From: a bacterium
GTDB taxonomy: Bacteria > Bacillota > Clostridia > Christensenellales > Aristaeellaceae
Direction of reading: 5' to 3'
Length of the DNA: 64,000 nucleotides
Assembly: GCA_963618055.1 (NCBI GenBank)
Contig: CAVERI010000006.1
Location: 431 to 64,430 of the forward strand
A model generated the notes under the pieces. The model was not told where the DNA came from and searched no databases. It saw nothing but the letters and a program-made list of their open reading frames with translations. Shown here in pieces: positions 1-64,000 of the stretch (the first letter of the stretch is position 1; each line of letters opens with the position of its first letter). The position numbers and the translations under genes were made by a program.

Positions 1-1193
1 CTGCCGCACTTGTGAAAGCGCGCCGTTCCCGTGACGGGATCGATTTCGCACACGTCCAGCGTGGAAAACGCTTCGCGCCCGCCGTCGGACAGCCGGTTGA
101 TGGCGCGGTAGGCGGTAAACTCGTTCAGGCCGCATTCCAGAAATTCGCGCGCCAGCGCCAGCGCCCGGCGGGACAGCCTTCGCGCGCCCTCGCCGGTGCC
201 CATGCCGTCGGCCAGCAGCAGGATGACGCGGCCGTCCGGCGCTTTTTCAATCGCGCCCGCGTCGCCGCACGCGCCGCCCTCCGGCGCGGCATGCCGCCGG
301 GAGGCCGTCACGCGCAGTCGGGCGCGCAGGGACGGCTGCGCGGACAGAAGCCGCGCGCGCGCATACGCGGAGAAGCGCTCCGGAATCAGCGGATGCGCGA
401 CCGCCGCGCCCAGCAGAAACGCGGCGCGCGCGTCCCAGCCCAAATAATAGGAAAGCGGAATGCCGATCAGAAACGCGAGCGCGCGTGCCCACGCGCCCAC
501 GGCCCACAGCACGCCCGCGCAACCGGCGGAAATCAGCAGAAGCGCGGGCATCAGCGCGCCCTGTCCCTCGATCAGCAACCCGGCTCCGGCGGTGAACGCG
601 CCCAGCGCGCCGGCGGCCACCCCGCCGCCGGAGAGCGTGAGCGCGAGCAGACCCGCCGCGAACAGCCCCGCGGGCTCCCACAGCCGGGTTATGCCCGCCG
701 CGAGAGCGGCGGCGGCAAGATGCAGGGCGACGCGCTCGTCCGCGGACGGCGTTCGCGCCCGCAGGCAGTCTCGCCGGAAAAGCGGCGTCAGCGCGGGCGC
801 GGCGGCCATAGCCAGAAGCGCCGCCAAGAGCGCTGTCAGAAGCGCGTAAAGACCGCAATCCAGCTGCCGCGCCACGGCGGGAAGCAGACATCCCACGCCG
901 CCGCTCACCGCCGCGAAGGCTTCGCCGCGCGCCGGGCGCAGCCGAATCAGGATGCGGGCGAGGATATACGCGAGGAGGCAGCCAAGAAACGCGCCGGGGT
1001 CGCCCGCCAGCAGACAGCCGCCCAGTGCGCCCGGGAGTACGGCGGTTGCCGCCGTGTCCGTCGCGCCCGCCGCCGCGGCCAGCCCCGCCGCGAACGGCGC
1101 GCTCCACGGAATCGGCGTAAGGATACCGAAGAAGAGTCCGGCGAGGCTGCCGGGGGCGAGCCTCCATGCCCATGCGCGGAAAGGTGAATTCAT
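1..1193 (-). CDS. SpoIIE-family PP2C protein phosphatase with N-terminal polytopic membrane domain (partial; 3-prime end lies beyond the window start)
   Basis: Absent from the ORF track because it has no stop in the window. The reverse-strand frame starts at ATG 1193..1191, with AGGAGGA 7 nt upstream. It reads MNSPFRAWAWRLAPGSLAGLFFGILTPIPW..., then about 310 aa of Ala/Leu/Gly-rich hydrophobic segments, then ...APDGRVILLLADGMGTGEGARRLSRRALALAREFLE. ADGMG(S/T)G is the metal-binding motif of SpoIIE/PP2C phosphatases. The listed ORFs 12..1187(+) and 247..1404(-) are Arg-rich off-frame artefacts. Confidence 0.7.
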   Translation of the reverse strand, partial: MNSPFRAWAWRLAPGSLAGLFFGILTPIPWSAPFAAGLAAAAGATDTAATAVLPGALGGCLLAGDPGAFLGCLLAYILARILIRLRPARGEAFAAVSGGVGCLLPAVARQLDCGLYALLTALLAALLAMAAAPALTPLFRRDCLRARTPSADERVALHLAAAALAAGITRLWEPAGLFAAGLLALTLSGGGVAAGALGAFTAGAGLLIEGQGALMPALLLISAGCAGVLWAVGAWARALAFLIGIPLSYYLGWDARAAFLLGAAVAHPLIPERFSAYARARLLSAQPSLRARLRVTASRRHAAPEGGACGDAGAIEKAPDGRVILLLADGMGTGEGARRLSRRALALAREFLECGLNEFTAYRAINRLSDGGREAFSTLDVCEIDPVTGTARFHKCG

Positions 1194-1406
1194 ATGTCTG
1201 TCCTCCTGTGATACCACAAGCATATGCGCGTTCGTCCGTTAAAATTCCATTCAAAACGTCGAATTTCAGACACTTACGCCCGTTTATCCAAAAATTGGAC
1301 AATTTCGCCCCTGCGCCCGGTTTTTGAACAGGCAACCATGTTTGCCCGTTTTCGGGAAGACGGGGGCGCGGTATACTGTAGCCACTGATGAGAGGAGGTG
1401 GCATTC

Positions 1407-2006
1407 ATGTCAGTACTCAAAACCGTTCGCGCCGCGAAGATCAGCTACATCGTGATGTCGGTGCTGTTCTGCGTGCTGGGCGTGGTTCTGCTGGTTACGC
1501 ATGAAATGTCCGTTTCTGTGCTGGGCGTGCTGGTCGGCGCGATGCTGATTGCGTTTGGCATCGTGAAGCTGATCGGATATTTTTCCAGAGATCTGTATCG
1601 GCTGGCGTTCCAGTTTGATCTGGCGCTGGGCATTCTGCTGATTGTGCTGGGCACGATCATCCTTCTGAACCCCACCCGCGCCATGACGTTCCTGTGCCTG
1701 ATGCTGGGCATCGCCATCATGGCGGACGGCCTGTTCAAGCTGCAGACGGCGCTGGACGCGCGCCGCTTCGGCCTGCGTTCGTGGGGCTTGATTCTGGCGT
1801 TCGCGCTGCTTACCGGCGTCATCGGCGGCCTGCTGGCGATTCGCCCGGCGGAGAGCGTTGGCACGCTGACGATTCTTCTGGGACTGTCGGTGCTGTTTGA
1901 GGGGCTGATGAATCTGTGCGTCGCGCTGTTCGCGGTGAAGATCATCCGCAAGGAGCAGCCCGAGGTTGTAGAAACATGGTTTGAAAGTGAAAAGGAAGAA
2001 AGGTAG
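1407..2006 (+). CDS. HdeD/DUF308-like small integral membrane protein
   Basis: ORF 1398..2006. The ATG at 1407 lies 8 nt after GAGGAGG (1392-1398). The protein is almost entirely hydrophobic helices in pairs (VLFCVLGVVLLV, VLGVLVGAMLIAFGIVKLIGY, LALGILLIVLGTIILL ...), the architecture typical of DUF308. Confidence 0.65.
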   Translation: MSVLKTVRAAKISYIVMSVLFCVLGVVLLVTHEMSVSVLGVLVGAMLIAFGIVKLIGYFSRDLYRLAFQFDLALGILLIVLGTIILLNPTRAMTFLCLMLGIAIMADGLFKLQTALDARRFGLRSWGLILAFALLTGVIGGLLAIRPAESVGTLTILLGLSVLFEGLMNLCVALFAVKIIRKEQPEVVETWFESEKEER

Positions 2007-2014
2007 GTTTGGGT

Positions 2015-4099
2015 ATGCGAGCATCCAGAGCGGTCGTAAAGTACCGCGTTCCCATTCTGATTCTTGCGCTATTGCTGCTGATCCCGTCGTTCTTCGGCAT
2101 GATCAACACCCGCATCAATTACGACATGCTGGACTATCTGCCGGACGACATGGACACCGTGACCGGCCAGAACCTTCTGATGGAGGATTTCGGCAAGGGC
2201 GCGTTTTCGCTGATCGTGGTGGAGGATATGCCGTCGGCGGATATTCGCAGGATGGCGGAAAAGCTCCGCACGGTTGAGCATGTGGAAACCGTTGTGTGCT
2301 ATGAGGATCTGGCGGATCCCACCATTCCCAAGGCGCTTCTGCCGGACAGCATTTATAAGGAATTCAACAGCGGGGACAGCACGCTGATGGCGGTGTTCTT
2401 TGACACCTCCACCTCCGCCGACGCGACGATGGACGCCATTCGCGAGGTTCGCGGCGTCGTAGGCTCGCAGTGCTTCGTAACCGGCATGAGCGCGCTGGTG
2501 ACCGACCTGAAGGATCTGTGTGAAGAGGAAGAGCCGGTGTATGTGGCGCTGGCCGTCGTCTGCGCCTGCGCGGCGATGATGCTTCTGCTGGACGGCTGGA
2601 TGGTTCCGTTTGTATTCCTTGCCAGCATCGGCATGTGCATTCTGATGAACCTTGGCAGCAACTGGTTCTTGGGCGAAATTTCCTACATAACCAAGGCGCT
2701 GGCCGCCGTTCTGCAGCTGGCCGTCACGATGGACTATTCCATCTTCCTGTGGCACAGCTACAACGAAAAGCGCACGCTGACGGACGATAAAAACGAGGCG
2801 ATGGCGCAGGCCATTCACGACACGTTCGTGTCCGTGCTGGGCAGCTCCATTACCACCATTGCGGGCTTTATCGCCCTGTGCTTTATGACCTTCACCATGG
2901 GCCGCGATCTGGGCATCGTAATGGCCAAGGGCGTTTTGATTGGCGTAATCGGCTGCGTGACGATTCTGCCGTCGATGATTCTTTTGCTTGACAAGCCCCT
3001 TCAGAAGACGCGCCACCGCGCGCTGATCCCTACGGGTCAGGGCTTCGCCAAGTGGGTTGTGAAGGTTTTCCCGGTGTTCCTCGTGATCTTCGCGCTTCTG
3101 CTCGTTCCCTCCTATTACGGATACTCGAAGACCAACGACGAGGTGTACTACGACATGGGCGAATGCCTGCCGCAGGACATTGACTACGTAATCGCGAACA
3201 GCAAGCTGCGGGAGGAGTTCGACATTGCCTCCACCCACATGCTGCTGGTGAACGCCAAGCTGCCCTCCAGCGACGTGCGCGCCATGAAGCGCGAGATGGA
3301 GAACGTGGACGGCGTGAAGTACGTGCTGTCGCTGGAAAGCGTGGTCGGCTCCCGCGTGCCGGAGGAGATTCTGCCGGAGAGCATTACGTCCATCCTGAAG
3401 AGCGACCGGTGGGAGCTGATTCTGATCAACTCTGAATACCGCGCCGCGAGCGATCTGGTGAACGATCAGCTGGACACGCTGAACGCCATCCTCAAGAAGT
3501 ATGACCCCAGCGGCATGCTGATCGGCGAAGCCGGCTGCATGAAGGACATGATTGAGACCACCGGCCATGACTTTGAGGTGGTAAACGCGGTGTCCATCGT
3601 GCTGGTGTTCGTGATCATCCTGCTGGTGGAAAAGAGCCTGTCGCTGCCGGTGATTTTGATCGCCGTGATCGAGCTGGCCATCTTCATCAACCTGGGTCTG
3701 CCGCACTATCTGGGCGAGACGCTGCCATTTATCGCGCCGATCTGCATCTCAACCATTCAGCTGGGCGCGACGGTCGACTACGCCATATTGATGACCACGC
3801 GCTACAAGCAGGAGCGCGCCGCGGGCAAGGATAAGCGCGAGGCGGTAACGATTGCGCTGTCCACGTCCATTCCGTCCATCGTGACCAGCGGCTTCGGCCT
3901 GTTCGCCGCCACCTTCGGCGTGGCCGTGTATTCCAACATTGACATTGTAAGCTCCATGTGCATGCTGATGGCGCGCGGCGCGCTGGTAAGCGTGGTCTCG
4001 GTCGTGTTTATTCTGCCGGCCATGCTGATGCTGCTGGACGCGGTCGTCCGCCACACCACACTGGGTATGAAGAAAAAAACCACGGGAGGAATTGAGTAA
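2015..4099 (+). CDS. MMPL/RND-superfamily membrane transporter
   Basis: ORF 2009..4099, with ATG at 2015, 8 nt after the stop of the upstream gene. It has two repeated halves, each with one TM, a soluble loop and a 5-TM bundle (e.g. ...AVLQLAVTMDYSIFLWHSY... and ...STIQLGATVDYAILMTTRYKQER...). These are the hallmark MMPL motifs. Confidence 0.85.
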   Translation: MRASRAVVKYRVPILILALLLLIPSFFGMINTRINYDMLDYLPDDMDTVTGQNLLMEDFGKGAFSLIVVEDMPSADIRRMAEKLRTVEHVETVVCYEDLADPTIPKALLPDSIYKEFNSGDSTLMAVFFDTSTSADATMDAIREVRGVVGSQCFVTGMSALVTDLKDLCEEEEPVYVALAVVCACAAMMLLLDGWMVPFVFLASIGMCILMNLGSNWFLGEISYITKALAAVLQLAVTMDYSIFLWHSYNEKRTLTDDKNEAMAQAIHDTFVSVLGSSITTIAGFIALCFMTFTMGRDLGIVMAKGVLIGVIGCVTILPSMILLLDKPLQKTRHRALIPTGQGFAKWVVKVFPVFLVIFALLLVPSYYGYSKTNDEVYYDMGECLPQDIDYVIANSKLREEFDIASTHMLLVNAKLPSSDVRAMKREMENVDGVKYVLSLESVVGSRVPEEILPESITSILKSDRWELILINSEYRAASDLVNDQLDTLNAILKKYDPSGMLIGEAGCMKDMIETTGHDFEVVNAVSIVLVFVIILLVEKSLSLPVILIAVIELAIFINLGLPHYLGETLPFIAPICISTIQLGATVDYAILMTTRYKQERAAGKDKREAVTIALSTSIPSIVTSGFGLFAATFGVAVYSNIDIVSSMCMLMARGALVSVVSVVFILPAMLMLLDAVVRHTTLGMKKKTTGGIE

Positions 4100-6150
4100 T
4101 GAAAAAGCTGACGTGCCTGCTTCTTTCCCTGCTTCTCGTTTTCTGCGCGGCAGGCGGCGCACTGGCCGAAACGACGAAGGATGAAACGGTTTACGTGCTC
4201 GCGAACGCCGAGGGCGAGGCAAAGCGCGTGATTGTGAGCGACTGGCTGACGAATCCCGACGGCGAAAAGGATCTTGCGGACGTAACGACCCTTAAAAGCG
4301 CAAAGGACGTGAAGGGCAGCGCCTTCCTGAAGGACGGCGTGTGGTACAACGCCGACGGCGCGGATGTGTACTATCAGGGCGACGCGGAGGACGCGCTGCC
4401 GATGACCCTCACCCTGACCTATACGCTGGACGGCGAGGCCAAGACCGCCGCCGAAATGACCGGCAAGAGCGGCCGCGTGACCATCCGCGTGACCTGCGAC
4501 GTGACGGAGACGAAGGACGGCGTGAAGGTGCCCTTCGCCGCGCTGACCGCCGCGCTGCTGGACAACGACGTGTTCACGAACATCGAGGTCACCAACGGAA
4601 AACTCCTTGACGACGGCGACCGCACCGTGGTCGTGGGCTGGGCGCTGCCGGGTCTTCAGGAGACGCTGGCGCTGGATACCGAGACCGTGACGCTGCCCGA
4701 ATACGTGGAAATTTCCGCGGACGCGAAGAGCTTCGAAGCGCCCACCACGCTGACCGTTGTGACCAACGAGCTTTTCAACGCCGTGGACGTGGATTCCATC
4801 GACACCACCGAGATTACGGAAAACATCGATAAGCTGAAGGACGGCATGGAACAGCTGAAGGACGGCGCGGCCCGTCTGGCGGACGGCGTGTCCGAGCTGA
4901 ACGACGGCGCGAAGACGCTGGCCGACGGCGCGACCGAGCTGAACGACGGCGCGAAAGCCCTGAAGGAGGGCGCGTCTCCGCTGGCAGACGGCGTATCGCA
5001 GCTGAACGACGGCGCGAAGGCGCTGGAAACCGGCTCCGCGCAGCTGACCGAGGGTCTGAACACCCTTACCGCCAACAACGAGGCGCTGGCGAGCGGCGCG
5101 GCGAAGCTGTTTGAAACCGTGCTGGGCATTGCGAACACGCAGCTGTCCGCCGCGATGGAGAACGCGCCCACGCTGACCATCGAGAACTATGAGGAAACCC
5201 TGACCGCGCTGCTCGACGCGTGCTCCGAGGAGGGCATTGACAAGCAGGTGCACGATCAGGTGGAGGCCGTTGTAAACCAGAACCGCGACCAGATCGAGGC
5301 CGCCGTCACCGCCAAGGTGCAGGAAGCGGTCGCCGCGCAGGTGGAGGAAGCCGTGCGCGAGAACGTCACCGCGCAGGTGCTCGCCGCGATGGACATGACG
5401 CCCGATACGTACAAGGCCGCCGTGGAGAGCGGCGCGCTGACCGACGCGCAGAAGAACCAGATTACCGCCGCCGTGGACGCGCAGATGAAGTCGCAGGAGG
5501 TCAAGGCCGTGCTCGCGCAGCAGACCGAGCAGACCATGGCCAGCGACGAGGTGAAGGCCACGATTGAGCAGAACGTGAACGAGCAGGTCGAGGCGCTTAC
5601 GCAGCAGAACCTGTCCTCCGATGACGTGCAAGCCAAGCGCGCCGCCGCGCTGGAGCAGGCGCAGACCGCCGCGGCCAGCCTCACGGCGCTGAAGGCGCAG
5701 CTGGATGACTACCGCACCTTCTATGACGGCCTGAACGCCTACCTCGCCGGTACGGCGCAGGCGGCGAGCGGCGCGAACGAGCTCAAGACCGGCGCGGCGC
5801 AGCTGGCCGCGGGCACGGATGAGCTGAATGGCAAGGTTCCCGCGCTGCTGGATGGCATCGACCAGCTGGCAGACGGCACGAACACGCTCAACGAGAACAT
5901 CCCGTCGCTCACCGACGGCGTGCAGCAGCTGCTGGACGGCGCGAACGAGCTGAAGGACGGCCTGAACACCTTCGATGAGGAGGGCGTTTCCAAGCTCGTG
6001 AGCCTCGTGGAGGACGATCTCGCGGACACGCTCGACCGCGTGAAGGCTGCGCTTCACGCTGCGAACGCCTACACCACCTATACCGCCCTCGGCGAAAACA
6101 TGACCGGCCGCGTCCGCTTCGTGTGGCGCACCGACGCGAACCAGAAATAA
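4099..6150 (+). CDS. secreted protein with N-terminal beta-rich domain and long LxxG heptad-repeat coiled coil (YhgE/Pip ectodomain-like)
   Basis: The start ATG overlaps the MMPL stop (TAATG at 4097-4101). The signal peptide is MKKLTCLLLSLLLVFCAAGGALA. Two blocks of L-x-D-G-x-x-x heptads (LKDGAARLADGVSELNDGAKTLADGATELNDGAKAL...) flank a Q/A/E/V-rich helical region. There is no C-terminal membrane anchor. Confidence 0.75.
   Translation: MKKLTCLLLSLLLVFCAAGGALAETTKDETVYVLANAEGEAKRVIVSDWLTNPDGEKDLADVTTLKSAKDVKGSAFLKDGVWYNADGADVYYQGDAEDALPMTLTLTYTLDGEAKTAAEMTGKSGRVTIRVTCDVTETKDGVKVPFAALTAALLDNDVFTNIEVTNGKLLDDGDRTVVVGWALPGLQETLALDTETVTLPEYVEISADAKSFEAPTTLTVVTNELFNAVDVDSIDTTEITENIDKLKDGMEQLKDGAARLADGVSELNDGAKTLADGATELNDGAKALKEGASPLADGVSQLNDGAKALETGSAQLTEGLNTLTANNEALASGAAKLFETVLGIANTQLSAAMENAPTLTIENYEETLTALLDACSEEGIDKQVHDQVEAVVNQNRDQIEAAVTAKVQEAVAAQVEEAVRENVTAQVLAAMDMTPDTYKAAVESGALTDAQKNQITAAVDAQMKSQEVKAVLAQQTEQTMASDEVKATIEQNVNEQVEALTQQNLSSDDVQAKRAAALEQAQTAAASLTALKAQLDDYRTFYDGLNAYLAGTAQAASGANELKTGAAQLAAGTDELNGKVPALLDGIDQLADGTNTLNENIPSLTDGVQQLLDGANELKDGLNTFDEEGVSKLVSLVEDDLADTLDRVKAALHAANAYTTYTALGENMTGRVRFVWRTDANQK
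4819..5115 (+). repeat. heptad (LxxG) coding repeat block 1 inside the secreted protein gene
   Basis: Iterated 21-nt units encode x-L-x-D-G-A-x (ENIDKLKDGMEQLKDGAARLADGVSELNDGAKTLADGATELNDGAKALKEGASPLADGVSQLNDGAKALETG...). Confidence 0.6.
5749..5973 (+). repeat. heptad (LxxG) coding repeat block 2 inside the secreted protein gene
   Basis: GANELKTGAAQLAAGTDELNGKVPALLDGIDQLADGTNTLNENIPSLTDGVQQLLDGANELKDGLNTF. This is a second block with the same periodicity, placed symmetrically to block 1. Confidence 0.6.
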
Positions 6151-6171
6151 TCGATAAAACCCCATAAACGT

Positions 6172-6216
6172 CCGCCGCCGATCCTCCCGCGAGGGATAAT
6201 CGGCGGCGGATTCTTT
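6172..6216 (+). terminator. putative intrinsic terminator of the HdeD-MMPL-heptad operon
   Basis: CCGCCGCCGAT (6172-6182) pairs with ATCGGCGGCGG (6199-6209), with an inner CCTC/GAGG stem, followed by ATTCTTT. The U-tract is weak. Confidence 0.5.
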
Positions 6217-6261
6217 GATGGATGCTTCATCGAAACATAACATGGGAAAATGAGCAAATAT

Positions 6262-6290
6262 TATTGACAAATCCGAGGGGATGGAGTATA
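6262..6290 (+). promoter_or_regulatory. consensus sigma-A type promoter for tRNA-Arg
   Basis: TTGACA (6262-6267), exactly 17 nt, then TATAAT (6285-6290), about 25 nt upstream of the tRNA 5-prime end. Confidence 0.6.
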
Positions 6291-6314
6291 ATCATCTCCG
6301 TTGTCAAGCGATGA

Positions 6315-6388
6315 GTGCCTGTAGCTCAGCCGGATAGAGTGTTTGGCTACGAACCAAAAGGTCAGGGGTTCGAATCCCTTCAGGCACG
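6315..6388 (+). tRNA. tRNA-Arg (anticodon ACG)
   Basis: Manual cloverleaf. Acceptor GTGCCTG/CAGGCAC, D stem GCTC/GAGT, anticodon stem TTTGG/CCAAA with loop CTACGAA (anticodon ACG at 6349-6351), and T arm AGGGG-TTCGAAT-CCCTT. The discriminator is G, and CCA is not encoded. Confidence 0.9.
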
Positions 6389-6391
6389 CTG

Positions 6392-6426
6392 GAAGCATTT
6401 GGAGAAATCCGAATGCTTCTTTTTTT
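6392..6426 (+). terminator. intrinsic terminator after tRNA-Arg
   Basis: GAAGCATT (6392-6399) pairs with AATGCTTC (6412-6419), followed by T7 (6420-6426). Confidence 0.8.
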
Positions 6427-6435
6427 GTACAAGTC

Positions 6436-6464
6436 TTGAAAGGAACGGCATATCATGCTATAAT
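6436..6464 (+). promoter_or_regulatory. promoter of the serine protease gene
   Basis: TTGAAA (6436-6441), 17 nt, then TGcTATAAT (extended -10; TATAAT at 6459-6464). Confidence 0.55.
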
Positions 6465-6488
6465 CCAATAAAGAACCGATAAAGGAGA

Positions 6489-7382
6489 ATGCATGTGAGA
6501 AAAATCGCCTGTGCGGTGCTGATGATCGCAATTCTGCTGACGGGAATGTGCGCGTATGCGTCTGGTTTCTCGCAGGATCCGGATCGAATCGAGCAGGCGG
6601 CAAAATCGGTGCTGATGCTGCGGGTATATAACCGGCAGGGAGAAATCCTTGCGACGGCCAGTGCCTTTGTGGCGTTTGACAACGGCACGCTGGTGACGAA
6701 TTACCACGCGATTGCGGGGGAGGATGTATTCAGAATTCTGGCAATTAACGACGATGGCGGAACCCATGTGGTTACGAAGGTCTTCTGCGCGGACAAGGAC
6801 GCGGATATCGCGATTTTGGGGTTCCAATATCCAAGCTCGCTTTTAGAGCCGCTTTCCCTGTGGGCGGAGGAAAACCCGAAGCGGGGCATGCCGGTCGTTG
6901 CCATCGGAAGCCCGTTAGGCATCTTGAATACCGTTTCCAAGGGCAACATCAGCGTGGCTTTCAAGGCAAGCGGCATTCCGATAATCCAGTTCACGGCTCC
7001 AATTTCCCAAGGGAGCAGCGGCGGCGCGCTTTTGAACGACGATGGAAGGGTAATCGGCGTAACGACCGGGAGTGAAATAGAGGACGCGCAGAACATCAAC
7101 TACGCGGTACATATCGCGGCCGTCAAGGCGATGTATCAGGCGTGGGACGGCAGCGTGTATACGCTGACGGACTATAAGGACACGGCGAAGCTCGACTTTA
7201 CGGGCGTGTATGATCATGCGCCGGAAGCGTCCGCTGAAATCTGGTCGTGTCCGGACTGCGGAAACGAAAATGACACCCCGTTCTGCCCGCAATGCGGAAA
7301 ACAGAAGCCCGACTGGAAATGCGCGTGCGGGCAGATAAATCAGGGCAGCTTCTGCGGCAGCTGCGGTGTGCCAAGAACGTAG
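6489..7382 (+). CDS. trypsin-like (S1C-type) serine protease with N-terminal signal/anchor and C-terminal tandem zinc ribbons
   Basis: Catalytic triad contexts TNYHAI, DADIAIL and ISQGSSGGALLN. The N-terminal hydrophobic segment is IACAVLMIAILLTGMCAYA. The C-terminus is CPDCGNENDTPFCPQCG...CACGQINQGSFCGSCG. The start could be ATG 6489 or the in-frame GTG 6495, which has better spacing to AGGAG at 6483-6487. Confidence 0.8.
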   Translation: MHVRKIACAVLMIAILLTGMCAYASGFSQDPDRIEQAAKSVLMLRVYNRQGEILATASAFVAFDNGTLVTNYHAIAGEDVFRILAINDDGGTHVVTKVFCADKDADIAILGFQYPSSLLEPLSLWAEENPKRGMPVVAIGSPLGILNTVSKGNISVAFKASGIPIIQFTAPISQGSSGGALLNDDGRVIGVTTGSEIEDAQNINYAVHIAAVKAMYQAWDGSVYTLTDYKDTAKLDFTGVYDHAPEASAEIWSCPDCGNENDTPFCPQCGKQKPDWKCACGQINQGSFCGSCGVPRT

Positions 7383-7398
7383 CCGTGAAGCCATTGCG

Positions 7399-7436
7399 CA
7401 AAAGGAACCGTCTCACGGCGAGGCGGTTCCTTTTGT
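7399..7436. terminator. bidirectional terminator between convergent genes
   Basis: AAAGGAACCG (7401-7410) pairs with CGGTTCCTTT (7424-7433). It is flanked by an A-run and a T-run. Confidence 0.6.
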
Positions 7437-7444
7437 GTGGGCGG

Positions 7445-9139
7445 TTACACGTCCTTGGTCTTCAGGGTCACGCTGTGGTGATACGGCGTGAAGGCGGTCA
7501 TGGCGATAAAGAAGTGGTCATCGTCCACGCCCAGCGTGCCGCGAAGGTGCTCGCCCGCGTGATGCGCGCGGAAGCCGCCCTGCACGGAGAAGCCGGAGTG
7601 ATCGTCGAAGATGTATTCCGAATCGCCCTTCTGGAAGAAGTAGTCGCCGCCGTGCGTGCGGGCGATCAGGCTGTCGGTCAGATAATGTCCGCCCGGCTCA
7701 AACAGAAGCTCCAGCTTGCTGGGGATGTTTTCGCAGCCCTCGCCGGATACGTCCAGCGTCATGCCGTCCGAAAGCAGGTGAATGCGAACAACCATGTTCA
7801 AGTCCTGCATGGCGACGTTTTCGCGCTTGGAGTGATCCATCTTTGTCCAGTCGCTGGTTTCGGGCTTCTCGGGCAGCGGGCGCTTGTAGCCCCAGCGGTC
7901 GTGGAAGCGCAGCTCGTAGCCGTCCTCGGTCCGGGTAAGTGTCTGCGCGGCGAACTGGCCGCGGGCGAAGAAGGAGCCCGCCATTCGCACGTAGCCCGCG
8001 TGGTTCTTATACTGAAACTTGATGAACACCGGGCGCTCCTTAACGATGGTCAGCGCGAAATCGCCCTCGCGGAAGCGCGCCACGCCGCTGGCCTCGTAGA
8101 AGCGGTTGAAGCTGAAGCTCGGCGCGGCCGGCTGAATTTTCGCAAGCCGCGCGCGAAGGCCGGGGTTCAGAAGCATTTCGGAAAACTGCTCGCAGTACGG
8201 AGAGCTGGAGCGCTGTTTAAGCGAGAACTGACCGCAGTACGACGCGCAGGAGCCTCCTCCAAGCTGCTCCAGCATGCGGTCTGCCACCCACGCGAACTCA
8301 CCGTCGCCGGTCACCAGCGCCATTTGGAGGAAATTGCCGTAGTACATCGTCCAGTCGGGCGCCTTGCCCACGTCCTGCCGACGGGAGTTGATGGTGGAAA
8401 GCGTGCCGTCCGGCTCCACGTAGGTGAGAATCATGCGCAGGTTGCGCTTCACGTGCTCGTACAGCTCGGGCATATCCAGCTCCCGCGCCATCATGCTCAG
8501 CGAGCGGTCGCAGATGGCGTTGTACATGCCGGAGGAGCGTTCGGTGTATTCGCCGTTTTCATCGCAGTCAATGCCCTCGCGCAGGAAGTCGTCGATGTGC
8601 GCGCGGCAGTCCTCGCGTCCAAGCAGCCGCCAGCAATAGGCCAGCGCGGCGCTGATGACCCAGCGGTGGTTGGGCGTGTGGAAGCCCAGATTGACCATGG
8701 AATCCGCCGCGCCGTTCAGATAGCGCAGAATTTCGGCCTCCAGCGCGTCCTCGTCGGGTGTGTGGCGCGTGAACGCCTTCATGACCTTGCAGGCCGGGCC
8801 AAGCTCATGCACGGTGAAGGCGGTCTCCGCGGAATCGTGGAAGTTTGTTTCCAAGAGGTCGAGCGAGCCGTCCTCGTGCTGGCGGGCGTTCGTCCAGCGC
8901 ATGGCCAAAAGCGCGCGGCGCAGGAGCGTGTCGTCGTGATAATAGCGGGAGTCGGGCGTGTAATACGCCTCTGCGAACTGCTTTGTCAGTGAAATGCCGG
9001 TGCAGGGCTCGTTGTAGCCGCGGGCGACGTCCCAGAACGTGCCATAGCTGGCGCTGGCCTCGTCCATGCATTGCAGGCGCAGGCTGTTTTCCACACACTC
9101 GTCCATAAAATGTACGTTGGCCAGATAATGATTCAGCAT
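7445..9139 (-). CDS. uncharacterised cytoplasmic two-domain protein, paralog A (helical N-terminal half, beta-rich C-terminal half; possibly a polysaccharide-lyase/heparinase II/III-like fold)
   Basis: 564-aa ORF with good codon bias and no signal peptide. Motifs include DGSLDLLETNFHDS, GFHTPNHRW and INSRRQD. The family assignment is from memory of alpha/alpha-toroid lyases only, so confidence in the product is low. Confidence 0.75.
   Translation of the reverse strand: MLNHYLANVHFMDECVENSLRLQCMDEASASYGTFWDVARGYNEPCTGISLTKQFAEAYYTPDSRYYHDDTLLRRALLAMRWTNARQHEDGSLDLLETNFHDSAETAFTVHELGPACKVMKAFTRHTPDEDALEAEILRYLNGAADSMVNLGFHTPNHRWVISAALAYCWRLLGREDCRAHIDDFLREGIDCDENGEYTERSSGMYNAICDRSLSMMARELDMPELYEHVKRNLRMILTYVEPDGTLSTINSRRQDVGKAPDWTMYYGNFLQMALVTGDGEFAWVADRMLEQLGGGSCASYCGQFSLKQRSSSPYCEQFSEMLLNPGLRARLAKIQPAAPSFSFNRFYEASGVARFREGDFALTIVKERPVFIKFQYKNHAGYVRMAGSFFARGQFAAQTLTRTEDGYELRFHDRWGYKRPLPEKPETSDWTKMDHSKRENVAMQDLNMVVRIHLLSDGMTLDVSGEGCENIPSKLELLFEPGGHYLTDSLIARTHGGDYFFQKGDSEYIFDDHSGFSVQGGFRAHHAGEHLRGTLGVDDDHFFIAMTAFTPYHHSVTLKTKDV
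7478..8103. repeat. 626-bp near-identical direct repeat, copy 1 (3-prime part of paralog A)
   Basis: Line-by-line comparison with 9182..9807 (offset 1704) is identical except for A7520 versus G9224, a synonymous Asp codon change. Identity drops abruptly outside the tract. Confidence 0.9.
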
Positions 9140-9148
9140 TTTGAATGC

Positions 9149-10819
9149 CTACCTTTCTATGGTTTTCACGGTCACATGCCCGTGATACGGCGTGAAGGCG
9201 GTCATGGCGATAAAGAAGTGGTCGTCGTCCACGCCCAGCGTGCCGCGAAGGTGCTCGCCCGCGTGATGCGCGCGGAAGCCGCCCTGCACGGAGAAGCCGG
9301 AGTGATCGTCGAAGATGTATTCCGAATCGCCCTTCTGGAAGAAGTAGTCGCCGCCGTGCGTGCGGGCGATCAGGCTGTCGGTCAGATAATGTCCGCCCGG
9401 CTCAAACAGAAGCTCCAGCTTGCTGGGGATGTTTTCGCAGCCCTCGCCGGATACGTCCAGCGTCATGCCGTCCGAAAGCAGGTGAATGCGAACAACCATG
9501 TTCAAGTCCTGCATGGCGACGTTTTCGCGCTTGGAGTGATCCATCTTTGTCCAGTCGCTGGTTTCGGGCTTCTCGGGCAGCGGGCGCTTGTAGCCCCAGC
9601 GGTCGTGGAAGCGCAGCTCGTAGCCGTCCTCGGTCCGGGTAAGTGTCTGCGCGGCGAACTGGCCGCGGGCGAAGAAGGAGCCCGCCATTCGCACGTAGCC
9701 CGCGTGGTTCTTATACTGAAACTTGATGAACACCGGGCGCTCCTTAACGATGGTCAGCGCGAAATCGCCCTCGCGGAAGCGCGCCACGCCGCTGGCCTCG
9801 TAGAAGCAATTGTAGTTGAAGCTCGGCGCGGTCGGCGCAATCGCGTCGAAGCCGTCGCGGTAGGCCGGGTTCAGAAGCATTTCGGCGAACTGCTCGAAAT
9901 ACGTAAGCTCGCGGCTCGTGGGCTTCGCTTCGCGCGTTTCTATCTGCGCGAGCATGCGGTCTGCCACCCACGCAAATTCGCCGTCGCCGGTCAAAATCGC
10001 CATTTCGAGGAAATTGCTGTAGTAGCCGCACCAGTCGGACGCCTTGCCCATGTCCTGCCGGCGGGAGTTGATGGTGGACATCGTGTCGTCCGGCTCCACA
10101 TAGGTAAGAATCATGCGCAGGTTGCGTTTCACGTGCTCGTACAGCTCGGGCATGTCCAGCTCGCGCGCCATGACCAGCAGGGAGCGGTTGCATATGAAGT
10201 TGTAATTTCCGGCGGAGCGCTCGGTGTATTCGCCGTTTTCGTCGCAGTCAATGCCCTCGCGCAGGAAATCGTCGATGTGCGCGCGGCAGTCCTCGCGGCC
10301 AAGCAAATGCCAGCAGTAGGCCAGTGACGCGCTGATCGCCCAGCGGTGGTTGGGCGTGTGGAAGCCCAGATTCACCATCGCGTCCGCCGCGCCGCTTAAA
10401 TAGCGCCGCACGGCGGTTTCCAGCGCGTCCTCGGCGGGCGTGTGCCGCGTGAGCGCCTTCATGGCCTTGTATGCCGGGCCAAGGTCGAACACGCTGAACG
10501 CGCTTTCGCAGGAATCATGAAAATTGGTCTCCAGAAGGTCAATCGAGCCGTCCTCGTACTGACGGGAAATGGAAAACTCCACGGCCAGCCGCGCGCGCTC
10601 GAGCAGGCGCGCGTCGCCGGAGAATTTCGATTCCGGCGTGTAATACGCCTCGATCAGCTGCTTCGCCATATGCACGCCGCCGATGGCCAGATTAAGCCCG
10701 GTCGCCACGTTTAGGAACGTGCCGCGGCATGGGCTGTCCGCCTCCGTGCGCTGCAATTCAAAAAGCCGCTCCACATTGGCGTCCAAAAGTCGAACATTTG
10801 CAAGATAGTGATTTTGCAT
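9149..10819 (-). CDS. uncharacterised cytoplasmic two-domain protein, paralog B (tandem duplicate of 7445..9139)
   Basis: 556-aa ORF, collinear with paralog A. The C-terminal 200-plus aa are identical and the N-terminal half is clearly diverged. There is only a 9-nt gap to paralog A. Confidence 0.75.
   Translation of the reverse strand: MQNHYLANVRLLDANVERLFELQRTEADSPCRGTFLNVATGLNLAIGGVHMAKQLIEAYYTPESKFSGDARLLERARLAVEFSISRQYEDGSIDLLETNFHDSCESAFSVFDLGPAYKAMKALTRHTPAEDALETAVRRYLSGAADAMVNLGFHTPNHRWAISASLAYCWHLLGREDCRAHIDDFLREGIDCDENGEYTERSAGNYNFICNRSLLVMARELDMPELYEHVKRNLRMILTYVEPDDTMSTINSRRQDMGKASDWCGYYSNFLEMAILTGDGEFAWVADRMLAQIETREAKPTSRELTYFEQFAEMLLNPAYRDGFDAIAPTAPSFNYNCFYEASGVARFREGDFALTIVKERPVFIKFQYKNHAGYVRMAGSFFARGQFAAQTLTRTEDGYELRFHDRWGYKRPLPEKPETSDWTKMDHSKRENVAMQDLNMVVRIHLLSDGMTLDVSGEGCENIPSKLELLFEPGGHYLTDSLIARTHGGDYFFQKGDSEYIFDDHSGFSVQGGFRAHHAGEHLRGTLGVDDDHFFIAMTAFTPYHGHVTVKTIER
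9182..9807. repeat. 626-bp near-identical direct repeat, copy 2 (3-prime part of paralog B)
   Basis: See copy 1. Confidence 0.9.
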
Positions 10820-10867
10820 GATGCTTCCCTCGCAATTTCCACACGTATTTGAGAAAATGATAGCACG

Positions 10868-10900
10868 CGCCCCCGTTCATGTCAACCTTGAACGGGGGCG
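10868..10900 (-). terminator. putative terminator downstream of the aminopeptidase gene
   Basis: A 12-bp stem, CGCCCCCGTTCA / TGAACGGGGGCG, with a 9-nt loop. On the minus strand the T-rich run (ATCATTTTCTC) begins a few nt after the stem. Confidence 0.55.
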
Positions 10901-10947
10901 CATCGTTCGATTTGCAAACTGCTTTCGCTTCGTTGCAATGTGAAAAA

Positions 10948-12192
10948 TTACCGGCCTGCGCCGTCCGCCCAGCTGCCGTTTGTGAAGATGTCGGCGGTCG
11001 TGCCGTCGGCGCGGTGGCCGACGATGCGCAGGTCGTCCGAGCCGATCATGAAGTCCACGTGAATCAGCGAATCGTTGATGCCGCGCTTCAGAAGCTCGTC
11101 CTGCGACAAATCCAGATAGCCGTCCAGCACCTCGCCGAAGCCCTGACCGACGGCCATATGGCAGCAGGCGTTTTCGTCAAACAGGGTGTTGAGGAACAGA
11201 AGGCCGGTCTGGTTGATCGGCGATTCCTTCGGCACCAGCGCCACCTCGCCCAGCATCGAAGCGCCCTCGTCCATGCGGAACATCCTTTCGAGAATCTCGC
11301 CGCCCTTCCTCGCGCGGCACGAAGCTACGCGGCCGTTTTCAAAGCGCACCGTGAAATCCTCAATCAGCTGTCCCGCCCAGCTCAGCGGCTTGGTCGCCAC
11401 CAGTGTGCCCTCGCAGTCGCCGCGCATGGGGCTGGTGAAGACCTCCTCGGTGGGCATGTTGGGCACGTAGTACGCGCCGTTTTCGTGGTTCACGTCGCCC
11501 GCGCCGCACCATTTCGCGCCCGGAATCAGGCCGACGCGGAAATTGGTGCCGTTCGTGCTTTCATAGGTAAGATGCGTGAAGCTCTGCGCGTTCAGCCAGC
11601 GCGCCCGCGCCTCGCACGCGGCGCTGTGCGCCTGCCAGATTTCCACCGGGTCTTCCGCGCGATCCAGATACACGCAGTGCAGAATCGCGTCCCACAGCCG
11701 TTGCACGGCCTCGTCCTCCGGAAGGTGCGGGAACACCTTGTGCGCCCACGCCGGGGACGCGGCGGCGACGATCAGCCACTGGTGGCGGCCGTCGATGCGG
11801 TCGCGGTACGGCTTCAGCACCTTGCCGCGCATGCGGCGAACCTCGGAAAGCACGTCGGCGGAGATGCCGCGCAGCTCGTCCGGGTCGGCGGAGGCGATCA
11901 TGATGCGCACGGGAAGTGTCTCGGCCATTTCCTTCGCGCGCGCTTCCTCCCATTCGCGCACCGTGCCCAACGTCCGCGCGTCGGCATACTGATAGTGCAG
12001 CCGGTTCACCGGGCCGCAGCTCCACGTGACGTCCACGTATTTTGCGCCCGCCTTATAGCATTCCTCCACGACCGCGCGCACCAGCTCCGCCTGATCGATC
12101 TCCGCGGTCACGCGAACCTCCTGCCCCTTCTGCACGTTCGCGCCGATGCGAACGATGACGCGCGCGTATTTTTCAAAATCGATGTGTCCCAT
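10948..12192 (-). CDS. M29-family aminopeptidase (AmpS/PepS type)
   Basis: 414 aa. YARVIVRIGANVQKGQEV..., EVFTSP, MLGEVALVP and NTLFDENACCHMAVGQGF match thermophilic metalloaminopeptidase M29 signatures. RBS GGGAGGA lies 7 nt upstream. Confidence 0.9.
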   Translation of the reverse strand: MGHIDFEKYARVIVRIGANVQKGQEVRVTAEIDQAELVRAVVEECYKAGAKYVDVTWSCGPVNRLHYQYADARTLGTVREWEEARAKEMAETLPVRIMIASADPDELRGISADVLSEVRRMRGKVLKPYRDRIDGRHQWLIVAAASPAWAHKVFPHLPEDEAVQRLWDAILHCVYLDRAEDPVEIWQAHSAACEARARWLNAQSFTHLTYESTNGTNFRVGLIPGAKWCGAGDVNHENGAYYVPNMPTEEVFTSPMRGDCEGTLVATKPLSWAGQLIEDFTVRFENGRVASCRARKGGEILERMFRMDEGASMLGEVALVPKESPINQTGLLFLNTLFDENACCHMAVGQGFGEVLDGYLDLSQDELLKRGINDSLIHVDFMIGSDDLRIVGHRADGTTADIFTNGSWADGAGR

Positions 12193-12245
12193 GTGAATGT
12201 CCTCCCTGTGTGTCCTTCTGTGTCAGCCGCGCCGGAAAGAGGCGG

Positions 12246-13232
12246 CTATTCGCGAACGCCGCGCTGCGTGAAATCGATGTGGATGGCCGTGCCGCGCCCC
12301 GGCTCGGATTCGGCGGAAATGGCGTGGCCGAGCTTCGTGAGCACCTTTTTGCTCAGATACAGCCCGATGCCGCTCGCCTTCAGGTCGCTGCGTCCGTTTA
12401 GCCCCGTGTAGCCCTTTTCGAACACGCGCGGCAGATCCTCCGGCGCGATGCCGATGCCCGTGTCCTGAATTGTGAGCGTGTTCGGCGCGGAGCGGTAAAT
12501 GCGAATGCCGCCCTCAGGCGTGTACTTGAGCGCGTTTGAAAGAATCTGCTCCAGCACGAACACCAGCCATTTTTCGTCGCTCACGGCGGAAAGCCCGGTT
12601 TCCTCGTAGGTCAGCTTCAGCCTGCGCGCGATAAACTCTCCGGCGAACGGCCGCACGGCGCGCTTCACCGCGTCGTCGATGCACAGCCTGCGCAAAAGAT
12701 AGTCCGTCGACGGCGATTCCACGCGCAGGTAGGCCATCACCATTTCCACATAGCGCTCCACGCGCATAAGGTCGCTTAAAAGCCTTCGCGAAAGCGGCGA
12801 ATCCTCGTTTTTCAGGTTCAGGCGCATGGCGGCAATGGGCGTTTTGATCTGGTGCGCCCACGTGGTGTAGTAATCGCACATATCCTGATAGCGCCGATCC
12901 TGCCGCGTCTGCCGTTCGGCTTCACGCGCTTCCAGCATCTGAAGCAGCGCCTGATAGTCCGCCTCCAGCGCGTCGGCGGGCGCGGGCAGCTCGAATGCCA
13001 TTCCTTCCTCAAACCTCAAAAGCCGCGCAAGCTGCGCGTGCCGCCGCCGGAATTTCAGAAAATCCGCCGTGAGCGCGCCCAGCCCGATCAGCGCGGCCAG
13101 CGCCGAGGGATACAAAAGCGCCTGCCTTGGCATCCCATACAGAAAAAACACCAGCGGGAACGCGAGCAGCGCCGCCGCGAACGCGCACAGGGGCAGGCGG
13201 CGGGAGCGCAGGTAGGCAAGAAAGAACCGCAT
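12246..13232 (-). CDS. BceS-type (intramembrane-sensing) sensor histidine kinase
   Basis: Two N-terminal TM helices with almost no external loop, H-box WAHQIKTPIAAMRL, N box ILSNALKYTPEGG, and G boxes QDTGIGI and GIGLYL. Confidence 0.9.
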   Translation of the reverse strand: MRFFLAYLRSRRLPLCAFAAALLAFPLVFFLYGMPRQALLYPSALAALIGLGALTADFLKFRRRHAQLARLLRFEEGMAFELPAPADALEADYQALLQMLEAREAERQTRQDRRYQDMCDYYTTWAHQIKTPIAAMRLNLKNEDSPLSRRLLSDLMRVERYVEMVMAYLRVESPSTDYLLRRLCIDDAVKRAVRPFAGEFIARRLKLTYEETGLSAVSDEKWLVFVLEQILSNALKYTPEGGIRIYRSAPNTLTIQDTGIGIAPEDLPRVFEKGYTGLNGRSDLKASGIGLYLSKKVLTKLGHAISAESEPGRGTAIHIDFTQRGVRE

Positions 13233-13241
13233 GCGCGCCTC

Positions 13242-13913
13242 CTATTCGATGATGTAGCCCACGCCGAAGCGCGTGGCGATAAAGCCGGTCAGCCCGGCCG
13301 CGTCCAGCTTTTTGCGCAGGCGGTTCACGTTCACCGTCAGCGTGTTTTCGTCCACAAAGCTATCCGTCTCCCACAGGCGCTCCATCAGCTTTTCGCGGCT
13401 TACCACGTTCCCGCGCTTCTCCATCAGCGCCAGCAGAATGCGAAGCTCGTTGCGCGTGAGCTCGATCGTCCTTCCCTCATATTTCAGCGTGCCGCTGCCG
13501 GCGTCCAGCACCGCCCCGCGATGCGAAAGCAGCGGAGACGGCTGCGCGAAGTCGTAGGCGCGCCGAAGCAGCGCCTGAATTTTTGCCATCAGTACGCTCA
13601 TGTCAAACGGCTTGGCAATAAAATCGTCGCCGCCCATGTTCATGGCCATTACGATGTTCATGTTGTCCGCCGCCGACGACAGGAAGATAATCGGCACGCG
13701 CGAGGTTTTGCGAATTTCGCCGCACCAGTAATAGCCGCTGAAAAACGGAAGCCCGATGTCCATCAGCACGATGTGCGGCTGAAATTGGGCGGCCTCCCCG
13801 GCCACGTCTCGGAAGTCCGACGCGATACGCACGTCGAACGCCCACCTTTCCGCCTGCGAGGCCACTGCCTCGGCAATGCCCCGATCGTCCTCAACGATGA
13901 AAATCCGCTGCAC
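13242..13913 (-). CDS. OmpR-family response regulator (BceR-like)
   Basis: IFIVEDD...VLMDIGLPFFSGYYWCGEIRKTSRVPIIFLSSAADNMNIVMAMNMGGDDFIAKPF plus a winged-helix C-terminus. The ORF runs to 13922, but GTG 13913 has better spacing (8 nt) to GGAGG. Confidence 0.9.
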   Translation of the reverse strand: MQRIFIVEDDRGIAEAVASQAERWAFDVRIASDFRDVAGEAAQFQPHIVLMDIGLPFFSGYYWCGEIRKTSRVPIIFLSSAADNMNIVMAMNMGGDDFIAKPFDMSVLMAKIQALLRRAYDFAQPSPLLSHRGAVLDAGSGTLKYEGRTIELTRNELRILLALMEKRGNVVSREKLMERLWETDSFVDENTLTVNVNRLRKKLDAAGLTGFIATRFGVGYIIE

Positions 13914-13995
13914 GCGCGTCACCTCCGCCTTTTGCCTTGCCTACAGTATACCACACAATCCGCCGCGTGAAAAGCGCCGCCGTTTGGACGCATGC

Positions 13996-14035
13996 AAAAC
14001 CCGCCGCGCGTTCCCGGAGAAAGGGGCGCGGCGGG
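13996..14035 (-). terminator. intrinsic terminator after the flavoprotein gene
   Basis: CCCGCCGCGC (14000-14009) pairs with GCGCGGCGGG (14026-14035). On the minus strand the hairpin is followed by TTTT (13996-13999). Confidence 0.7.
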
Positions 14036-14042
14036 GGAGAGG

Positions 14043-15287
14043 TCAGTTAGCTGCGGCGGATTTTCCGGCGAGCGCGCCGGTGGAGAAGGCAATTTGCAGG
14101 TTGAAGCCGCCGGTCAGCGCGTCCACATCCAGCACCTCGCCCGCGAAGTACAGGCCGGGCAGCAGGCGGGATTCCATGGTGGAGGGGTTCACGCCCTTCA
14201 CCTGCACGCCGCCGCGGGTGATGATGGCCTCGTTCATGCCGCGCAGCGCCTTCACCGTGAGCGGCACGGCCTTGAGCGTTTTCACAAGGCGCTTGCGCTC
14301 GACGGCGGTCACGCCGTTAATGGGCTGATAGGGCGACAGGTCGCACAGCTCAAGGATCATTTCGCCCAGCGCGTGGGGCTCAAGGCCGTCCATGCACGTG
14401 CCAAGGCGCTTGTTTTTCATCTGCGAGAAGTCGCGCAGGATGCGCTGATCGAGCGCGCCCTCGTCCAGCGCGGGCTTCAGGTCGATAGACAGGCGAACGC
14501 CGGAAACGCTCTCGGGCAGGATGCTGGAAAGCGTTAAGACCAGCGGGCCGGACACGCCGAAATGCGTGAACAGCATTTCGCCCATTTCGGAGAACAGCCT
14601 TTTCGGCTTGCCGCCGGTTTCCTGATACGCCGACAGGACGACGTTTTTCAGGCTCAACCCCATCAGCCGTTCCGGCCACGCTTCCACCGTTTCGATGGAG
14701 GTGAGCGCCGGGCGGCAGGGGGCAATGGCGTGCCCCGCGTCCTTCGCGAAGACGTAGCCGTCGCCGGTAGAGCCGGTGGTGGGATAGCTCAGGCCGCCGG
14801 TGGCGACGATGACGGAATCAAAGGCATACGTGCGGCCGTCCTCGGTTTCCACGCCCGCGGCGCGGCCGTTTTCCGACAGTACGCGCTTGACGCGCTCGTT
14901 CAGAAGCACCTTCACGCCCAGACGGCGAATTTCCCGTTCCAGCGCCAGCGTAATGTCGCTGGCGTGGTCGCTTTCCGGGAACACGCGCTCGCCGCGCTCC
15001 ACCTTCAGGCGCACGCCGAGCTCCTCCAGAAGCGCCATCAGGCCGGTGTTATCCAGCGTCGCAAGCGAGGCGTACAGGAAGCGCGGGTTTCGCACGATGT
15101 TTTTCATGAACGCTTCCGGCTCGGCGGCGTTGGTCACGTTGCAGCGCCCCTTGCCGGTGATGTAAATCTTTTTGCCCAGCTTTTCGTTGCGCTCAAAGAG
15201 CGTTGCGCTCGCGCCGGAGCGGGCGGCGTAAAGGGCGGCCATCAGCCCGGCCGCGCCGCCGCCGATTACGGCAATTCGCTTGGCCAT
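14043..15287 (-). CDS. HI0933/BaiN-like FAD-dependent oxidoreductase (aminoacetone oxidase family)
   Basis: N-terminal IAVIGGGAAGLMAALYAA...KKIYITGKGRCNVTN and C-terminal GLYFAGEVLDVDALTGGFNLQIAFSTG are typical of this family. Confidence 0.85.
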   Translation of the reverse strand: MAKRIAVIGGGAAGLMAALYAARSGASATLFERNEKLGKKIYITGKGRCNVTNAAEPEAFMKNIVRNPRFLYASLATLDNTGLMALLEELGVRLKVERGERVFPESDHASDITLALEREIRRLGVKVLLNERVKRVLSENGRAAGVETEDGRTYAFDSVIVATGGLSYPTTGSTGDGYVFAKDAGHAIAPCRPALTSIETVEAWPERLMGLSLKNVVLSAYQETGGKPKRLFSEMGEMLFTHFGVSGPLVLTLSSILPESVSGVRLSIDLKPALDEGALDQRILRDFSQMKNKRLGTCMDGLEPHALGEMILELCDLSPYQPINGVTAVERKRLVKTLKAVPLTVKALRGMNEAIITRGGVQVKGVNPSTMESRLLPGLYFAGEVLDVDALTGGFNLQIAFSTGALAGKSAAAN

Positions 15288-15290
15288 GGC

Positions 15291-16157
15291 TTATTCCCCG
15301 CTCTTTCCCAGATACACGCGGTATTCCGACCAGATGCTTTCCATCTTGTCGAAATAGTCGGTTACCTGCGTGCGGCGGCGCTGCGAGAGCGCCACGATCA
15401 GCGCGTTGATCAGCGAAATCGGCGCGGCCAGCGAGTCGACGAACGAGGCCATGTCGCTCTTCGCCATCAGGCACAGGTTCGCCTCCGCGTGCAGCGGGGA
15501 GAGCGGGCCGTCGGTAATGGCGATCAGCGTCGCGCCGCGGGAACGGGCGAATTTCATGGCCTTCACGGTGTGGCTGGTGTAGCGCGGGAAGGAGATGCCG
15601 ATCAGCACGTCCTCGTCGCTGATGCGGGCAATCTGCTCAAAAACGTCGGACACGCCGCTTGTAACGGTGTGCACGTTCGGGAAGATAAAGTTGAGATAGT
15701 GGCCGAAGAACTCCGCCAGCGGCGCGGAGGCGCGAAGGCCAAGCACGTAAACGTTGCGCGCCTGAAGAATGCTTTCGATCACAGCGTCGAAGGTGGCGAG
15801 ATCCAGCTCGTCCAGCGTGGTGCGGATGTTCTGAATGTCGGTCTTCAGCACCTTGTTCAGCACCTGCGCGTGCCCCATGTCGCCGGTCATTTCCAGCCGC
15901 TGCGTGGCGGTGAGACGATGCCGGATCAGCTCCTGCAGCGCCTTCTGCAGCTGGGGGAACCCGTCGTAGCCGAGCGCGGCGGCGAAGCGAACCACGGTGG
16001 ATTCCGAGACGCCCACGTATTCGCCCAGCTTCGAGGCCGTCATAAACGCGGCCTTGTCGTAATGGGTAACGATGCATTCGGCGATGCGCCGGTGGCTTTT
16101 TGAAAGGCGTTTGCCGCTGTGGTTCAATCGCTGCAGCAGCTCCTGCGCGTTGTCCAT
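15291..16157 (-). CDS. RpiR/MurR-family transcriptional regulator (HTH + SIS domain)
   Basis: N-terminal HTH_6 (LSKSHRRIAECIVTHYDKAAFMTASKLGEYVGVSESTVVRFA) followed by a SIS sugar-phosphate-binding domain. Confidence 0.9.
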   Translation of the reverse strand: MDNAQELLQRLNHSGKRLSKSHRRIAECIVTHYDKAAFMTASKLGEYVGVSESTVVRFAAALGYDGFPQLQKALQELIRHRLTATQRLEMTGDMGHAQVLNKVLKTDIQNIRTTLDELDLATFDAVIESILQARNVYVLGLRASAPLAEFFGHYLNFIFPNVHTVTSGVSDVFEQIARISDEDVLIGISFPRYTSHTVKAMKFARSRGATLIAITDGPLSPLHAEANLCLMAKSDMASFVDSLAAPISLINALIVALSQRRRTQVTDYFDKMESIWSEYRVYLGKSGE

Positions 16158-16192
16158 TGGAATGTACCTCCGTCCGGCAAGCGAAGTGTATG

Positions 16193-16241
16193 GCTTGCAA
16201 AATTATAGTCAGTATACCGCGTCATCGTAAATTTTGCAAGC
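16193..16241 (-). promoter_or_regulatory. rpiR promoter embraced by a perfect 12-bp inverted repeat (candidate operator)
   Basis: On the minus strand: TTGCAA (16234-16239), 17 nt, TATACT (16211-16216). GCTTGCAAAATT (16193-16204) and AATTTTGCAAGC (16230-16241) are exact reverse complements flanking the -10. Confidence 0.5.
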
Positions 16242-16363
16242 AATCCGTGAAAATCTGCCGTTTTTATCAAAATATTGCACATAAATAGAAAATTCTGCAT
16301 AATGCGCGCCGCCGCCGGATTCACTTTTCAGGAGCGGTTAGAGCCAGAGGATTTCCGGGAACG

Positions 16364-16400
16364 AAAAAGCCGGCGTCAGAATTCTGACGTCGACTTTTTT
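16364..16400. terminator. bidirectional intrinsic terminator (ends the ABC importer operon)
   Basis: Palindrome CGGCGTCAG-AATT-CTGACGTCG, flanked by A5 (16364-16368) and T6 (16395-16400). Confidence 0.75.
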
Positions 16401-16412
16401 GAGTGGCCTGCG

Positions 16413-17315
16413 TTATCCCTTTACCGATCCAATCATTACACCCTTCACGAAATATTTCTGAACGAACGGATACACAATGATAATCGGGGTGGCGGTGATT
16501 ACGATTACCGCGCAGCGCAGGGAGGTGGAGGCGGGTTTTACGTCCATCAGCTCGAACTGTTCGGAGCCGAGCGCCTCAAGGTCGGACACGGAGTTGATGA
16601 TGTTGCGCAGGATGTTCTGCATGGGCAGCTTGGTCGAGGTATTGATGTACAGCATCGCGTCGAACCAGCTGTTCCAGTGTCCCACGGCGTAGAACAGGCC
16701 GATTGTGGCAAGTACGGCCTTGGAGAGGGGCAGCGTCACGCGAATCATGATCTGCGCCTGATTCGCGCCGTCGATCAGTGCGGCTTCCTCAAGGCTTTCC
16801 GGGATGGAATAGAAGAAGTTGCGCATGATGAACATGTTCCACGCGCTTACCATGCCGGGAATGACCATCGACCACAGGGAGTCGATCAGCCCGAACATCT
16901 TCACGACCATATAGGTCGGAATCAGGCCGCCGCTGAACAGCATTGTGAAAAACACCATGCCGTTGACTATCACGCGGCCCTTCAGATACTTCTTGGACAG
17001 GCTGTACGCCATCATGGCCGTGACGATCAGGGAAAGCCCCGTGCCGACGATCGTGCGGAACAGCGTGTTGCCGTAGGCGCGCAGAATGTTTCCGCGGCAC
17101 TCCCACAGGTACTCATAGCTGCCAAGGTCGATCTTCTCCGGCCACAGGATGAACACGCCGCGGCGGGCGATTTCGGCCGCGCTCACGAACGAATTGACCA
17201 CCACGGAGAGAATCGGCACCAGAATCGCGACCATCAGAAGGAGCATAAGGATCACGTTGCACACGCGGAACGCGCGGTATCCGCGGCTGGCGATCCTGCG
17301 TTTTTTCTTTGCCAT
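16413..17315 (-). CDS. carbohydrate ABC transporter permease (LplC/YtcP-like)
   Basis: 300 aa, 6 TM, with an EAA-type loop ESLEEAALIDGANQAQIMIRVTLPL. Confidence 0.9.
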   Translation of the reverse strand: MAKKKRRIASRGYRAFRVCNVILMLLLMVAILVPILSVVVNSFVSAAEIARRGVFILWPEKIDLGSYEYLWECRGNILRAYGNTLFRTIVGTGLSLIVTAMMAYSLSKKYLKGRVIVNGMVFFTMLFSGGLIPTYMVVKMFGLIDSLWSMVIPGMVSAWNMFIMRNFFYSIPESLEEAALIDGANQAQIMIRVTLPLSKAVLATIGLFYAVGHWNSWFDAMLYINTSTKLPMQNILRNIINSVSDLEALGSEQFELMDVKPASTSLRCAVIVITATPIIIVYPFVQKYFVKGVMIGSVKG

Positions 17316-18280
17316 TACCAGATTCCCTCCTGTCCGAGGCGCTTGCAGATGGCATTGGAGCCGAGCACCATCACCATCGCCAGAACGGACGTAAACAGGC
17401 CGACCGCGGTGGAGTAGGAATAGCTCTGGTTCTGAAGACCCTCGCGGTATACGTAGGTGCCGATAACGTCGGCGGTTTCGAGAATGGCGTCGTTATACAG
17501 AAGCAGCACCTTTTCGTAGCCCACGTTCAGCAGGTTGCCCACGTTCAGAATCAGCTGCAGGGAGATCACCGGCAGGATGCCGGGCAGGGTTACGTGCCAC
17601 ATCTTGCGGAACACGCCCGCGCCGTCCAGCTCCGCGGCCTCATACAGGCTGCCGTCCACGCCGGCAATGGCGGCCAGATAGATGATCGTGTTCCAGCCGA
17701 TGGACTGCCACACGCCGGAGGCCACATAAATCGTTCGGAAATACTGCGGCGCGCCGAGAAAATAAACCGGACTTCCGCCAAACAGCGTAATAACTGTATT
17801 GAAAAGGCCGCCATCCGTGCTCAGAAGGCTGCGGATGATGCCCGCGATAATGACGATGGAAAGAAAGTGCGGAAGATAGGAAATCGTCTGCACGAGCTTC
17901 TTAAAGTGCTTGTTCTGGAGCTCGTTGATCAGCAGCGCCAGCAGAATCGCCGACGGGAACGACCACAGAAGCGAATAGAAGCTCAGAAGGAAGGTGTTTC
18001 GCATCAGCCGCCAGAAATAGTACGACGACATAAAGCGCTTAAACCAGTAAAGGCCGAACCATTCGCTGGTGAAAATGCCGCTTACGCCGAAAAACGGCTT
18101 ATAGTTTTGGAAGGAAATGATAATGCCGAAAATTGGCAGATATTTGAACAGGATGAAGTAGGCCACGCCCGGCAGCAAAAGCAGATACAGCAGCCAATCC
18201 CGCTTCAGATAAAACAGCGGCCCCTTGCGGACGCGGAGAGAAGATCTCTTGTCGAGAGCGGAGCTTGTCAATTTGTTCAC
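17315..18280 (-). CDS. carbohydrate ABC transporter permease (LplB/YteP-like)
   Basis: 321 aa, with EAA loop YEAAELDGAGVFRKMWHVTLPG. Its stop overlaps the start of the next permease gene. Confidence 0.9.
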   Translation of the reverse strand: MNKLTSSALDKRSSLRVRKGPLFYLKRDWLLYLLLLPGVAYFILFKYLPIFGIIISFQNYKPFFGVSGIFTSEWFGLYWFKRFMSSYYFWRLMRNTFLLSFYSLLWSFPSAILLALLINELQNKHFKKLVQTISYLPHFLSIVIIAGIIRSLLSTDGGLFNTVITLFGGSPVYFLGAPQYFRTIYVASGVWQSIGWNTIIYLAAIAGVDGSLYEAAELDGAGVFRKMWHVTLPGILPVISLQLILNVGNLLNVGYEKVLLLYNDAILETADVIGTYVYREGLQNQSYSYSTAVGLFTSVLAMVMVLGSNAICKRLGQEGIW

Positions 18281-18303
18281 CTCACACCTTTGATAAATAC
18301 ACT

Positions 18304-18331
18304 CCGGAGGGGAAGCGAGACTCCCCTCCGG
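18304..18331 (-). promoter_or_regulatory. intercistronic stem-loop between the SBP and permease genes
   Basis: CCGGAGGGG (18304-18312) pairs with CCCCTCCGG (18323-18331). This is the classical position for an mRNA-stabilising or partial-termination hairpin after a binding-protein gene. Confidence 0.5.
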
Positions 18332-18353
18332 CTGCGTCCGATCCGGCCGTCAA

Positions 18354-19895
18354 TCAGCCCTCGAACGCTTCCCACTGACGGGTGTACTCGTCGATCCACT
18401 CCTGCAGACCCACGCTGTACAGCTCCTCAATGAACTGGTCGTACTCATCCAGCGAACGCTCGCCGTTGATGAAGCGGAGCGCGTTCTCCTTGTAATAGGT
18501 TTCCACGTCCTGCGCGGAGGGCGCGTTCAGGGAGATGGCTTCCTTGTCGAAGGAGCACTGCCACGTTTCGCCGGGCATGATGCAGGTGGTGCCGCCGCGG
18601 CCCAGCTCGTGCTGCAGCCAGTAGTTGTGCATATCCTGACGGCCATCGTCATAGTACTCGCTGGTCAGAACCTCGGTGGGCAGGCACAGGGAGATAACGA
18701 AGTCGCGGGCATACACGCGGCCGCCCTCAAGGGTAACAACCTTGTTGTTCGCGACGGCGTCGGGATCGCTGGAGTCATACGCCCAGTGCTCGCCCTCGAA
18801 GCCGTAGGTGATGGTGTTGTAGTTATAGGGTTCATACGCCCACGCGCAGAACTTCAGGAACGCTTCCACGTTCTGGCACTTGCTGGAGACCAGCCAGCCG
18901 CTGGTGGAGCGGGTGCCGTTCAGGGTCTGAACCTTCTGACCGTTCGCGCCTACGAGGCCGTCCTCGCAGATGCCGTAGATGTAGGTGCTCTTGCTGAAGT
19001 CGTAGGGCACGTTGGCTTCCAGATTCTTGTTTTCAAGGGTCACGCGGCTGTACCAGTGCGCGGTAGCGCCCACAGCGCCGGACGCGATGTACTGACGGAG
19101 GGTCGTGCCGTCCCACGAGAAGCACTCCTTGTGGAAGATGCCGTCCTCAAACCACTGGTGCATGGTCTCAAGGAAGTCCTTGTAGCCGGGCGCGGTGTAG
19201 AAAGGCATAACCTCGCCCTTCTCGTTGATCCAGTTGCCGCGGCCGGTGGCTACGAAGCCGCCAAGGAAGGTCATTTCCAGATCGGAAACGGAGGAGGTGC
19301 TCAGCGGGATGGTCGCGCCGTTTCCGTAGAAGTCGGCGTCCTTCACGGCGTACAGATAGGTTTCCAGCTCATCGATGGTGGTGGGCATGTCCATGTCCAG
19401 CTTCTCGAGCCAGTCCTGACGGACGAACACGGGATACGCGGCGGTGGAGGTGGCGCGCGGGATGCCCCACACGTTGCCGTTTTCGTCCTGCATGCCCTCA
19501 AGGCAGCCGTCCCACTCCGCCCAGATGTCGTGGAGCTTCTGGTAGTCCTCATTATCGGCATAGTCGTTCAGCTTCTGAATCACGCCGTCCGCGGCGTAGT
19601 CCATCCAGCTGGCGTTCCATACGTCCAGCTGATCGCCGCTGGCCAGCAGCACGGCGAGCTTTTCATCCTCGGAGCCCGACGGGGGCTGAATGACGTCCAC
19701 AACCACGCCGATCTGCTCAAGGATATAGTTCTGCATGTCGGTGTACATGCTCTTATCAGAACCGGTGGCGACGGAGAACGCGCCGTTGTTCATATAAATG
19801 ACAATGCGGGGCGCGTCGGACTCGGCGACGGCGCTGACGAGACCCATCGTCAATACCATTGCGAGCGCGAGGAACAGGGATACGAGCTTCTTCAT
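18354..19895 (-). CDS. large extracellular solute-binding lipoprotein of a carbohydrate ABC importer (LplA-like)
   Basis: The true start is ATG 19895 (MKKLVSLFLALAMVLTMGLVSAVA...), with AAGGAG upstream. The 196-aa Arg/His-rich N-terminal extension in the ORF track (to 20483) overlaps the AraC gene and is rejected. Confidence 0.9.
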   Translation of the reverse strand: MKKLVSLFLALAMVLTMGLVSAVAESDAPRIVIYMNNGAFSVATGSDKSMYTDMQNYILEQIGVVVDVIQPPSGSEDEKLAVLLASGDQLDVWNASWMDYAADGVIQKLNDYADNEDYQKLHDIWAEWDGCLEGMQDENGNVWGIPRATSTAAYPVFVRQDWLEKLDMDMPTTIDELETYLYAVKDADFYGNGATIPLSTSSVSDLEMTFLGGFVATGRGNWINEKGEVMPFYTAPGYKDFLETMHQWFEDGIFHKECFSWDGTTLRQYIASGAVGATAHWYSRVTLENKNLEANVPYDFSKSTYIYGICEDGLVGANGQKVQTLNGTRSTSGWLVSSKCQNVEAFLKFCAWAYEPYNYNTITYGFEGEHWAYDSSDPDAVANNKVVTLEGGRVYARDFVISLCLPTEVLTSEYYDDGRQDMHNYWLQHELGRGGTTCIMPGETWQCSFDKEAISLNAPSAQDVETYYKENALRFINGERSLDEYDQFIEELYSVGLQEWIDEYTRQWEAFEG

Positions 19896-19957
19896 GGAAT
19901 CGATCTCCTTTTCTGAATTTATTATTCCGCTCCGGGGAGCGGCAATAATCGAATGAG

Positions 19958-20803
19958 CTACGCGTCGTTCTCTCCAGACATTAAGGGGCGCGTGCCGCTG
20001 GGCTGATAGGGCTCGCTGCGGAATTCCGCGGGCGTCTTTCCAACCAGCTTTTTGAACGCCTGCGTGAAGTAGGACGCGCTGGAATAGCCGCACTTGCCGG
20101 AAATTTCCGTGATGGTGGAGCCGGTGTTCAGAAGCATGCGCTTGGCCATGTTGATGCGCCGGTCGGCGATGTAGTCCATGACCGTCATGCTGGTCTTGTC
20201 CTTGAAGTAGTGGCACATGTAGTATTTGTCCACGTGCAGATTTTTGCTGATTTCGTCCAGCGAGAGCTTGCCGGAGATGTTGTCGTTTATGTAGGACAGG
20301 ATCTTGTCGATCATGTCGCCCGCGCCCTCGCCTGTGGCGCGCCCGGCGCTGGAGAGCGACAGCAGCCGGAACAGGTCGCTCCACAGAAGGAACGAGTCGT
20401 TTCGCCTTCCCAGACGGTACTGCTCGCAGATGCCCTTGAACAGCGCGTCCGCCTGCTGCGCCTGCTCCTTGCCCAGCACGCAATATTTGCCGCCGTCCCG
20501 GTAAAACAGGCTTTCGATTTCGCTGCTGATGCCCAGCGCCTCGGCGGCGCGCGTCACCGTTTCGGCGGAAAGAATGATCTTGTTTCGCAGGTAGGTCTCC
20601 GGGTCGCGGGGCTTGGTGCTGTGCGTCTCCGTGCCGTCGATCAGGTAAATGCAGCCCGCCGTCATCGGATACAGATTATCGCGAATCAGAACCTGCCCAT
20701 CTCCCGTCAGCGTTTGTATGATTTCCAGACAGTCGGCGTGTGAATGCTGCGTGCTGAGCAGCACATCTTTGCCCAACTGATGGTACTCAAGTTCGTAGAA
20801 CAT
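19958..20803 (-). CDS. AraC-family transcriptional regulator (cupin sensor + HTH)
   Basis: C-terminal double HTH (LSLDEISKNLHVDKYYMCHYFKDKTSMTVMDYIADRRINMAKRML...GYSSASYFTQAFKKLVGKTPAEFR). The start is taken at ATG 20803 (MFYELEYHQ...); the ORF extends to 20872. Confidence 0.85.
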   Translation of the reverse strand: MFYELEYHQLGKDVLLSTQHSHADCLEIIQTLTGDGQVLIRDNLYPMTAGCIYLIDGTETHSTKPRDPETYLRNKIILSAETVTRAAEALGISSEIESLFYRDGGKYCVLGKEQAQQADALFKGICEQYRLGRRNDSFLLWSDLFRLLSLSSAGRATGEGAGDMIDKILSYINDNISGKLSLDEISKNLHVDKYYMCHYFKDKTSMTVMDYIADRRINMAKRMLLNTGSTITEISGKCGYSSASYFTQAFKKLVGKTPAEFRSEPYQPSGTRPLMSGENDA

Positions 20804-21018
20804 GTACGCTTCACCCGTGCATATACTAACATAGCCCGGCGCAAAAAGCAATAAGCATAAAGAAATCGCCAATATTATGATAGCGAATTAATGAATCTTG
20901 CGGTATCATATCCGCAGAGGCTCAGGGAAGCCGATGAGAAGCGCCCGAAGGCGCGAATCTTTCTCCGATAAGAATAAGGAAGCGCGGCATGCCGCGAGAA
21001 ACAGCAGGAGGACAGTTT

Positions 21019-22026
21019 ATGAAGCTACTGAATACCACGCTCATCGAGCGTGCCGGGGAAAACGGCTATCCGTACTATCGGATTCCCGGCATCGTGGCCA
21101 CCGAAAAGGGCACGCTGCTCACCTATTATGAAGCGCGCCACGGCGGCGACTGGGCCGTCATCGATCTGTACGTTCGCCGCTCGACGGACGGCGGGCGCAC
21201 GTGGGAAGCGCGGCAGATGGTGCTTTCCGGCCAGAATAAAAACACCACCAATAACCCGGTGATGATTGTGGACGGCGAGCGCGTGCATCTTCTGTGCCTT
21301 GAAAACTACAAGCGCCTGTTCCACCGCGTGAGCGAGGACGACGGCCTTACGTGGTCGGAGCCCGAGGAAATCACCGACGCGCTGGAAGCGCGCCGCGCGG
21401 AATATCCGTGGACGTGCGCCGCCGTCGGCCCCGGCCACGGTCTGCGCCTGCCCGGCGGACGGCTGATCGCCGCGGTCTGGCTCGCGTCCAACCCCGGCAA
21501 CATTACCGCCCACGGCCCGTCCAAGATTTCCACGCTCTATTCCGACGACCACGGCAAAACGTGGACGCTGGGCGAAATCTTTGAGCCCGAGGGTTCCGTC
21601 AGCCCCAACGAAACCTGCGTCGCCGCGCTGTCGGACGGCCGCGTGATTCTGAACATCCGCTCCCGCAAGCCGGACGGCGCGCCCTATGCCGCGCCGCACT
21701 ACCGCTATATCGCCATCAGCGCCGACGGTTCCGGAAACTGGAACGAAACGTGGCTGGAAAAGCAGCTGCCCGACCCCGCGTGCTGCGGCGGCATGTGCAA
21801 CTTCCCCGGCGGCCTGCTGTTCACCAACTGCGCAAGCTGCATCAGCCGCAGCAACCACACGCTGCGCAAGTCGACCGACGACGGAAAAACGTGGAGCGAG
21901 GCGCTTATGTACGACCCGCTGGCCGGCTATTCGGACTGCATCTACAACCCCGCGACCGGCACGGCGTTCGTCGCCTACGAGCACGAGCACGAGTCGGAGA
22001 TTCGCGTCAGCGAAATCGAATTATAA
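21019..22026 (+). CDS. nanH: GH33 exo-alpha-sialidase, catalytic domain only, no signal peptide
   Basis: YRIPG (RIP motif) plus four Asp boxes (STDGGRTW, SEDDGLTW, SDDHGKTW, STDDGKTW). ATG 21019 is preceded by AGGAGG. The N-terminus MKLLNTTLIERAGENGYPYY has no hydrophobic leader. Confidence 0.9.
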   Translation: MKLLNTTLIERAGENGYPYYRIPGIVATEKGTLLTYYEARHGGDWAVIDLYVRRSTDGGRTWEARQMVLSGQNKNTTNNPVMIVDGERVHLLCLENYKRLFHRVSEDDGLTWSEPEEITDALEARRAEYPWTCAAVGPGHGLRLPGGRLIAAVWLASNPGNITAHGPSKISTLYSDDHGKTWTLGEIFEPEGSVSPNETCVAALSDGRVILNIRSRKPDGAPYAAPHYRYIAISADGSGNWNETWLEKQLPDPACCGGMCNFPGGLLFTNCASCISRSNHTLRKSTDDGKTWSEALMYDPLAGYSDCIYNPATGTAFVAYEHEHESEIRVSEIEL

Positions 22027-22041
22027 GGATGGGAATGTACT

Positions 22042-22932
22042 ATGGAAATTAAAGGCCTGATTCCGGCAATGGCAACCCCGATGCATGCGGACGGTTCTCT
22101 GAATCTGGACGGCGTGAAGCCGCTGGTAGACAAGCTGCTGGCCATGGGCGCGTATGGCGTGTTCGCTGTGGGCAGCATGGGCGAGGCCGCGTCGCTGAGC
22201 CTTGAGGAGCGGATGCAGGTCGTTCGCGCCACCGTGAAGGCCGTGAACGGCCGCGCGCCGGTGCTGGCCGGAACAGGCTTCGTGACCACCGCGGAGACCA
22301 TCCGCATGACCAAAATGTGCGAGGGCGAGGGCGTGGCCGCCGTGTCCGTCATCACGCCCAGCTATTGGAAAATGTCGCAGGAGGCGCTGTACCGGCACTA
22401 CGCGTCCGTCATTCACGCCACCACCCTGCCCGTGTTCGCCTACAACCTGCCGCAGAACACCGGCAACAACCTCGACCCCGAAACCGTCGGCAGGCTCTAC
22501 CGGCAGGAAGGCCTCGCGGGCGCGAAGGACAGCTGCGCCGTGTGGGAAAACACCAAGGGCTATATGGATCAGGTGGACGACGGCTTCTGCATGCTCGTCG
22601 GCGAGGACACGCTGTGCCTTGAGGGTCTGAAGTACGGCTCCAAGGGCTCGATCTCCGCACCGTCCAACGCGTATACCTACGTCATGGCGGCCATCTACAA
22701 CCGCTTCGTGGCCGGCGACCTCGCGGGCGCGCAGCAGGCGCAGGACGACTGGAACTTCATCATCAAGCGCTTTAACGCCACCGGCGCGTTCCCCGGCTCG
22801 TTCAAGCTCACCACCAGCCGCCTGACCAGCGACGTGGGCCCCGCCCGCGCCCCCGTGCTCCCCGCGGACGAAGTGAAGTTCAGCGAGCTGCTCCCCGAGC
22901 TGGAAGCCGTCGCCGCGAAGTATCGCCCGTAA
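22042..22932 (+). CDS. nanA: DapA-family class I aldolase, probable N-acetylneuraminate lyase
   Basis: GLIPAMATPM..., GSMGEAASLSLEER, and Schiff-base lysine context LAGAKDSC. It lies 15 nt downstream of the sialidase gene. Confidence 0.75.
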   Translation: MEIKGLIPAMATPMHADGSLNLDGVKPLVDKLLAMGAYGVFAVGSMGEAASLSLEERMQVVRATVKAVNGRAPVLAGTGFVTTAETIRMTKMCEGEGVAAVSVITPSYWKMSQEALYRHYASVIHATTLPVFAYNLPQNTGNNLDPETVGRLYRQEGLAGAKDSCAVWENTKGYMDQVDDGFCMLVGEDTLCLEGLKYGSKGSISAPSNAYTYVMAAIYNRFVAGDLAGAQQAQDDWNFIIKRFNATGAFPGSFKLTTSRLTSDVGPARAPVLPADEVKFSELLPELEAVAAKYRP

Positions 22933-22949
22933 TTCCATTTATACCAAAG

Positions 22950-22982
22950 GAAGAAGCGACCGACCGACGCTTCTTCTTTTAT
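22950..22982 (+). terminator. intrinsic terminator after nanA
   Basis: GAAGAAGCG (22950-22958) pairs with CGCTTCTTC (22968-22976), followed by TTTTAT. Confidence 0.75.
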
Positions 22983-23016
22983 CGAGACAGATGGCTCTTG
23001 AGGGGAGGGTGATTGA

Positions 23017-23310
23017 ATGATCGGCATGTCAATCGGCGAATTTATGGATAAAATTTATTATGGTGATGAAATTGAGTTCCAGTACAATCGCACCACTTAT
23101 TTCGTTCAAGGAAATTATGTCGACGGCAAATACACCTTGACGGTCGATTATTGGAGCGCCGCCGATGGAACCGAGCCTGAACATGAGTATCTTCTGGTTC
23201 TTGAATGCAGCAGCGCGGAAGAACGCATGCAAAAGTTCGAGGAGGCGAAGATTTTCGAAGGGAAAGGCATTTATGAAATAGAATCCGCCGTCAAAGTACA
23301 GTTCGGATAA
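23017..23310 (+). CDS. small hypothetical protein (97 aa), low-GC orphan gene
   Basis: GGAGGG lies 7 nt upstream of ATG 23017. The gene has its own terminator and a visibly lower G+C than its neighbours. I recognise no motif. Confidence 0.6.
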   Translation: MIGMSIGEFMDKIYYGDEIEFQYNRTTYFVQGNYVDGKYTLTVDYWSAADGTEPEHEYLLVLECSSAEERMQKFEEAKIFEGKGIYEIESAVKVQFG

Positions 23311-23314
23311 GACG

Positions 23315-23354
23315 ACAGAGAAGCAGGGTAGACGCTCTGCTTCTCTGTATTTTT
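23315..23354 (+). terminator. intrinsic terminator of the 97-aa gene
   Basis: ACAGAGAAGCAG (23315-23326) pairs with CTGCTTCTCTGT (23337-23348), followed by ATTTTT. Confidence 0.8.
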
Positions 23355-24039
23355 AATCGAGATATTCTTCCAGCGTAATTCCCGCGCGGTAGATTTCCGT
23401 GGCAGCCTCGATGCCGACGTAGCGGTAGTGCCACGGCTCGTAGTTGATGCCGGTAATCTCGGCCTTATTGCCGGGATAGCGCTGGATGAAGCCGTATTTG
23501 TGCGCGTTTTTGCGCAGCCACGCGTACTGGGACGTGGTTTCGAAGCCGCTGCCGTCGTTCTGCGCGGTCACGTCGAAGCACAGTCCGGTCTGGTGCTCAC
23601 TCGCGCCCGGCTTCTGGGCGTAGCCCTGCTTGCTTTCCTTGTAGATTTCCTCCTGCCGCGCGTAGCTTCGGTAGCCGCTGGTGATGATGAAGCCGTTCAC
23701 GTTTTCGGCCTCGGCGGCGGCGAACATTTCCTGCGCGGCCTCGTAGGCCACGCGCGTCAGCTCGATGCTGGTGTTGGCCAGCCGGAACGAATGCCGCATC
23801 GTGTACAGGTTCACCAGCTCGTCGGGCACGTAATCCGCCGGAAGCGGATTCGCCTCGTTCACCAGCAGAATGTTCTGCCGCCCGCGGCGCGACTGCCCGC
23901 CCACGCGATACCCGGCGTAAAAGCTGAGAAGCGCGATTGCCAGCGTCACCGCCACATACATGTACAGCCTGCGCTGCATCCGTTTGCGCCGCGCCCGCCG
24001 CTTTTCCGCCGCCGCGGCGCGCATGTCCACTTGTGCCAT
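23353..24039 (-). CDS. VanY/M15B-family D-alanyl-D-alanine carboxypeptidase, membrane-anchored
   Basis: The true start is ATG 24039 (MAQVDMRAAAAEKRR...), followed by a TM (LYMYVAVTLAIALLSFYAGY). Motifs are SGYRSYARQ, SEHQTGLCFDV and YEPWHYRYVG. The upstream 114-aa extension in the track is Arg-rich and rejected. Confidence 0.85.
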   Translation of the reverse strand: MAQVDMRAAAAEKRRARRKRMQRRLYMYVAVTLAIALLSFYAGYRVGGQSRRGRQNILLVNEANPLPADYVPDELVNLYTMRHSFRLANTSIELTRVAYEAAQEMFAAAEAENVNGFIITSGYRSYARQEEIYKESKQGYAQKPGASEHQTGLCFDVTAQNDGSGFETTSQYAWLRKNAHKYGFIQRYPGNKAEITGINYEPWHYRYVGIEAATEIYRAGITLEEYLD

Positions 24040-24071
24040 TTCACTTTCCTCTTTCGCGCGAGTCTTCCTCG

Positions 24072-25526
24072 TCAGGTCTTCGGCACGATCATATCCCAGT
24101 CGGATATGCCGTCCACGGCGACGAGCCAGTTCAGCGCGTAGTGGCGCTCGTACACAACATCGTGATCCGGCTTTACGCCGGTGAACGCCGCGTCGCCCTC
24201 GCGCACGCACACGCTGTGCAGGCGATAGGTCACGTCGTGCATGTTCAGAATATCGTTCAGCGGGCGGGGACGCGCCAAGCGCAGAAGCGTTTCGGTGTCC
24301 GCGTCGCGAATCACGCGCGCGATGGCGGCCACATCGGCGCGCCCGGACGGCCAGTCCAGCTCGTACATGCGCAGCGCCCACAAAAGCACCGCGCAGTCCT
24401 CAAAGCGCGTCAGGTAGGTTTCGTGCAGGGATTCGGGCGAGCGCACCACGTACTCCGCCTCCTTGGCGGTGAACAGGCGGTTCACGCCGTATTGCGTGTC
24501 GAGCTTTTTAATCGCGTTAAGCGACCACGCGGCGGGCGCGGCGACCTCGCGGGGCGAGGTGTAGGCCTGCGCCTTGACCGCGCAGGCGAACAGCGCCGCC
24601 ATGCGGCCGATGATTTCCTCCGGCGTGCGCAGACGCGCGTCGGCCTCCCGCGCCTGAACGGGCATGTCCAGCCGCGCGGCCTCCACGCCGTGCTTTTTCA
24701 GAATCGCGATGCTGCGGTGCATGCGCGCTTCGTCCGCGGCGGCGGCCTCGGCGGGATTGTTCACCGTAAGCCCGCGGCGAATGGGCATGAACACGGAGAA
24801 GTCCGTGCGGCCGTCGGGCGCGATTACCAGCCTGCGATCCCAGCGGTACATTTCCATGCTCTCGTTCACCACGAAGCCGCGCAGGGGCTCTGCGGCGGCG
24901 TACACGGCGTCCGCGAATTTCGCGGCGTCGTCCTCGGTATACGGCGGCGTCAGCGTGCACTCCACGCGGGTGTTGAACAGCTCAATCTGCATCATCGCGG
25001 CGTTCCATACGTCGCGGTCAGCCGGGAACGTGTCGGCAAAGCGCGTCTTCAGATAGCCCGCCTGCTCGCGCACGAAGTCCAGCTCGGTGCGCACGGCGCA
25101 GATAACCCGGCCGCCGGAGGGCAGCGTGCCCTCGAAGCCGTCCGAACTCTCGTTGAGTGCGCGGAAATGCGCGATCAGCTGCGGGCGCATGGGCGTGCGA
25201 ACATCGTGCGGCTCGTCCAGACAGGCGTACAGCCACAGGCACAGGCTCTCCTGCCGCGGCTCCGGTTCCTCCTTGGGCTCCGCCGGCGCTTCCTCGGAGA
25301 GCGGCGTTTCCTCGTTCTCGTTCGCTTCCTCGGCGGGCGCGTCCTCGGGCTTTGCTTCCTCGGAGGGTGTTTCCTCGGCGGCGGGCTCGGGCTGCGGCGC
25401 GGGTGCCTCCGGCTGAACCTCGTCCTGCAGAGGCTCGTCGCTTTCGTCGCTCAGAAAGGCCTCGTCGCTGGTCATGGCGATGCGTTTTTTTCGGGAGAAG
25501 AGCTTACTGAAGAGCTTGATTGCCAT
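24072..25526 (-). CDS. hypothetical protein: N-terminal amphipathic helix, about 80-aa acidic Pro/Glu-rich linker, and a C-terminal globular region (possibly DUF4272-like)
   Basis: AAGGAGA lies 8 nt upstream. MAIKLFSKLFSRKKR is followed by DESDEPLQDEVQPEAPAPQPEPAAEETPSEEAKPEDAPAEEANENEETPLSEEAPAEPKEEPEP. The C-terminal ...ERHYALNWLV...WD resembles DUF4272 from memory only. Confidence 0.7.
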   Translation of the reverse strand: MAIKLFSKLFSRKKRIAMTSDEAFLSDESDEPLQDEVQPEAPAPQPEPAAEETPSEEAKPEDAPAEEANENEETPLSEEAPAEPKEEPEPRQESLCLWLYACLDEPHDVRTPMRPQLIAHFRALNESSDGFEGTLPSGGRVICAVRTELDFVREQAGYLKTRFADTFPADRDVWNAAMMQIELFNTRVECTLTPPYTEDDAAKFADAVYAAAEPLRGFVVNESMEMYRWDRRLVIAPDGRTDFSVFMPIRRGLTVNNPAEAAAADEARMHRSIAILKKHGVEAARLDMPVQAREADARLRTPEEIIGRMAALFACAVKAQAYTSPREVAAPAAWSLNAIKKLDTQYGVNRLFTAKEAEYVVRSPESLHETYLTRFEDCAVLLWALRMYELDWPSGRADVAAIARVIRDADTETLLRLARPRPLNDILNMHDVTYRLHSVCVREGDAAFTGVKPDHDVVYERHYALNWLVAVDGISDWDMIVPKT

Positions 25527-25556
25527 ATTCGCGTTCTCCTTTGTATCGGTTTTCGG

Positions 25557-26393
25557 TTACAGCCGGATCGTCGCGCCCGCGGGAACGCGAATGACCTCGC
25601 CGTCGCGCAGAGCCCACACGTCCGTCGCCGTGGGATTCTGCGCCAGCGCTCCGTCCACCGAAAAGCGAAGCGCGCGGAAGGCCTGAACGTAATCGTGGAT
25701 TTCAAGGTTCGTGGCGTACCATATGTCGTCCCTGTGACCGACGGTCTTCAGGAAGCGCTCGATCACGTGCCAGTTGTCGTGGCCCTCAAATTCATAGGCG
25801 TGACCCCACAGGTAGAACAGCCACGGCTCGCGGTTGGGCGCGCTGGCCGTGAACTTCTCGCCCAGCTCGTTCAGCGCCGGGTTATCGTGGTGGCAGGTTG
25901 CGCCCAGACGGAGCCAGTCCGTGGGAATATCGAAATTCAGGCGCGTAACGGTTGTGCGGCTGTAGGCAATGCCCGCAAGGCGCAGAAGCTCCACCACGTC
26001 GTCCGACAGCGTGCCATAGGGATACGCCATGCCGCGAACGATGCGGCCAAAGTCCTTTTCCAGCTTCGCGCGGTCGGAAATTACCTCCAGCATGGCCGTC
26101 GCCGTGGGCACGGCCTCAAGAAACGCGTGCGTGGACGCGTGCACGGCCACCTCAATGTCGTTTCCGGCGTAGGCCGCGAGGCACTGCTTTTCGGTCATGC
26201 GGCGGTGTACCTGTCCGGCGGGATACACGGTTCCCTCCGGCGCGTACAGACCGGAATTCAGGTTGAACGTGCCCTTCACGCCGTTTTCGCGCATGATCTC
26301 AATCAGCCGAACGTCCTGCTGCACGCCGTCGTCATAGCTCATCGTAAAGGCCTTGCCAAGGCCGCCGGGAAACCGCATGCGAAGATGATTCAT
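25557..26393 (-). CDS. polysaccharide deacetylase (CE4 / NodB-homology) family protein
   Basis: The true start is ATG 26393 (MNHLRMRFPGG...). Motifs are FTMSYDDG, EVAVHASTHAF and MAYPYG. The 20-aa extension in the track runs into the duplicated yugP fragment. Confidence 0.85.
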   Translation of the reverse strand: MNHLRMRFPGGLGKAFTMSYDDGVQQDVRLIEIMRENGVKGTFNLNSGLYAPEGTVYPAGQVHRRMTEKQCLAAYAGNDIEVAVHASTHAFLEAVPTATAMLEVISDRAKLEKDFGRIVRGMAYPYGTLSDDVVELLRLAGIAYSRTTVTRLNFDIPTDWLRLGATCHHDNPALNELGEKFTASAPNREPWLFYLWGHAYEFEGHDNWHVIERFLKTVGHRDDIWYATNLEIHDYVQAFRALRFSVDGALAQNPTATDVWALRDGEVIRVPAGATIRL

Positions 26394-26424
26394 CGTTTTT
26401 TCCTCCGTATCCTTCAAAAAATGT

Positions 26425-26555
26425 TTAGTCGCGGCGGCGGCGGTTGCCCGCAATGGCGATCAGGCGCAGAAGCTGAAGAACCGCCATCAGTGCGGACACG
26501 ACATAGGTCAGCGCCGCGGCGGACAAAACGCTTTGCGCCGGGCATTTCGCCGCTC
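26425..26555 (-). pseudogene. decayed duplicate of the 3-prime end of the YugP-like gene
   Basis: 26425-26555 aligns with 26580-26712, including the TAA stop. The alignment has several substitutions and a 2-nt deletion (cgctttgcgcc versus cgctccgcgcgcc) that breaks the frame. Confidence 0.75.
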
Positions 26556-26579
26556 CTTAGGTAATCGTATTTTGCCGTT

Positions 26580-27266
26580 TTAGTCGCGGCTGCGGCGGTT
26601 GCCCGCAATGGCGATCAGGCGCAGAAGCTGAAGGACGGCCATCAGCGCGGACGCGACATAGGTCAGCGCCGCGGCGGACAGCACGCTCCGCGCGCCGGGC
26701 ATTTCGCCGCTCGTCAGGTAGCCGCCGTTTTCCAGCAGCGTCAGCGCGCGGCGGGACGCGTTCAGCTCCACCGGCAGGGTAATCAGCGTGAACGCGACCA
26801 TGGCGGTGTACAGCGCGATGCCGATCAGCACCAGCGGCCGAAAATTGAAAATCAGCCCGGCAAGGAACAGCGGCCACGCCGCCTGCGAGCCGATTCCGGC
26901 GGTGCGGACGCACGCCGTGCGCAGCTGAAGCGGCGCATACGCGTCCGCGTCCTGCAGGGCGTGCCCGGTTTCGTGGGCGGCTACGCCCAGCGCGGCGACG
27001 TTCGCGCCGTCCATCGTTTGCGGCGACAGCCGAAGCACCTTTGCCTGCGGGTCATAATGGTCGGTCAGCCGGCCGGACACGCGCTCGATGCGCACGTTCC
27101 GCAGTCCCGCGTCGTCCAGAAGCTGGCGCGCCACCTCGCCGCCGGTCAGGCCGGACGCGGTAGGCGCCTTTCGATAGCGTTCAAAACGGCTGTTCACAAG
27201 CACCTGCGCAAGCAGCGACAGCGCCAGCGCGCCGAGAATCAGAAGATACAGGATTCCTTCGTCCAT
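26580..27266 (-). CDS. YugP-family membrane zinc metallopeptidase
   Basis: HExxH in GVAAHETGHALQ, an N-terminal TM and C-terminal TMs. ATG 27266 (MDEGILYLL...) has GGAGGG 7 nt upstream. The ORF could start at 27281. Confidence 0.85.
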   Translation of the reverse strand: MDEGILYLLILGALALSLLAQVLVNSRFERYRKAPTASGLTGGEVARQLLDDAGLRNVRIERVSGRLTDHYDPQAKVLRLSPQTMDGANVAALGVAAHETGHALQDADAYAPLQLRTACVRTAGIGSQAAWPLFLAGLIFNFRPLVLIGIALYTAMVAFTLITLPVELNASRRALTLLENGGYLTSGEMPGARSVLSAAALTYVASALMAVLQLLRLIAIAGNRRSRD

Positions 27267-27325
27267 AAACACACCCTCCATCTTGGGAGCTTCCCTTTAT
27301 AGTATACCACACCCTGCCCATGTTG

Positions 27326-28132
27326 TCACCCGTTTTTCGCGTTTCCCGGAAACGGCTGTCCGCGGCGGTACTCCGTGGGCGTAAGGCCGAGGCGCGAGGT
27401 GAACTGGCGCGAAAATGCCGACGCGTCGCAGTAGCCCAGCCCCTCCGCGATTTCGCCCAGCGGCAGGTCGGTGGAGCGCAGAAGCAGGCGCGCGCGGTTC
27501 AGCCGCGCCGAAATCACGTATTCCGGATAGCCCACGCCCACCACCTGCGCGAACATCCGACCCATATAGTCCCGGCAGTAGCCCGCCCGCGCGGCCAGTG
27601 CGGCCAGCGTTTCGGCGCTCTCCGGGTGCGCCTGCACGTCGCGCGCCACGCGCTCCATCAGGGTTCGAATGCGCGCGGGCACGGCGCTTCGAGCGGCGCT
27701 TTCCTGCTCTAAAAGCTCTGTCAGCGCACAGCGGAGGAACAGCTCCGCGTCGCCCGCGCGGTTCGCGCCGTACAGCCGAAGCACGCGCGTGAGCGTTTCA
27801 TACAGATAGGACGCGTCCGACACGGCATGCACAAACAGCGGCTTCTCCGGCGCGTCGCCGTCCAGCCCGAAATGCACGTTGATGACCAGCGGCGCCATGC
27901 CCTCCCGCGCGGACGCGACATAGCGAATGCCCGGCGAGAGCAGAAAACAGCTGCCGCGCACGTAGTCATACGCGTGCTCCGGCGTTTCCAGCGTGCCCGC
28001 GCCGCGAAATACCGCCCATAGATCCCAGTCTGGTATGCCGCGCGCGCCCGTATCCCAGCGCCACGACGCGTCGCAGTCGCTGATTCCGCACGAATGAATG
28101 CGCACGGAGGAAAAAAATTCGTTTTGTTTCAT
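27326..28132 (-). CDS. AraC-family transcriptional regulator
   Basis: N-terminal cupin-like domain and C-terminal HTH (LAALAARAGYCRDYMGRMFAQVVG...GYCDASAFSRQFTSRLGLTPTEYRR). It is divergent from the isomerase-like gene. Confidence 0.85.
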   Translation of the reverse strand: MKQNEFFSSVRIHSCGISDCDASWRWDTGARGIPDWDLWAVFRGAGTLETPEHAYDYVRGSCFLLSPGIRYVASAREGMAPLVINVHFGLDGDAPEKPLFVHAVSDASYLYETLTRVLRLYGANRAGDAELFLRCALTELLEQESAARSAVPARIRTLMERVARDVQAHPESAETLAALAARAGYCRDYMGRMFAQVVGVGYPEYVISARLNRARLLLRSTDLPLGEIAEGLGYCDASAFSRQFTSRLGLTPTEYRRGQPFPGNAKNG

Positions 28133-28229
28133 ATCGGTATTTTACAATTTTTCAGCGCGTTTGTCAATCGAAATCGAGCCAAAAGAAAGCTATAATGAAC
28201 TTGAACAACGCCGAAAGGAGTCTTAAATC

Positions 28230-29555
28230 ATGTCTTACCGCGTGAAAATCGCCATTCAGCGCAAGCCCGCCGGAACGCCCGGCTGGCCGAACATCAATTA
28301 CGACTACGAAAAGGAGCTTAATCGCATTTATCCCATTCTGCGCGAGGGCAACCCGGACGCGCAGCTGGACGTATGCTGGTACACCGCCGCGTCGCAGGCC
28401 GAGGCGGACTGGGAGAGGGACAAAGAAATCTACGACGGCGTGCTCGTGCTTCTGATGACGAACTGGGTACGCGTGGATCAGTTCTATCTGGAAAAGGCGA
28501 AAGAGGGCTTCCCGGTGATCGTGGCCGACGTGCCCTATTGCGGCAGCGGCTCCATCCTGACCGGTACCTCCGCCCTTGTGCGCGAGCAGAGGCTGCCCGT
28601 GCCGGTGCTCGCCACCCGCGACTATCGCCGCGTCGCCGAGGCGGTTCGCCTGTTCGGCGTGCTCAAGCGCATGAAGACGGCGCGCGTGCTGGTCGTCAAC
28701 AACGACCCGGATATGGCCGTGCAGAAGGCCGCCGAGGCGCGCTGGGGCGTGACGTTTATCAACCGCACCTCCGCCGACCTGATGAAGAAATTCGGCAAGG
28801 TCGACCCCGCGCTGGCCCGCGCGACCGCCGACCGCTGGGAGCAGGAAGCGCTGGGCATCCTTGAGCCGTCCGACGCCGACATTCTGGAAAGCGCGCAGCT
28901 CTATCACGCCATCATGGAAATGAAGGAGGAAACGCAGGCTGACGCGCTGACCATCGACTGTCTGCAGCTGTCCTATAACGGCATTTACGACGAAAGCCGC
29001 CACATGTATCCCTGCCTGAGCTACTATCAGATGGGCAACGACGGAGAAATCGGCATCTGCGAGGCGGACGTAAACTCCACCATCTCCGCGATGCTCACCC
29101 GCTACATGACCGGCCGCCCCGGCTATGTGTCCGACCCCGTGGTGGATACCTGCGCCGGGCAGATCACCTATGCCCACTGCGTCGCCTGCCGCAAGGTTTT
29201 CGGCGAGAACGATCCGCGCACCTGCCAGTACTACCTGCGCAGCCACGCGGAGGACAACAAGGGCGCGTCCGTGCAGGTTGTCTTCCCGTCGGGCGAGGAT
29301 CTGACCACCATCAACATCGACCACGTGCAGGGCGTCGCCTGCATCCATTCCTCCCGCTCCGAGGGCAACGCGTTCATCGAGGGCGGCTGCCGCTCCAAAC
29401 TGGTTGCCCGCGCGGAGGCCGGAAACCTGCTGGAAAACTGGCTGCCGATGTGGCATCGCGTGACCGTCTTCGGCGATTACCGCAGCCAGTTCATCGAGCT
29501 GTTCCGCATGAAGGGGCTGAAGGTGCTCGAGGAGGACAAAAAATACGAGCGGTAA
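28230..29555 (+). CDS. putative sugar isomerase of the L-fucose/L-arabinose isomerase-like superfamily
   Basis: 441 aa, with AAGGAG 9 nt upstream. GEIGICEADVNSTISAML and WHRVTVFGDYRSQFIELFRMKGL resemble the C-terminal catalytic and dimer motifs of FucI/AraA-like enzymes. The assignment is from memory only. Confidence 0.55.
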   Translation: MSYRVKIAIQRKPAGTPGWPNINYDYEKELNRIYPILREGNPDAQLDVCWYTAASQAEADWERDKEIYDGVLVLLMTNWVRVDQFYLEKAKEGFPVIVADVPYCGSGSILTGTSALVREQRLPVPVLATRDYRRVAEAVRLFGVLKRMKTARVLVVNNDPDMAVQKAAEARWGVTFINRTSADLMKKFGKVDPALARATADRWEQEALGILEPSDADILESAQLYHAIMEMKEETQADALTIDCLQLSYNGIYDESRHMYPCLSYYQMGNDGEIGICEADVNSTISAMLTRYMTGRPGYVSDPVVDTCAGQITYAHCVACRKVFGENDPRTCQYYLRSHAEDNKGASVQVVFPSGEDLTTINIDHVQGVACIHSSRSEGNAFIEGGCRSKLVARAEAGNLLENWLPMWHRVTVFGDYRSQFIELFRMKGLKVLEEDKKYER

Positions 29556-29617
29556 TCCTGCCCGCGGATTCCCGCCGCGCCCGGTTGAATCCGCCGGACG
29601 CGGCGTTTTTCCAATAT

Positions 29618-30709
29618 TTACTGTTTTCCCTCCGTCGGCACGCACAGGAAGCGGTCGCCGGGCGCGAGGTAAACCTCGAGGGCGTGCGTATCGCCCACGG
29701 TGCGGAAGCGCTCGCGCGTTCCGGCGGGGCAGGACGTGCCGTTTACGGTGAATTTGCCGTTTTCAAGATGAAGCACGCCGCCGGGCACAGAGACGGTTTC
29801 GCCCTCATGGATCTCACCGCGCACGTCCAGCTCAGGGTCGAAGCCGAATTCCGGCGCGGGCTTCAGGCACAGGACATAGCCGCTCGCATCGCGGCAAAGG
29901 CTGTAGTCGGCGGGCGTACACATGCTGCCCTGAATCAAATCGTCATGCAGCTCCACGCGGTTCCACGAAAAGCGCAGCGCGCGGCCGGGAATGCCGGAAA
30001 AGCTCTGCGCGGCGTAGCTCAGGCCGCCATAGGAAAGCCGTCGCGCGTCCTGACTGGGGCAAAACTGCCCGTCCGCGCCAAAACGCCCAACCAGATAGCG
30101 GTCGTGCGCGCCGATCAGCACCCAGTGCCGCGTGTCGTCGTCCGCCATTAACGGGAACAGGTCGGGGCACTCGTTGTCCTCCGGAAGGTGCACCGTCTGC
30201 GTCTGCCGAAAGTGAACAAGGTCGTCCGTCTCAAACAGCGCGTACTCGTCGCCGTCCAGATACAGCGCCAACCGGTATACGTTCTTTTCCTCGTCGTATA
30301 CGATCTTCGGGTCGCGGTTTTGCCCGCGGATGTGCCCGATCACGCAGCCGGGCATTTTCTCAAACGTGCGCCCACCGTCCGTGGACACGGCCATGCGCTG
30401 CTCAAACGGCTCGCCCGCCGCGGTGTAATACAGAAGCAGCGGATTGTGCCCACCCTTCCGGAGGCCGGTCAGGTTGCGCACGTCCTCGATTGCGCTGCCG
30501 GAATACATCGTGCAGCCCGGCTCGGGATACAGCGCGATGGGCAGGCGCTCCCAATGAACGAGATCGCGGCTGCGCGCGTGTCCCCAGTGCATGTTGCCCC
30601 AGCGGTTGTCGTCCGGGTTGTGCTGATAAAACAGGTGGTACCAGCCCTCATACAGAATCAGGCCGTTCGGGTCGTTAATCCAGCCCTTTTGCGCGGTAAA
30701 GTGCCTCAT
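29618..30709 (-). CDS. GH32 beta-fructofuranosidase/sucrose-6-phosphate hydrolase-like enzyme, cytoplasmic
   Basis: The true start is ATG 30709 (MRHFTAQKGWINDPNGLILYEGWYHLFYQHNP), with GGGAGGA upstream. Motifs are WINDPNG, RDPKIVY and ECPDLF. The 51-aa extension in the track is rejected. Confidence 0.85.
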   Translation of the reverse strand: MRHFTAQKGWINDPNGLILYEGWYHLFYQHNPDDNRWGNMHWGHARSRDLVHWERLPIALYPEPGCTMYSGSAIEDVRNLTGLRKGGHNPLLLYYTAAGEPFEQRMAVSTDGGRTFEKMPGCVIGHIRGQNRDPKIVYDEEKNVYRLALYLDGDEYALFETDDLVHFRQTQTVHLPEDNECPDLFPLMADDDTRHWVLIGAHDRYLVGRFGADGQFCPSQDARRLSYGGLSYAAQSFSGIPGRALRFSWNRVELHDDLIQGSMCTPADYSLCRDASGYVLCLKPAPEFGFDPELDVRGEIHEGETVSVPGGVLHLENGKFTVNGTSCPAGTRERFRTVGDTHALEVYLAPGDRFLCVPTEGKQ

Positions 30710-30725
30710 GAGCGGGTTCCTCCCT

Positions 30726-31238
30726 TTACAGGTTTTCAAGCAGGTAGGGAATATATCGTTGACAGACGAACAGCTCCGGCGCGGGACAGGGATCCGCGAG
30801 TTCCAGCTCCAGAAGCGCCTGATTCCGTTCGTCTCGATCTGTGTACTCCTGCTCGATGGCAAGCTTTCTCTCCCGTCGCGCCTCCAGCGGGTTCCGCGCG
30901 TCCCATTCCAAAAACGCCTGAATGTGCGCCCGAATCAGCCGCGGATTCGTCCACTCGCAAAAGAAGCGTTCGGTATCGCGAATGACCTGCTCGGCGGCAA
31001 AACGCGCGATGTCCGTTGTGAACATCCCAAAGCTTTGATCTGCCAGCGCGTCAATATATACGCAGGGGCGAATATAATAGGTCTCTTGGCTAAAGCTGCT
31101 TCCCTGAATCACGAATTCCCTCGTGAATATCCCGTCGCTCTTCTTCCAGCGAAGGTGACTTTTCCGAAAGCCCTTTTTGCGAAACCACGCCGCCGCGTAT
31201 TCGATCATTTCTTCCTTTGACACATCCGCGCCTGTCAT
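30726..31238 (-). CDS. hypothetical cytoplasmic protein (DUF4304-like?)
   Basis: ATG 31238 overlaps the YfhO stop (ATGA at 31238-31235). The protein is 170 aa. AWFRKKGFRKSHLRWKKSDGIFTREFVIQGS resembles DUF4304 N-termini from memory only. Confidence 0.55.
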   Translation of the reverse strand: MTGADVSKEEMIEYAAAWFRKKGFRKSHLRWKKSDGIFTREFVIQGSSFSQETYYIRPCVYIDALADQSFGMFTTDIARFAAEQVIRDTERFFCEWTNPRLIRAHIQAFLEWDARNPLEARRERKLAIEQEYTDRDERNQALLELELADPCPAPELFVCQRYIPYLLENL

Positions 31239-33991
31239 TTCTTCCTCCTCGCGCGCCGCGCGGCGAACGTCCACGCGAGAAGCACGGCCAGCGCCGCCAG
31301 AGAGACGATCGCGCCCGTGCGCAGTCCCGGCGTTTCATAGGTAAGCGCCACGTGATGCGTGCCCGCCGTCAGCGGAAGTGCCATATACATGCCGCCCGCG
31401 CGCAGAAGCTCGACCTCGCTTCCGTCCACGCGCGCTGTCCAGCCGCGGCCATAGGGTATGGACAGCTGCAAAATGCCGTCCGACGCGAGCGTCACGTCGC
31501 CCTCCGCGCGGTTCGGGCTGAGCTCCGCGTTCCAGCCCTCGGCGGCAAGCATCTGAACGGCCGCGCGGTAACCCTCCATCGGCACGCTCAGAAATTCCAG
31601 CGATTCAAACCGGAGCACGGCTTCCGATTCAAAGCGAAGCGTCACCTCACTCATGCCGCTCTCGGAATAGCCCAGACACAGGCACGCGCCCAGCTGGTCG
31701 TAATTGAAATTGCCATTCGGACGAATGAAATACGCGCGGGACACGCCCGCCTCCGTGCGCGCGGCCACGCACAGGTCGGTGCCGCTGTCTACCTTCAGAA
31801 GCGTCGTTCCCGAAAAGTACAGATACGTCTCCGCGTCCGCGCGCACGTCGAAGCGCAGTGTGATCATGCCCTTTTCGCGCCCGCGAAGCGTGTTCCCATC
31901 CAGCGTCACGCCGTTCGAGGAGACGACCTCCCATTTGAGCCGCTCCGCGGGAAGCGTCGGTTCGTATGAGGGATATGCCGAGGCGCCCTCCGGCAGCACG
32001 GCGCAGGAAAGCAGCGCCTGCCGCTTCTGAATGGGGTCGAGAACGTCGTATTCCGTCTCGCTCATCGCGCTGTGAAACACATAACCCGCGGGCAGCGCGT
32101 ATTCATTTTCATAGATGTGCACAAGACCTCCGTCCGGCATGGTCTGCTCGCCCGCGGGCGCGTAGCCGTAGGGCAGCAGGTCGGGATAGCGCGTGTCGGC
32201 GCGCACGGCGTACTTTACCGCAGCCAGCGCGTCCAGATACGTGTCCCCGCCCAGCCCCTCCACGCGGAACGGCCAGCGCAGCGAGGCAAGCGAAAGCGTG
32301 CGGTAATGCTCCGTGACCCAGCCGGGCAGAAGGCTCAGATACGCGCCCGTTCCGCGGTAGCCAAGCATCGCGGCGTGCGCGTCCAGACTCATGCCCGTGT
32401 CTACGCGCCAGAGACCGTCGTCGTCCAGCTGAGCGGTCGCCGCGCCCGGCTCGCTTTCGATGCGAGCCGAAAGCCCGCGCGCCTGAAACCGCGAACTCAC
32501 GGCGGCGTTCAGCGCGTAGCCTGCCGTGTAGGCAAGGAAGCACAGCGCCGTAAGCGCCGCCAGCCAGCGCGCCGCCGAGGGGCGATTCTCGCGGAAACCG
32601 CGATCCGACCGCAGGAAAAACACGCCTGCGGTCAGCACCGCCGCGCCGCCCGCCAGCGCCGGAATGCAGCCGATCAGCCGCGAGCCGCGTTCGTTGGAAT
32701 AGAAGGCGCTTTCACCGGCCAGCGCCGGGAAGGAATACGCCAGCGCGCCATACGCCAGCATCAGCGCGCCCCACGCGCACAGGACGCCCGCGACGCGTTT
32801 TCGGCCTTCATAGTCCGGCTTCAGAAAGCGCGGAAGTCCCCACGCCGTCGCCGCGCTCACAGCCGCCGCGAAGCCGTAGCACCAGCGGTTCGTAGGATAG
32901 CCCATGCCGTTGAAAAGCCGTCCCGCCAGCGGCAGGCAGAGACACGCGGCGCACACGGCCAGCACTGCGCGAAGCTGCCGCAGGGTACCCCGTTCCTCCC
33001 CCGCGCGCAGGCGACAGCCGCGCGAAAGCACAAACAGCACCGCCGCCAGCGCCAGCGGCGAAAAGCTTTGCAGCGTCCAGTAGCCCGCGTAATCATACGG
33101 CGCGCAGAAGAACATAAAAAGCTTTATATAATAGGAAAGCGGATAATGCAGAAGCGATTCGGCGTACCCAGTCTTTCCCGCCGTGCGCCCGGAATCCAGA
33201 AAGCCCAGCGCGGATGGATACAGCACCGCCATTGACAGTGCCAGCCCCAGCAGGTAGCCGCCCAGCAGCATAAATCCGTCGCCCGCGCTTTTGCGAACGC
33301 CGCGCGCGCGCAGCCGGGCAAGCAGGCGAATGACGATATACAGAACGACCAGCAGCGTGGTCTGGTAGGCCAGATAGAAGTTGGCGAGGATCATCAGCGC
33401 CGTCACGAGCACCAGCATCGGGAAGCGACGGTCAGAAAGAACGCGCTCCACGGCAATCAGCATCAGCGGCAGATACACGCTGCCCGCCGAATAATAGGGG
33501 TTTTTAATGATGCCGATCGTCTGATAGCTGCAAAACGCGTACACCATCGCGCCCAGCGCCACCGCCGCCCCGCGCATGCCCGGCAGCCGCTTCAGATATA
33601 CACCGAAAAACAGGCCGGACAGGTAGATATACAGGAAGATGAGCGCCTGATAATACACCTCCAGCCCATTCTCCGGCACAAACGCCGCCAGCCATTGAAG
33701 CGGGTCGGTAAGCCCGTAATACGCCAGCATGTTCAGGCTGTCCATGCCCTGCCCCAGCGAGAAATCCACCATGCGGAAGCCGTCTCCCGCAAGGAGCCGC
33801 CGCACGGCGCGCGCGGTGTAGAAAAGCGTCGGATACTGCTGATACAGCGCGTCGCCGCCATAGATAAACGTTTTCCCGGAAAGCAGCAGAAGCGCGAGCA
33901 TCGGCAGCGCCACGGCCAGATACATCAGCGAATACTTTTTCAGCCAGCGGGCGTCCCCGCGGAGCTCGCGCGGCAGGGTTTTCATGCTCAA
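31235..33991 (-). CDS. YfhO-family polytopic membrane protein (glycosyltransferase-C-like)
   Basis: 918 aa. GKTFIYGGDALYQQYPTLFYTARAVRRLL...SLGQGMD..., many TMs, and a large C-terminal extracytoplasmic domain with a final TM, as in YfhO proteins. Confidence 0.85.
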   Translation of the reverse strand: MSMKTLPRELRGDARWLKKYSLMYLAVALPMLALLLLSGKTFIYGGDALYQQYPTLFYTARAVRRLLAGDGFRMVDFSLGQGMDSLNMLAYYGLTDPLQWLAAFVPENGLEVYYQALIFLYIYLSGLFFGVYLKRLPGMRGAAVALGAMVYAFCSYQTIGIIKNPYYSAGSVYLPLMLIAVERVLSDRRFPMLVLVTALMILANFYLAYQTTLLVVLYIVIRLLARLRARGVRKSAGDGFMLLGGYLLGLALSMAVLYPSALGFLDSGRTAGKTGYAESLLHYPLSYYIKLFMFFCAPYDYAGYWTLQSFSPLALAAVLFVLSRGCRLRAGEERGTLRQLRAVLAVCAACLCLPLAGRLFNGMGYPTNRWCYGFAAAVSAATAWGLPRFLKPDYEGRKRVAGVLCAWGALMLAYGALAYSFPALAGESAFYSNERGSRLIGCIPALAGGAAVLTAGVFFLRSDRGFRENRPSAARWLAALTALCFLAYTAGYALNAAVSSRFQARGLSARIESEPGAATAQLDDDGLWRVDTGMSLDAHAAMLGYRGTGAYLSLLPGWVTEHYRTLSLASLRWPFRVEGLGGDTYLDALAAVKYAVRADTRYPDLLPYGYAPAGEQTMPDGGLVHIYENEYALPAGYVFHSAMSETEYDVLDPIQKRQALLSCAVLPEGASAYPSYEPTLPAERLKWEVVSSNGVTLDGNTLRGREKGMITLRFDVRADAETYLYFSGTTLLKVDSGTDLCVAARTEAGVSRAYFIRPNGNFNYDQLGACLCLGYSESGMSEVTLRFESEAVLRFESLEFLSVPMEGYRAAVQMLAAEGWNAELSPNRAEGDVTLASDGILQLSIPYGRGWTARVDGSEVELLRAGGMYMALPLTAGTHHVALTYETPGLRTGAIVSLAALAVLLAWTFAARRARRKK

Positions 33992-34157
33992 GCAACCGTC
34001 CTTCCCTCCCGCGACAGAATCGCCGCGGGCTTTCGTGTGATAGAATTATAGCATTTTTGCGTGCAGAAGTCCATACCGCGCCGGGCACTTCCGGAAAATC
34101 ATGCCGGAATTCGGCATCGTCCGCAGTATACGTGAAGGAAATATTTTTTCACACCGC

Positions 34158-34202
34158 TTGACATGCCTGTGTGGTTAAGCTATAATAATGACAATAGCTT
34201 AA
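34158..34202 (+). promoter_or_regulatory. marR-MATE promoter with overlapping 9-bp inverted repeat (candidate MarR operator)
   Basis: TTGACA (34158-34163), 17 nt, TATAAT (34181-34186). TTAAGCTAT (34175-34183) and ATAGCTTAA (34194-34202) are exact inverted repeats spanning the -10. Confidence 0.6.
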
Positions 34203-34221
34203 TTAAATAGGAGAACGGACG

Positions 34222-34662
34222 ATGGGACTGCGAAAATCACTGGATACATTTTATTACAGCACGGCGCTGTGCGATCTGCGGTTGATGAACCGGCAGTTTG
34301 TAGATGAAAATATCACCTACAACAGCCTGCTGTATATCGAGCTGATCTACACCATGAACGGCACCTGCACCGCTTCCAAGCTGGCGGAGCTGCTTCACGT
34401 TTCGAAGCCGGGCGTAACCTTAAAGCTCAACGAGCTGCTGCGGCAGGGGCTTATTACCAAAACGCCCGACCCGAATGACAGGCGCAGGAACTACCTGTCC
34501 GTCAACGACGACGCGATTCCGCAATATAAGGTTTTCCGCCGACAGGACAGCGAAGCGATTCGGCGCATCACCGACCGCTTTACGCCGGAGGAAATCAGCA
34601 GGCTCTGCGAGATGCTGGACATTATTTCGGAAATCAATTTTGAAGAAATCGAAGGAGTCTAA
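34222..34662 (+). CDS. MarR-family transcriptional regulator
   Basis: 146 aa, with winged helix ASKLAELLHVSKPGVTLKLNELLRQGLITKTPDPNDRRRNYLSV. Confidence 0.9.
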   Translation: MGLRKSLDTFYYSTALCDLRLMNRQFVDENITYNSLLYIELIYTMNGTCTASKLAELLHVSKPGVTLKLNELLRQGLITKTPDPNDRRRNYLSVNDDAIPQYKVFRRQDSEAIRRITDRFTPEEISRLCEMLDIISEINFEEIEGV

Positions 34663-34670
34663 GCGCACAC

Positions 34671-36041
34671 ATGAAACAGCCGAAGAGCAATTTTCTGACG
34701 GGGCCGATTCTTCCGGCTCTATTGAGGTTTTCCATTCCCGTGCTGCTGGCGCTATTGCTGCAGGCGCTGTACGGCGCGGTTGACCTTTGGGCCGTGGGCA
34801 GATTCGGCACCACGGCGGACGTGTCCGCCGTCGCCACGGGCTCGCAGGCCATGCAGATCATCACCGGCTTTGTCACCGGCCTTTCCATGGGAACCACGGT
34901 GCTGCTGGGAAGCTGCGCGGGGCGCAGGGATCACGACGGCGCGGCGAAGACCATCGGAAGCAGCCTGTGGATATTTGGAGGCCTCGGCGCAATCCTGACC
35001 ATCGTCACCGTGCTGGCCGCGCCGTGGATTGCCCGCGCGACCAACGCGCCGGACGAAGCGTTTTCCCAGACGGTTTCCTATATCCGCATCTGCGGCGCGG
35101 GCAGCCTGTTTATCGTGGCGTATAATCTCATCAGCGCCATTTTCCGCGGGTTCGGAGACGCGAAATCGCCTCTCTGTTTTGTGATGATCGCCTGCGTGAC
35201 GAACATCATCGGCGATATTACCCTTACAAGGTTCATCCCCATGGGCGCGTCGGGCGCGGCCATTGCGACGGTGGCGGCGCAGGCCGTCAGCGTGGGCCTG
35301 TCGCTGGCGCTGGTTCGAAGGAGGGGGTTACCCTTCGCTGTGGAAAAAGGGCGTCTGCGATTTGACAGGGAAAACGCAGGCGGTATCCTGAGACTGGGGG
35401 CGCCGATTGCCCTGCAAAGCATGTGCAGCGAGGTTTCCTATCTTATTTTGCTGGGCTTTGTCAACGCGCTCGGCGAGGTGGCCTCGGCCGGCGTGGGAAT
35501 TGCCGAAAAGCTGGTCATGTTCATCCTGCTGATTCCCACCTCCTATATGCAGTCGATCTCCGCGTTTGTGGCGCAGAACGACGGAGCGGGACAGATGGAA
35601 CGCGCGAAAAAGTCGATGTGGCTGGGAATGCTGACCGCCGCTGTCTCAGGCGGTATGCTGGCTTATTTATCCTTTTTCCACGGAGCGGCGCTTTCTACGC
35701 TCTTTATCAACAGCAGCGAAACGGCGGTGCTGAACGCCTCGGCGGAATTTCTGAAAGCGACCAGCCTCGAGTGCTTCATTCTCTCGATTGCCTATTGCAT
35801 TGTCGGCTACTTCAACGGCGTGGAACGGACAACCTTCGTTATGGTGCAGGGACTTTTGTCTATCTTCCTTGTGAAGCTTCCCTATGCGTGGTTTGCCAGC
35901 ACGCAGCCTGAGCCAAGCCTGTTCCAGATTGGCATGTCCACGGCGTGGTCGGCCGCGTTCACCCTGCTTTTGTGCGCGGGCTATTACATCTATTGCAGCC
36001 GGAAGGATCGGCCCTCAAACGCGAAAGGAAGATCCGCCTGA
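34671..36041 (+). CDS. MATE-family efflux transporter
   Basis: 456 aa, 12 TM. The N-terminal GPILPALLRFSIPVLLALLLQALYGAVDLWAVGRFG is the typical MatE motif. Confidence 0.9.
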   Translation: MKQPKSNFLTGPILPALLRFSIPVLLALLLQALYGAVDLWAVGRFGTTADVSAVATGSQAMQIITGFVTGLSMGTTVLLGSCAGRRDHDGAAKTIGSSLWIFGGLGAILTIVTVLAAPWIARATNAPDEAFSQTVSYIRICGAGSLFIVAYNLISAIFRGFGDAKSPLCFVMIACVTNIIGDITLTRFIPMGASGAAIATVAAQAVSVGLSLALVRRRGLPFAVEKGRLRFDRENAGGILRLGAPIALQSMCSEVSYLILLGFVNALGEVASAGVGIAEKLVMFILLIPTSYMQSISAFVAQNDGAGQMERAKKSMWLGMLTAAVSGGMLAYLSFFHGAALSTLFINSSETAVLNASAEFLKATSLECFILSIAYCIVGYFNGVERTTFVMVQGLLSIFLVKLPYAWFASTQPEPSLFQIGMSTAWSAAFTLLLCAGYYIYCSRKDRPSNAKGRSA

Positions 36042-36181
36042 AGTGCCCGCTCCGCATTAACAAATTGTGCGCTTTACAATTGCACTTTCGCTGTTGGACG
36101 GAGCGGAACTGTCAGAATAAGCACCTTTCCCGCAGCGGAATGCTGATCGGGAAAGGTGCTTGGCTATGGTGGTGTAGGGAT

Positions 36182-37465
36182 TTACATGTCGCGAACCCAG
36201 ATGCAGGGGCGGACGGCGATGTTGGGGGTGGTGGCGGGGAGGCCGAAGTTGGAGATTTGGCCGTCGCCATTGACGCAGGCGGCTTCGTTTTTCTCGCTGC
36301 CGGGGGAGCGAAGCCACCAGACGCAGCCGGTATCGTCGGCGGCTTTATTGTCGCTATTCGCGCCGGTGGTGTCGGCGGGGTCGGCTTCGCATTTGCGCTT
36401 GGTAGAAAGCTTGCGGCGAAGCAGCGCGTTCACCTCCGAAAGGCTCAGGAGGAACACGTGGTCGTCGGTGGAACTGCCCGCGTCGGTGTTGCAATAGGTG
36501 TTTTTGTCGGCGGTTACGGGGATTTTCAGAATATGCGGCTTCTCGTAGTCGTTGAACGCGGCGCGATAGAAGTCGCCGTTAAGCCACGCGCGGAGCGAGC
36601 ACGTTTCCCAGCTTACGGGCTCGTCAACGTCGTGATAGGAGCGCTTTGCGACAGCCTTGCGGCTGAGAAGCAGCTTTCGGTTTCCTTCCTCCGCCAGCAC
36701 GTCCCACACAATCGGCTCGCCGCTTCCCTGCGGCCAGCTGCCGACGAACAGGGGCGCCCGCTCTTCGTCCTCATCTGTTTTCGAAGCGCCGAACGGGGCT
36801 TCCTCATGGTTGGGAATCGAGGAATCTGCCGAGTCGCCGCCGTTAAAGCCGGATGATTCAAAATCCTCTGAAGCTGTGTCGTCAAAACGGGGCGCTTTGA
36901 ATTTCGGAGCTTTGCCGCCAAAACGATGCGGCTTGAACGCTTCCGGCATATCATCCGGAATGTTGTCGGGATTGAATTCGTCGAAATCCTCCGGCTTGTC
37001 GCCGCCGGGATTTTCCGAAGCGTCACCGGTATAAGGCGAGTGGGAACCTGCGAAGGTTCCGAAGTGGGGCGCTTCATACGCGGGCGCGCCGGAGGCCGAC
37101 GGATTGTCCGCGAAGTGCGGGGGAACTCCGTAGTCCGGGTCGAAGTCGTATTTCGCGTCGCGGCGGCCGGGGAAGAGGTCGCGCAGGGAAGAGAGCGCGC
37201 GCCTGAACGTACCCGGACGATCGAACAGCGCGCCGGCGATCCAGAGAAGGCCGCCGTACAGGGCGTAGGCGCACAGCGCGGTATGGAAGTTCAGCCAGCT
37301 GAACGCGGTGCGGGAGACGGTTCCGACGGTCTCTGTGCAGACGCTGGTCGCGACGGCCAGCGCGACGCCGCCGACCCACACGAGGCACGCCGCCGCGCGC
37401 AGAATCGTCTTGCCGACGGGCGTGCGGCCGGAAGAACGGTTTGGAGAATGGAACGTATGCGTCAA
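36182..37465 (-). CDS. membrane-anchored protein with a long disordered linker and a C-terminal DUF6273-like domain
   Basis: TTG start at 37465 with AGGAGGA 7 nt upstream. There are two TM helices, then a low-complexity D/P/F/G-rich linker, then IVWDVLAEEGNRKLLLS...LRAWLNGDFYRAAF...DHVFLLSLSE...VWWLRSPG...RPCIWV. Confidence 0.75.
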   Translation of the reverse strand: MTHTFHSPNRSSGRTPVGKTILRAAACLVWVGGVALAVATSVCTETVGTVSRTAFSWLNFHTALCAYALYGGLLWIAGALFDRPGTFRRALSSLRDLFPGRRDAKYDFDPDYGVPPHFADNPSASGAPAYEAPHFGTFAGSHSPYTGDASENPGGDKPEDFDEFNPDNIPDDMPEAFKPHRFGGKAPKFKAPRFDDTASEDFESSGFNGGDSADSSIPNHEEAPFGASKTDEDEERAPLFVGSWPQGSGEPIVWDVLAEEGNRKLLLSRKAVAKRSYHDVDEPVSWETCSLRAWLNGDFYRAAFNDYEKPHILKIPVTADKNTYCNTDAGSSTDDHVFLLSLSEVNALLRRKLSTKRKCEADPADTTGANSDNKAADDTGCVWWLRSPGSEKNEAACVNGDGQISNFGLPATTPNIAVRPCIWVRDM

Positions 37466-37501
37466 CTTCGATTCCTCCTGTTTCTGTATTCTGATGCTGA
37501 A

Positions 37502-37531
37502 ACGCCCACCTTTCGAAGGAAAGGCGGGCGT
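37502..37531 (-). terminator. putative terminator after rpmF
   Basis: A 13-bp stem with a GAAG/CTTC loop. The single non-Watson-Crick position is G-U on the minus-strand RNA but A-C on the plus strand. The T-tract is short. Confidence 0.55.
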
Positions 37532-37546
37532 TTTTCAGAGGCGAGA

Positions 37547-37738
37547 TTACTTGGCTTCGTCCTCGACCTTGATTACCTGCTGGCCATCATAATAGCCACA
37601 GGACTTGCACACGCGGTGCGAAAGCTTCATTTTTCCGCACTTGGGGCACTTCACGATGCCCGGGAGAGACAGCTTCCAGTGCGCGGAACGACGGGAATCT
37701 CTTCTCGCCTTCGAAACTTTTCCTTTCGGTGTTGCCAT
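37547..37738 (-). CDS. rpmF: 50S ribosomal protein L32
   Basis: MATPKGKVSKARRDSRRSAHWK...CPKCGKMKLSHRVCKSCGYY. ATG 37738 lies 7 nt after GGAGG. The track starts two codons earlier at a GTG. Confidence 0.9.
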   Translation of the reverse strand: MATPKGKVSKARRDSRRSAHWKLSLPGIVKCPKCGKMKLSHRVCKSCGYYDGQQVIKVEDEAK

Positions 37739-37740
37739 GG

Positions 37741-38247
37741 TCACACCTCCTCATTGTTTTGGTCGGTTAATAATCTACTCAATGCCGAAAAGGGATTTCC
37801 GGCCTCGCCGGCCTTTGGGCATGTGCATAGCTCCGTGTTCAGGTCTTTTCCGCAAACCGGACAAAGTCCCTTGCAGTCCTCGCGGCAGAGAAAGCGCATC
37901 GGCAGATCCAGAAGCAAGGCTTCCTCGACCGCCGCGGCTAAGTCAATCTCGTGCCCCTCCAGCGGGTACTTGTCTCCGTCGTCGCCGCCGCGCACGAATT
38001 CGCCCTTCAGCTCCGCGCTCAGGGGTTTCTGAACGGGCTTCAGGCAGTTCGCGCAATGGGCGTGAACCACGGCTTCAATCGTGCCGCTGACGTTGACCGT
38101 TTCGTCCGCTCCAAAGTATTCGCCGCGGAAAACCACGTTCGAAAAGGAAATCTCGTCGCCCATGATCTCGCAGGGATCAAAGGTGAAGGACATTTCGAGC
38201 GGGTAAATCTGCCCGGGATACTTGAGCGCCTTGGATACGTCCAGCAT
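37741..38247 (-). CDS. yceD: YceD/DUF177 family protein
   Basis: C-terminal LDLPMRFLCREDCKGLCPVCGKDLN, in the conserved position immediately upstream of rpmF. Confidence 0.85.
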   Translation of the reverse strand: MLDVSKALKYPGQIYPLEMSFTFDPCEIMGDEISFSNVVFRGEYFGADETVNVSGTIEAVVHAHCANCLKPVQKPLSAELKGEFVRGGDDGDKYPLEGHEIDLAAAVEEALLLDLPMRFLCREDCKGLCPVCGKDLNTELCTCPKAGEAGNPFSALSRLLTDQNNEEV

Positions 38248-38340
38248 AGAAACGGAATCCCTCCACTACAGCCTTTATAGTATACTCGCACAAAGGGGTT
38301 TTGTAAAGTTATTTCTTTGAGCGCCTTTGTGCGCGCGGGC

Positions 38341-39549
38341 TTATTTGCCCTCGGTGAGCGCCAGCGTATCCAGCGCGATCGCCAGCTCCTCGTTGGTGGG
38401 GATGACCCAGACCTGAACGGGCGCGCCGTCCCTGGAGATGCAGGCCTCCTCGCCGCGAACCTTGTTCTTGGCATCGTCGATCTCAATGCCTAAGAAGGAC
38501 AGACCCTCGCACACCTTGGCGCGGCCGGCGCCGTCGTTTTCGCCGATGCCGGCGGTGAAGATCAGCGCGTCGATTCCGCCCATCGCCGCAGCGTAGGCGC
38601 CGATGTACTTGCGGATGCCGTAGGCCCACATATCGAGCGCCAGCTGAGCGTCCTTGTTGCCCTCGTTCGCGGCCGTGTTCACGTCGCGCATGTCGCTGGA
38701 AGCGCCGCTGATGCCCAGAAGGCCGCTCTTTTTATTGAGAATGTTCAGCGTCTCGGTGACGGAGATGCGCTCGTTGTTGGCGATGCACTCGACGACGGCG
38801 GGATCCAGCGAGCCGGAGCGGGTGCCCATCAGAACGCCCTCCAGCGGCGTGAGACCCATGGAGGTGTCCACGCACCTGCCGTTCACGACCGCGGACAGCG
38901 AGGAGCCGTTGCCAAGGTGGCAGATGACGATCTTGTCCGCCTTCTTGCCGTTCGCCTTCAGAATTTCGATGGCGCGGCCGGACACGAAGCGGTGGCTGGT
39001 GCCGTGGAAGCCGTAGCGGCGGATGGCGTATTTCTTATAATACTCCATCGGGATGCCGTACATATAGGCCTCCGGCGGCATGGTCTGATGGAATGCGGTG
39101 TCGAACACGGCCACCTGCGGCGTGCCGGGCATGACCGCCTCGCAGGCCAGAATGCCCTGCAGGTTGGCAGGGTTGTGGAGCGGGCCAAGGGGGAAGCAGT
39201 CGCGAATGGCCTTCTTGCACGCGTCGTCCACGATGCAGCTGGCAGTGAACTTGTCGCCGCCGTGCAGCACGCGGTGGCCGACTGCGCCGATTTCCTTCAC
39301 GTCCGCGATCACGCCGTGATCCTTGTCCACCAGCGCCTCCAGAACCATCTGGATGGCGGAGGTGTGATCCTTGAAGCAGGTGTCCACGATGAACTTCTCT
39401 TCGCAGTCCGCACCGTATTTATGGGTGAGCTTGCCGGTCTCCATGCCGATGCGCTCGGCCAGACCCTTGGCGATGACCAGCTGGGTATCCATGTCGATCA
39501 GCTGATATTTGAGGGAGGAGGAACCGGCGTTAATGACGAGAATTTTCAT
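38341..39549 (-). CDS. ackA: acetate kinase
   Basis: MKILVINAGSSSLKYQL..., HRVLHGG, FDTAFHQTMP, YGFHGTSH and HLGNGSS. Confidence 0.95.
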   Translation of the reverse strand: MKILVINAGSSSLKYQLIDMDTQLVIAKGLAERIGMETGKLTHKYGADCEEKFIVDTCFKDHTSAIQMVLEALVDKDHGVIADVKEIGAVGHRVLHGGDKFTASCIVDDACKKAIRDCFPLGPLHNPANLQGILACEAVMPGTPQVAVFDTAFHQTMPPEAYMYGIPMEYYKKYAIRRYGFHGTSHRFVSGRAIEILKANGKKADKIVICHLGNGSSLSAVVNGRCVDTSMGLTPLEGVLMGTRSGSLDPAVVECIANNERISVTETLNILNKKSGLLGISGASSDMRDVNTAANEGNKDAQLALDMWAYGIRKYIGAYAAAMGGIDALIFTAGIGENDGAGRAKVCEGLSFLGIEIDDAKNKVRGEEACISRDGAPVQVWVIPTNEELAIALDTLALTEGK

Positions 39550-39565
39550 GAAGCTTTCTCCTTTG

Positions 39566-40549
39566 TTACTGCGCCTGAACGGCGGTAATCGCGACGGTGG
39601 CGACGATGTCGTCCACGGAGCAGCCGCGGCTCAGATCGTTGCAGGGCTTGGCAATGCCCTGAAGGATGGGGCCGTAGGCCTCGGCCTTGCCGAAGCGCTG
39701 CACGAGCTTATAGCCGATGTTGCCCGCCTGCAGGTCGGGGAACACGAGCACGTTGGCGTGTCCCGCGACCTCGCTGCCGGGCGCCTTCAGCGCGCCGACG
39801 GAGGGCACGATGGCCGCGTCCAGCTGCAATTCGCCGTCCAGCTTGAGGTCGGGCGCGAGCTCCTTGGCAAGGCGGGTGGCTTCCTGCACCTTGGTCACGT
39901 TGTCATGCTTGGCGCTGCCCTTGGTGGAGAAGGAAAGCATGGCGACCTTCGGCTCGATGCCGGCCAGCGTGCGGGCGCTCTCGGCGGCCGCGACGGCGAT
40001 GTTGGCCAGCTCCTCGGCGGTGGGGTTCGGGATGACGGCGCAGTCGGAGAAGATCATCACGCCGTATTCCTCAATGGGGGATTCCATCATGAAGCAGGAG
40101 GACACGGTTTTGATGCCGGGCTTGCACTTGATGATCTGCAGCGCGGGGCGCAGCATGTCGCCGGTGGAATGAACTGCGCCGGACACGAGACCGTCGGCGT
40201 CGCCCATCTTCACCATCATCACGCCGTAGAACATGGGATCCTGCACCTTCTTGGCGGCTTCCTCCTCAGTCATGCCCTTGGCCTTGCGCAGCTCGTACAG
40301 GGCGGAGGCGTAGGACGCGGCCTTCTCGCTGGTCTTGGGATTCACAATTTCGATGCCGCACAGGCAGGTGTTCGTTTCGGCGGCGACGGCCTTTACCTTC
40401 TCGGGATCGCCGAGAATGGTCAGCTTCGCAATGCCCGCGTCCGCGATTTTGCGGGCCGCCTGAATATTTCTGGTTTCCTCGCCCTCGGGCAGCACGATGT
40501 GCTTCACGTTGGACTTTGCCTGCGCAATGATTTTGTCAATGATCGCCAT
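39566..40549 (-). CDS. pta: phosphate acetyltransferase
   Basis: The true start is ATG 40549 (MAIIDKIIAQAKSNVKHIVLPEGEETR...), with GGGAGG upstream. The protein is 327 aa and ends ...DLSRGCSVDDIVATVAITAVQAQ. The 372-aa upstream extension in the track is rejected. Confidence 0.95.
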   Translation of the reverse strand: MAIIDKIIAQAKSNVKHIVLPEGEETRNIQAARKIADAGIAKLTILGDPEKVKAVAAETNTCLCGIEIVNPKTSEKAASYASALYELRKAKGMTEEEAAKKVQDPMFYGVMMVKMGDADGLVSGAVHSTGDMLRPALQIIKCKPGIKTVSSCFMMESPIEEYGVMIFSDCAVIPNPTAEELANIAVAAAESARTLAGIEPKVAMLSFSTKGSAKHDNVTKVQEATRLAKELAPDLKLDGELQLDAAIVPSVGALKAPGSEVAGHANVLVFPDLQAGNIGYKLVQRFGKAEAYGPILQGIAKPCNDLSRGCSVDDIVATVAITAVQAQ

Positions 40550-40777
40550 GGTTATAGCCTCCCGACAGAAATTCATGTATTCGCGGCCGACGCCGCACAT
40601 TTCTTCCATAATATTATATACCACATTCGCCGATTTGGCAAATGCGTGCGGCGGCTGACGCGTTAAGTTGCGCGAAAGAATCTTGCGCGGCCGGAAGGAA
40701 GGCCGTAAATTGGTTGCAATCTGCGGCGGAATATGGTATGATTGTGGTGAATCGAAAGCAAAAAGGAGAAACAAACG

Positions 40778-41347
40778 ATGAAAAAGCTTCTGTCCGTTCT
40801 TCTGGCGCTGGTACTCATGCTGGGCTGCGCGAGCGCGCTCGCAGAGGCGGCCTCCGCGCAGAGCAATCTGGAAACCTTCGATTTCGGGGATTTCACCATG
40901 ACCTTCGACGCCGATATGGTCGGTGAGATTTCGGACGAGAAGGTCGAAAATCAGGTGTATTTCCAGCTGTTCCCCTTCTATGATGAGAATTCCGCGTTCA
41001 ACCCGACCATCAACTGCGTGTGGAATTCCGCTGTGGAAGACCTGACCCAGATCGACGCGAACGAGTTCGCTGCCGCCGTTATGCAGGCCATGCTGGCGCA
41101 GTATGAGGCAATGGGTCTGAAGGCCGAGAACGCCCTGATTCTGATGGCTGTGCCCGACGAGCAGGACGGCAAGTACGCGATTTCCTATCTGGCGCAGTAT
41201 ACCCTCGAAGGCACTACCCTGTACATGATGCAGGCCGTCGTGTCCGACGCAGCGTTCGGCACCTATACTTTCACCGTGACCTTCGTCAATCTTGAACAGG
41301 CGGAGGCGCTCACCGAAATCGTCAACACCATCAAGTGGACGAAGTAA
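40778..41347 (+). CDS. hypothetical lipoprotein
   Basis: AAGGAGA RBS. Signal peptide with a lipobox-like LMLGC (MKKLLSVLLALVLMLGCASA). Confidence 0.7.
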   Translation: MKKLLSVLLALVLMLGCASALAEAASAQSNLETFDFGDFTMTFDADMVGEISDEKVENQVYFQLFPFYDENSAFNPTINCVWNSAVEDLTQIDANEFAAAVMQAMLAQYEAMGLKAENALILMAVPDEQDGKYAISYLAQYTLEGTTLYMMQAVVSDAAFGTYTFTVTFVNLEQAEALTEIVNTIKWTK

Positions 41348-41365
41348 GCATCTTTTGCAAATTGT

Positions 41366-41398
41366 CCGCAGAGTCCTTCGGGGCTTTGCGGATTTTTT
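41366..41398 (+). terminator. intrinsic terminator after the lipoprotein gene
   Basis: An 11-bp stem, CCGCAGAGTCC / GGGCTTTGCGG (two G-U pairs), a TTCG tetraloop, then ATTTTTT. Confidence 0.8.
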
Positions 41399-41408
41399 CA
41401 TTTTTGGC

Positions 41409-41437
41409 TTGCAACGGGGCGGGAATCGTGTCATAAT
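41409..41437 (+). promoter_or_regulatory. promoter of the LytTR regulator/kinase pair
   Basis: TTGCAA (41409-41414), 17 nt, TGtCATAAT (CATAAT at 41432-41437). Confidence 0.5.
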
Positions 41438-41468
41438 GCCAGCAGAGAAGAGATGGGCGGGTGAGCGC

Positions 41469-42170
41469 ATGGGGTATCGGATTGCCATCTGCGACGACGA
41501 GCGCGCACAGGCAGAGGAGCTGCGGGCGCTGGTTCTCGCGTGGGGAAGGGACGCGGGCGCGGACTGCGCGGTGGAGATTTTCGCGAGCGCGGAGGCGTTT
41601 CTGTTTGCCCGTGAGGGCGGCGGAGTGTTTGACATTCTGCTGCTGGACGTGGAAATGTCGGGCATGAGCGGGCTTGAGCTGGCCCGCCGGCTGCGGGCGG
41701 ACGGGGATCACGCGCAGATTGCGTTCATCACGTCTCACTTTGAATTTGTGGCCGAGGGCTACGACGTGGAGGCGCTGAACTATCTGGTGAAGCCCGTGAC
41801 GCGGGAAAAGCTGTTCGCGGTGCTTTCGCGCGCGGCCGAGCGGCTGGCGGTGGAGCCGCCGTATGTGCTGGTCGCGAGTGACGGGGAGACGGTGAAGCTG
41901 TATGAATCGGAGATTCTGTATGTGGAGTCGTTTCTGCACGAGCTGGTTATTCACGCGAAGGGGCGTGAGTATCGCGTTCGGGAGCCGATTTCCGCGCTCG
42001 AGGGACGGCTCAGCGCGGACTTCTTCCGCGTGCATCGGTCGTATCTGGTAAATCTGAAGGCCGTGCGCCGCATCGGGCGCGCGTCGGTCGCGCTGGAGGG
42101 CGGGGCGGAGGTTCCCGTCGCCCGCGGCAAGTATGACGACATCAACCGCGCGTTTATCGCGAGAAACTGA
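41469..42170 (+). CDS. LytTR-family response regulator
   Basis: Receiver domain (IAICDDE...ILLLDVEMSGMSG...YLVKP) plus a LytTR DNA-binding domain (ILYVES...FFRVHRSYLVNL). The start is taken at ATG 41469. Confidence 0.9.
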   Translation: MGYRIAICDDERAQAEELRALVLAWGRDAGADCAVEIFASAEAFLFAREGGGVFDILLLDVEMSGMSGLELARRLRADGDHAQIAFITSHFEFVAEGYDVEALNYLVKPVTREKLFAVLSRAAERLAVEPPYVLVASDGETVKLYESEILYVESFLHELVIHAKGREYRVREPISALEGRLSADFFRVHRSYLVNLKAVRRIGRASVALEGGAEVPVARGKYDDINRAFIARN

Positions 42171-42177
42171 GGGCAGC

Positions 42178-42828
42178 ATGCTGAAGCATACCTATCTGAA
42201 GCTGGTTGAGATGCAGGAGGAGCAGGCGAAGCGCCATCTGGAGGAGGTTCGCGTGATTCACAGCGAGATGCGCGGCTACAAGCACGACTTCCACCACCAT
42301 CTGCAGGCGCTGAAGGGGCAGCTGGAAGCGGGCGAGACGGAGCGCGCGCTCGCCTACATCGAGCAGCTCGACCGAAGCCTGCAAAGCGTGGACACGCTTT
42401 TGAAGACCGGCAACGTGACCGTGGACGCGCTTTTGTCGGCGAAGCTGGCGCAGGCGCGGTCGGAGGGCATATCCGTGGACGTGCAGGCGAACCTGCCGGA
42501 TACGCTTGCGCTGACCGACGTGGAGCTGAGCATCGTCATCGGGAACCTTTTGGACAACGCCGTTGAGGCCTGCCGGGCGGCGTCGGGGCGGAAATTCATT
42601 CGCCTGTCCATCCGGATGAAGGGCAGCATGATGTATTTTTACCTTTTGAATTCCGCGGGCGCGAAGCAGAAAAAGGTCGGCTCGCTGTTCCGCACGGGGA
42701 AGAGCGGCGCGCACGGCTTCGGGCTGCACCGCGCCGAGGCGATTTTAAAAAAGCACGGCGGGTGGGTGAAGTACAACAGCGAGGACGGCGCGTTCACCTC
42801 CGAATTTCTGGTTCCCGCGGTTCGCTGA
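42178..42828 (+). CDS. GHKL-domain histidine kinase (AgrC/SpoOB-type dimerisation + ATPase) lacking any transmembrane sensor domain
   Basis: 216 aa from ATG 42178. H-box MRGYKHDFHHHLQAL, N box VIGNLLDNAVEA, and G box GAHGFGLHRAEAIL. There is no hydrophobic segment anywhere. Confidence 0.8.
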   Translation: MLKHTYLKLVEMQEEQAKRHLEEVRVIHSEMRGYKHDFHHHLQALKGQLEAGETERALAYIEQLDRSLQSVDTLLKTGNVTVDALLSAKLAQARSEGISVDVQANLPDTLALTDVELSIVIGNLLDNAVEACRAASGRKFIRLSIRMKGSMMYFYLLNSAGAKQKKVGSLFRTGKSGAHGFGLHRAEAILKKHGGWVKYNSEDGAFTSEFLVPAVR

Positions 42829-42834
42829 ATGCAA

Positions 42835-42879
42835 TTCGTGCACTGACAGACGCAGTTGGTGCACGAACTGTGTTTTTTT
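42835..42879 (+). terminator. intrinsic terminator between the kinase gene and the ABC exporter genes
   Basis: TTCGTGCAC (42835-42843) pairs with GTGCACGAA (42859-42867), followed by CTGTGTTTTTTT (T7 at 42873-42879). Confidence 0.7.
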
Positions 42880-42897
42880 GCGGGCGATTGTGCTATC

Positions 42898-44769
42898 ATG
42901 CGGTCATACGGAAGAAGGGAGCGATGCGTTTTGAAACGCGAATCAAAAAAGAGGCCCTACCGCTCCTCGTGGAGCAACGCCATGTGGAGCTATCGCGAGA
43001 TGCTGCGGGGGACGCCGCGGTCGTTCTGGCTGATGGTCGGCTGCGTGCCGCTGGCCGTGTTTCTGGAATGGGCGGGCATTCAGCTGCCCGCGCTGGTGGT
43101 TGAGCAGGTTACGACGGGGCAGACGTTCGCCCGCGCGGCGACGGCCGTCGGCATTCTGCTGGGCGCGACGCTGCTGGCGGCGGCGCTGCGCGATTTTCTG
43201 ACGGCGGCGCTGCGGGGCGCGATTCAGATGTTCCGCTATCGGGAGAACACGGCGCTGTATCGAAAGGTCATGCGCTGCCTTTATCAGAAGTTTGAAAGCA
43301 AGTCCGTGCGCGATCTGTATCAGCGCGCGATGTCGCCCCTGTGGATGTACAACGGCATTGTGCCGCTGCTTCAGGTGCCGCAGGAGAGCATGAATGTGTT
43401 TCAGAACCTTCTGTGCTATTTCCTGTTTGGCACGGTGATTTCCTTCGTAAGCCCGTGGCTTGTGGCGCTTCTGACGGCGCTGCCGATGGTGAACTGGTTC
43501 TGTGTGCGCGCCTACAACCGCTATGAATACGGAACGCGCGAGGCGCGCGCCGATCTGGAGAGGAAGCTCTACTACACATCCCAGCGCGGCTCGGACTTCG
43601 CTATGGCGAAGGACGTTCGCGTGTACGGCATGACGGACTGGCTGCGCACAGTCTATCGCGACCTGACAAGCCAGCTCCTTGGCTGGCAGAAGCGCCTGAG
43701 CGGCCGGCAGCTGCTGACGCGGCTTGCCGACCTCGGCGTGATTCTCGTGCGCGACGGCGCGGCCTACTATGTGCTCATCCGCATGGCGGTGCGGGGCGAG
43801 CTGAGCGCCGACCGGTTTGTTCTGTACTTCGCGGCGATTTCCAGCTTCGCGACCTTCATCGGCAACATCATGACCGCGCTGGGCAAGGTGCAGGAGGCAA
43901 GCCTCAAGACCAGCGACTTCCGCGAGTACATGGATTTGCCGGAGGGCGACGACGCGGGCACCGAGCGCGCTGACGCACATCTGAACCACGCGCCGGAGAT
44001 TGCCTTCGAACACGTTTCGTTCCGCTATGAGGGCGCGGAGCAGGACACGCTGCACGATTTGTCCTTCACCTTCCATCCCGGCGAGCGCGTCGCGCTGGTG
44101 GGCATGAACGGCGCGGGCAAGACGACGCTGGTGAAGCTGCTGTGCGGGCTGTACGTGCCGACCTCCGGGCAGATTCGAATCGACGGCGTTCCCGTGGGCG
44201 ATTTTGTGCGGAAGGAATACTATCGGCTGTTCTCACCGGTATTCCAAGACGTGGAGACCTCGTTCTTCTCCTTGGCGGAAACGGTGGCGGCCGACTTTGG
44301 CGAGCATGTAGACCGGGCGCGCGCTGAAGCGTGCATGCGCCGTGCGGGGCTTGGGAAGAAGCTGGACGCGCTGCCGCAGGGCATCGACAGCCGGCTGAAC
44401 AAGCAGGCGAACGCGGACGGCATTGAGTTATCCGGCGGCGAGACGCAGAAGCTCATGATGGCGCGGGCGCTGTATAAGGATGCGCCGATTCTGGTGCTGG
44501 ACGAGCCGACCGCTGCGCTCGACCCCATTGCGGAGAACGAAATCTATCTGCAATATCGGGATATGACCGAGGGGAAGACATCGCTGTTTATTTCCCACCG
44601 TCTGGCGTCCACGCGCTTCTGCGACCGCATTCTGTTCCTGAGCGAAGGGCAGATTGCCGAGGAAGGCACGCACGACGAGCTGATCGCGCGCGGCGGCGAC
44701 TATGCGAAGCTGTTTGAAATTCAAAGCTGCTGGTATCGAGAGGACTACAAAGGAGGCGAAACGGCATGA
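42898..44769 (+). CDS. ABC exporter, fused permease/ATPase subunit 1
   Basis: Six-TM domain plus NBD: Walker A GMNGAGKTT, signature LSGGETQK, Walker B ILVLDEPTAALD. The start is uncertain (ATG 42898, TTG 42931 or ATG 42982). The track start at 42856 lies inside the terminator hairpin. Confidence 0.9.
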   Translation: MRSYGRRERCVLKRESKKRPYRSSWSNAMWSYREMLRGTPRSFWLMVGCVPLAVFLEWAGIQLPALVVEQVTTGQTFARAATAVGILLGATLLAAALRDFLTAALRGAIQMFRYRENTALYRKVMRCLYQKFESKSVRDLYQRAMSPLWMYNGIVPLLQVPQESMNVFQNLLCYFLFGTVISFVSPWLVALLTALPMVNWFCVRAYNRYEYGTREARADLERKLYYTSQRGSDFAMAKDVRVYGMTDWLRTVYRDLTSQLLGWQKRLSGRQLLTRLADLGVILVRDGAAYYVLIRMAVRGELSADRFVLYFAAISSFATFIGNIMTALGKVQEASLKTSDFREYMDLPEGDDAGTERADAHLNHAPEIAFEHVSFRYEGAEQDTLHDLSFTFHPGERVALVGMNGAGKTTLVKLLCGLYVPTSGQIRIDGVPVGDFVRKEYYRLFSPVFQDVETSFFSLAETVAADFGEHVDRARAEACMRRAGLGKKLDALPQGIDSRLNKQANADGIELSGGETQKLMMARALYKDAPILVLDEPTAALDPIAENEIYLQYRDMTEGKTSLFISHRLASTRFCDRILFLSEGQIAEEGTHDELIARGGDYAKLFEIQSCWYREDYKGGETA

Positions 44770-46583
44770 AGCTGAGGGAGCATTTGCATATCATTTATCG
44801 TTCCATACGGCTGCTGGATCGCCTGAGCCGTCGGTGTCTGCTGGGACGCGCCTTCCTCGCGCTGGTGACGGCGCTCATGCCCTACGTGCCCATTTACTTT
44901 TCCGCGCGGCTGGTTGACGCGCTGATTTCCGGCGCGTCGGTTCAGACGCTGGCGCTGTACGCCGGGCTGACGGTCGGACTGACGGCGCTTCTGAGCCTTG
45001 CGAAGGCGTTTCTGCAGGCGCAGTGCGAGATCGGCGCTCCGGAGATGGAGCTGGCCTACGAATGGATGCACGCGGAGAAGGCCGCGCAGCTTTCCTACGC
45101 GTCCATCGAGGATCACGAGGTCGCGCGGCTCAAGCAGCGCATTCGCTCGGAAACGCAGACCGGCTTTAATCTCTACTGGTTTTACAGCTGCATGGAGCAA
45201 ACGATTCAATCCTCTGTGCAGATTCTCGCGTCTATATCGCTGACGGCGTCCTTCTTTGCGGCGGACACGATCTCCCTCCCGGCGAAGCTGCTGTTCGCGG
45301 GCGGCGTGGTGCTGACGATCGCGGTGAACATGCTGATCGGCCGCAGATCCGCGAAAATCAGAAGCGCCTTTTCATCGGACTGCGTGCAGAGCAACATCCA
45401 GCTTGGAGAGCTGGACGACTATATCACCCGTTATAAGCCCGGCAAGGACATTCGCCTGTACGCCATGGAGGAACCGCTGGCCGCGCTGGGTAAGCGGATT
45501 CTGGATGAGTTTGGCGCATATCAGACGCGCGTGTATCTGAAATGCGCTGGGCTGGAGCTGGTTGCGACGGTGATGAATTACGCGCTGCGCTTCGGCGTGT
45601 ACCTGCTGCTGATCTCCGGCGCGCTGATGGGCGGCGTGACGGTCGGCTCCATCGCGCAGTACGTTTCCAGCGTCATGCTGCTTCTGACGGCGGCCATGGA
45701 GCTCGTGCGCACCATGCAGATGCTGGCGCTGAACGACACGTATACCAAGCGCTTCTTCTCCTACTTTGACATTCCCAACCCCATGTACAAGGGCTCGCTG
45801 TCCGTGGAGAAGCGGGACGACAACGAGTACTTTATCGAGTTCTGCGACGTGTCGTTCAAATATCCGAACACCGACGCATACGCGCTCCGGCATGTGAGCC
45901 TGCGCTTCCGGGTGGGCGAGAAGCTGGCCGTCGTCGGCATGAACGGCAGCGGCAAGACGACCTTCATCAAGCTGCTCTGCCGGCTGTACGATCCCACCGA
46001 GGGCGAGATTCGGCTCAACGGCGTGGACATTCGCAAGTACGACTACGACGAGTACATGGCCATTTTCTCCGTGGTGTTTCAGGATTTCCAGCTGTTTGCC
46101 TATTCGCTGGGGCAGAACGTGGCGGCCAGCGCGGAGTACGACGCCAAGCGCGCGGAGGCATGCCTGCGGGAAGCGGGCTTCGAGGAGCGGCTTTCCAGCC
46201 TGCCGAAGGGATTGGATACCAGCCTGTATCAGGACTTCGATAAGGACGGCATAGAGATTTCCGGCGGCGAGGCGCAGAAGATCGCGATTGCGCGCGCCCT
46301 GTACAAAAACGCGCCCTTCATCGTGCTGGACGAGCCGACGGCGGCGCTCGATCCCGTGTCCGAGTATGAGGTCTACCGCCGGTTCGGCGAAATCTCCGGC
46401 GGCAAGACGGCCATCTATATCAGCCACCGGCTCGCCTCCTGCCGCTTCTGCGACGAAATTCTGGTCTTCCATGAGGGACAGATCGTCCAGCATGGCGCGC
46501 ACGAAGCCCTGCTCGCGCAGGAAGGCGGCAAATACGCCGAGCTGTGGAACGCGCAGGCGCAGTACTATACCGAAACGGCATAA
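44766..46583 (+). CDS. ABC exporter, fused permease/ATPase subunit 2
   Basis: ATGA overlap with subunit 1. Walker A GMNGSGKTT, signature ISGGEAQK, Walker B FIVLDEPTAALD. Confidence 0.9.
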   Translation: MKLREHLHIIYRSIRLLDRLSRRCLLGRAFLALVTALMPYVPIYFSARLVDALISGASVQTLALYAGLTVGLTALLSLAKAFLQAQCEIGAPEMELAYEWMHAEKAAQLSYASIEDHEVARLKQRIRSETQTGFNLYWFYSCMEQTIQSSVQILASISLTASFFAADTISLPAKLLFAGGVVLTIAVNMLIGRRSAKIRSAFSSDCVQSNIQLGELDDYITRYKPGKDIRLYAMEEPLAALGKRILDEFGAYQTRVYLKCAGLELVATVMNYALRFGVYLLLISGALMGGVTVGSIAQYVSSVMLLLTAAMELVRTMQMLALNDTYTKRFFSYFDIPNPMYKGSLSVEKRDDNEYFIEFCDVSFKYPNTDAYALRHVSLRFRVGEKLAVVGMNGSGKTTFIKLLCRLYDPTEGEIRLNGVDIRKYDYDEYMAIFSVVFQDFQLFAYSLGQNVAASAEYDAKRAEACLREAGFEERLSSLPKGLDTSLYQDFDKDGIEISGGEAQKIAIARALYKNAPFIVLDEPTAALDPVSEYEVYRRFGEISGGKTAIYISHRLASCRFCDEILVFHEGQIVQHGAHEALLAQEGGKYAELWNAQAQYYTETA

Positions 46584-46620
46584 AAAACCGCGGCGGCTCC
46601 GGGCAGTTCGGAGCCGCCGT
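46584..46620. terminator. hairpin terminator between convergent transcription units
   Basis: GCGGCGGCTCCG (46590-46601) pairs with CGGAGCCGCCGT (46609-46620). The T-tract (A6 on the plus strand, 46582-46587) follows the hairpin on the minus strand, while the plus-strand side has only TTCTGG. Confidence 0.7.
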
Positions 46621-46630
46621 TCTGGCGGGG

Positions 46631-46720
46631 CTATTTCGGCTTGGTTTCGAGCTTCAGCGGGCAGTCGCCGAGGCGCCTGAGCCTGAAGCCGTCGGCTTTG
46701 TATTCCTCATGGCTGAAGGT
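46631..46720 (-). pseudogene. high-GC 3-prime remnant of a truncated host gene abutting the low-GC island
   Basis: The minus-strand frame reads TFSHEEYKADGFRLRRLGDCPLKLETKPK-stop, with strongly G/C-ending codons like the host genes. It begins immediately after, and in frame with, the TGA of the island ATPase gene, so no start codon is available. Confidence 0.5.
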
Positions 46721-47398
46721 TCAATCAGTGCCGGTTATAATTCCATCATCAATCTTCACGATTCGCTGACAGGAATTGGCGACATAATCATCATGCGTAA
46801 CGATAATAATGGTTTTTCCCCGCGCGTTCAGCTGCTGAAACAGACCGACGATTCTTTCGGAATTTTCCCGATCCAGCGCGCCTGTCGGTTCATCAGCCAA
46901 TATAACATGCGGGTCGTTAACCATGGCTCTTGCTATGGCTACTCTCTGCTTCTCGCCGCCAGATAGCTTTGCAACCCGCTTTTTCGCCAAATGATGAATC
47001 CCTACATAGCGCAGCTGCTCCATCGCGAGCGCATCCATGAGTGAGAGCTTTGTCTTAGAAAACAGCAATGGAGTTGCCACATTTTGCAAAGCATCGTCAT
47101 TTTCGATGAGCGCGAAATGCTGCATGACAAATCCGAAGCATGTATTGCGAAGCGCTGCCAGCTGAGACGACGACATACCTGTCACACTTTCGCCATCCAG
47201 CAAATATTCTCCGGACGTAGGCCGATCCAAGCAGCCGATGATGTGCAGCAGGGTTGATTTTCCCGCGCCTGACGACCCCTTAATCGCAACCATTTCTCCC
47301 GTTTTGATTGTAAGATCGACGCTTTTGAGCGCCTGAAACGGCGGAACACCGCGGGAAGCGCTATATGTCTTCGATACGTTTCTCAATTCGATCATCAT
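46721..47398 (-). CDS. ABC transporter ATP-binding protein (MacB/LolD/FtsE-like)
   Basis: Walker A GSSGAGKST, signature LSGGEKQR, Walker B ILADEPTGALD, H-loop IVTHD. Confidence 0.9.
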   Translation of the reverse strand: MMIELRNVSKTYSASRGVPPFQALKSVDLTIKTGEMVAIKGSSGAGKSTLLHIIGCLDRPTSGEYLLDGESVTGMSSSQLAALRNTCFGFVMQHFALIENDDALQNVATPLLFSKTKLSLMDALAMEQLRYVGIHHLAKKRVAKLSGGEKQRVAIARAMVNDPHVILADEPTGALDRENSERIVGLFQQLNARGKTIIIVTHDDYVANSCQRIVKIDDGIITGTD

Positions 47399-47401
47399 AT
47401 G

Positions 47402-48556
47402 TTATTCTCCTCCGTTAAGCGTTTTCAGGGATACGCTGATATCATGGTGCAGCAGGCTGCGTATAAACGCGGCGCTTGTGCCGAAAAAGATGGCTATGAG
47501 GTAGACAAATAGAAGTACATAGAACAGCACGTGTCTGCCGCTTGATAACCATGCCGTCTGCAGCATTCCATATTTGTCCATGAGAATGGATATTCCGATT
47601 ATAATTATTATCAGGACAATATGCCGCGCGAACTCAATCCATACGCATTTTTCCCATCGCATACCCAGCAGGTAGTAAATGGTATAGCTTTTTCGGCAGC
47701 TCATGCTGTGGATTACCTCGGTACTCAAGATGACGATGGACGCGAGAAGGAAGAACAATACGAACAAAAGAACCTCGGACGCTATCAGTTCATTAGAATC
47801 CGCAATATATCGTCTGACCATATCGTTGATGGATTGAATGCTTCCATACTTGTTGTACTTTGCCGCGAGCTGATCTTTCGTCATATCGGTCAATAAGAAC
47901 AGCACCCGGATGGGGGCTCCATCGGTAATTAACAGCTGGCGCAGATTGGGATTCTGCGCGCTGCTTAGCAGGATTACGGGCTGCTGAGATATGAACGAAT
48001 CGATGGAACTGGACATGCCGGTAGGCAGCAGATACTGCGTAGGAGACGCTAATACGCCTGCTACCTGTATCTTTATCGTTTCCTTGTTCGCGACAAGTAT
48101 TTCAGTCACGCTGCCTGCATGGAGGCCGGTATGCGACGAAACGACAGCCGGGCACGCTTCATATTCACCACTGTACGCCGAAAGCCATTCTCCCTCAGAG
48201 AGCTTGGGGCGATATAAATCGATCAAATCAGAATCATACAGGCCGAGACGGAGATTGCGTCCGTCTGCCATGCAATTCAGCGCACTGGCGCTCCCTGCCT
48301 TTTTTACAGCGGGATCGGCTTTCAAACGCTCGATAATATCCTCTTCATTCGGTAAATAATACTCGAATTCTTGCAAGACATACAGCTCATCGTTATACAA
48401 TTCTTTGGCGGCTCTCTGGTTGTCTATGCGGTCGCTGACATAGACGAATAATTCCGTCAACATCACAATCGATAGAATGACTTCGATAAGAATGATCAGA
48501 TTCAAAACGAGCTGCCTTTTGAGAAACTTCGCGGCGATTATAAGGTTCTTTATCAT
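47402..48556 (-). CDS. FtsX-family ABC transporter permease (TM1, extracytoplasmic domain, 3 TM)
   Basis: 384 aa. The N-terminal MIKNLIIAAKFLKRQLVLNLIILIEVILSIV is followed by a soluble domain of about 220 aa and a C-terminal 3-TM FtsX module. The ATG follows the preceding stop directly (TAA-ATG at 48559-48554). Confidence 0.8.
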   Translation of the reverse strand: MIKNLIIAAKFLKRQLVLNLIILIEVILSIVMLTELFVYVSDRIDNQRAAKELYNDELYVLQEFEYYLPNEEDIIERLKADPAVKKAGSASALNCMADGRNLRLGLYDSDLIDLYRPKLSEGEWLSAYSGEYEACPAVVSSHTGLHAGSVTEILVANKETIKIQVAGVLASPTQYLLPTGMSSSIDSFISQQPVILLSSAQNPNLRQLLITDGAPIRVLFLLTDMTKDQLAAKYNKYGSIQSINDMVRRYIADSNELIASEVLLFVLFFLLASIVILSTEVIHSMSCRKSYTIYYLLGMRWEKCVWIEFARHIVLIIIIIGISILMDKYGMLQTAWLSSGRHVLFYVLLFVYLIAIFFGTSAAFIRSLLHHDISVSLKTLNGGE

Positions 48557-49664
48557 TTATGCCACCTCTGCACTCGATACGTTGCGATAGTGATTCAAAA
48601 GAGAAAGCGAGCGAAATACGACTACAATCCAGCAGAAAGCGAAAATCCCAATGCCGATAAGCAAACGCCAGATTGCCGGAAGGGAGACGAGGATCATTCC
48701 CTCAAACCACAGATTGATCAATTCCAAACCGGCCAATGCGGCAAGGTAAGAAGTCAGGCTCAGCAGCAGAATATTGATTGTGCAAAAGAACAGGATGTGT
48801 CTTTTTTTCGCTCCGCAGACCATGCACACCCGATAGCGTTCGCGTTCACTTCGAAACCAGTAAATAATAATCAATACGACGGCCACCAGCGACATAAGCA
48901 ATATGGCGGAATACGTAGACAGCACTTCAAGCAGACTGCTTCTGATCGATTCCCTTGTTCCCGGAATATAGTAGTCGTCAACGCTTTCATAGGATGAAAT
49001 CATCTGCGACAGCATATTCTGCTGCTCTTTTGATAAAATGCCTGCGAAATGGCAATTCAGCATTATGGGTTCGCGGCCCGACGCTAAATAGGTCTTTGCC
49101 GGCATGGCAATGAACGTTGGAATTGGAACATCCAATGCCAGTTCTGACAGCGGAAAGTACCGGGCAATATCCGTATAGCCTCCCACCGCGTCAAAATGGG
49201 TTTCGTCGATTTCTATGCCCTCATCCCATATATGATCCGCTTTTTCCTGCGGAAGATTGCGAACATATTCAAGGGACAGCAGCGCGACATTCTTTCCTTT
49301 TTCCATTTCGTCCTGTGAAAACAGCCTGCCATATGGTATGGACATCTGAAACTGTGATGCTTCATAGGAGATACCTGTGCACTGCTCATCGATCAGGCTG
49401 ATGGAAAAAAATCTCCGGAAGGGACTCGCTGCTTACAATATCATTGTATATAGAAATGATATCCTCTGAAACCGCGCTCTCTGCGAACACATATTCCTGC
49501 GACAGGCTATTCTGGTAGGTATACAGCCCTTTTTCAACCAGCACGAGAAAGCTCAAAGCGGTTATCGCCAAGCTTAGTCCGGAAAGAATCGCAAACGCCT
49601 TGCGGTAGCGGCATAGCTTCAGAAAGTTGCGCACGGCTACAAAAAACATCTCTATACGCTCCAA
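48557..49664 (-). pseudogene. FtsX-family permease gene interrupted by a frameshift at an A7/T7 homopolymer
   Basis: ORF 49386..49664 encodes TM1 plus the start of the ectodomain and ends ...PEIFFHQPDR-stop. The frame of ORF 48557..49345 is open upstream (SLIDEQCTGISYEASQFQMSIPYGRLFSQDEMEKGKNVALLS...). Removing one base of the run at 49405-49411 fuses them into one TM1-ectodomain-FtsX protein of about 368 aa. Confidence 0.7.
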
Positions 49665-49898
49665 TCGTATTGATATAATGCGAGGAGGGGCTGACCGTTC
49701 TTTCTTGGAAAATACATCCTATTTATAATATACCACAATAAGCACTATATGTCGACAACAATTTTAAACGAGTCAAACCTTCTCACCTCCTCGTCCTTTA
49801 GACACGCGTCCGCGCAAAACGTTACAGGTCTTCCGCATAAAGATGGCGGGGATGAACGCGGGGCGCAAAAATTTACCGGAGGTGCGCGTTTTTGTGTA

Positions 49899-49927
49899 TT
49901 GACATGATGGGTGAGCGGAATTATAAT
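49899..49927 (+). promoter_or_regulatory. consensus promoter of the aromatic amino-acid operon
   Basis: TTGACA (49899-49904), exactly 17 nt, TATAAT (49922-49927). Confidence 0.65.
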
Positions 49928-49957
49928 GAAGCAAATTGAAGGAAAGGAGCGAGCAGA

Positions 49958-50017
49958 TTGATCGGCATGAAGAAGGCTGCGGCGTTTTATTACTTTTACT
50001 TTATCGGCTTCCGATAA
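49958..50017 (+). CDS. candidate aromatic (Phe/Tyr-rich) leader peptide of the aro operon
   Basis: AAGGAG (49944-49949), then 8 nt, then TTG 49958, with an in-frame ATG at 49967. It encodes (M)IGMKKAAAFYYFYFIGFR-stop (TAA 50015-50017), with six consecutive Phe/Tyr codons at 49985-50002. This ORF is not in the ORF track. Confidence 0.55.
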   Translation: MIGMKKAAAFYYFYFIGFR

Positions 50018-50068
50018 GGTATGTTTTGCTGCAACCGAATGGCGATAAATCGGGCCCGCTTCTCAAGG

Positions 50069-50107
50069 AACGGCTTCGCAGTGAAACATCCTGCGAAGCC
50101 GTTTTTT
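50069..50107 (+). terminator. attenuator terminator in the aro operon leader
   Basis: A perfect 13-bp stem, AACGGCTTCGCAG (50069-50081) / CTGCGAAGCCGTT (50091-50103), with a 9-nt loop running into T6 (50102-50107). It sits 25 nt upstream of the aroF ATG. Confidence 0.8.
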
Positions 50108-50131
50108 CATTATTGGATGGAGGAATGACGG

Positions 50132-51151
50132 ATGATTATTCTGCTGAAGGAAAACGCGAACGCCAGACAGGTGGACAACCTGAAGAAATTTCTCACGAAC
50201 CGCGGCTTTGACCTGCACATTTCCGAGGGCACGCAGCACACGCTGATCGGCCTGATCGGCGACACCTCGAAGCTGGACATCGACCTGATTTCCTCCTTAG
50301 ACGTGGTGGAGTCCGTGCGGCGCATTCAGGAGCCGTACAAAAACGCCAACCGCAAGTTCCACACGGCGGATACCGTGGTGGACGTGGGCGGCGCGAAGAT
50401 CGGCGGCGGGCATTTCATGATGATCGCGGGGCCGTGCTCGGTGGAGACGCACGACCAGATTCTTTCCGTCGCCGAGTCCGTGAAGGCGTCGGGCGCGAAC
50501 ATGCTGCGCGGCGGCGCGTTCAAGCCGCGCACGTCGCCCTACGCGTTTCAGGGGCTGCACGAGAAGGGCATCGAGCTTCTGCGCGAGGCCAAGAAGCAGA
50601 CGGGGTTGCCCATCATCACGGAAATCATGGACATTAACCACCTGCCGCTGTTCGAGGACGTGGACGTGATTCAGGTGGGCGCGCGCAACATGCAGAACTT
50701 CGAGCTTCTGAAGGAGCTGGGGCAGACCCGCAAGCCCATCCTGCTTAAGCGCGGGCTGGCGAACACGATTGAGGAGCTTTTGATGAGCGCCGAATACATC
50801 ATGGCCGGCGGCAACGAGCAGGTCATCCTGTGCGAGCGCGGCATTCGCACCTTCGAAACCGCCACCCGCAACACGCTCGACCTGTCCGCCGTGCCGGTGC
50901 TTCATAAGCTCACACACCTGCCCGTGGTGGTGGATCCCAGCCACGGAACCGGCGTGAACGATCTGGTGCATCCCATGGCGCTGGCGGCCGTGGCGGCGGG
51001 CGCGGACGGCCTGATCATCGAGGTGCACAACGACCCGCCGCACGCGCTGTGCGACGGCAAGCAGTCGCTGACGCCCGAGCAGTTCGACCGCCTGACCAAG
51101 GCGGTGCGCGGCATTCTTCCGTTCGCGGCGAAGGAGATGACGTGGGAATGA
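50132..51151 (+). CDS. aroF: 3-deoxy-7-phosphoheptulonate (DAHP) synthase, type I-beta, with an N-terminal ferredoxin-like regulatory domain
   Basis: GGAGGA RBS. The first 70 aa or so ([44 protein letters not shown]) form an extra domain. The core has [24 protein letters not shown] and DPSH. Confidence 0.95.
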
Positions 51152-51978
51152 ACGTCGGTATCGTGGGGCTCGGCCTGATTGGCGGCTCTCTGGCCAAGAG
51201 CGTCAAAAAGCACAGCGAGCATACCGTGTGGGGCTTTGACATTGATTCCGACGCAGTGACGCAGGCGCTGATGTGCGGCGCGATTGACGAAGCGCTGACG
51301 GACGCGCTGCTTCCGCGCTGCGGCGTGGTGCTGGTGGCGCTGTATCCGGGCGCGTGCGTGCGCTACATCGAGGAGCACGCGGAAGCGTTCGCGCCGGGCG
51401 CGTGGGTGATCGACTGCGCGGGCGTGAAGCGCGCCGTGTACGAGCCGGTTTCGAAGGTCGCCGAGGGGCGAGGCTGGACGTACATCGGCGGGCACCCGAT
51501 GGCGGGGCGGGAGTATTCCGGCTTCCGTCACGCGACGGGAACGCTGTTTGAGCGCGCCAGCATGATTCTCACGCCCATGCCGGACGCGGACATTGAGACG
51601 CTGGAGGCCGCGAAGGCGTTCTTTCTGGAAATCGGCTTCAAAACCGTGCGCATCACCACGCCGGAGGAGCACGACCGCATGATTTCGTACACCTCCCAGC
51701 TGGCGCACATCGTTTCCAGCGCGTATATCAAAAATCCGTGCTCCGCGCAGCACAAGGATTTTTCCGCCGGCAGCTTTCAGGACATGACGCGCGTGGCGCG
51801 GCTGAACGAAACCATGTGGACGGAGCTGTTTCTGGACAACGCCGACCTGCTGGTGCCGTCCATCGACGATTTGATTCTGCGCCTGACCCAGTATCGCCGC
51901 GCGCTGGCGGAGGAAAACGCCGGCGAGCTGCGCGAGCTTCTGAAGGAAGGGCGCGTCATGCGCGAGAACCTCGATTAA
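51148..51978 (+). CDS. tyrA: prephenate dehydrogenase
   Basis: ATGA overlap with aroF. The N-terminal Rossmann motif is [23 protein letters not shown] and [19 protein letters not shown] are also present. Confidence 0.9.
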
Positions 51979-51992
51979 AAAGGAGAAAGCCC

Positions 51993-53051
51993 ATGCAAAC
52001 CGTACACATTGGCGTTTCCGCTCCCTACGACGTGCTGGTGGGGCCGGGTCTTTTGTCCGAATGCGGCGCGCGCATGCGCGAAGCGGTCGGGCTGTGCCGC
52101 GCCGCGATTGTGAGCGATTCCACGGTGGACGCGCTCTACGGCGACCGGGTGGAGCGCAGCCTGCGGGAATCCGGGTATGACGCGCTGCGGTGCGTTTTTC
52201 CCGCCGGAGAACGGAACAAGACGCTCGCGACGCTCGGCGGCATTCTGGAATTTCTGGCGGAGAACCATCTGACGCGCGCGGATGTGGTCGTGGCGCTGGG
52301 CGGCGGCGTGACCGGCGATATGGCGGGCTTCGCGGCGGCGGTGTACATGCGCGGCATTCGCTTTGTACAGCTGCCCACCACGCTGCTGGCGGCGGTGGAC
52401 GCTTCCGTGGGCGGGAAGACGGCGGTCGATCTGGCCGCGGGGAAGAACCTCGCGGGCGCGTTTCATCAGCCGTCGCTGGTGCTGACGGACGTGGACGTGA
52501 TTCGCGCGCTGCCACAGCATCTTCTTTCGGACGGCGCGGCGGAGATCATCAAGCACGGCGTGCTGGCCGACGCGGCGCTGTTTGAACGGATGTGCGCGCC
52601 GGATTGGACGCGCGAAATGGAGACGATTCTCGCGCGCAACGTCGCCATCAAGCGCGACGTGGTGGTTTCAGACGAGCGCGAAAACGGCGCGCGGCAGCTT
52701 CTGAACCTTGGCCACACCTTCGGGCATGCCGTCGAGAAGTGCTCCGGCTACGCGATGAGCCACGGGCAGAGCGTGGCCGTGGGCATGGTTCTCGCCGCGG
52801 GCGCGGCGGGGAACGAGGACGTATGCCGCGCGATTATCGCCGCCAGCCGGAACTGCGGGCTGCCGGTGACGGCGCCCTATTCCGCGAAAACGCTCGCGGA
52901 GGCGGCGCTTTCGGATAAAAAGCGTCGGGGCGGCCTTGTGACGCTGGTGCTGCCCGAGCACGTCGGCAGGTGCCGGCTTGAAAAGGTGGAGGTTTCCCGG
53001 CTGGAGGAATATTTCCAGAAGGGGATCGCCATGGCGGAGGCGGTTTCATGA
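51993..53051 (+). CDS. aroB: 3-dehydroquinate synthase
   Basis: ATG 51993 follows AAGGAGA. Motifs are [35 protein letters not shown] and [12 protein letters not shown]. Confidence 0.95.
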
Positions 53052-54376
53052 ACGCGGTGATTCATCCCGGGCTTTTGCAGGGCGGCGTGCGGGTTCCGCC
53101 GTCCAAATCGGCGGCGCACCGCGCGCTGATCGCGTCGGCGCTGGCGGACGCGCCGACGGAAATCGAGATTTCCGCGCTGAACGAGGACATTCTGGCGACG
53201 ATCGGCTGTCTGCGCGCGCTGGGCGCAAAGATTGAACAGACGGACGAGGGACTGCGCGTGTCTCCGATTGAAAGAGCGAGCCGCGCGGAAGCCGCGGGCG
53301 AGAATGGGATTCGCGCGTCTTCGGACGGAGAATCAGTTTGCGCGGAGTCGGCGGGCGAGGATGAATTGCGCGTGCTGAACTGCGGGGAAAGCGGTTCGAC
53401 GCTGCGGTTCATGCTGCCGGTCGCGGCGGCGCTGGGCGCGGCGTGCGTGTTTACCGGCGGCGGACGGCTTCCCGAAAGGCCGAACCGCATCCTGACCGAC
53501 GCGCTCAACGCGCACGGCGCGTATGCGGACAGGGAGCTTCTGCCGATTCGCCTTTCAGGACGGCTGACCGGCGGCACGTATGCCGTGGCCGGAAACGTGA
53601 GCTCGCAGTACATTACCGGGCTTCTGCTGGCGCTGCCGCTGTGCGCGCAGGACAGCGAAATCGTGCTGACAAAGGCGCTGGAATCAGCGTCGTATGTGGA
53701 AATCACGCTTGAAACGCTGGCGGCGTTTGGCGTTCGGGTGCTTAAAACGCAGCAGGGCTGGCATGTGCCCGGCGGTCAGCGCTACAGAAGCCCCGGCCGC
53801 GTGCGCGTGGAGGGCGACTGGTCGGCGGCCGCGTTCTGGCTGGCGGCGAACGCGCTCGGCAGCCGTGTGGAATGCAAGGGGCTGAACGCGGACTCCGCGC
53901 AGGGCGACCGCGCGATTGCGCGAATGCTGAACGAGCTGGGCGGTGAAATCGACGTGTCCGACACGCCCGATCTGGTGCCCGCGCTGGCCGTCGCGGCGGC
54001 GGCGCATCCGGGGCAAACGCATATCACCGGCGCGGCGCGGCTGCGGGTGAAGGAAAGTGACCGTCTGCGCGCCGTGGCGGATTTGCTGCGCGCGCTGGGC
54101 GGGCGGGTCGAGGAGCTTTCGGATGGGCTGATCATCGACGGCGGGCATCCGTTTACCGGCGGAACGGTGAACGGCGCGAACGATCACCGCATCGTAATGG
54201 CCGCCGCCATTGCCGCGACCGCCGCGCGGGGCGACGTAATCATCACGGACGCGCAGGCCGTGGCGAAGTCCTACCCGGGTTTCTTTGAGGAGCTCCGGCG
54301 GCTGGGCGGGCGCTGCGAGGTTGGATGCAATGAAACAACTCCGATGGCGGGGAGGGAAGGGAAATGTCAAATCTGA
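53048..54376 (+). CDS. aroA: 3-phosphoshikimate 1-carboxyvinyltransferase (EPSP synthase)
   Basis: ATGA overlap with aroB. Motifs are PPSKSAAHRALI, NCGESGSTLRFM, LRVKESDR and NDHRIVMA. Confidence 0.95.
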   Translation: MNAVIHPGLLQGGVRVPPSKSAAHRALIASALADAPTEIEISALNEDILATIGCLRALGAKIEQTDEGLRVSPIERASRAEAAGENGIRASSDGESVCAESAGEDELRVLNCGESGSTLRFMLPVAAALGAACVFTGGGRLPERPNRILTDALNAHGAYADRELLPIRLSGRLTGGTYAVAGNVSSQYITGLLLALPLCAQDSEIVLTKALESASYVEITLETLAAFGVRVLKTQQGWHVPGGQRYRSPGRVRVEGDWSAAAFWLAANALGSRVECKGLNADSAQGDRAIARMLNELGGEIDVSDTPDLVPALAVAAAAHPGQTHITGAARLRVKESDRLRAVADLLRALGGRVEELSDGLIIDGGHPFTGGTVNGANDHRIVMAAAIAATAARGDVIITDAQAVAKSYPGFFEELRRLGGRCEVGCNETTPMAGREGKCQI

Positions 54377-55440
54377 TCGGCAACCGGTTTCGCGTGCTCG
54401 TGTTCGGGCAGTCGCACGCGCCGTCGATCGGCGCGGTGATCGAGGGGCTTCCCGCCGGGTTTGTGCCCGACTGGGATGCGGTTTCCGCGTTTATGGCGCG
54501 GCGCGCGCCGGGCGGAAGTGCGCTTTCCACGGCGCGCAGGGAGGCGGACGCGCCGGAGATTCTGTCCGGGCTGAACGAACGCGGGGAAACCTGCGGCGCG
54601 CCGCTGGCTATGCGCATCGTGAACGGCGACGCGCGCTCGCGGGATTACGAGAAGCTGAGGGACGTGCCGCGCCCGGGGCACGCGGATTATCCCGCGGGCG
54701 TGAAGTTTGACGGGCACAGCGACATTCGCGGCGGCGGGCAGTTTTCAGGCCGTCTGACCGCGCCGTTGTGCTTTGCGGGCGCGCTCGCAATGCAGCTTTT
54801 GGCGCGGGAGGGCGTGCGCGTGCGCGCGCGTATCGCGCAGATTGAAGGCGTGTTCGACGCGCCGATGGACTTCGCGAGGCCGAAGCTGGACGCGATTGCG
54901 GCCGAGGGGCTGCCGGTTGTGGATTCGGCGGCGGGCGCGCGGATGGAGCGTGCGATTCTTCAGGCGAAGGCGGAGGGCGATTCCGTGGGCGGCGTGATCG
55001 AGTGCTTCGCCGCGGGGCTTCCCGCCGGACTGGGCGAGCCGATGTTCGACGGCGTGGAAAACCGGCTCGCGCGGGCGCTGTGGGGCATTCCCGCCGTGCG
55101 CGGCGTGGAGTTCGGCGCGGGCTTCGCCGCGGCCGGGATGCGCGGCAGCGCGCACAACGACGCGTACCGCGTGGCAGACGGCCGCGTGGTCACGGAGACC
55201 AACCGGCACGGCGGCGTTCTGGGCGGCATTACGACCGGCATGCCCATCGTCGTGCGCGCGGCGATCAAGCCCACACCGTCCATTGCCAAGGAGCAGGAAA
55301 GCGTGTCCCTTTCCCGAAATGAAAACGAAGTCCTGACCGTGGACGGACGGCACGACCCGTGCATCGTGCCGCGCGCCGTGCCCTGCGTGGAGGCGGTCGT
55401 GGCCATGGTGCTGTATGACCTTCTTTTGGAGAGGAGCTGA
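54364..55440 (+). CDS. aroC: chorismate synthase
   Basis: FRVLVFGQSHAPSIGAVIEG, RRAPG, RPGHADY and GGGQFSGR. Confidence 0.95.
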   Translation: MSNLIGNRFRVLVFGQSHAPSIGAVIEGLPAGFVPDWDAVSAFMARRAPGGSALSTARREADAPEILSGLNERGETCGAPLAMRIVNGDARSRDYEKLRDVPRPGHADYPAGVKFDGHSDIRGGGQFSGRLTAPLCFAGALAMQLLAREGVRVRARIAQIEGVFDAPMDFARPKLDAIAAEGLPVVDSAAGARMERAILQAKAEGDSVGGVIECFAAGLPAGLGEPMFDGVENRLARALWGIPAVRGVEFGAGFAAAGMRGSAHNDAYRVADGRVVTETNRHGGVLGGITTGMPIVVRAAIKPTPSIAKEQESVSLSRNENEVLTVDGRHDPCIVPRAVPCVEAVVAMVLYDLLLERS

Positions 55441-55445
55441 AGAAA

Positions 55446-56585
55446 ATGGAATTGAATTCGGTTCGCGCGCGCATTGACGCGATTGACAACGAGCTTACGC
55501 GCCTGTTCACCGAGCGCATGCAGACGGTGGCGGAGGTGGCGCAGGTGAAAAAGGCGACGGGCAAGGCCGTGCGCGACCCTGCCCGGGAGCGCGCCGTGGT
55601 AAACCGCGTGACCGCGCAGGCGGGCGACGCTTTTGCGCCCTATGTGAAGAACCTGTACGGGCTGATTTTTGAACTGAGCCGCAATTATGAAACCATGCTG
55701 ATGGGCGAGCGCTCGCCGCTGGGCGACCGGATTGAGCAGGCCTGCCGCGAGGGTGAGGGCAAGCGTCTGCCGGGACGCGCGCTGGTGGCCTGTCAGGGTA
55801 CGGAGGGCGCCTACGCGCAGCAGGCGTGCGAAAAGCTGTTCGAATACCCGGACATTCTGTATTTCGACAGCTTTGACGGCGTGTTCAACGCGGTGGAAAA
55901 GGGCATGTGCGAATTTGGCGTGCTGCCCATTGAAAACAGCACCGCGGGCTCCGTCACGCAGGTGTACGACCTGATGGAGAAGCATTCGTTCCATATCGTG
56001 GGCGCGCGCAGGCTTCGGATTGACCATCATCTGCTCAGAAAGCCCGGCGCGGCGGGCCCGATTCGCATGATCGTGTCCCACGAACAGGCGCTTCGCCAGT
56101 GCAGCGAGTTTCTGAACGCGCATCCGGAATGCGAGGCCGTTCCCATGGCCAATACCGCCGTGGCGGCGCAGTTTGTCGCGGATTCCGAGCGCGACGACGT
56201 GGCGGTGATTGCCGCGAAGACGTGCGCGGAGCTGTATAATCTGGAGGTCGTCGGCGAATCCGTGAGCAATGTGCAGAGCAACTATACGCGCTTTATCTGC
56301 ATTTCCCGCAGGCTGGAAATCTATCGCGGGGCGCGGAAAATCTCCATCATGTGCAACCTGCCCCACGAGGCGGGCTCGCTGAACTCGGTCATTTCCCGGC
56401 TGGCCATCGCGGGCATCAACCTGTGCAAGCTGGAAAGCCGGCCGATTCCCGGGCGCGATTTCGAATTTCGCTTCTTCTTTGATATGGAAGCCGACCCGCG
56501 AGACCCGGAGGTCGTGCAGCTGTTGTGCGAGCTGGAGCGCAAGAGCGAGCATTTTGTGTTCTTGGGCGCATATGAGGAGCGCTGA
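55446..56585 (+). CDS. pheA: bifunctional chorismate mutase / prephenate dehydratase (P-protein) with C-terminal ACT domain
   Basis: CM_2 N-terminus (LNSVRARIDAIDNELTRLFTERM), PDT core (VACQGTEGAYAQQA...PIENSTAGSV), and ACT (ISIMCNLPHEAGSLNSVISRLA...NLCKLESRP). Confidence 0.9.
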   Translation: MELNSVRARIDAIDNELTRLFTERMQTVAEVAQVKKATGKAVRDPARERAVVNRVTAQAGDAFAPYVKNLYGLIFELSRNYETMLMGERSPLGDRIEQACREGEGKRLPGRALVACQGTEGAYAQQACEKLFEYPDILYFDSFDGVFNAVEKGMCEFGVLPIENSTAGSVTQVYDLMEKHSFHIVGARRLRIDHHLLRKPGAAGPIRMIVSHEQALRQCSEFLNAHPECEAVPMANTAVAAQFVADSERDDVAVIAAKTCAELYNLEVVGESVSNVQSNYTRFICISRRLEIYRGARKISIMCNLPHEAGSLNSVISRLAIAGINLCKLESRPIPGRDFEFRFFFDMEADPRDPEVVQLLCELERKSEHFVFLGAYEER

Positions 56586-56590
56586 CGGGC

Positions 56591-57832
56591 ATGGAATACG
56601 GTTTGATCGGCGAGAGGCTGGGGCACAGCTATTCTCAGATGATTCACGCGCGGCTGGCCGACTATCGGTATGAGCTGAAGGAGGTTGCGCCGGAGAAGCT
56701 GGACGCGTTCATCGAAGCGCGGAATTTCCGGGGGCTGAACGTCACCATTCCCTACAAGCAGGCGGTGATGAAGCACTGTGCCGAGCTGTCGCCGGAGGCG
56801 GTAGAGGTGGGCAGCGTGAACACGCTCCTCTTGCGCCCGGACGGCAGCCTGTTTGGACACAACACGGACATCGATGGCTTCATTTATATGCTGCGCCGGG
56901 GCGGAATCGAGCCCGCCGGCGCGAAGGCCGTGATTCTCGGCAGCGGCGGAACCAGCCTGACCGCCCATGCGGCGCTGACAAGGCTGGGCGCGCGGGAGAT
57001 CGTGACGATTTCCCGCAGGGGGCCGGTGGACTACGCGGCGCTGTACGCCGAGCATGCCGACGCGGAGATTTTAGTGAACGCTACGCCCGTGGGCATGTAT
57101 CCGAAAAACGGTGTGTCGCCGGTGGAGCTCGGCCGGCTGCCGAGCGTGCGCGGCGTGGCGGACGTGATCTATAACCCCGAAAAGACGGCGCTGATTCTCG
57201 CCGCGCGGGCGAAGGGCATCCCGGCTGTGTCGGGGCTGACCATGCTGGTCGCGCAGGCGCGGGAGGCGGCGGAGCTGTTCGCGGGACGCGCGATTCCCGC
57301 CGAACGCGTGAAGGACATTGTGTCCGAAATCGGCGCGCAGACGCTGAACCTGATTCTGGTCGGCATGCCCGGCTGCGGAAAGACGACGCTGGGTCAGGCC
57401 GCCGCCGCCGCGCTCCAACGGGAATTTGTGGACTGCGACGCGGAAATCGTGTACCGCGCGGGGAAATCCATTCCGGAAATCTTCGCGCAGGACGGCGAGA
57501 GCGCGTTCCGGGCGCTGGAAAGCGACGTGCTGGCGGACGTGTGCCGCGGGCACGGACTTGTGATTTCCACCGGCGGCGGCGCGGTGCTGCGCCCGGAGAA
57601 CAGGAACGCCATGCGCCAGAACGGGCGCGTCTGCCTGATTCGACGGGCGATTGAATTGCTCCCGCGCGACGGACGGCCATTGTCCGCGTCGGAGGACGCG
57701 GTGGAGCGGCTGTGGGAAGCGCGCCGCGCGGCGTATGAATCGGCGGCGGATTTCTCGGTGGAAAACGACGGAACCGTCGAATCGGCGGCGGAGAAGATAA
57801 GGGAGGGCTTTTATGAAGCTGCTCATCATTAA
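56591..57832 (+). CDS. fused shikimate dehydrogenase (AroE) / shikimate kinase (AroK)
   Basis: The N-terminal half has GLIGERLGHSYS, NVTIPYKQ, NTD and GSGG. The C-terminal 150 aa or so has P-loop LILVGMPGCGKTT, then FVDCD and STGGGAV. Confidence 0.9.
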   Translation: MEYGLIGERLGHSYSQMIHARLADYRYELKEVAPEKLDAFIEARNFRGLNVTIPYKQAVMKHCAELSPEAVEVGSVNTLLLRPDGSLFGHNTDIDGFIYMLRRGGIEPAGAKAVILGSGGTSLTAHAALTRLGAREIVTISRRGPVDYAALYAEHADAEILVNATPVGMYPKNGVSPVELGRLPSVRGVADVIYNPEKTALILAARAKGIPAVSGLTMLVAQAREAAELFAGRAIPAERVKDIVSEIGAQTLNLILVGMPGCGKTTLGQAAAAALQREFVDCDAEIVYRAGKSIPEIFAQDGESAFRALESDVLADVCRGHGLVISTGGGAVLRPENRNAMRQNGRVCLIRRAIELLPRDGRPLSASEDAVERLWEARRAAYESAADFSVENDGTVESAAEKIREGFYEAAHH

Positions 57833-58247
57833 CGGGCCGAACCTGAACATGCTCGGCATTCGGGAAAAGCATCTTTATGGCGCTCGGGATTACGCGGCGC
57901 TGTGCGAATACGTGAGAGAGCAGGGGCGGCGGCTCGGCGTGGAGGTGGAGCTGTTCCAGTCCAACCACGAGGGCGCGCTGGTCGACTGCATTCAGGCGGC
58001 GTATCAGCGCATCGACGGCATTGTGATCAACCCGGGCGCGTACACGCACACCAGCGTCGCGCTGCTGGACGCGCTGAAGGCCGTGGACATTCCCGCCTGC
58101 GAGGTGCATCTGACGGACGTGAACGCGCGCGAGGAATTTCGCAGGATTTCCTATGTGCGGCTGGCCTGCAAAAGGACGTTCGCGGGCTGCGGCTTCGACG
58201 GCTATCGGATGGCGATGGAGTACTTGGTCGGCGAACAGCCGGAATAA
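57813..58247 (+). CDS. aroQ: type II 3-dehydroquinate dehydratase
   Basis: MKLLIINGPNLNMLGIRE..., FQSNHEG and INPGAYTHTSVAL. It overlaps the 3-prime end of aroE/K by 20 nt. Confidence 0.95.
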   Translation: MKLLIINGPNLNMLGIREKHLYGARDYAALCEYVREQGRRLGVEVELFQSNHEGALVDCIQAAYQRIDGIVINPGAYTHTSVALLDALKAVDIPACEVHLTDVNAREEFRRISYVRLACKRTFAGCGFDGYRMAMEYLVGEQPE

Positions 58248-58253
58248 AAAACG

Positions 58254-58280
58254 GCGGCGGGGGAGAAAATCCCTCGCCGC
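58254..58280. terminator. hairpin between the convergent aro operon and glycosidase gene
   Basis: GCGGCGGGGGA (58254-58264) pairs with TCCCTCGCCGC (58270-58280), with a GAAAA loop. The T-run follows on the minus strand (A6 at 58246-58251 on the plus strand), so it is best suited to the minus-strand gene. It may also stop the aro transcript. Confidence 0.6.
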
Positions 58281-58287
58281 TCCATGG

Positions 58288-59898
58288 CTACAGGCTTTTT
58301 CCGGCGAACAGAACGTTCACGTCGTCGGGGAACCAGTCGTAGTGGATTTCCTCGCCGTTCAGCAGCCAGCGCGCCGGGCAGATGTTTTCCATCCAGTCCA
58401 GCGGAATCAGTGTGTCCCGCTGCACGGAATTGCGTGCGTAGGCTTCGCGAAGCTCGGCAAGCTGCGCGTCCGTCAGCACGTCGGGCTTGCAGGATACGAA
58501 CAGCGGCGTGCCGCTCTTGGAAAGGATATCCAGCCATTGGCCGACCTGCGCCCACGGAATTTTGCCCGTGACGCCCACGCAGTCCGCGTCCACGGCGTAA
58601 AACGCGCCGTGCTGCATCATGCGGAAGGCCAGCGTGTTCACGCCCATGCGGCGGGTGATGTCCCAGCTCATGCCGTTGATGTCCGCGCCCGTGCGTCCCA
58701 GTTCCACCAGCCCCGCGCTCAGGTGCGAAATGGTGGCGCAGCCGATGAGCGCCACGTCATCGCCCGCGGCCTCGCGAATCGCGCGGTAGAAATTGGTGAT
58801 GATTTCCGCGGAGGTCTTGGAGCGGTCGTGGAAGTGCCAGCCGTCCTCGGCGATCACGTAGGGAATTTTGTAGCCGCGGCGGCCCAGAATATCCTGCGTG
58901 GAGCAGTCGAACTTGATCAGCTGATAGCCCCAGTCGACGAACCGGCGCGTCGTTTTCCGGATGTACTCCAGCACGCCGGGGTGGGACGGATCCAGATAAT
59001 TCGCGTTATAGGAGAGATGCCAGCCGTCGGGCAGTCCGCACACGTGATCCTCGTCGCAGATATAGCGAACCCAGATGCCCGGGCGCACGCCCCGCGCGCG
59101 GATGGACGCGGCCAGGGCGGGCATGTCGGGAAAGGCGGCATTGCCCCTGTCCCACGGGCCGTTCTTGGGATTGGGCGACCAGCCGTCGTCAATCACCATA
59201 TAGGGCGCGTTTTCGTTGCCCGCGCACAGGTCGGAGACGATGCGCGCGTCCTCTAAAATCTGATCGTGCGAGCTTACGCCGTAGGCATAGTACCAGTTGT
59301 TCGCGCCGTAAACGGGATGCTTCGGGGCGCGAACGCCGCGCGACATGGCGCGGCAGAACTGCTGACCGGCTTCGAAGGCCGTGCAGTTTTCATAGGTGCG
59401 GAAGAGGATTTCCGCCGCGCGGAGCGTGCGTCCGCCCAGAATCACGCCGCGGCCGCCGTTGCGCACGTCCATCCACAGCGTCACGCCGGACGCGTCGTAC
59501 TGCCAGAAGCACAGCGCGCCGGGCTGCGTCTTCACGCCGAAGCCCTCGGTTTTGCGCCCCTCGCGCGCCTGCTCCGCGTCGGTTCCGTTGGAAACCAGCG
59601 CGAACCACGGCATGCACCGCTCCGGCACGATGCCGCGCCATTCCAGATTGCCGCCCGCGCGCTCCCACGCGTCGCCGTAAATGCGAACGGGCTCCGCACG
59701 CTTTTCCTCGGGCGTGAAATGCCAGCGCAGACGCAGATAGCAAAGCGGCGTCTGCTCCGCCGTCAGCTCGGCCAGAAGAAGATCGTCCTTCAGCGTCAGG
59801 GTATATCGCGCGTCCGCGAGCGCGCCCCGCGCGCCGGTGAAGGACTGCCTGTCCTGCTCCGTATAAATGGTTGTCAAATCGGGAAGCCGCGTAATCAC
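58288..59898 (-). CDS. alpha-galactosidase-like glycoside hydrolase (clan GH-D), cytoplasmic
   Basis: NNWYYAYG...APYMVIDDGW, IWVRY, LDPSHPGV and YQLIKFDCS resemble GH36/GH27 catalytic-barrel motifs. The start is taken at GTG 59898, with AAGGAAG 9 nt upstream. The ORF extends to 59967. Confidence 0.65.
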   Translation of the reverse strand: MITRLPDLTTIYTEQDRQSFTGARGALADARYTLTLKDDLLLAELTAEQTPLCYLRLRWHFTPEEKRAEPVRIYGDAWERAGGNLEWRGIVPERCMPWFALVSNGTDAEQAREGRKTEGFGVKTQPGALCFWQYDASGVTLWMDVRNGGRGVILGGRTLRAAEILFRTYENCTAFEAGQQFCRAMSRGVRAPKHPVYGANNWYYAYGVSSHDQILEDARIVSDLCAGNENAPYMVIDDGWSPNPKNGPWDRGNAAFPDMPALAASIRARGVRPGIWVRYICDEDHVCGLPDGWHLSYNANYLDPSHPGVLEYIRKTTRRFVDWGYQLIKFDCSTQDILGRRGYKIPYVIAEDGWHFHDRSKTSAEIITNFYRAIREAAGDDVALIGCATISHLSAGLVELGRTGADINGMSWDITRRMGVNTLAFRMMQHGAFYAVDADCVGVTGKIPWAQVGQWLDILSKSGTPLFVSCKPDVLTDAQLAELREAYARNSVQRDTLIPLDWMENICPARWLLNGEEIHYDWFPDDVNVLFAGKSL

Positions 59899-59991
59899 TG
59901 CCGTCTCTTCCTTTCGAACGTAAAACTGCCCGCTCCGTATTATAAGCGCGGCGGCGGCGCATTTCAATAGGCAACCGAGACAAATCTTTGC

Positions 59992-60020
59992 TTGACAGGG
60001 CGAGACGTTTGTGGTATTAC
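59992..60020 (+). promoter_or_regulatory. azlCD promoter
   Basis: TTGACA (59992-59997), 17 nt, TGgTATTAC (TATTAC at 60015-60020). Confidence 0.5.
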
Positions 60021-60068
60021 TAATTGTCTATTGATTAAGTGGGAATTGAGAGAAGGAAGGGATTTTAA

Positions 60069-60752
60069 ATGACGAGGGCGGCGCTGCGCGAGGCGTTCAG
60101 GCGCTCGATTCCGATTCTGTGCAGCTATGCGTTTGTGGGCATGGCGTATGGAATGATGATGGCCGAGGCGGGGCAGAAGTGGTATGCCGCGCTGCTGATC
60201 AGCATGGTGGTGTATACGGGCGCGTTTCAGTTCGTGCTGATTTCGTTTCTGGCGGGCGGCGTGAGCCTTGGCGTGATCGCGCTCACGGCGCTTCTGATGA
60301 ACGGGCGGCAGCTGTTTTATTCGATCACCTTTCTGGACGATTTTTCAGGGATGGGGGCGCGCAAGCCCTTTATGATTCACACGCTGACGGACGAGACCTA
60401 CGCCGTGAACCTGTCGCTTCCGCCGGAGATGGAGAACCGGCGCGAGGTGATGTTCGGTGTGGCGCTGCTCAGTTGGCTGTACTGGGCGGCGGCGACGGTG
60501 TGCGGCTGCGTGCTTGGGAACCTGATTCCATGGGATATGACGGGCGTGGATTTCTGCATGACGGCGCTGTTTGTGATCATCCTGATCGACCAGTGGGAAA
60601 AGGCGAAGGATCACAGCCCGGCGCTTCTGGGCGGCGCGATTGCGCTGGCCTGTCTGGCGATTTTCGGCGGGCAGTCGTTCATGCTGCCGGCGCTGGTGCT
60701 CACGTCGGCGGGGCTGCTGATTCCGGGCAGGAAGGGGGCGAGGGCGAAATGA
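60069..60752 (+). CDS. azlC: AzlC-family branched-chain amino acid exporter subunit
   Basis: 227 aa polytopic. The pattern FRRSIPILCSYAFVGMAYGMMM...YTGAFQFV is typical of AzlC. Confidence 0.85.
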   Translation: MTRAALREAFRRSIPILCSYAFVGMAYGMMMAEAGQKWYAALLISMVVYTGAFQFVLISFLAGGVSLGVIALTALLMNGRQLFYSITFLDDFSGMGARKPFMIHTLTDETYAVNLSLPPEMENRREVMFGVALLSWLYWAAATVCGCVLGNLIPWDMTGVDFCMTALFVIILIDQWEKAKDHSPALLGGAIALACLAIFGGQSFMLPALVLTSAGLLIPGRKGARAK

Positions 60753-61069
60753 GCGGATATACGCTTGCGGCGATTCTGGTTTCGGCGGCCTGCACGCTGT
60801 CCATGCGCGCGCTGCCGTTTCTGATTTTCACAAAAAACCGCCCGATGCCCGCATGGCTGCACAGGCTTGGGAAGACCCTGCCTATGGCGATTATGGCGGT
60901 GCTTGTGGTGTATTGCCTGAAGGACGCGCTCGGCGACCCGGCGCACACCGGCCTTGCGCAGGCGCTGGGCGTGGCGGTGGTGGCGGCGAGCTATAAGTGG
61001 AGGCATTCCACGCTTCTGAGCATCCTGCTCGGAACGGCGGCGGTCATGCTCCTGCTTCGGATTCTGTGA
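60749..61069 (+). CDS. azlD: AzlD-family small membrane protein
   Basis: ATGA overlap with azlC. 106 aa, from the in-frame Met of track ORF 60119..61069 (MSGYTLAAILVSAACTLSMRALPFLIF...). Confidence 0.8.
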   Translation: MSGYTLAAILVSAACTLSMRALPFLIFTKNRPMPAWLHRLGKTLPMAIMAVLVVYCLKDALGDPAHTGLAQALGVAVVAASYKWRHSTLLSILLGTAAVMLLLRIL

Positions 61070-61090
61070 CGGGCGCGAGCCCGGTTTTTT
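61070..61090 (+). terminator. intrinsic terminator after azlD
   Basis: CGGGC-GCGA-GCCCG, followed by GTTTTTT. A second hairpin plus T6 follows at about 61100-61135. Confidence 0.7.
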
Positions 61091-61249
61091 GCCCGATTGT
61101 GCGGCGGAGGGAAGCAATTTCCGCCGTCGTTTTTTCTTGATGTCCCGTTTGGATAAATTATTGTCCCGCCGACCGCTTGAAAAGCCCGTGGGAGTCGTGT
61201 ATATTGGTATGGACGGCGGAGAATCGAAACGCGGAGGGGGAGAGGACGC

Positions 61250-62155
61250 ATGGATTGCTCGATCATTTTTGACAACGCGCAGACGCTCAACAAATTCATG
61301 ACCAACGAGAGGATTCTCTACCGCGTGAACGACCTGACGCTGGAGCTTCTGTGGACGGCGTTCCCGGATGAAAACGAGAAGAGCCTTCCGCGCGCGGAGG
61401 GGCAGCGCCCCATGAAGAGCCACAGCCATTCCTTCTGCGAAACGCACCTGTGCACGCAGGGCACGGTAATTTACCGCTTCGCGGACGGCTGCGATTACAT
61501 TGTAAACGCGGGCGACACCATCTTCATCCGCGAAAATGTGGAGCACGAGCTGGTATATACCAGTCAGGACGCGCTGAAGATTTCGATGGCGTACCGGCTG
61601 ATGGAGAACCAGTCGCTGTATAACCGCCCGGACAAGAGGCAGCTTTTAGACGTGCTTGTGATTCCGCAGGCGGAGCATATCTTTGAATTGTATCAGCTTC
61701 TGAGCGAGGAGCTTCAGGCGCTGCGGCTGGGCTATAAGGAAATGATCGGCTCCCTTCTGTTTCAGATTACCATGGAATACGAGCGCCAGATCAGCGCCGC
61801 GCCCAGCGAGGACTCGGTGATTCAGCGCATCGACCGGCGCGCCGACGAGATTGAGAATTATATCAGCGCCAATCTTTCCACTAATATCACGACCATGGAC
61901 GTTGCCCGCGTGCTCCACCTGAGCAAGCGGCAGATAAACCGCATTGTATTCAAGGAATTTGGCACCTCCTGCGGCGGGCTGATCAAGCAGCTCAAGCACA
62001 AGAAGGCGCAGGAATATCTGCTTTATTCGGACAAGAGCGTGCAGGACATTGCCGCCACGCTCGGCTACGGCAGCGTGTACAGCTTCAGCAAGTTTTTCAA
62101 AAGTCAGGAGGGCATGCCGCCTGCGCTTTTCCGGCGCTCCCATTATTCCTATTAA
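61250..62155 (+). CDS. AraC-family transcriptional regulator (cupin + HTH)
   Basis: Promoter TTGAAA (61177-61182), 17 nt, TATATT (61200-61205). The C-terminal HTH is TTMDVARVLHLSKRQINRIVFKEFG...GYGSVYSFSKFFKSQEGMPPALFRR. Confidence 0.85.
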   Translation: MDCSIIFDNAQTLNKFMTNERILYRVNDLTLELLWTAFPDENEKSLPRAEGQRPMKSHSHSFCETHLCTQGTVIYRFADGCDYIVNAGDTIFIRENVEHELVYTSQDALKISMAYRLMENQSLYNRPDKRQLLDVLVIPQAEHIFELYQLLSEELQALRLGYKEMIGSLLFQITMEYERQISAAPSEDSVIQRIDRRADEIENYISANLSTNITTMDVARVLHLSKRQINRIVFKEFGTSCGGLIKQLKHKKAQEYLLYSDKSVQDIAATLGYGSVYSFSKFFKSQEGMPPALFRRSHYSY

Positions 62156-62210
62156 ATAAAAACGCGCACGCGGCGCTGAAATATTGAACAGACAGGGGAT
62201 CGGCTATAGC

Positions 62211-63128
62211 ATGGAGACAATTGCAAGGGGCATCTATCCGGTTATGATCACACCGTTCACGGCGGACAACCATGTGGACTGGGAGGCCGTGGATTCGATC
62301 GTCGAGTTCTACGCAAGACTTGGCTGCAGCGGCATATTTGCCGTCTGCCAGTCCAGCGAAATGTTCTTTCTGACGGAGGACGAGCGCGTGCGGCTGGCCG
62401 CGCGCGTGGTGAAGGCATCCGCCGGGCGGATGTGCGTGGTTGCGTCCGGGCATATCTCGAATTCGATGGAGGATCAGATTCGCGAACTGCGCCGCGTGGC
62501 CGACACGGGCGTGAACGCCGTCGTGATGATTTCAAACCGCCTTGCCGCGAAGGACGAGAGCGACGAGGTGCTGATTGCCAACATGCACAGGATTCTGGAC
62601 GCGGTTCCGGACGTGCCCTTCGGCATGTACGAATGTCCCTGTCCCTATAATCGCCTGCTTACGCCGAGGGTACTGGAGGAGATGGCGGAGACCGGCCGCT
62701 TTCATTTCATCAAGGATACCTGCTGCGACGCGAAGCGGATCGCGGAGCGCGTGCGCCTGCTGAACGGCCGCATTCAACTGTTCAACGCCAACTGCGCTAC
62801 GTTCCTCGAAACGCTGAAGGACGGCGCGGACGGCTTCAGCGGCATCATGGCCAACTATCATCCCGACCTGCTGGTGTGGCTGTATCAGAATTACCAGAAG
62901 CAGCCGGAGAAGGCGCGGCAGCTGTCGTCCATGCTGTCCGTCATGTCGCTGGTGGAGGGCTGCGGTCATCCCGCGGCGGTCAAGTATCACATGAATCTGG
63001 TCGGCATTCCCATGGAGCTGAAGTGCCGCACCATCGACGCGGACGTTCGCTTCGGCCCGCTCGACCGGCACGCCATTGACGATCTTCTGGTGATGGAGGG
63101 GGTCGTGCGCGAATGGCTGAAGCACTAA
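62211..63128 (+). CDS. DapA-family class I aldolase (dihydrodipicolinate synthase/N-acetylneuraminate lyase superfamily), specificity unknown
   Basis: GIYPVMITPF..., CQSSEMFFLTEDER, and Schiff-base lysine context HFIKDTCCD. The start is taken at ATG 62211; the ORF begins at 62184 with TTG. Confidence 0.8.
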   Translation: METIARGIYPVMITPFTADNHVDWEAVDSIVEFYARLGCSGIFAVCQSSEMFFLTEDERVRLAARVVKASAGRMCVVASGHISNSMEDQIRELRRVADTGVNAVVMISNRLAAKDESDEVLIANMHRILDAVPDVPFGMYECPCPYNRLLTPRVLEEMAETGRFHFIKDTCCDAKRIAERVRLLNGRIQLFNANCATFLETLKDGADGFSGIMANYHPDLLVWLYQNYQKQPEKARQLSSMLSVMSLVEGCGHPAAVKYHMNLVGIPMELKCRTIDADVRFGPLDRHAIDDLLVMEGVVREWLKH

Positions 63129-63949
63129 AAAGAGACTCTGGTCTGTTTTGCGGCGTGCTGCTGGCGAGCGACTACGACGGCACGCTCGTGCCGGATACAA
63201 AGGTCGTCACCTCCGGCGTAAGGAAGGCCTTGCGGTTCTTTGAGGAAAACGGCGGGCGCTTCACGGTGTGCACGGGGCGGTGCTATCTGGGCTTTCATTC
63301 GTATTCCCGCGACATCATCAACGCGCCCGTGCTGCTGGCCAACGGCGGCATGGCGTATGACTATGAGAGGGCGGCCGTGGCGGTGGACAATGGTATCGGC
63401 GACGAGGGCATCGAGCCGCTGCGCGCCGTGGCGGCGCGGTTCCCGGACGTGACGATTGAGCTTTATCCGCTTGAGAAGTCGTATGCCATCCACCTGCTTC
63501 CAAAGTCCGAGCACCACTTTACCAGCCAGTCCATTCCCTTCGAAACGATTGACGACCCGTCGCAGGCGCCGCGCACGTGGGCGAAGGTGATGATCGGCGG
63601 CGCGCCCGAGCGCGTCGGCGAGGTGCAGGCCTTCCTGCGCGGGTACCCTGAAATTTCATTTCTTCCTACCACCGGCGGCTTCCTTGAGGTGCTGCGCCGA
63701 GGGGTGGATAAGGGCACTGCGCTTCTGCAGCTGGCGGACGCGCTGGGCGTTCGTCACGAGGATACCTATGCCGTCGGCGACGGCTATAACGACGTGGAGA
63801 TGCTTCGCGCCGCGGCGGCGGGCTTCGTGCCCGCGAACGGCGACGAGTACGCTATGGCGTGCGCCGACTACGTGGTGCGCTCTAACGAGGAGGATGCGGT
63901 TGCGCACGTGGTGGAGATTCTGACGGAGCTGTACCGCGCGCGCCGCTGA
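63113..63949 (+). CDS. Cof-type HAD-IIB family phosphatase/hydrolase
   Basis: Motif I LLASDYDGTL, TVCTGR, and motif IV VGDGYNDVEML. It overlaps the aldolase gene end by 16 nt. Confidence 0.85.
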   Translation: MAEALKRDSGLFCGVLLASDYDGTLVPDTKVVTSGVRKALRFFEENGGRFTVCTGRCYLGFHSYSRDIINAPVLLANGGMAYDYERAAVAVDNGIGDEGIEPLRAVAARFPDVTIELYPLEKSYAIHLLPKSEHHFTSQSIPFETIDDPSQAPRTWAKVMIGGAPERVGEVQAFLRGYPEISFLPTTGGFLEVLRRGVDKGTALLQLADALGVRHEDTYAVGDGYNDVEMLRAAAAGFVPANGDEYAMACADYVVRSNEEDAVAHVVEILTELYRARR

Positions 63950-64000
63950 CGCGCGGGAGAGATTGCCGTCAGGACGGGATAACGGCTGTGTCAAATTTGC

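Follow-up and report, generated by a model that had tools for sequence, protein, structure and literature searches.

The leu/phe leader of Lactococcus is one predicted Firmicutes example of a leader-peptide attenuator. In the published summaries of work on Corynebacterium glutamicum, the aroR leader located before aroF is an experimentally established attenuator with the codon series F-Y-F, reported to respond to Phe limitation and not to Tyr (Neshat et al. 2014, J Biotechnol 190:55, via PMC11802643 and PMC4046766). A predicted element, the uORFC-13-1 motif, also lies before aroF and has a uORF with Phe codons together with a terminator; its 24 described representatives come from Acholeplasma and from environmental organisms (Brewer et al. 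2021, PMC8632094). Within the Firmicutes, His leaders have been predicted in the B. cereus group (before hisS/hisZ) and for the C. difficile his operon (PMC2965389, PMC9413887). A preliminary description of the locus reported here held that peptide-leader attenuators are exceptional in Firmicutes, but these His leaders and the Acholeplasma aroF uORF show them to be less so (PMC2965389, PMC9413887, PMC8632094). A described aro leader from Clostridia was not found in the literature searched, to which the subscription papers Panina 2003, Vitreschak 2004 and Neshat 2014 did not belong.

Here, we analyze a leader located upstream of aroF in a 64-kb stretch of DNA (the window, by which we mean that whole stretch), and compare it with related loci. 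Sequence comparison indicates that the leader is, with high probability, a classical ribosome-mediated transcription attenuator for which charged tRNA-Phe and tRNA-Tyr are the signal. A Phe/Tyr leader-peptide attenuator of an aro operon was also the central proposal of the preliminary description, and it is sustained by the conservation of the ORF, the covariation of both terminator and antiterminator, the geometry of the leader, and the lack of an Rfam match.

The organization of the leader and of the genes that follow is given in Table 1. The promoter is the sole 12/12 match in the 16 kb scanned, and transcription presumably starts near 49934, about 7 nt past the -10 box. The leader ORF reads LIGMKKAAAFYYFYFIGFR, and its start is ambiguous, with the TTG lying 8 nt after the SD (a good spacing) and the in-frame ATG 17 nt from it. 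The TTGACA/17 nt/TATAAT promoter, the AAGGAG, the TTG/ATG start and the tiny ORF are all positioned as first described, and reading of the sequence confirms the six consecutive Phe/Tyr codons and a further aromatic codon, a TTC at 50009-50011 that is the seventh in the leader; there is no TGG (Trp) codon in the window's leader ORF. An ORF with at least five F/Y in eight residues occurs only once in the window, both strands included, at a G+C content of 61%. Sensitization by rare codons was considered and rejected, as the leader codons are not rare: TTT:TTC is 38:44 and TAT:TAC is 31:29 in the genes of the operon.

Table 1. Coordinates of the predicted attenuator elements and of the aro operon in the window
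Feature	Coordinates	Strand	Details
Sigma-70-type promoter	49899-49927	+	-35 TTGACA 49899-49904; 17-nt spacer; -10 TATAAT 49922-49927
Leader ORF SD, AAGGAG	49944-49949	+	anti-SD duplex -8.2 kcal/mol; AGGGAG in close relatives
Leader ORF, 19 codons, (L/M)IGMKKAAAFYYFYFIGFR-stop	49958-50017	+	TTG 49958; alternative start ATG 49967; TAA 50015-50017
Region 1 (anti-antiterminator strand)	49975-49984	+	Ala codons immediately before the F/Y run; pairs with 50027-50036 without ribosome (unconstrained MFE)
Regulatory codons TTT TAT TAC TTT TAC TTT	49985-50002	+	six consecutive Phe/Tyr codons
Local 11-bp hairpin UACUUUAUCGG-CUU-CCGAUAAGGUA	49997-50021	+	spans last F/Y codons and stop codon (MFE)
Region 2 (antiterminator 5' strand), core AUGUUUUGCUGC	50021-50037	+	starts 4 nt past the leader stop; constrained folds
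Linker pairing with the leader's SD and start region (49945-49968)	50039-50064	+	MFE of untranslated RNA
Intrinsic terminator (regions 3 and 4)	50069-50107	+	arms 50069-50081/50091-50103; loop 50082-50090; T-run 50102-50107
Region 3 of antiterminator	50071-50089	+	terminator 5' arm and loop; partner of 50021-50037
aroF (DAHP synthase)	50132-51151	+	first operon gene; NF006421, 500.7 bits; RBS GGAGG 50120-50124
tyrA	51148-51978	+	eight-gene aro operon
aroB	51993-53051	+	eight-gene aro operon
aroA	53048-54376	+	eight-gene aro operon
aroC	54364-55440	+	eight-gene aro operon
pheA (chorismate mutase/prephenate dehydratase)	55446-56585	+	eight-gene aro operon
aroE-aroK fusion	56591-57832	+	eight-gene aro operon
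aroQ (type II dehydroquinase)	57813-58247	+	eight-gene aro operon

The eight genes of the operon – those after aroF assigned on a basis that includes gene calls on identical contigs – account for all seven steps of the shikimate pathway plus the Phe and Tyr branches. The operon contains pheA and tyrA and no trp genes, as had been claimed, so that a leader with only F/Y regulatory codons matches the operon content.

The terminator consists of a perfect 13-bp stem, a loop of 9 nt and a T6 run; it has a predicted stability of -27.6 kcal/mol and departs strongly from shuffled sequences (z -7.7). The hairpin and its T6 stand as originally proposed, although two spacings require correction: the stem lies 51 nt, not 52, from the stop codon, and the T-run lies 24 nt, not 25, from the aroF ATG at 50132. 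The unconstrained MFE structure contains four elements, namely the 1:2 helix, the local hairpin, the SD/start-linker helix and the terminator, and the local hairpin may act as a pause or auxiliary hairpin. The SD-linker duplex has a predicted stability of -25.0 kcal/mol in the window (z -4.5), and we speculate that it might restrict translation of the leader to the first ribosome to load during transcription, and ensure termination if the leader is untranslated.

At equilibrium the full-length leader forms the terminator under every ribosome mask, and the attenuator model therefore depends on kinetic, co-transcriptional folding. Because equilibrium folds are uninformative on a kinetic switch, they were replaced by folds of a transcript ending at 50090, before the terminator 3' arm. 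With a ribosome placed on the F/Y codons and the upstream RNA unavailable, a 12-bp antiterminator stem (50021-50032/50078-50089) closes a structure of about -21 kcal/mol, pairing AUGUUUUGCUGC with GCAGUGAAACAU, the latter comprising the top of the terminator 5' arm plus the loop. When the ribosome is placed at the stop codon instead, it masks 8 nt at the beginning of the region 2 strand; the stem is lost, and only an unrelated structure of -11.3 kcal/mol is left. The alternative structures that were expected for a ribosome stalled at the F/Y codons and for one at the stop codon are thus distinguished in the transcript ending at 50090, and not in the full-length equilibrium fold.

The conserved core of the antiterminator, formed by UGUUUUGCUGC (50022-50032) and GCAGUGAAACA (50078-50088), extends into the loop of the terminator, and the extended duplex 50022-50037/50071-50088 has a predicted stability of -17.3 kcal/mol; the 2:3 duplex of the window taken alone is modest relative to shuffles (z -1.96, p 0.04). 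An earlier proposal that CTGCAACCGA pairs with CGGCTTCGCAG in the 2:3 structure had identified a part of the antiterminator, but only the weaker lower part, with the core located elsewhere: the CTGCAACCG:CGGCTTCGCAG pairing is the lower, bulged part of the extended duplex. The 7-mer CGGCTTC is present at both 50005-50011 and 50071-50077, as had been pointed out, and by a rough estimate a repeated 7-mer within 200 nt is close to chance expectation. The copy at 50005-50011 is not the conserved region 1; this assignment was rejected, having neither MFE nor comparative support, and the stretch falls within the local hairpin.

These elements can be assembled into a mechanism, in which we infer the stalling, its dependence on Phe and Tyr supply, and the kinetics that set the order of folding. 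A ribosome would load on the leader SD and translate the 19-codon ORF while RNA polymerase moves ahead. When Phe-tRNA or Tyr-tRNA is scarce the ribosome would stall on 49985-50002, covering region 1 and the local hairpin and leaving region 2 free; region 2 (50021-50037) would then pair with 50071-50089 while the 3' arm has yet to be synthesized, preventing the terminator, and the eight-gene operon would be transcribed. When both charged tRNAs are plentiful the ribosome would reach the stop codon at 50015-50017 and mask the 5' half of region 2, such that the terminator forms, ending transcription at the T-run. In an untranslated leader, region 1 would pair with region 2, the SD and start region would pair with the linker at 50039-50064, and the terminator would again be formed.

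Comparison was made with 80 AroF-homologous loci (63-75% identity) from species-representative genomes, mostly Clostridia MAGs, of which most are labeled Oscillospiraceae, Lachnospiraceae, Ruminococcus, Acutalibacteraceae, Anaerovoracaceae, or simply Clostridia. For 78 of these loci we searched for a small ORF within 300 nt upstream of aroF and counted F/Y in eight residues. At least five F/Y are present at 65 of the 78 loci, compared to 4.2% of dinucleotide shuffles and 2.6% for the reverse strand, and at least six are present at 45, compared to 0.7% and 0%, respectively. The preliminary description had looked to the regions upstream of aroF orthologues for a check, and support is found there: the F/Y ORF recurs, synonymous codons are used, and the stems covary. 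The ORF is accompanied by a terminator (at most -12 kcal/mol) at 63 loci, the window counted among them, and the element is common to about 80% of the related Clostridia genomes examined. Leader peptides typical of the homologous loci are MTSVCLNAAYFYFYFIYTSR, MKNSYSNASYFYFYYYFTYNR and MNILNFAAEYFYFYFFGFIQRG, and some leaders, among them those of L004, L008, L018 and L026, are dominated by Tyr. Cultured organisms that carry the element include Angelakisella massiliensis Marseille-P3217T (L022), Hominicoprocola fusiformis CLA-AA-H269 (L012) and Pseudoflavonifractor sp. AF19-9AC (L065). The ORF starts with ATG at 59 of the 63 loci, with an SD-like sequence in 81%, and both synonymous codons are in use for Phe (264 TTT and 64 TTC) and for Tyr (134 TAC and 110 TAT), with only five TGG codons in all.

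Both the terminator and the antiterminator covary. In a MAFFT alignment of 26 leaders (A1) – in which three loci (L012, L041 and L078) are two columns off the structural register, lowering the pair counts – 78.9% of cells are paired over the 11 antiterminator pairs compared to 33-53% when slid, and there are 22 double-change cells (1/500 shuffles). A second test used an Infernal alignment (A4) fitted only to the terminator and the sequence, and gave 81.5% paired compared to 36-54% slid, with 27 double changes (0/500). For the terminator, A1 has 85.8% of cells paired, and double changes are seen in 72 cells (0/500 shuffles). In nearly all loci, the best duplex that the region following the F/Y run makes with the terminator 5' arm plus loop extends to the end of the loop, and the loop and its partner change together, as in L012 (GCTAATTTGTGATGC with GCGGCACAGGTTAG), L016 (GTGTATTTTGC with GCAAAATACA) and L055 (AGCGATTTGTGC with GCACGGAATCGC). 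The conserved motifs GUUUUGCUGC, in region 2, and GCAGUGAAAC are the two strands of the antiterminator.

The 2:3 duplex is more stable within its own locus than with a foreign region 2 (-15.4 versus -11.3 kcal/mol; Wilcoxon p = 9e-11), as is the 1:2 duplex relative to cross-locus pairings (-12.2 versus -8.9 kcal/mol; p = 5e-7), although such comparisons are partly inflated by the G+C match within a locus, and shuffle z-scores are the cleaner control. Against composition-preserving shuffles the 2:3 duplex has a mean z of -2.16, with p at or below 0.05 in 58% of loci. The 1:2 helix is positioned at about -15 to +5 relative to where the F/Y-rich stretch begins, and the evidence for it is weaker than that for 2:3. 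The SD-linker duplex has a mean z of only -1.0 across loci, with p at or below 0.05 in 26%, and is thus a property of a subset.

At 43 of the 63 loci the leader ORF ends inside region 2 or beyond it, and at 19 of the other 20 its stop codon is no more than 16 nt upstream of region 2 (median 8 nt), such that 62 of 63 fit the ribosome model overall. Region 2 starts a median of 24 nt past the last F/Y codon across the 63 loci; in the window its first paired base (50022) follows the first base of the stop codon by 7 nt and that of the last F/Y codon by 22 nt. This geometry is consistent with the ribosome footprint model, in which a stalled ribosome would leave region 2 free and an unstalled one would cover it.

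A covariance model (R1) was built from 25 other loci (alignment A3) with the window left out. Searched against the 64 kb it has one significant match, at 50018-50109 on the plus strand (42.3 bits, E = 2e-5), and the next match is on the opposite strand over the same terminator (E 0.07). Across 570 kb of loci R1 has 34 plus-strand matches, all in the flank 5' of the AroF match, and 11 of these, the window among them, lie outside the set from which the model was built. Four MAG contigs encoding an identical AroF serve as close relatives, and from the leader TTG to the aroF ATG they are identical to the window except for one extra T in the T-run, with a leader ORF that is 100% identical. Neither promoter hexamer has changed, while six positions of the spacer differ, and the promoter spacer and 5' UTR together have about a dozen substitutions. 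Two substitutions in the relatives fall in the SD-linker helix (A49945G and C49954U), and both retain pairing as G-U wobbles.

None of the known RNA families accounts for the leader. A search of Rfam 15 over 49600-50300 at E up to 10 returned chance-level matches, and no T-box (RF00230), Phe_leader or other amino-acid leader family; over the whole window at gathering thresholds only a tRNA was found, and no T-box. The earlier statement that a T-box is absent is therefore upheld by these scans, which also gave no covariance-model match to a known riboswitch. A glutamine-riboswitch match at 50102-50158 was dismissed as chance (19 bits relative to a gathering score of 35, E 0.21), as were two matches to eukaryotic RNAs in the leader region. 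Scans of nine of the best homologous loci (E up to 0.5) likewise returned nothing over the leader. Among 16 loci without the leader ORF or without a detected terminator there was a single T-box, downstream of aroF in one of them (L064), and no systematic replacement by a T-box was seen.

Three other explanations merit consideration. The conserved motifs could constitute a terminator/antiterminator switch under the control of a trans-acting factor such as an RNA-binding protein, tRNA or small ligand, with the F/Y ORF being incidental or auxiliary. Such a switch would fit the conservation of GUUUUGCUGC and GCAGUGAAAC as nucleotides across distant loci, and the location of region 2 inside the ORF at 43 of 63 loci, which indicates that conservation acts at the RNA and not the peptide level. 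However, we regard it as very unlikely: the F/Y run with an in-frame ATG and SD is found at 65 of 78 loci compared to 4% by chance, the stop codon is constrained in its distance from region 2 in the way that the ribosome model predicts, no Rfam riboswitch or T-box is matched, and the conserved motifs are fully accounted for as antiterminator strands.

A role for the terminator as a constitutive partial attenuator, or as the end of a small independent transcript, with the small ORF being no sensor and the operon being regulated elsewhere (e.g. by a DNA-binding repressor at the promoter), has a similarly slight probability. The terminator is indeed very stable and is never opened in equilibrium folds, but this explanation leaves unexplained the covarying antiterminator, the conserved F/Y run and the ribosome geometry, and also why the only strong promoter match found between aroF and the gene before it is upstream of the leader. 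Least probable, and barely credible to us, is that the leader ORF acts mainly on translation, either through re-initiation at aroF or as a functional hydrophobic micro-peptide, with no amino-acid sensing for termination. The peptide is hydrophobic, and leader genes have been proposed to raise downstream translation via re-initiation (PMC4833913); however, 114 nt and a strong terminator separate the leader stop from the aroF ATG, and aroF has its own GGAGG. Moreover, the peptide ranges from 14 to about 47 aa and its sequence outside the F/Y run varies freely, which argues against a functional peptide.

Ribosome-mediated attenuation is thus our preferred reading of the leader, and although its mechanism is already textbook, the family to which it belongs spans many Clostridia lineages, is absent from Rfam, and is apparently uncatalogued. 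We lean, by a small measure, towards a broader proposal, that the window is a member of a large uncatalogued family of Phe/Tyr dual-sensing attenuators before aroF-led operons across the Clostridia (Oscillospiraceae, Lachnospiraceae, Ruminococcaceae, Acutalibacteraceae, Anaerovoracaceae and others), in which the antiterminator invades the terminator loop (GUUUUGCUGC with GCAGUGAAAC), and some members, including the window, have a fifth, RBS-sequestering element. If so, this large gut-associated class would rely mainly on classical attenuation, and not on T-box or TRAP control, to govern the common aromatic pathway at the RNA level, and leader-peptide attenuation would be a common feature, as opposed to a marginal one, of at least one Firmicutes class. 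Annotation pipelines would gain a model for a family absent from Rfam, and the leader, as a small natural switch that would respond to Phe/Tyr through a sensor of mixed codons, could be used to probe how a single leader combines two amino-acid signals. The switch could also help to predict whether members of gut communities are auxotrophic or prototrophic for aromatic amino acids, and how they cross-feed. Because the mechanism is a textbook one and unsurprising, the conceptual gain is modest, and the value lies in annotation and in the physiology of gut Clostridia.

Each of the described systems shares a part of this organization. The E. coli pheL-pheA leader (Rfam Phe_leader) and trpL likewise have regions 1 to 4, tandem regulatory codons, and a terminator and antiterminator, but they have no sequence or structure match here, with no Rfam match at E up to 10; they also differ in that the unit regulated here comprises the common pathway together with the Phe and Tyr branches, the predicted sensor responds to two amino acids, and the antiterminator uses the terminator loop. 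The His leaders of Firmicutes are alike in employing classical attenuation within the same phylum, in place of a T-box or protein repressor, although for another amino acid and other operons. The uORFC-13-1 motif shares a uORF with Phe codons, a terminator, the location before aroF, a Firmicutes-related lineage and the same proposed mechanism; compared by description only, it differs in having a U-run coding at least one Phe, and its description mentions neither an alternating F/Y run nor Clostridia (PMC8632094). The aroR-aroF system of C. glutamicum, again compared by description only and insofar as the published summaries portray it, also has a short leader ORF with Phe/Tyr codons before an operon that starts with aroF and is controlled by ribosome-mediated attenuation. 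It differs in belonging to the Actinobacteria and in having three regulatory codons compared to the six or seven here, whereas the operon described here contains the whole pathway with both pheA and tyrA.

Phenylalanine codons in the leader ORFs are heavily biased towards TTT, with 264 TTT and 64 TTC codons in the 63 leader ORFs comprising that of the window and those of AroF-homologous loci among L001-L080. Tyrosine codon usage is balanced in the same 63 ORFs, and the operon genes of the window have a TTT to TTC ratio of 38:44. The TTT skew may reflect constraints of RNA pairing and not codon choice; U-rich strands would pair with GAAA in the terminator loop.

A sub-group of four loci (L004, L008, L018, and L026) has Tyr-dominated leaders upstream of aroF, with the peptide stretches YAYYYVLY, DYYYALY, GYYYYYVL, and FYYYVLF. 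Region 2 of these loci (the 5′ strand of the antiterminator) is also different, being G-rich (GCAGGGCG), and these leaders may be tuned to tyrosine.

An F/Y leader ORF followed by a terminator is also present ahead of aroF in two contigs binned to PVC-group bacteria, from a Victivallaceae MAG (L061) and a Kiritimatiellae MAG (L076). Both aroF genes are Clostridia-like (65-69% identity), and either the operon was horizontally transferred together with its leader or the contigs are mis-binned. In another MAG (ERR1190762-bin.8) there are two aroF paralogues, one with an F/Y leader (L063) and one without (L064), and a T-box is located ~1.3 kb downstream of the leaderless copy. At locus L031, a near-threshold T-box match (86.8 bits; gathering score, 93) precedes the F/Y leader by ~1.6 kb. 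These two genomes therefore combine T-boxes with F/Y leaders.

Positions of RNA features in the window and of T-boxes in two loci.
Feature	Location	Coordinates	Sequence or pairing
11-bp local hairpin	window	49997-50021	UACUUUAUCGG-CUU-CCGAUAAGGUA
Long-range helix	window	49945-49968 with 50039-50064	Shine-Dalgarno sequence and start codons of the leader ORF itself, paired with the linker that separates region 2 from the terminator
G+C-rich hairpin	window, directly after aroQ	58254-58284	GGCGGCGGGGGAG-AAAA-TCCCTCGCCGCTCC
T-box	L064	5259-5503	
T-box, near-threshold	L031	47-294	

The 11-bp local hairpin covers the final two F/Y codons, the extra phenylalanine codon, and the stop codon, and could act as a polymerase pause hairpin. 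The CGGCTTC copy that the preliminary description took as region 1 falls inside it. At the other end of the operon, the G+C-rich hairpin has an A-run on its 5′ side without a clear T-run on its 3′ side; it probably marks the operon end and may be a terminator for the opposite strand.

The long-range helix has a duplex energy of -25.0 kcal/mol in the window (z -4.5 relative to composition-preserving shuffles), and close relatives have two substitutions within it, with pairing retained as G-U. Among the other loci it is seen only in a subset (mean z -1.0). The textbook attenuator has no counterpart of this helix.
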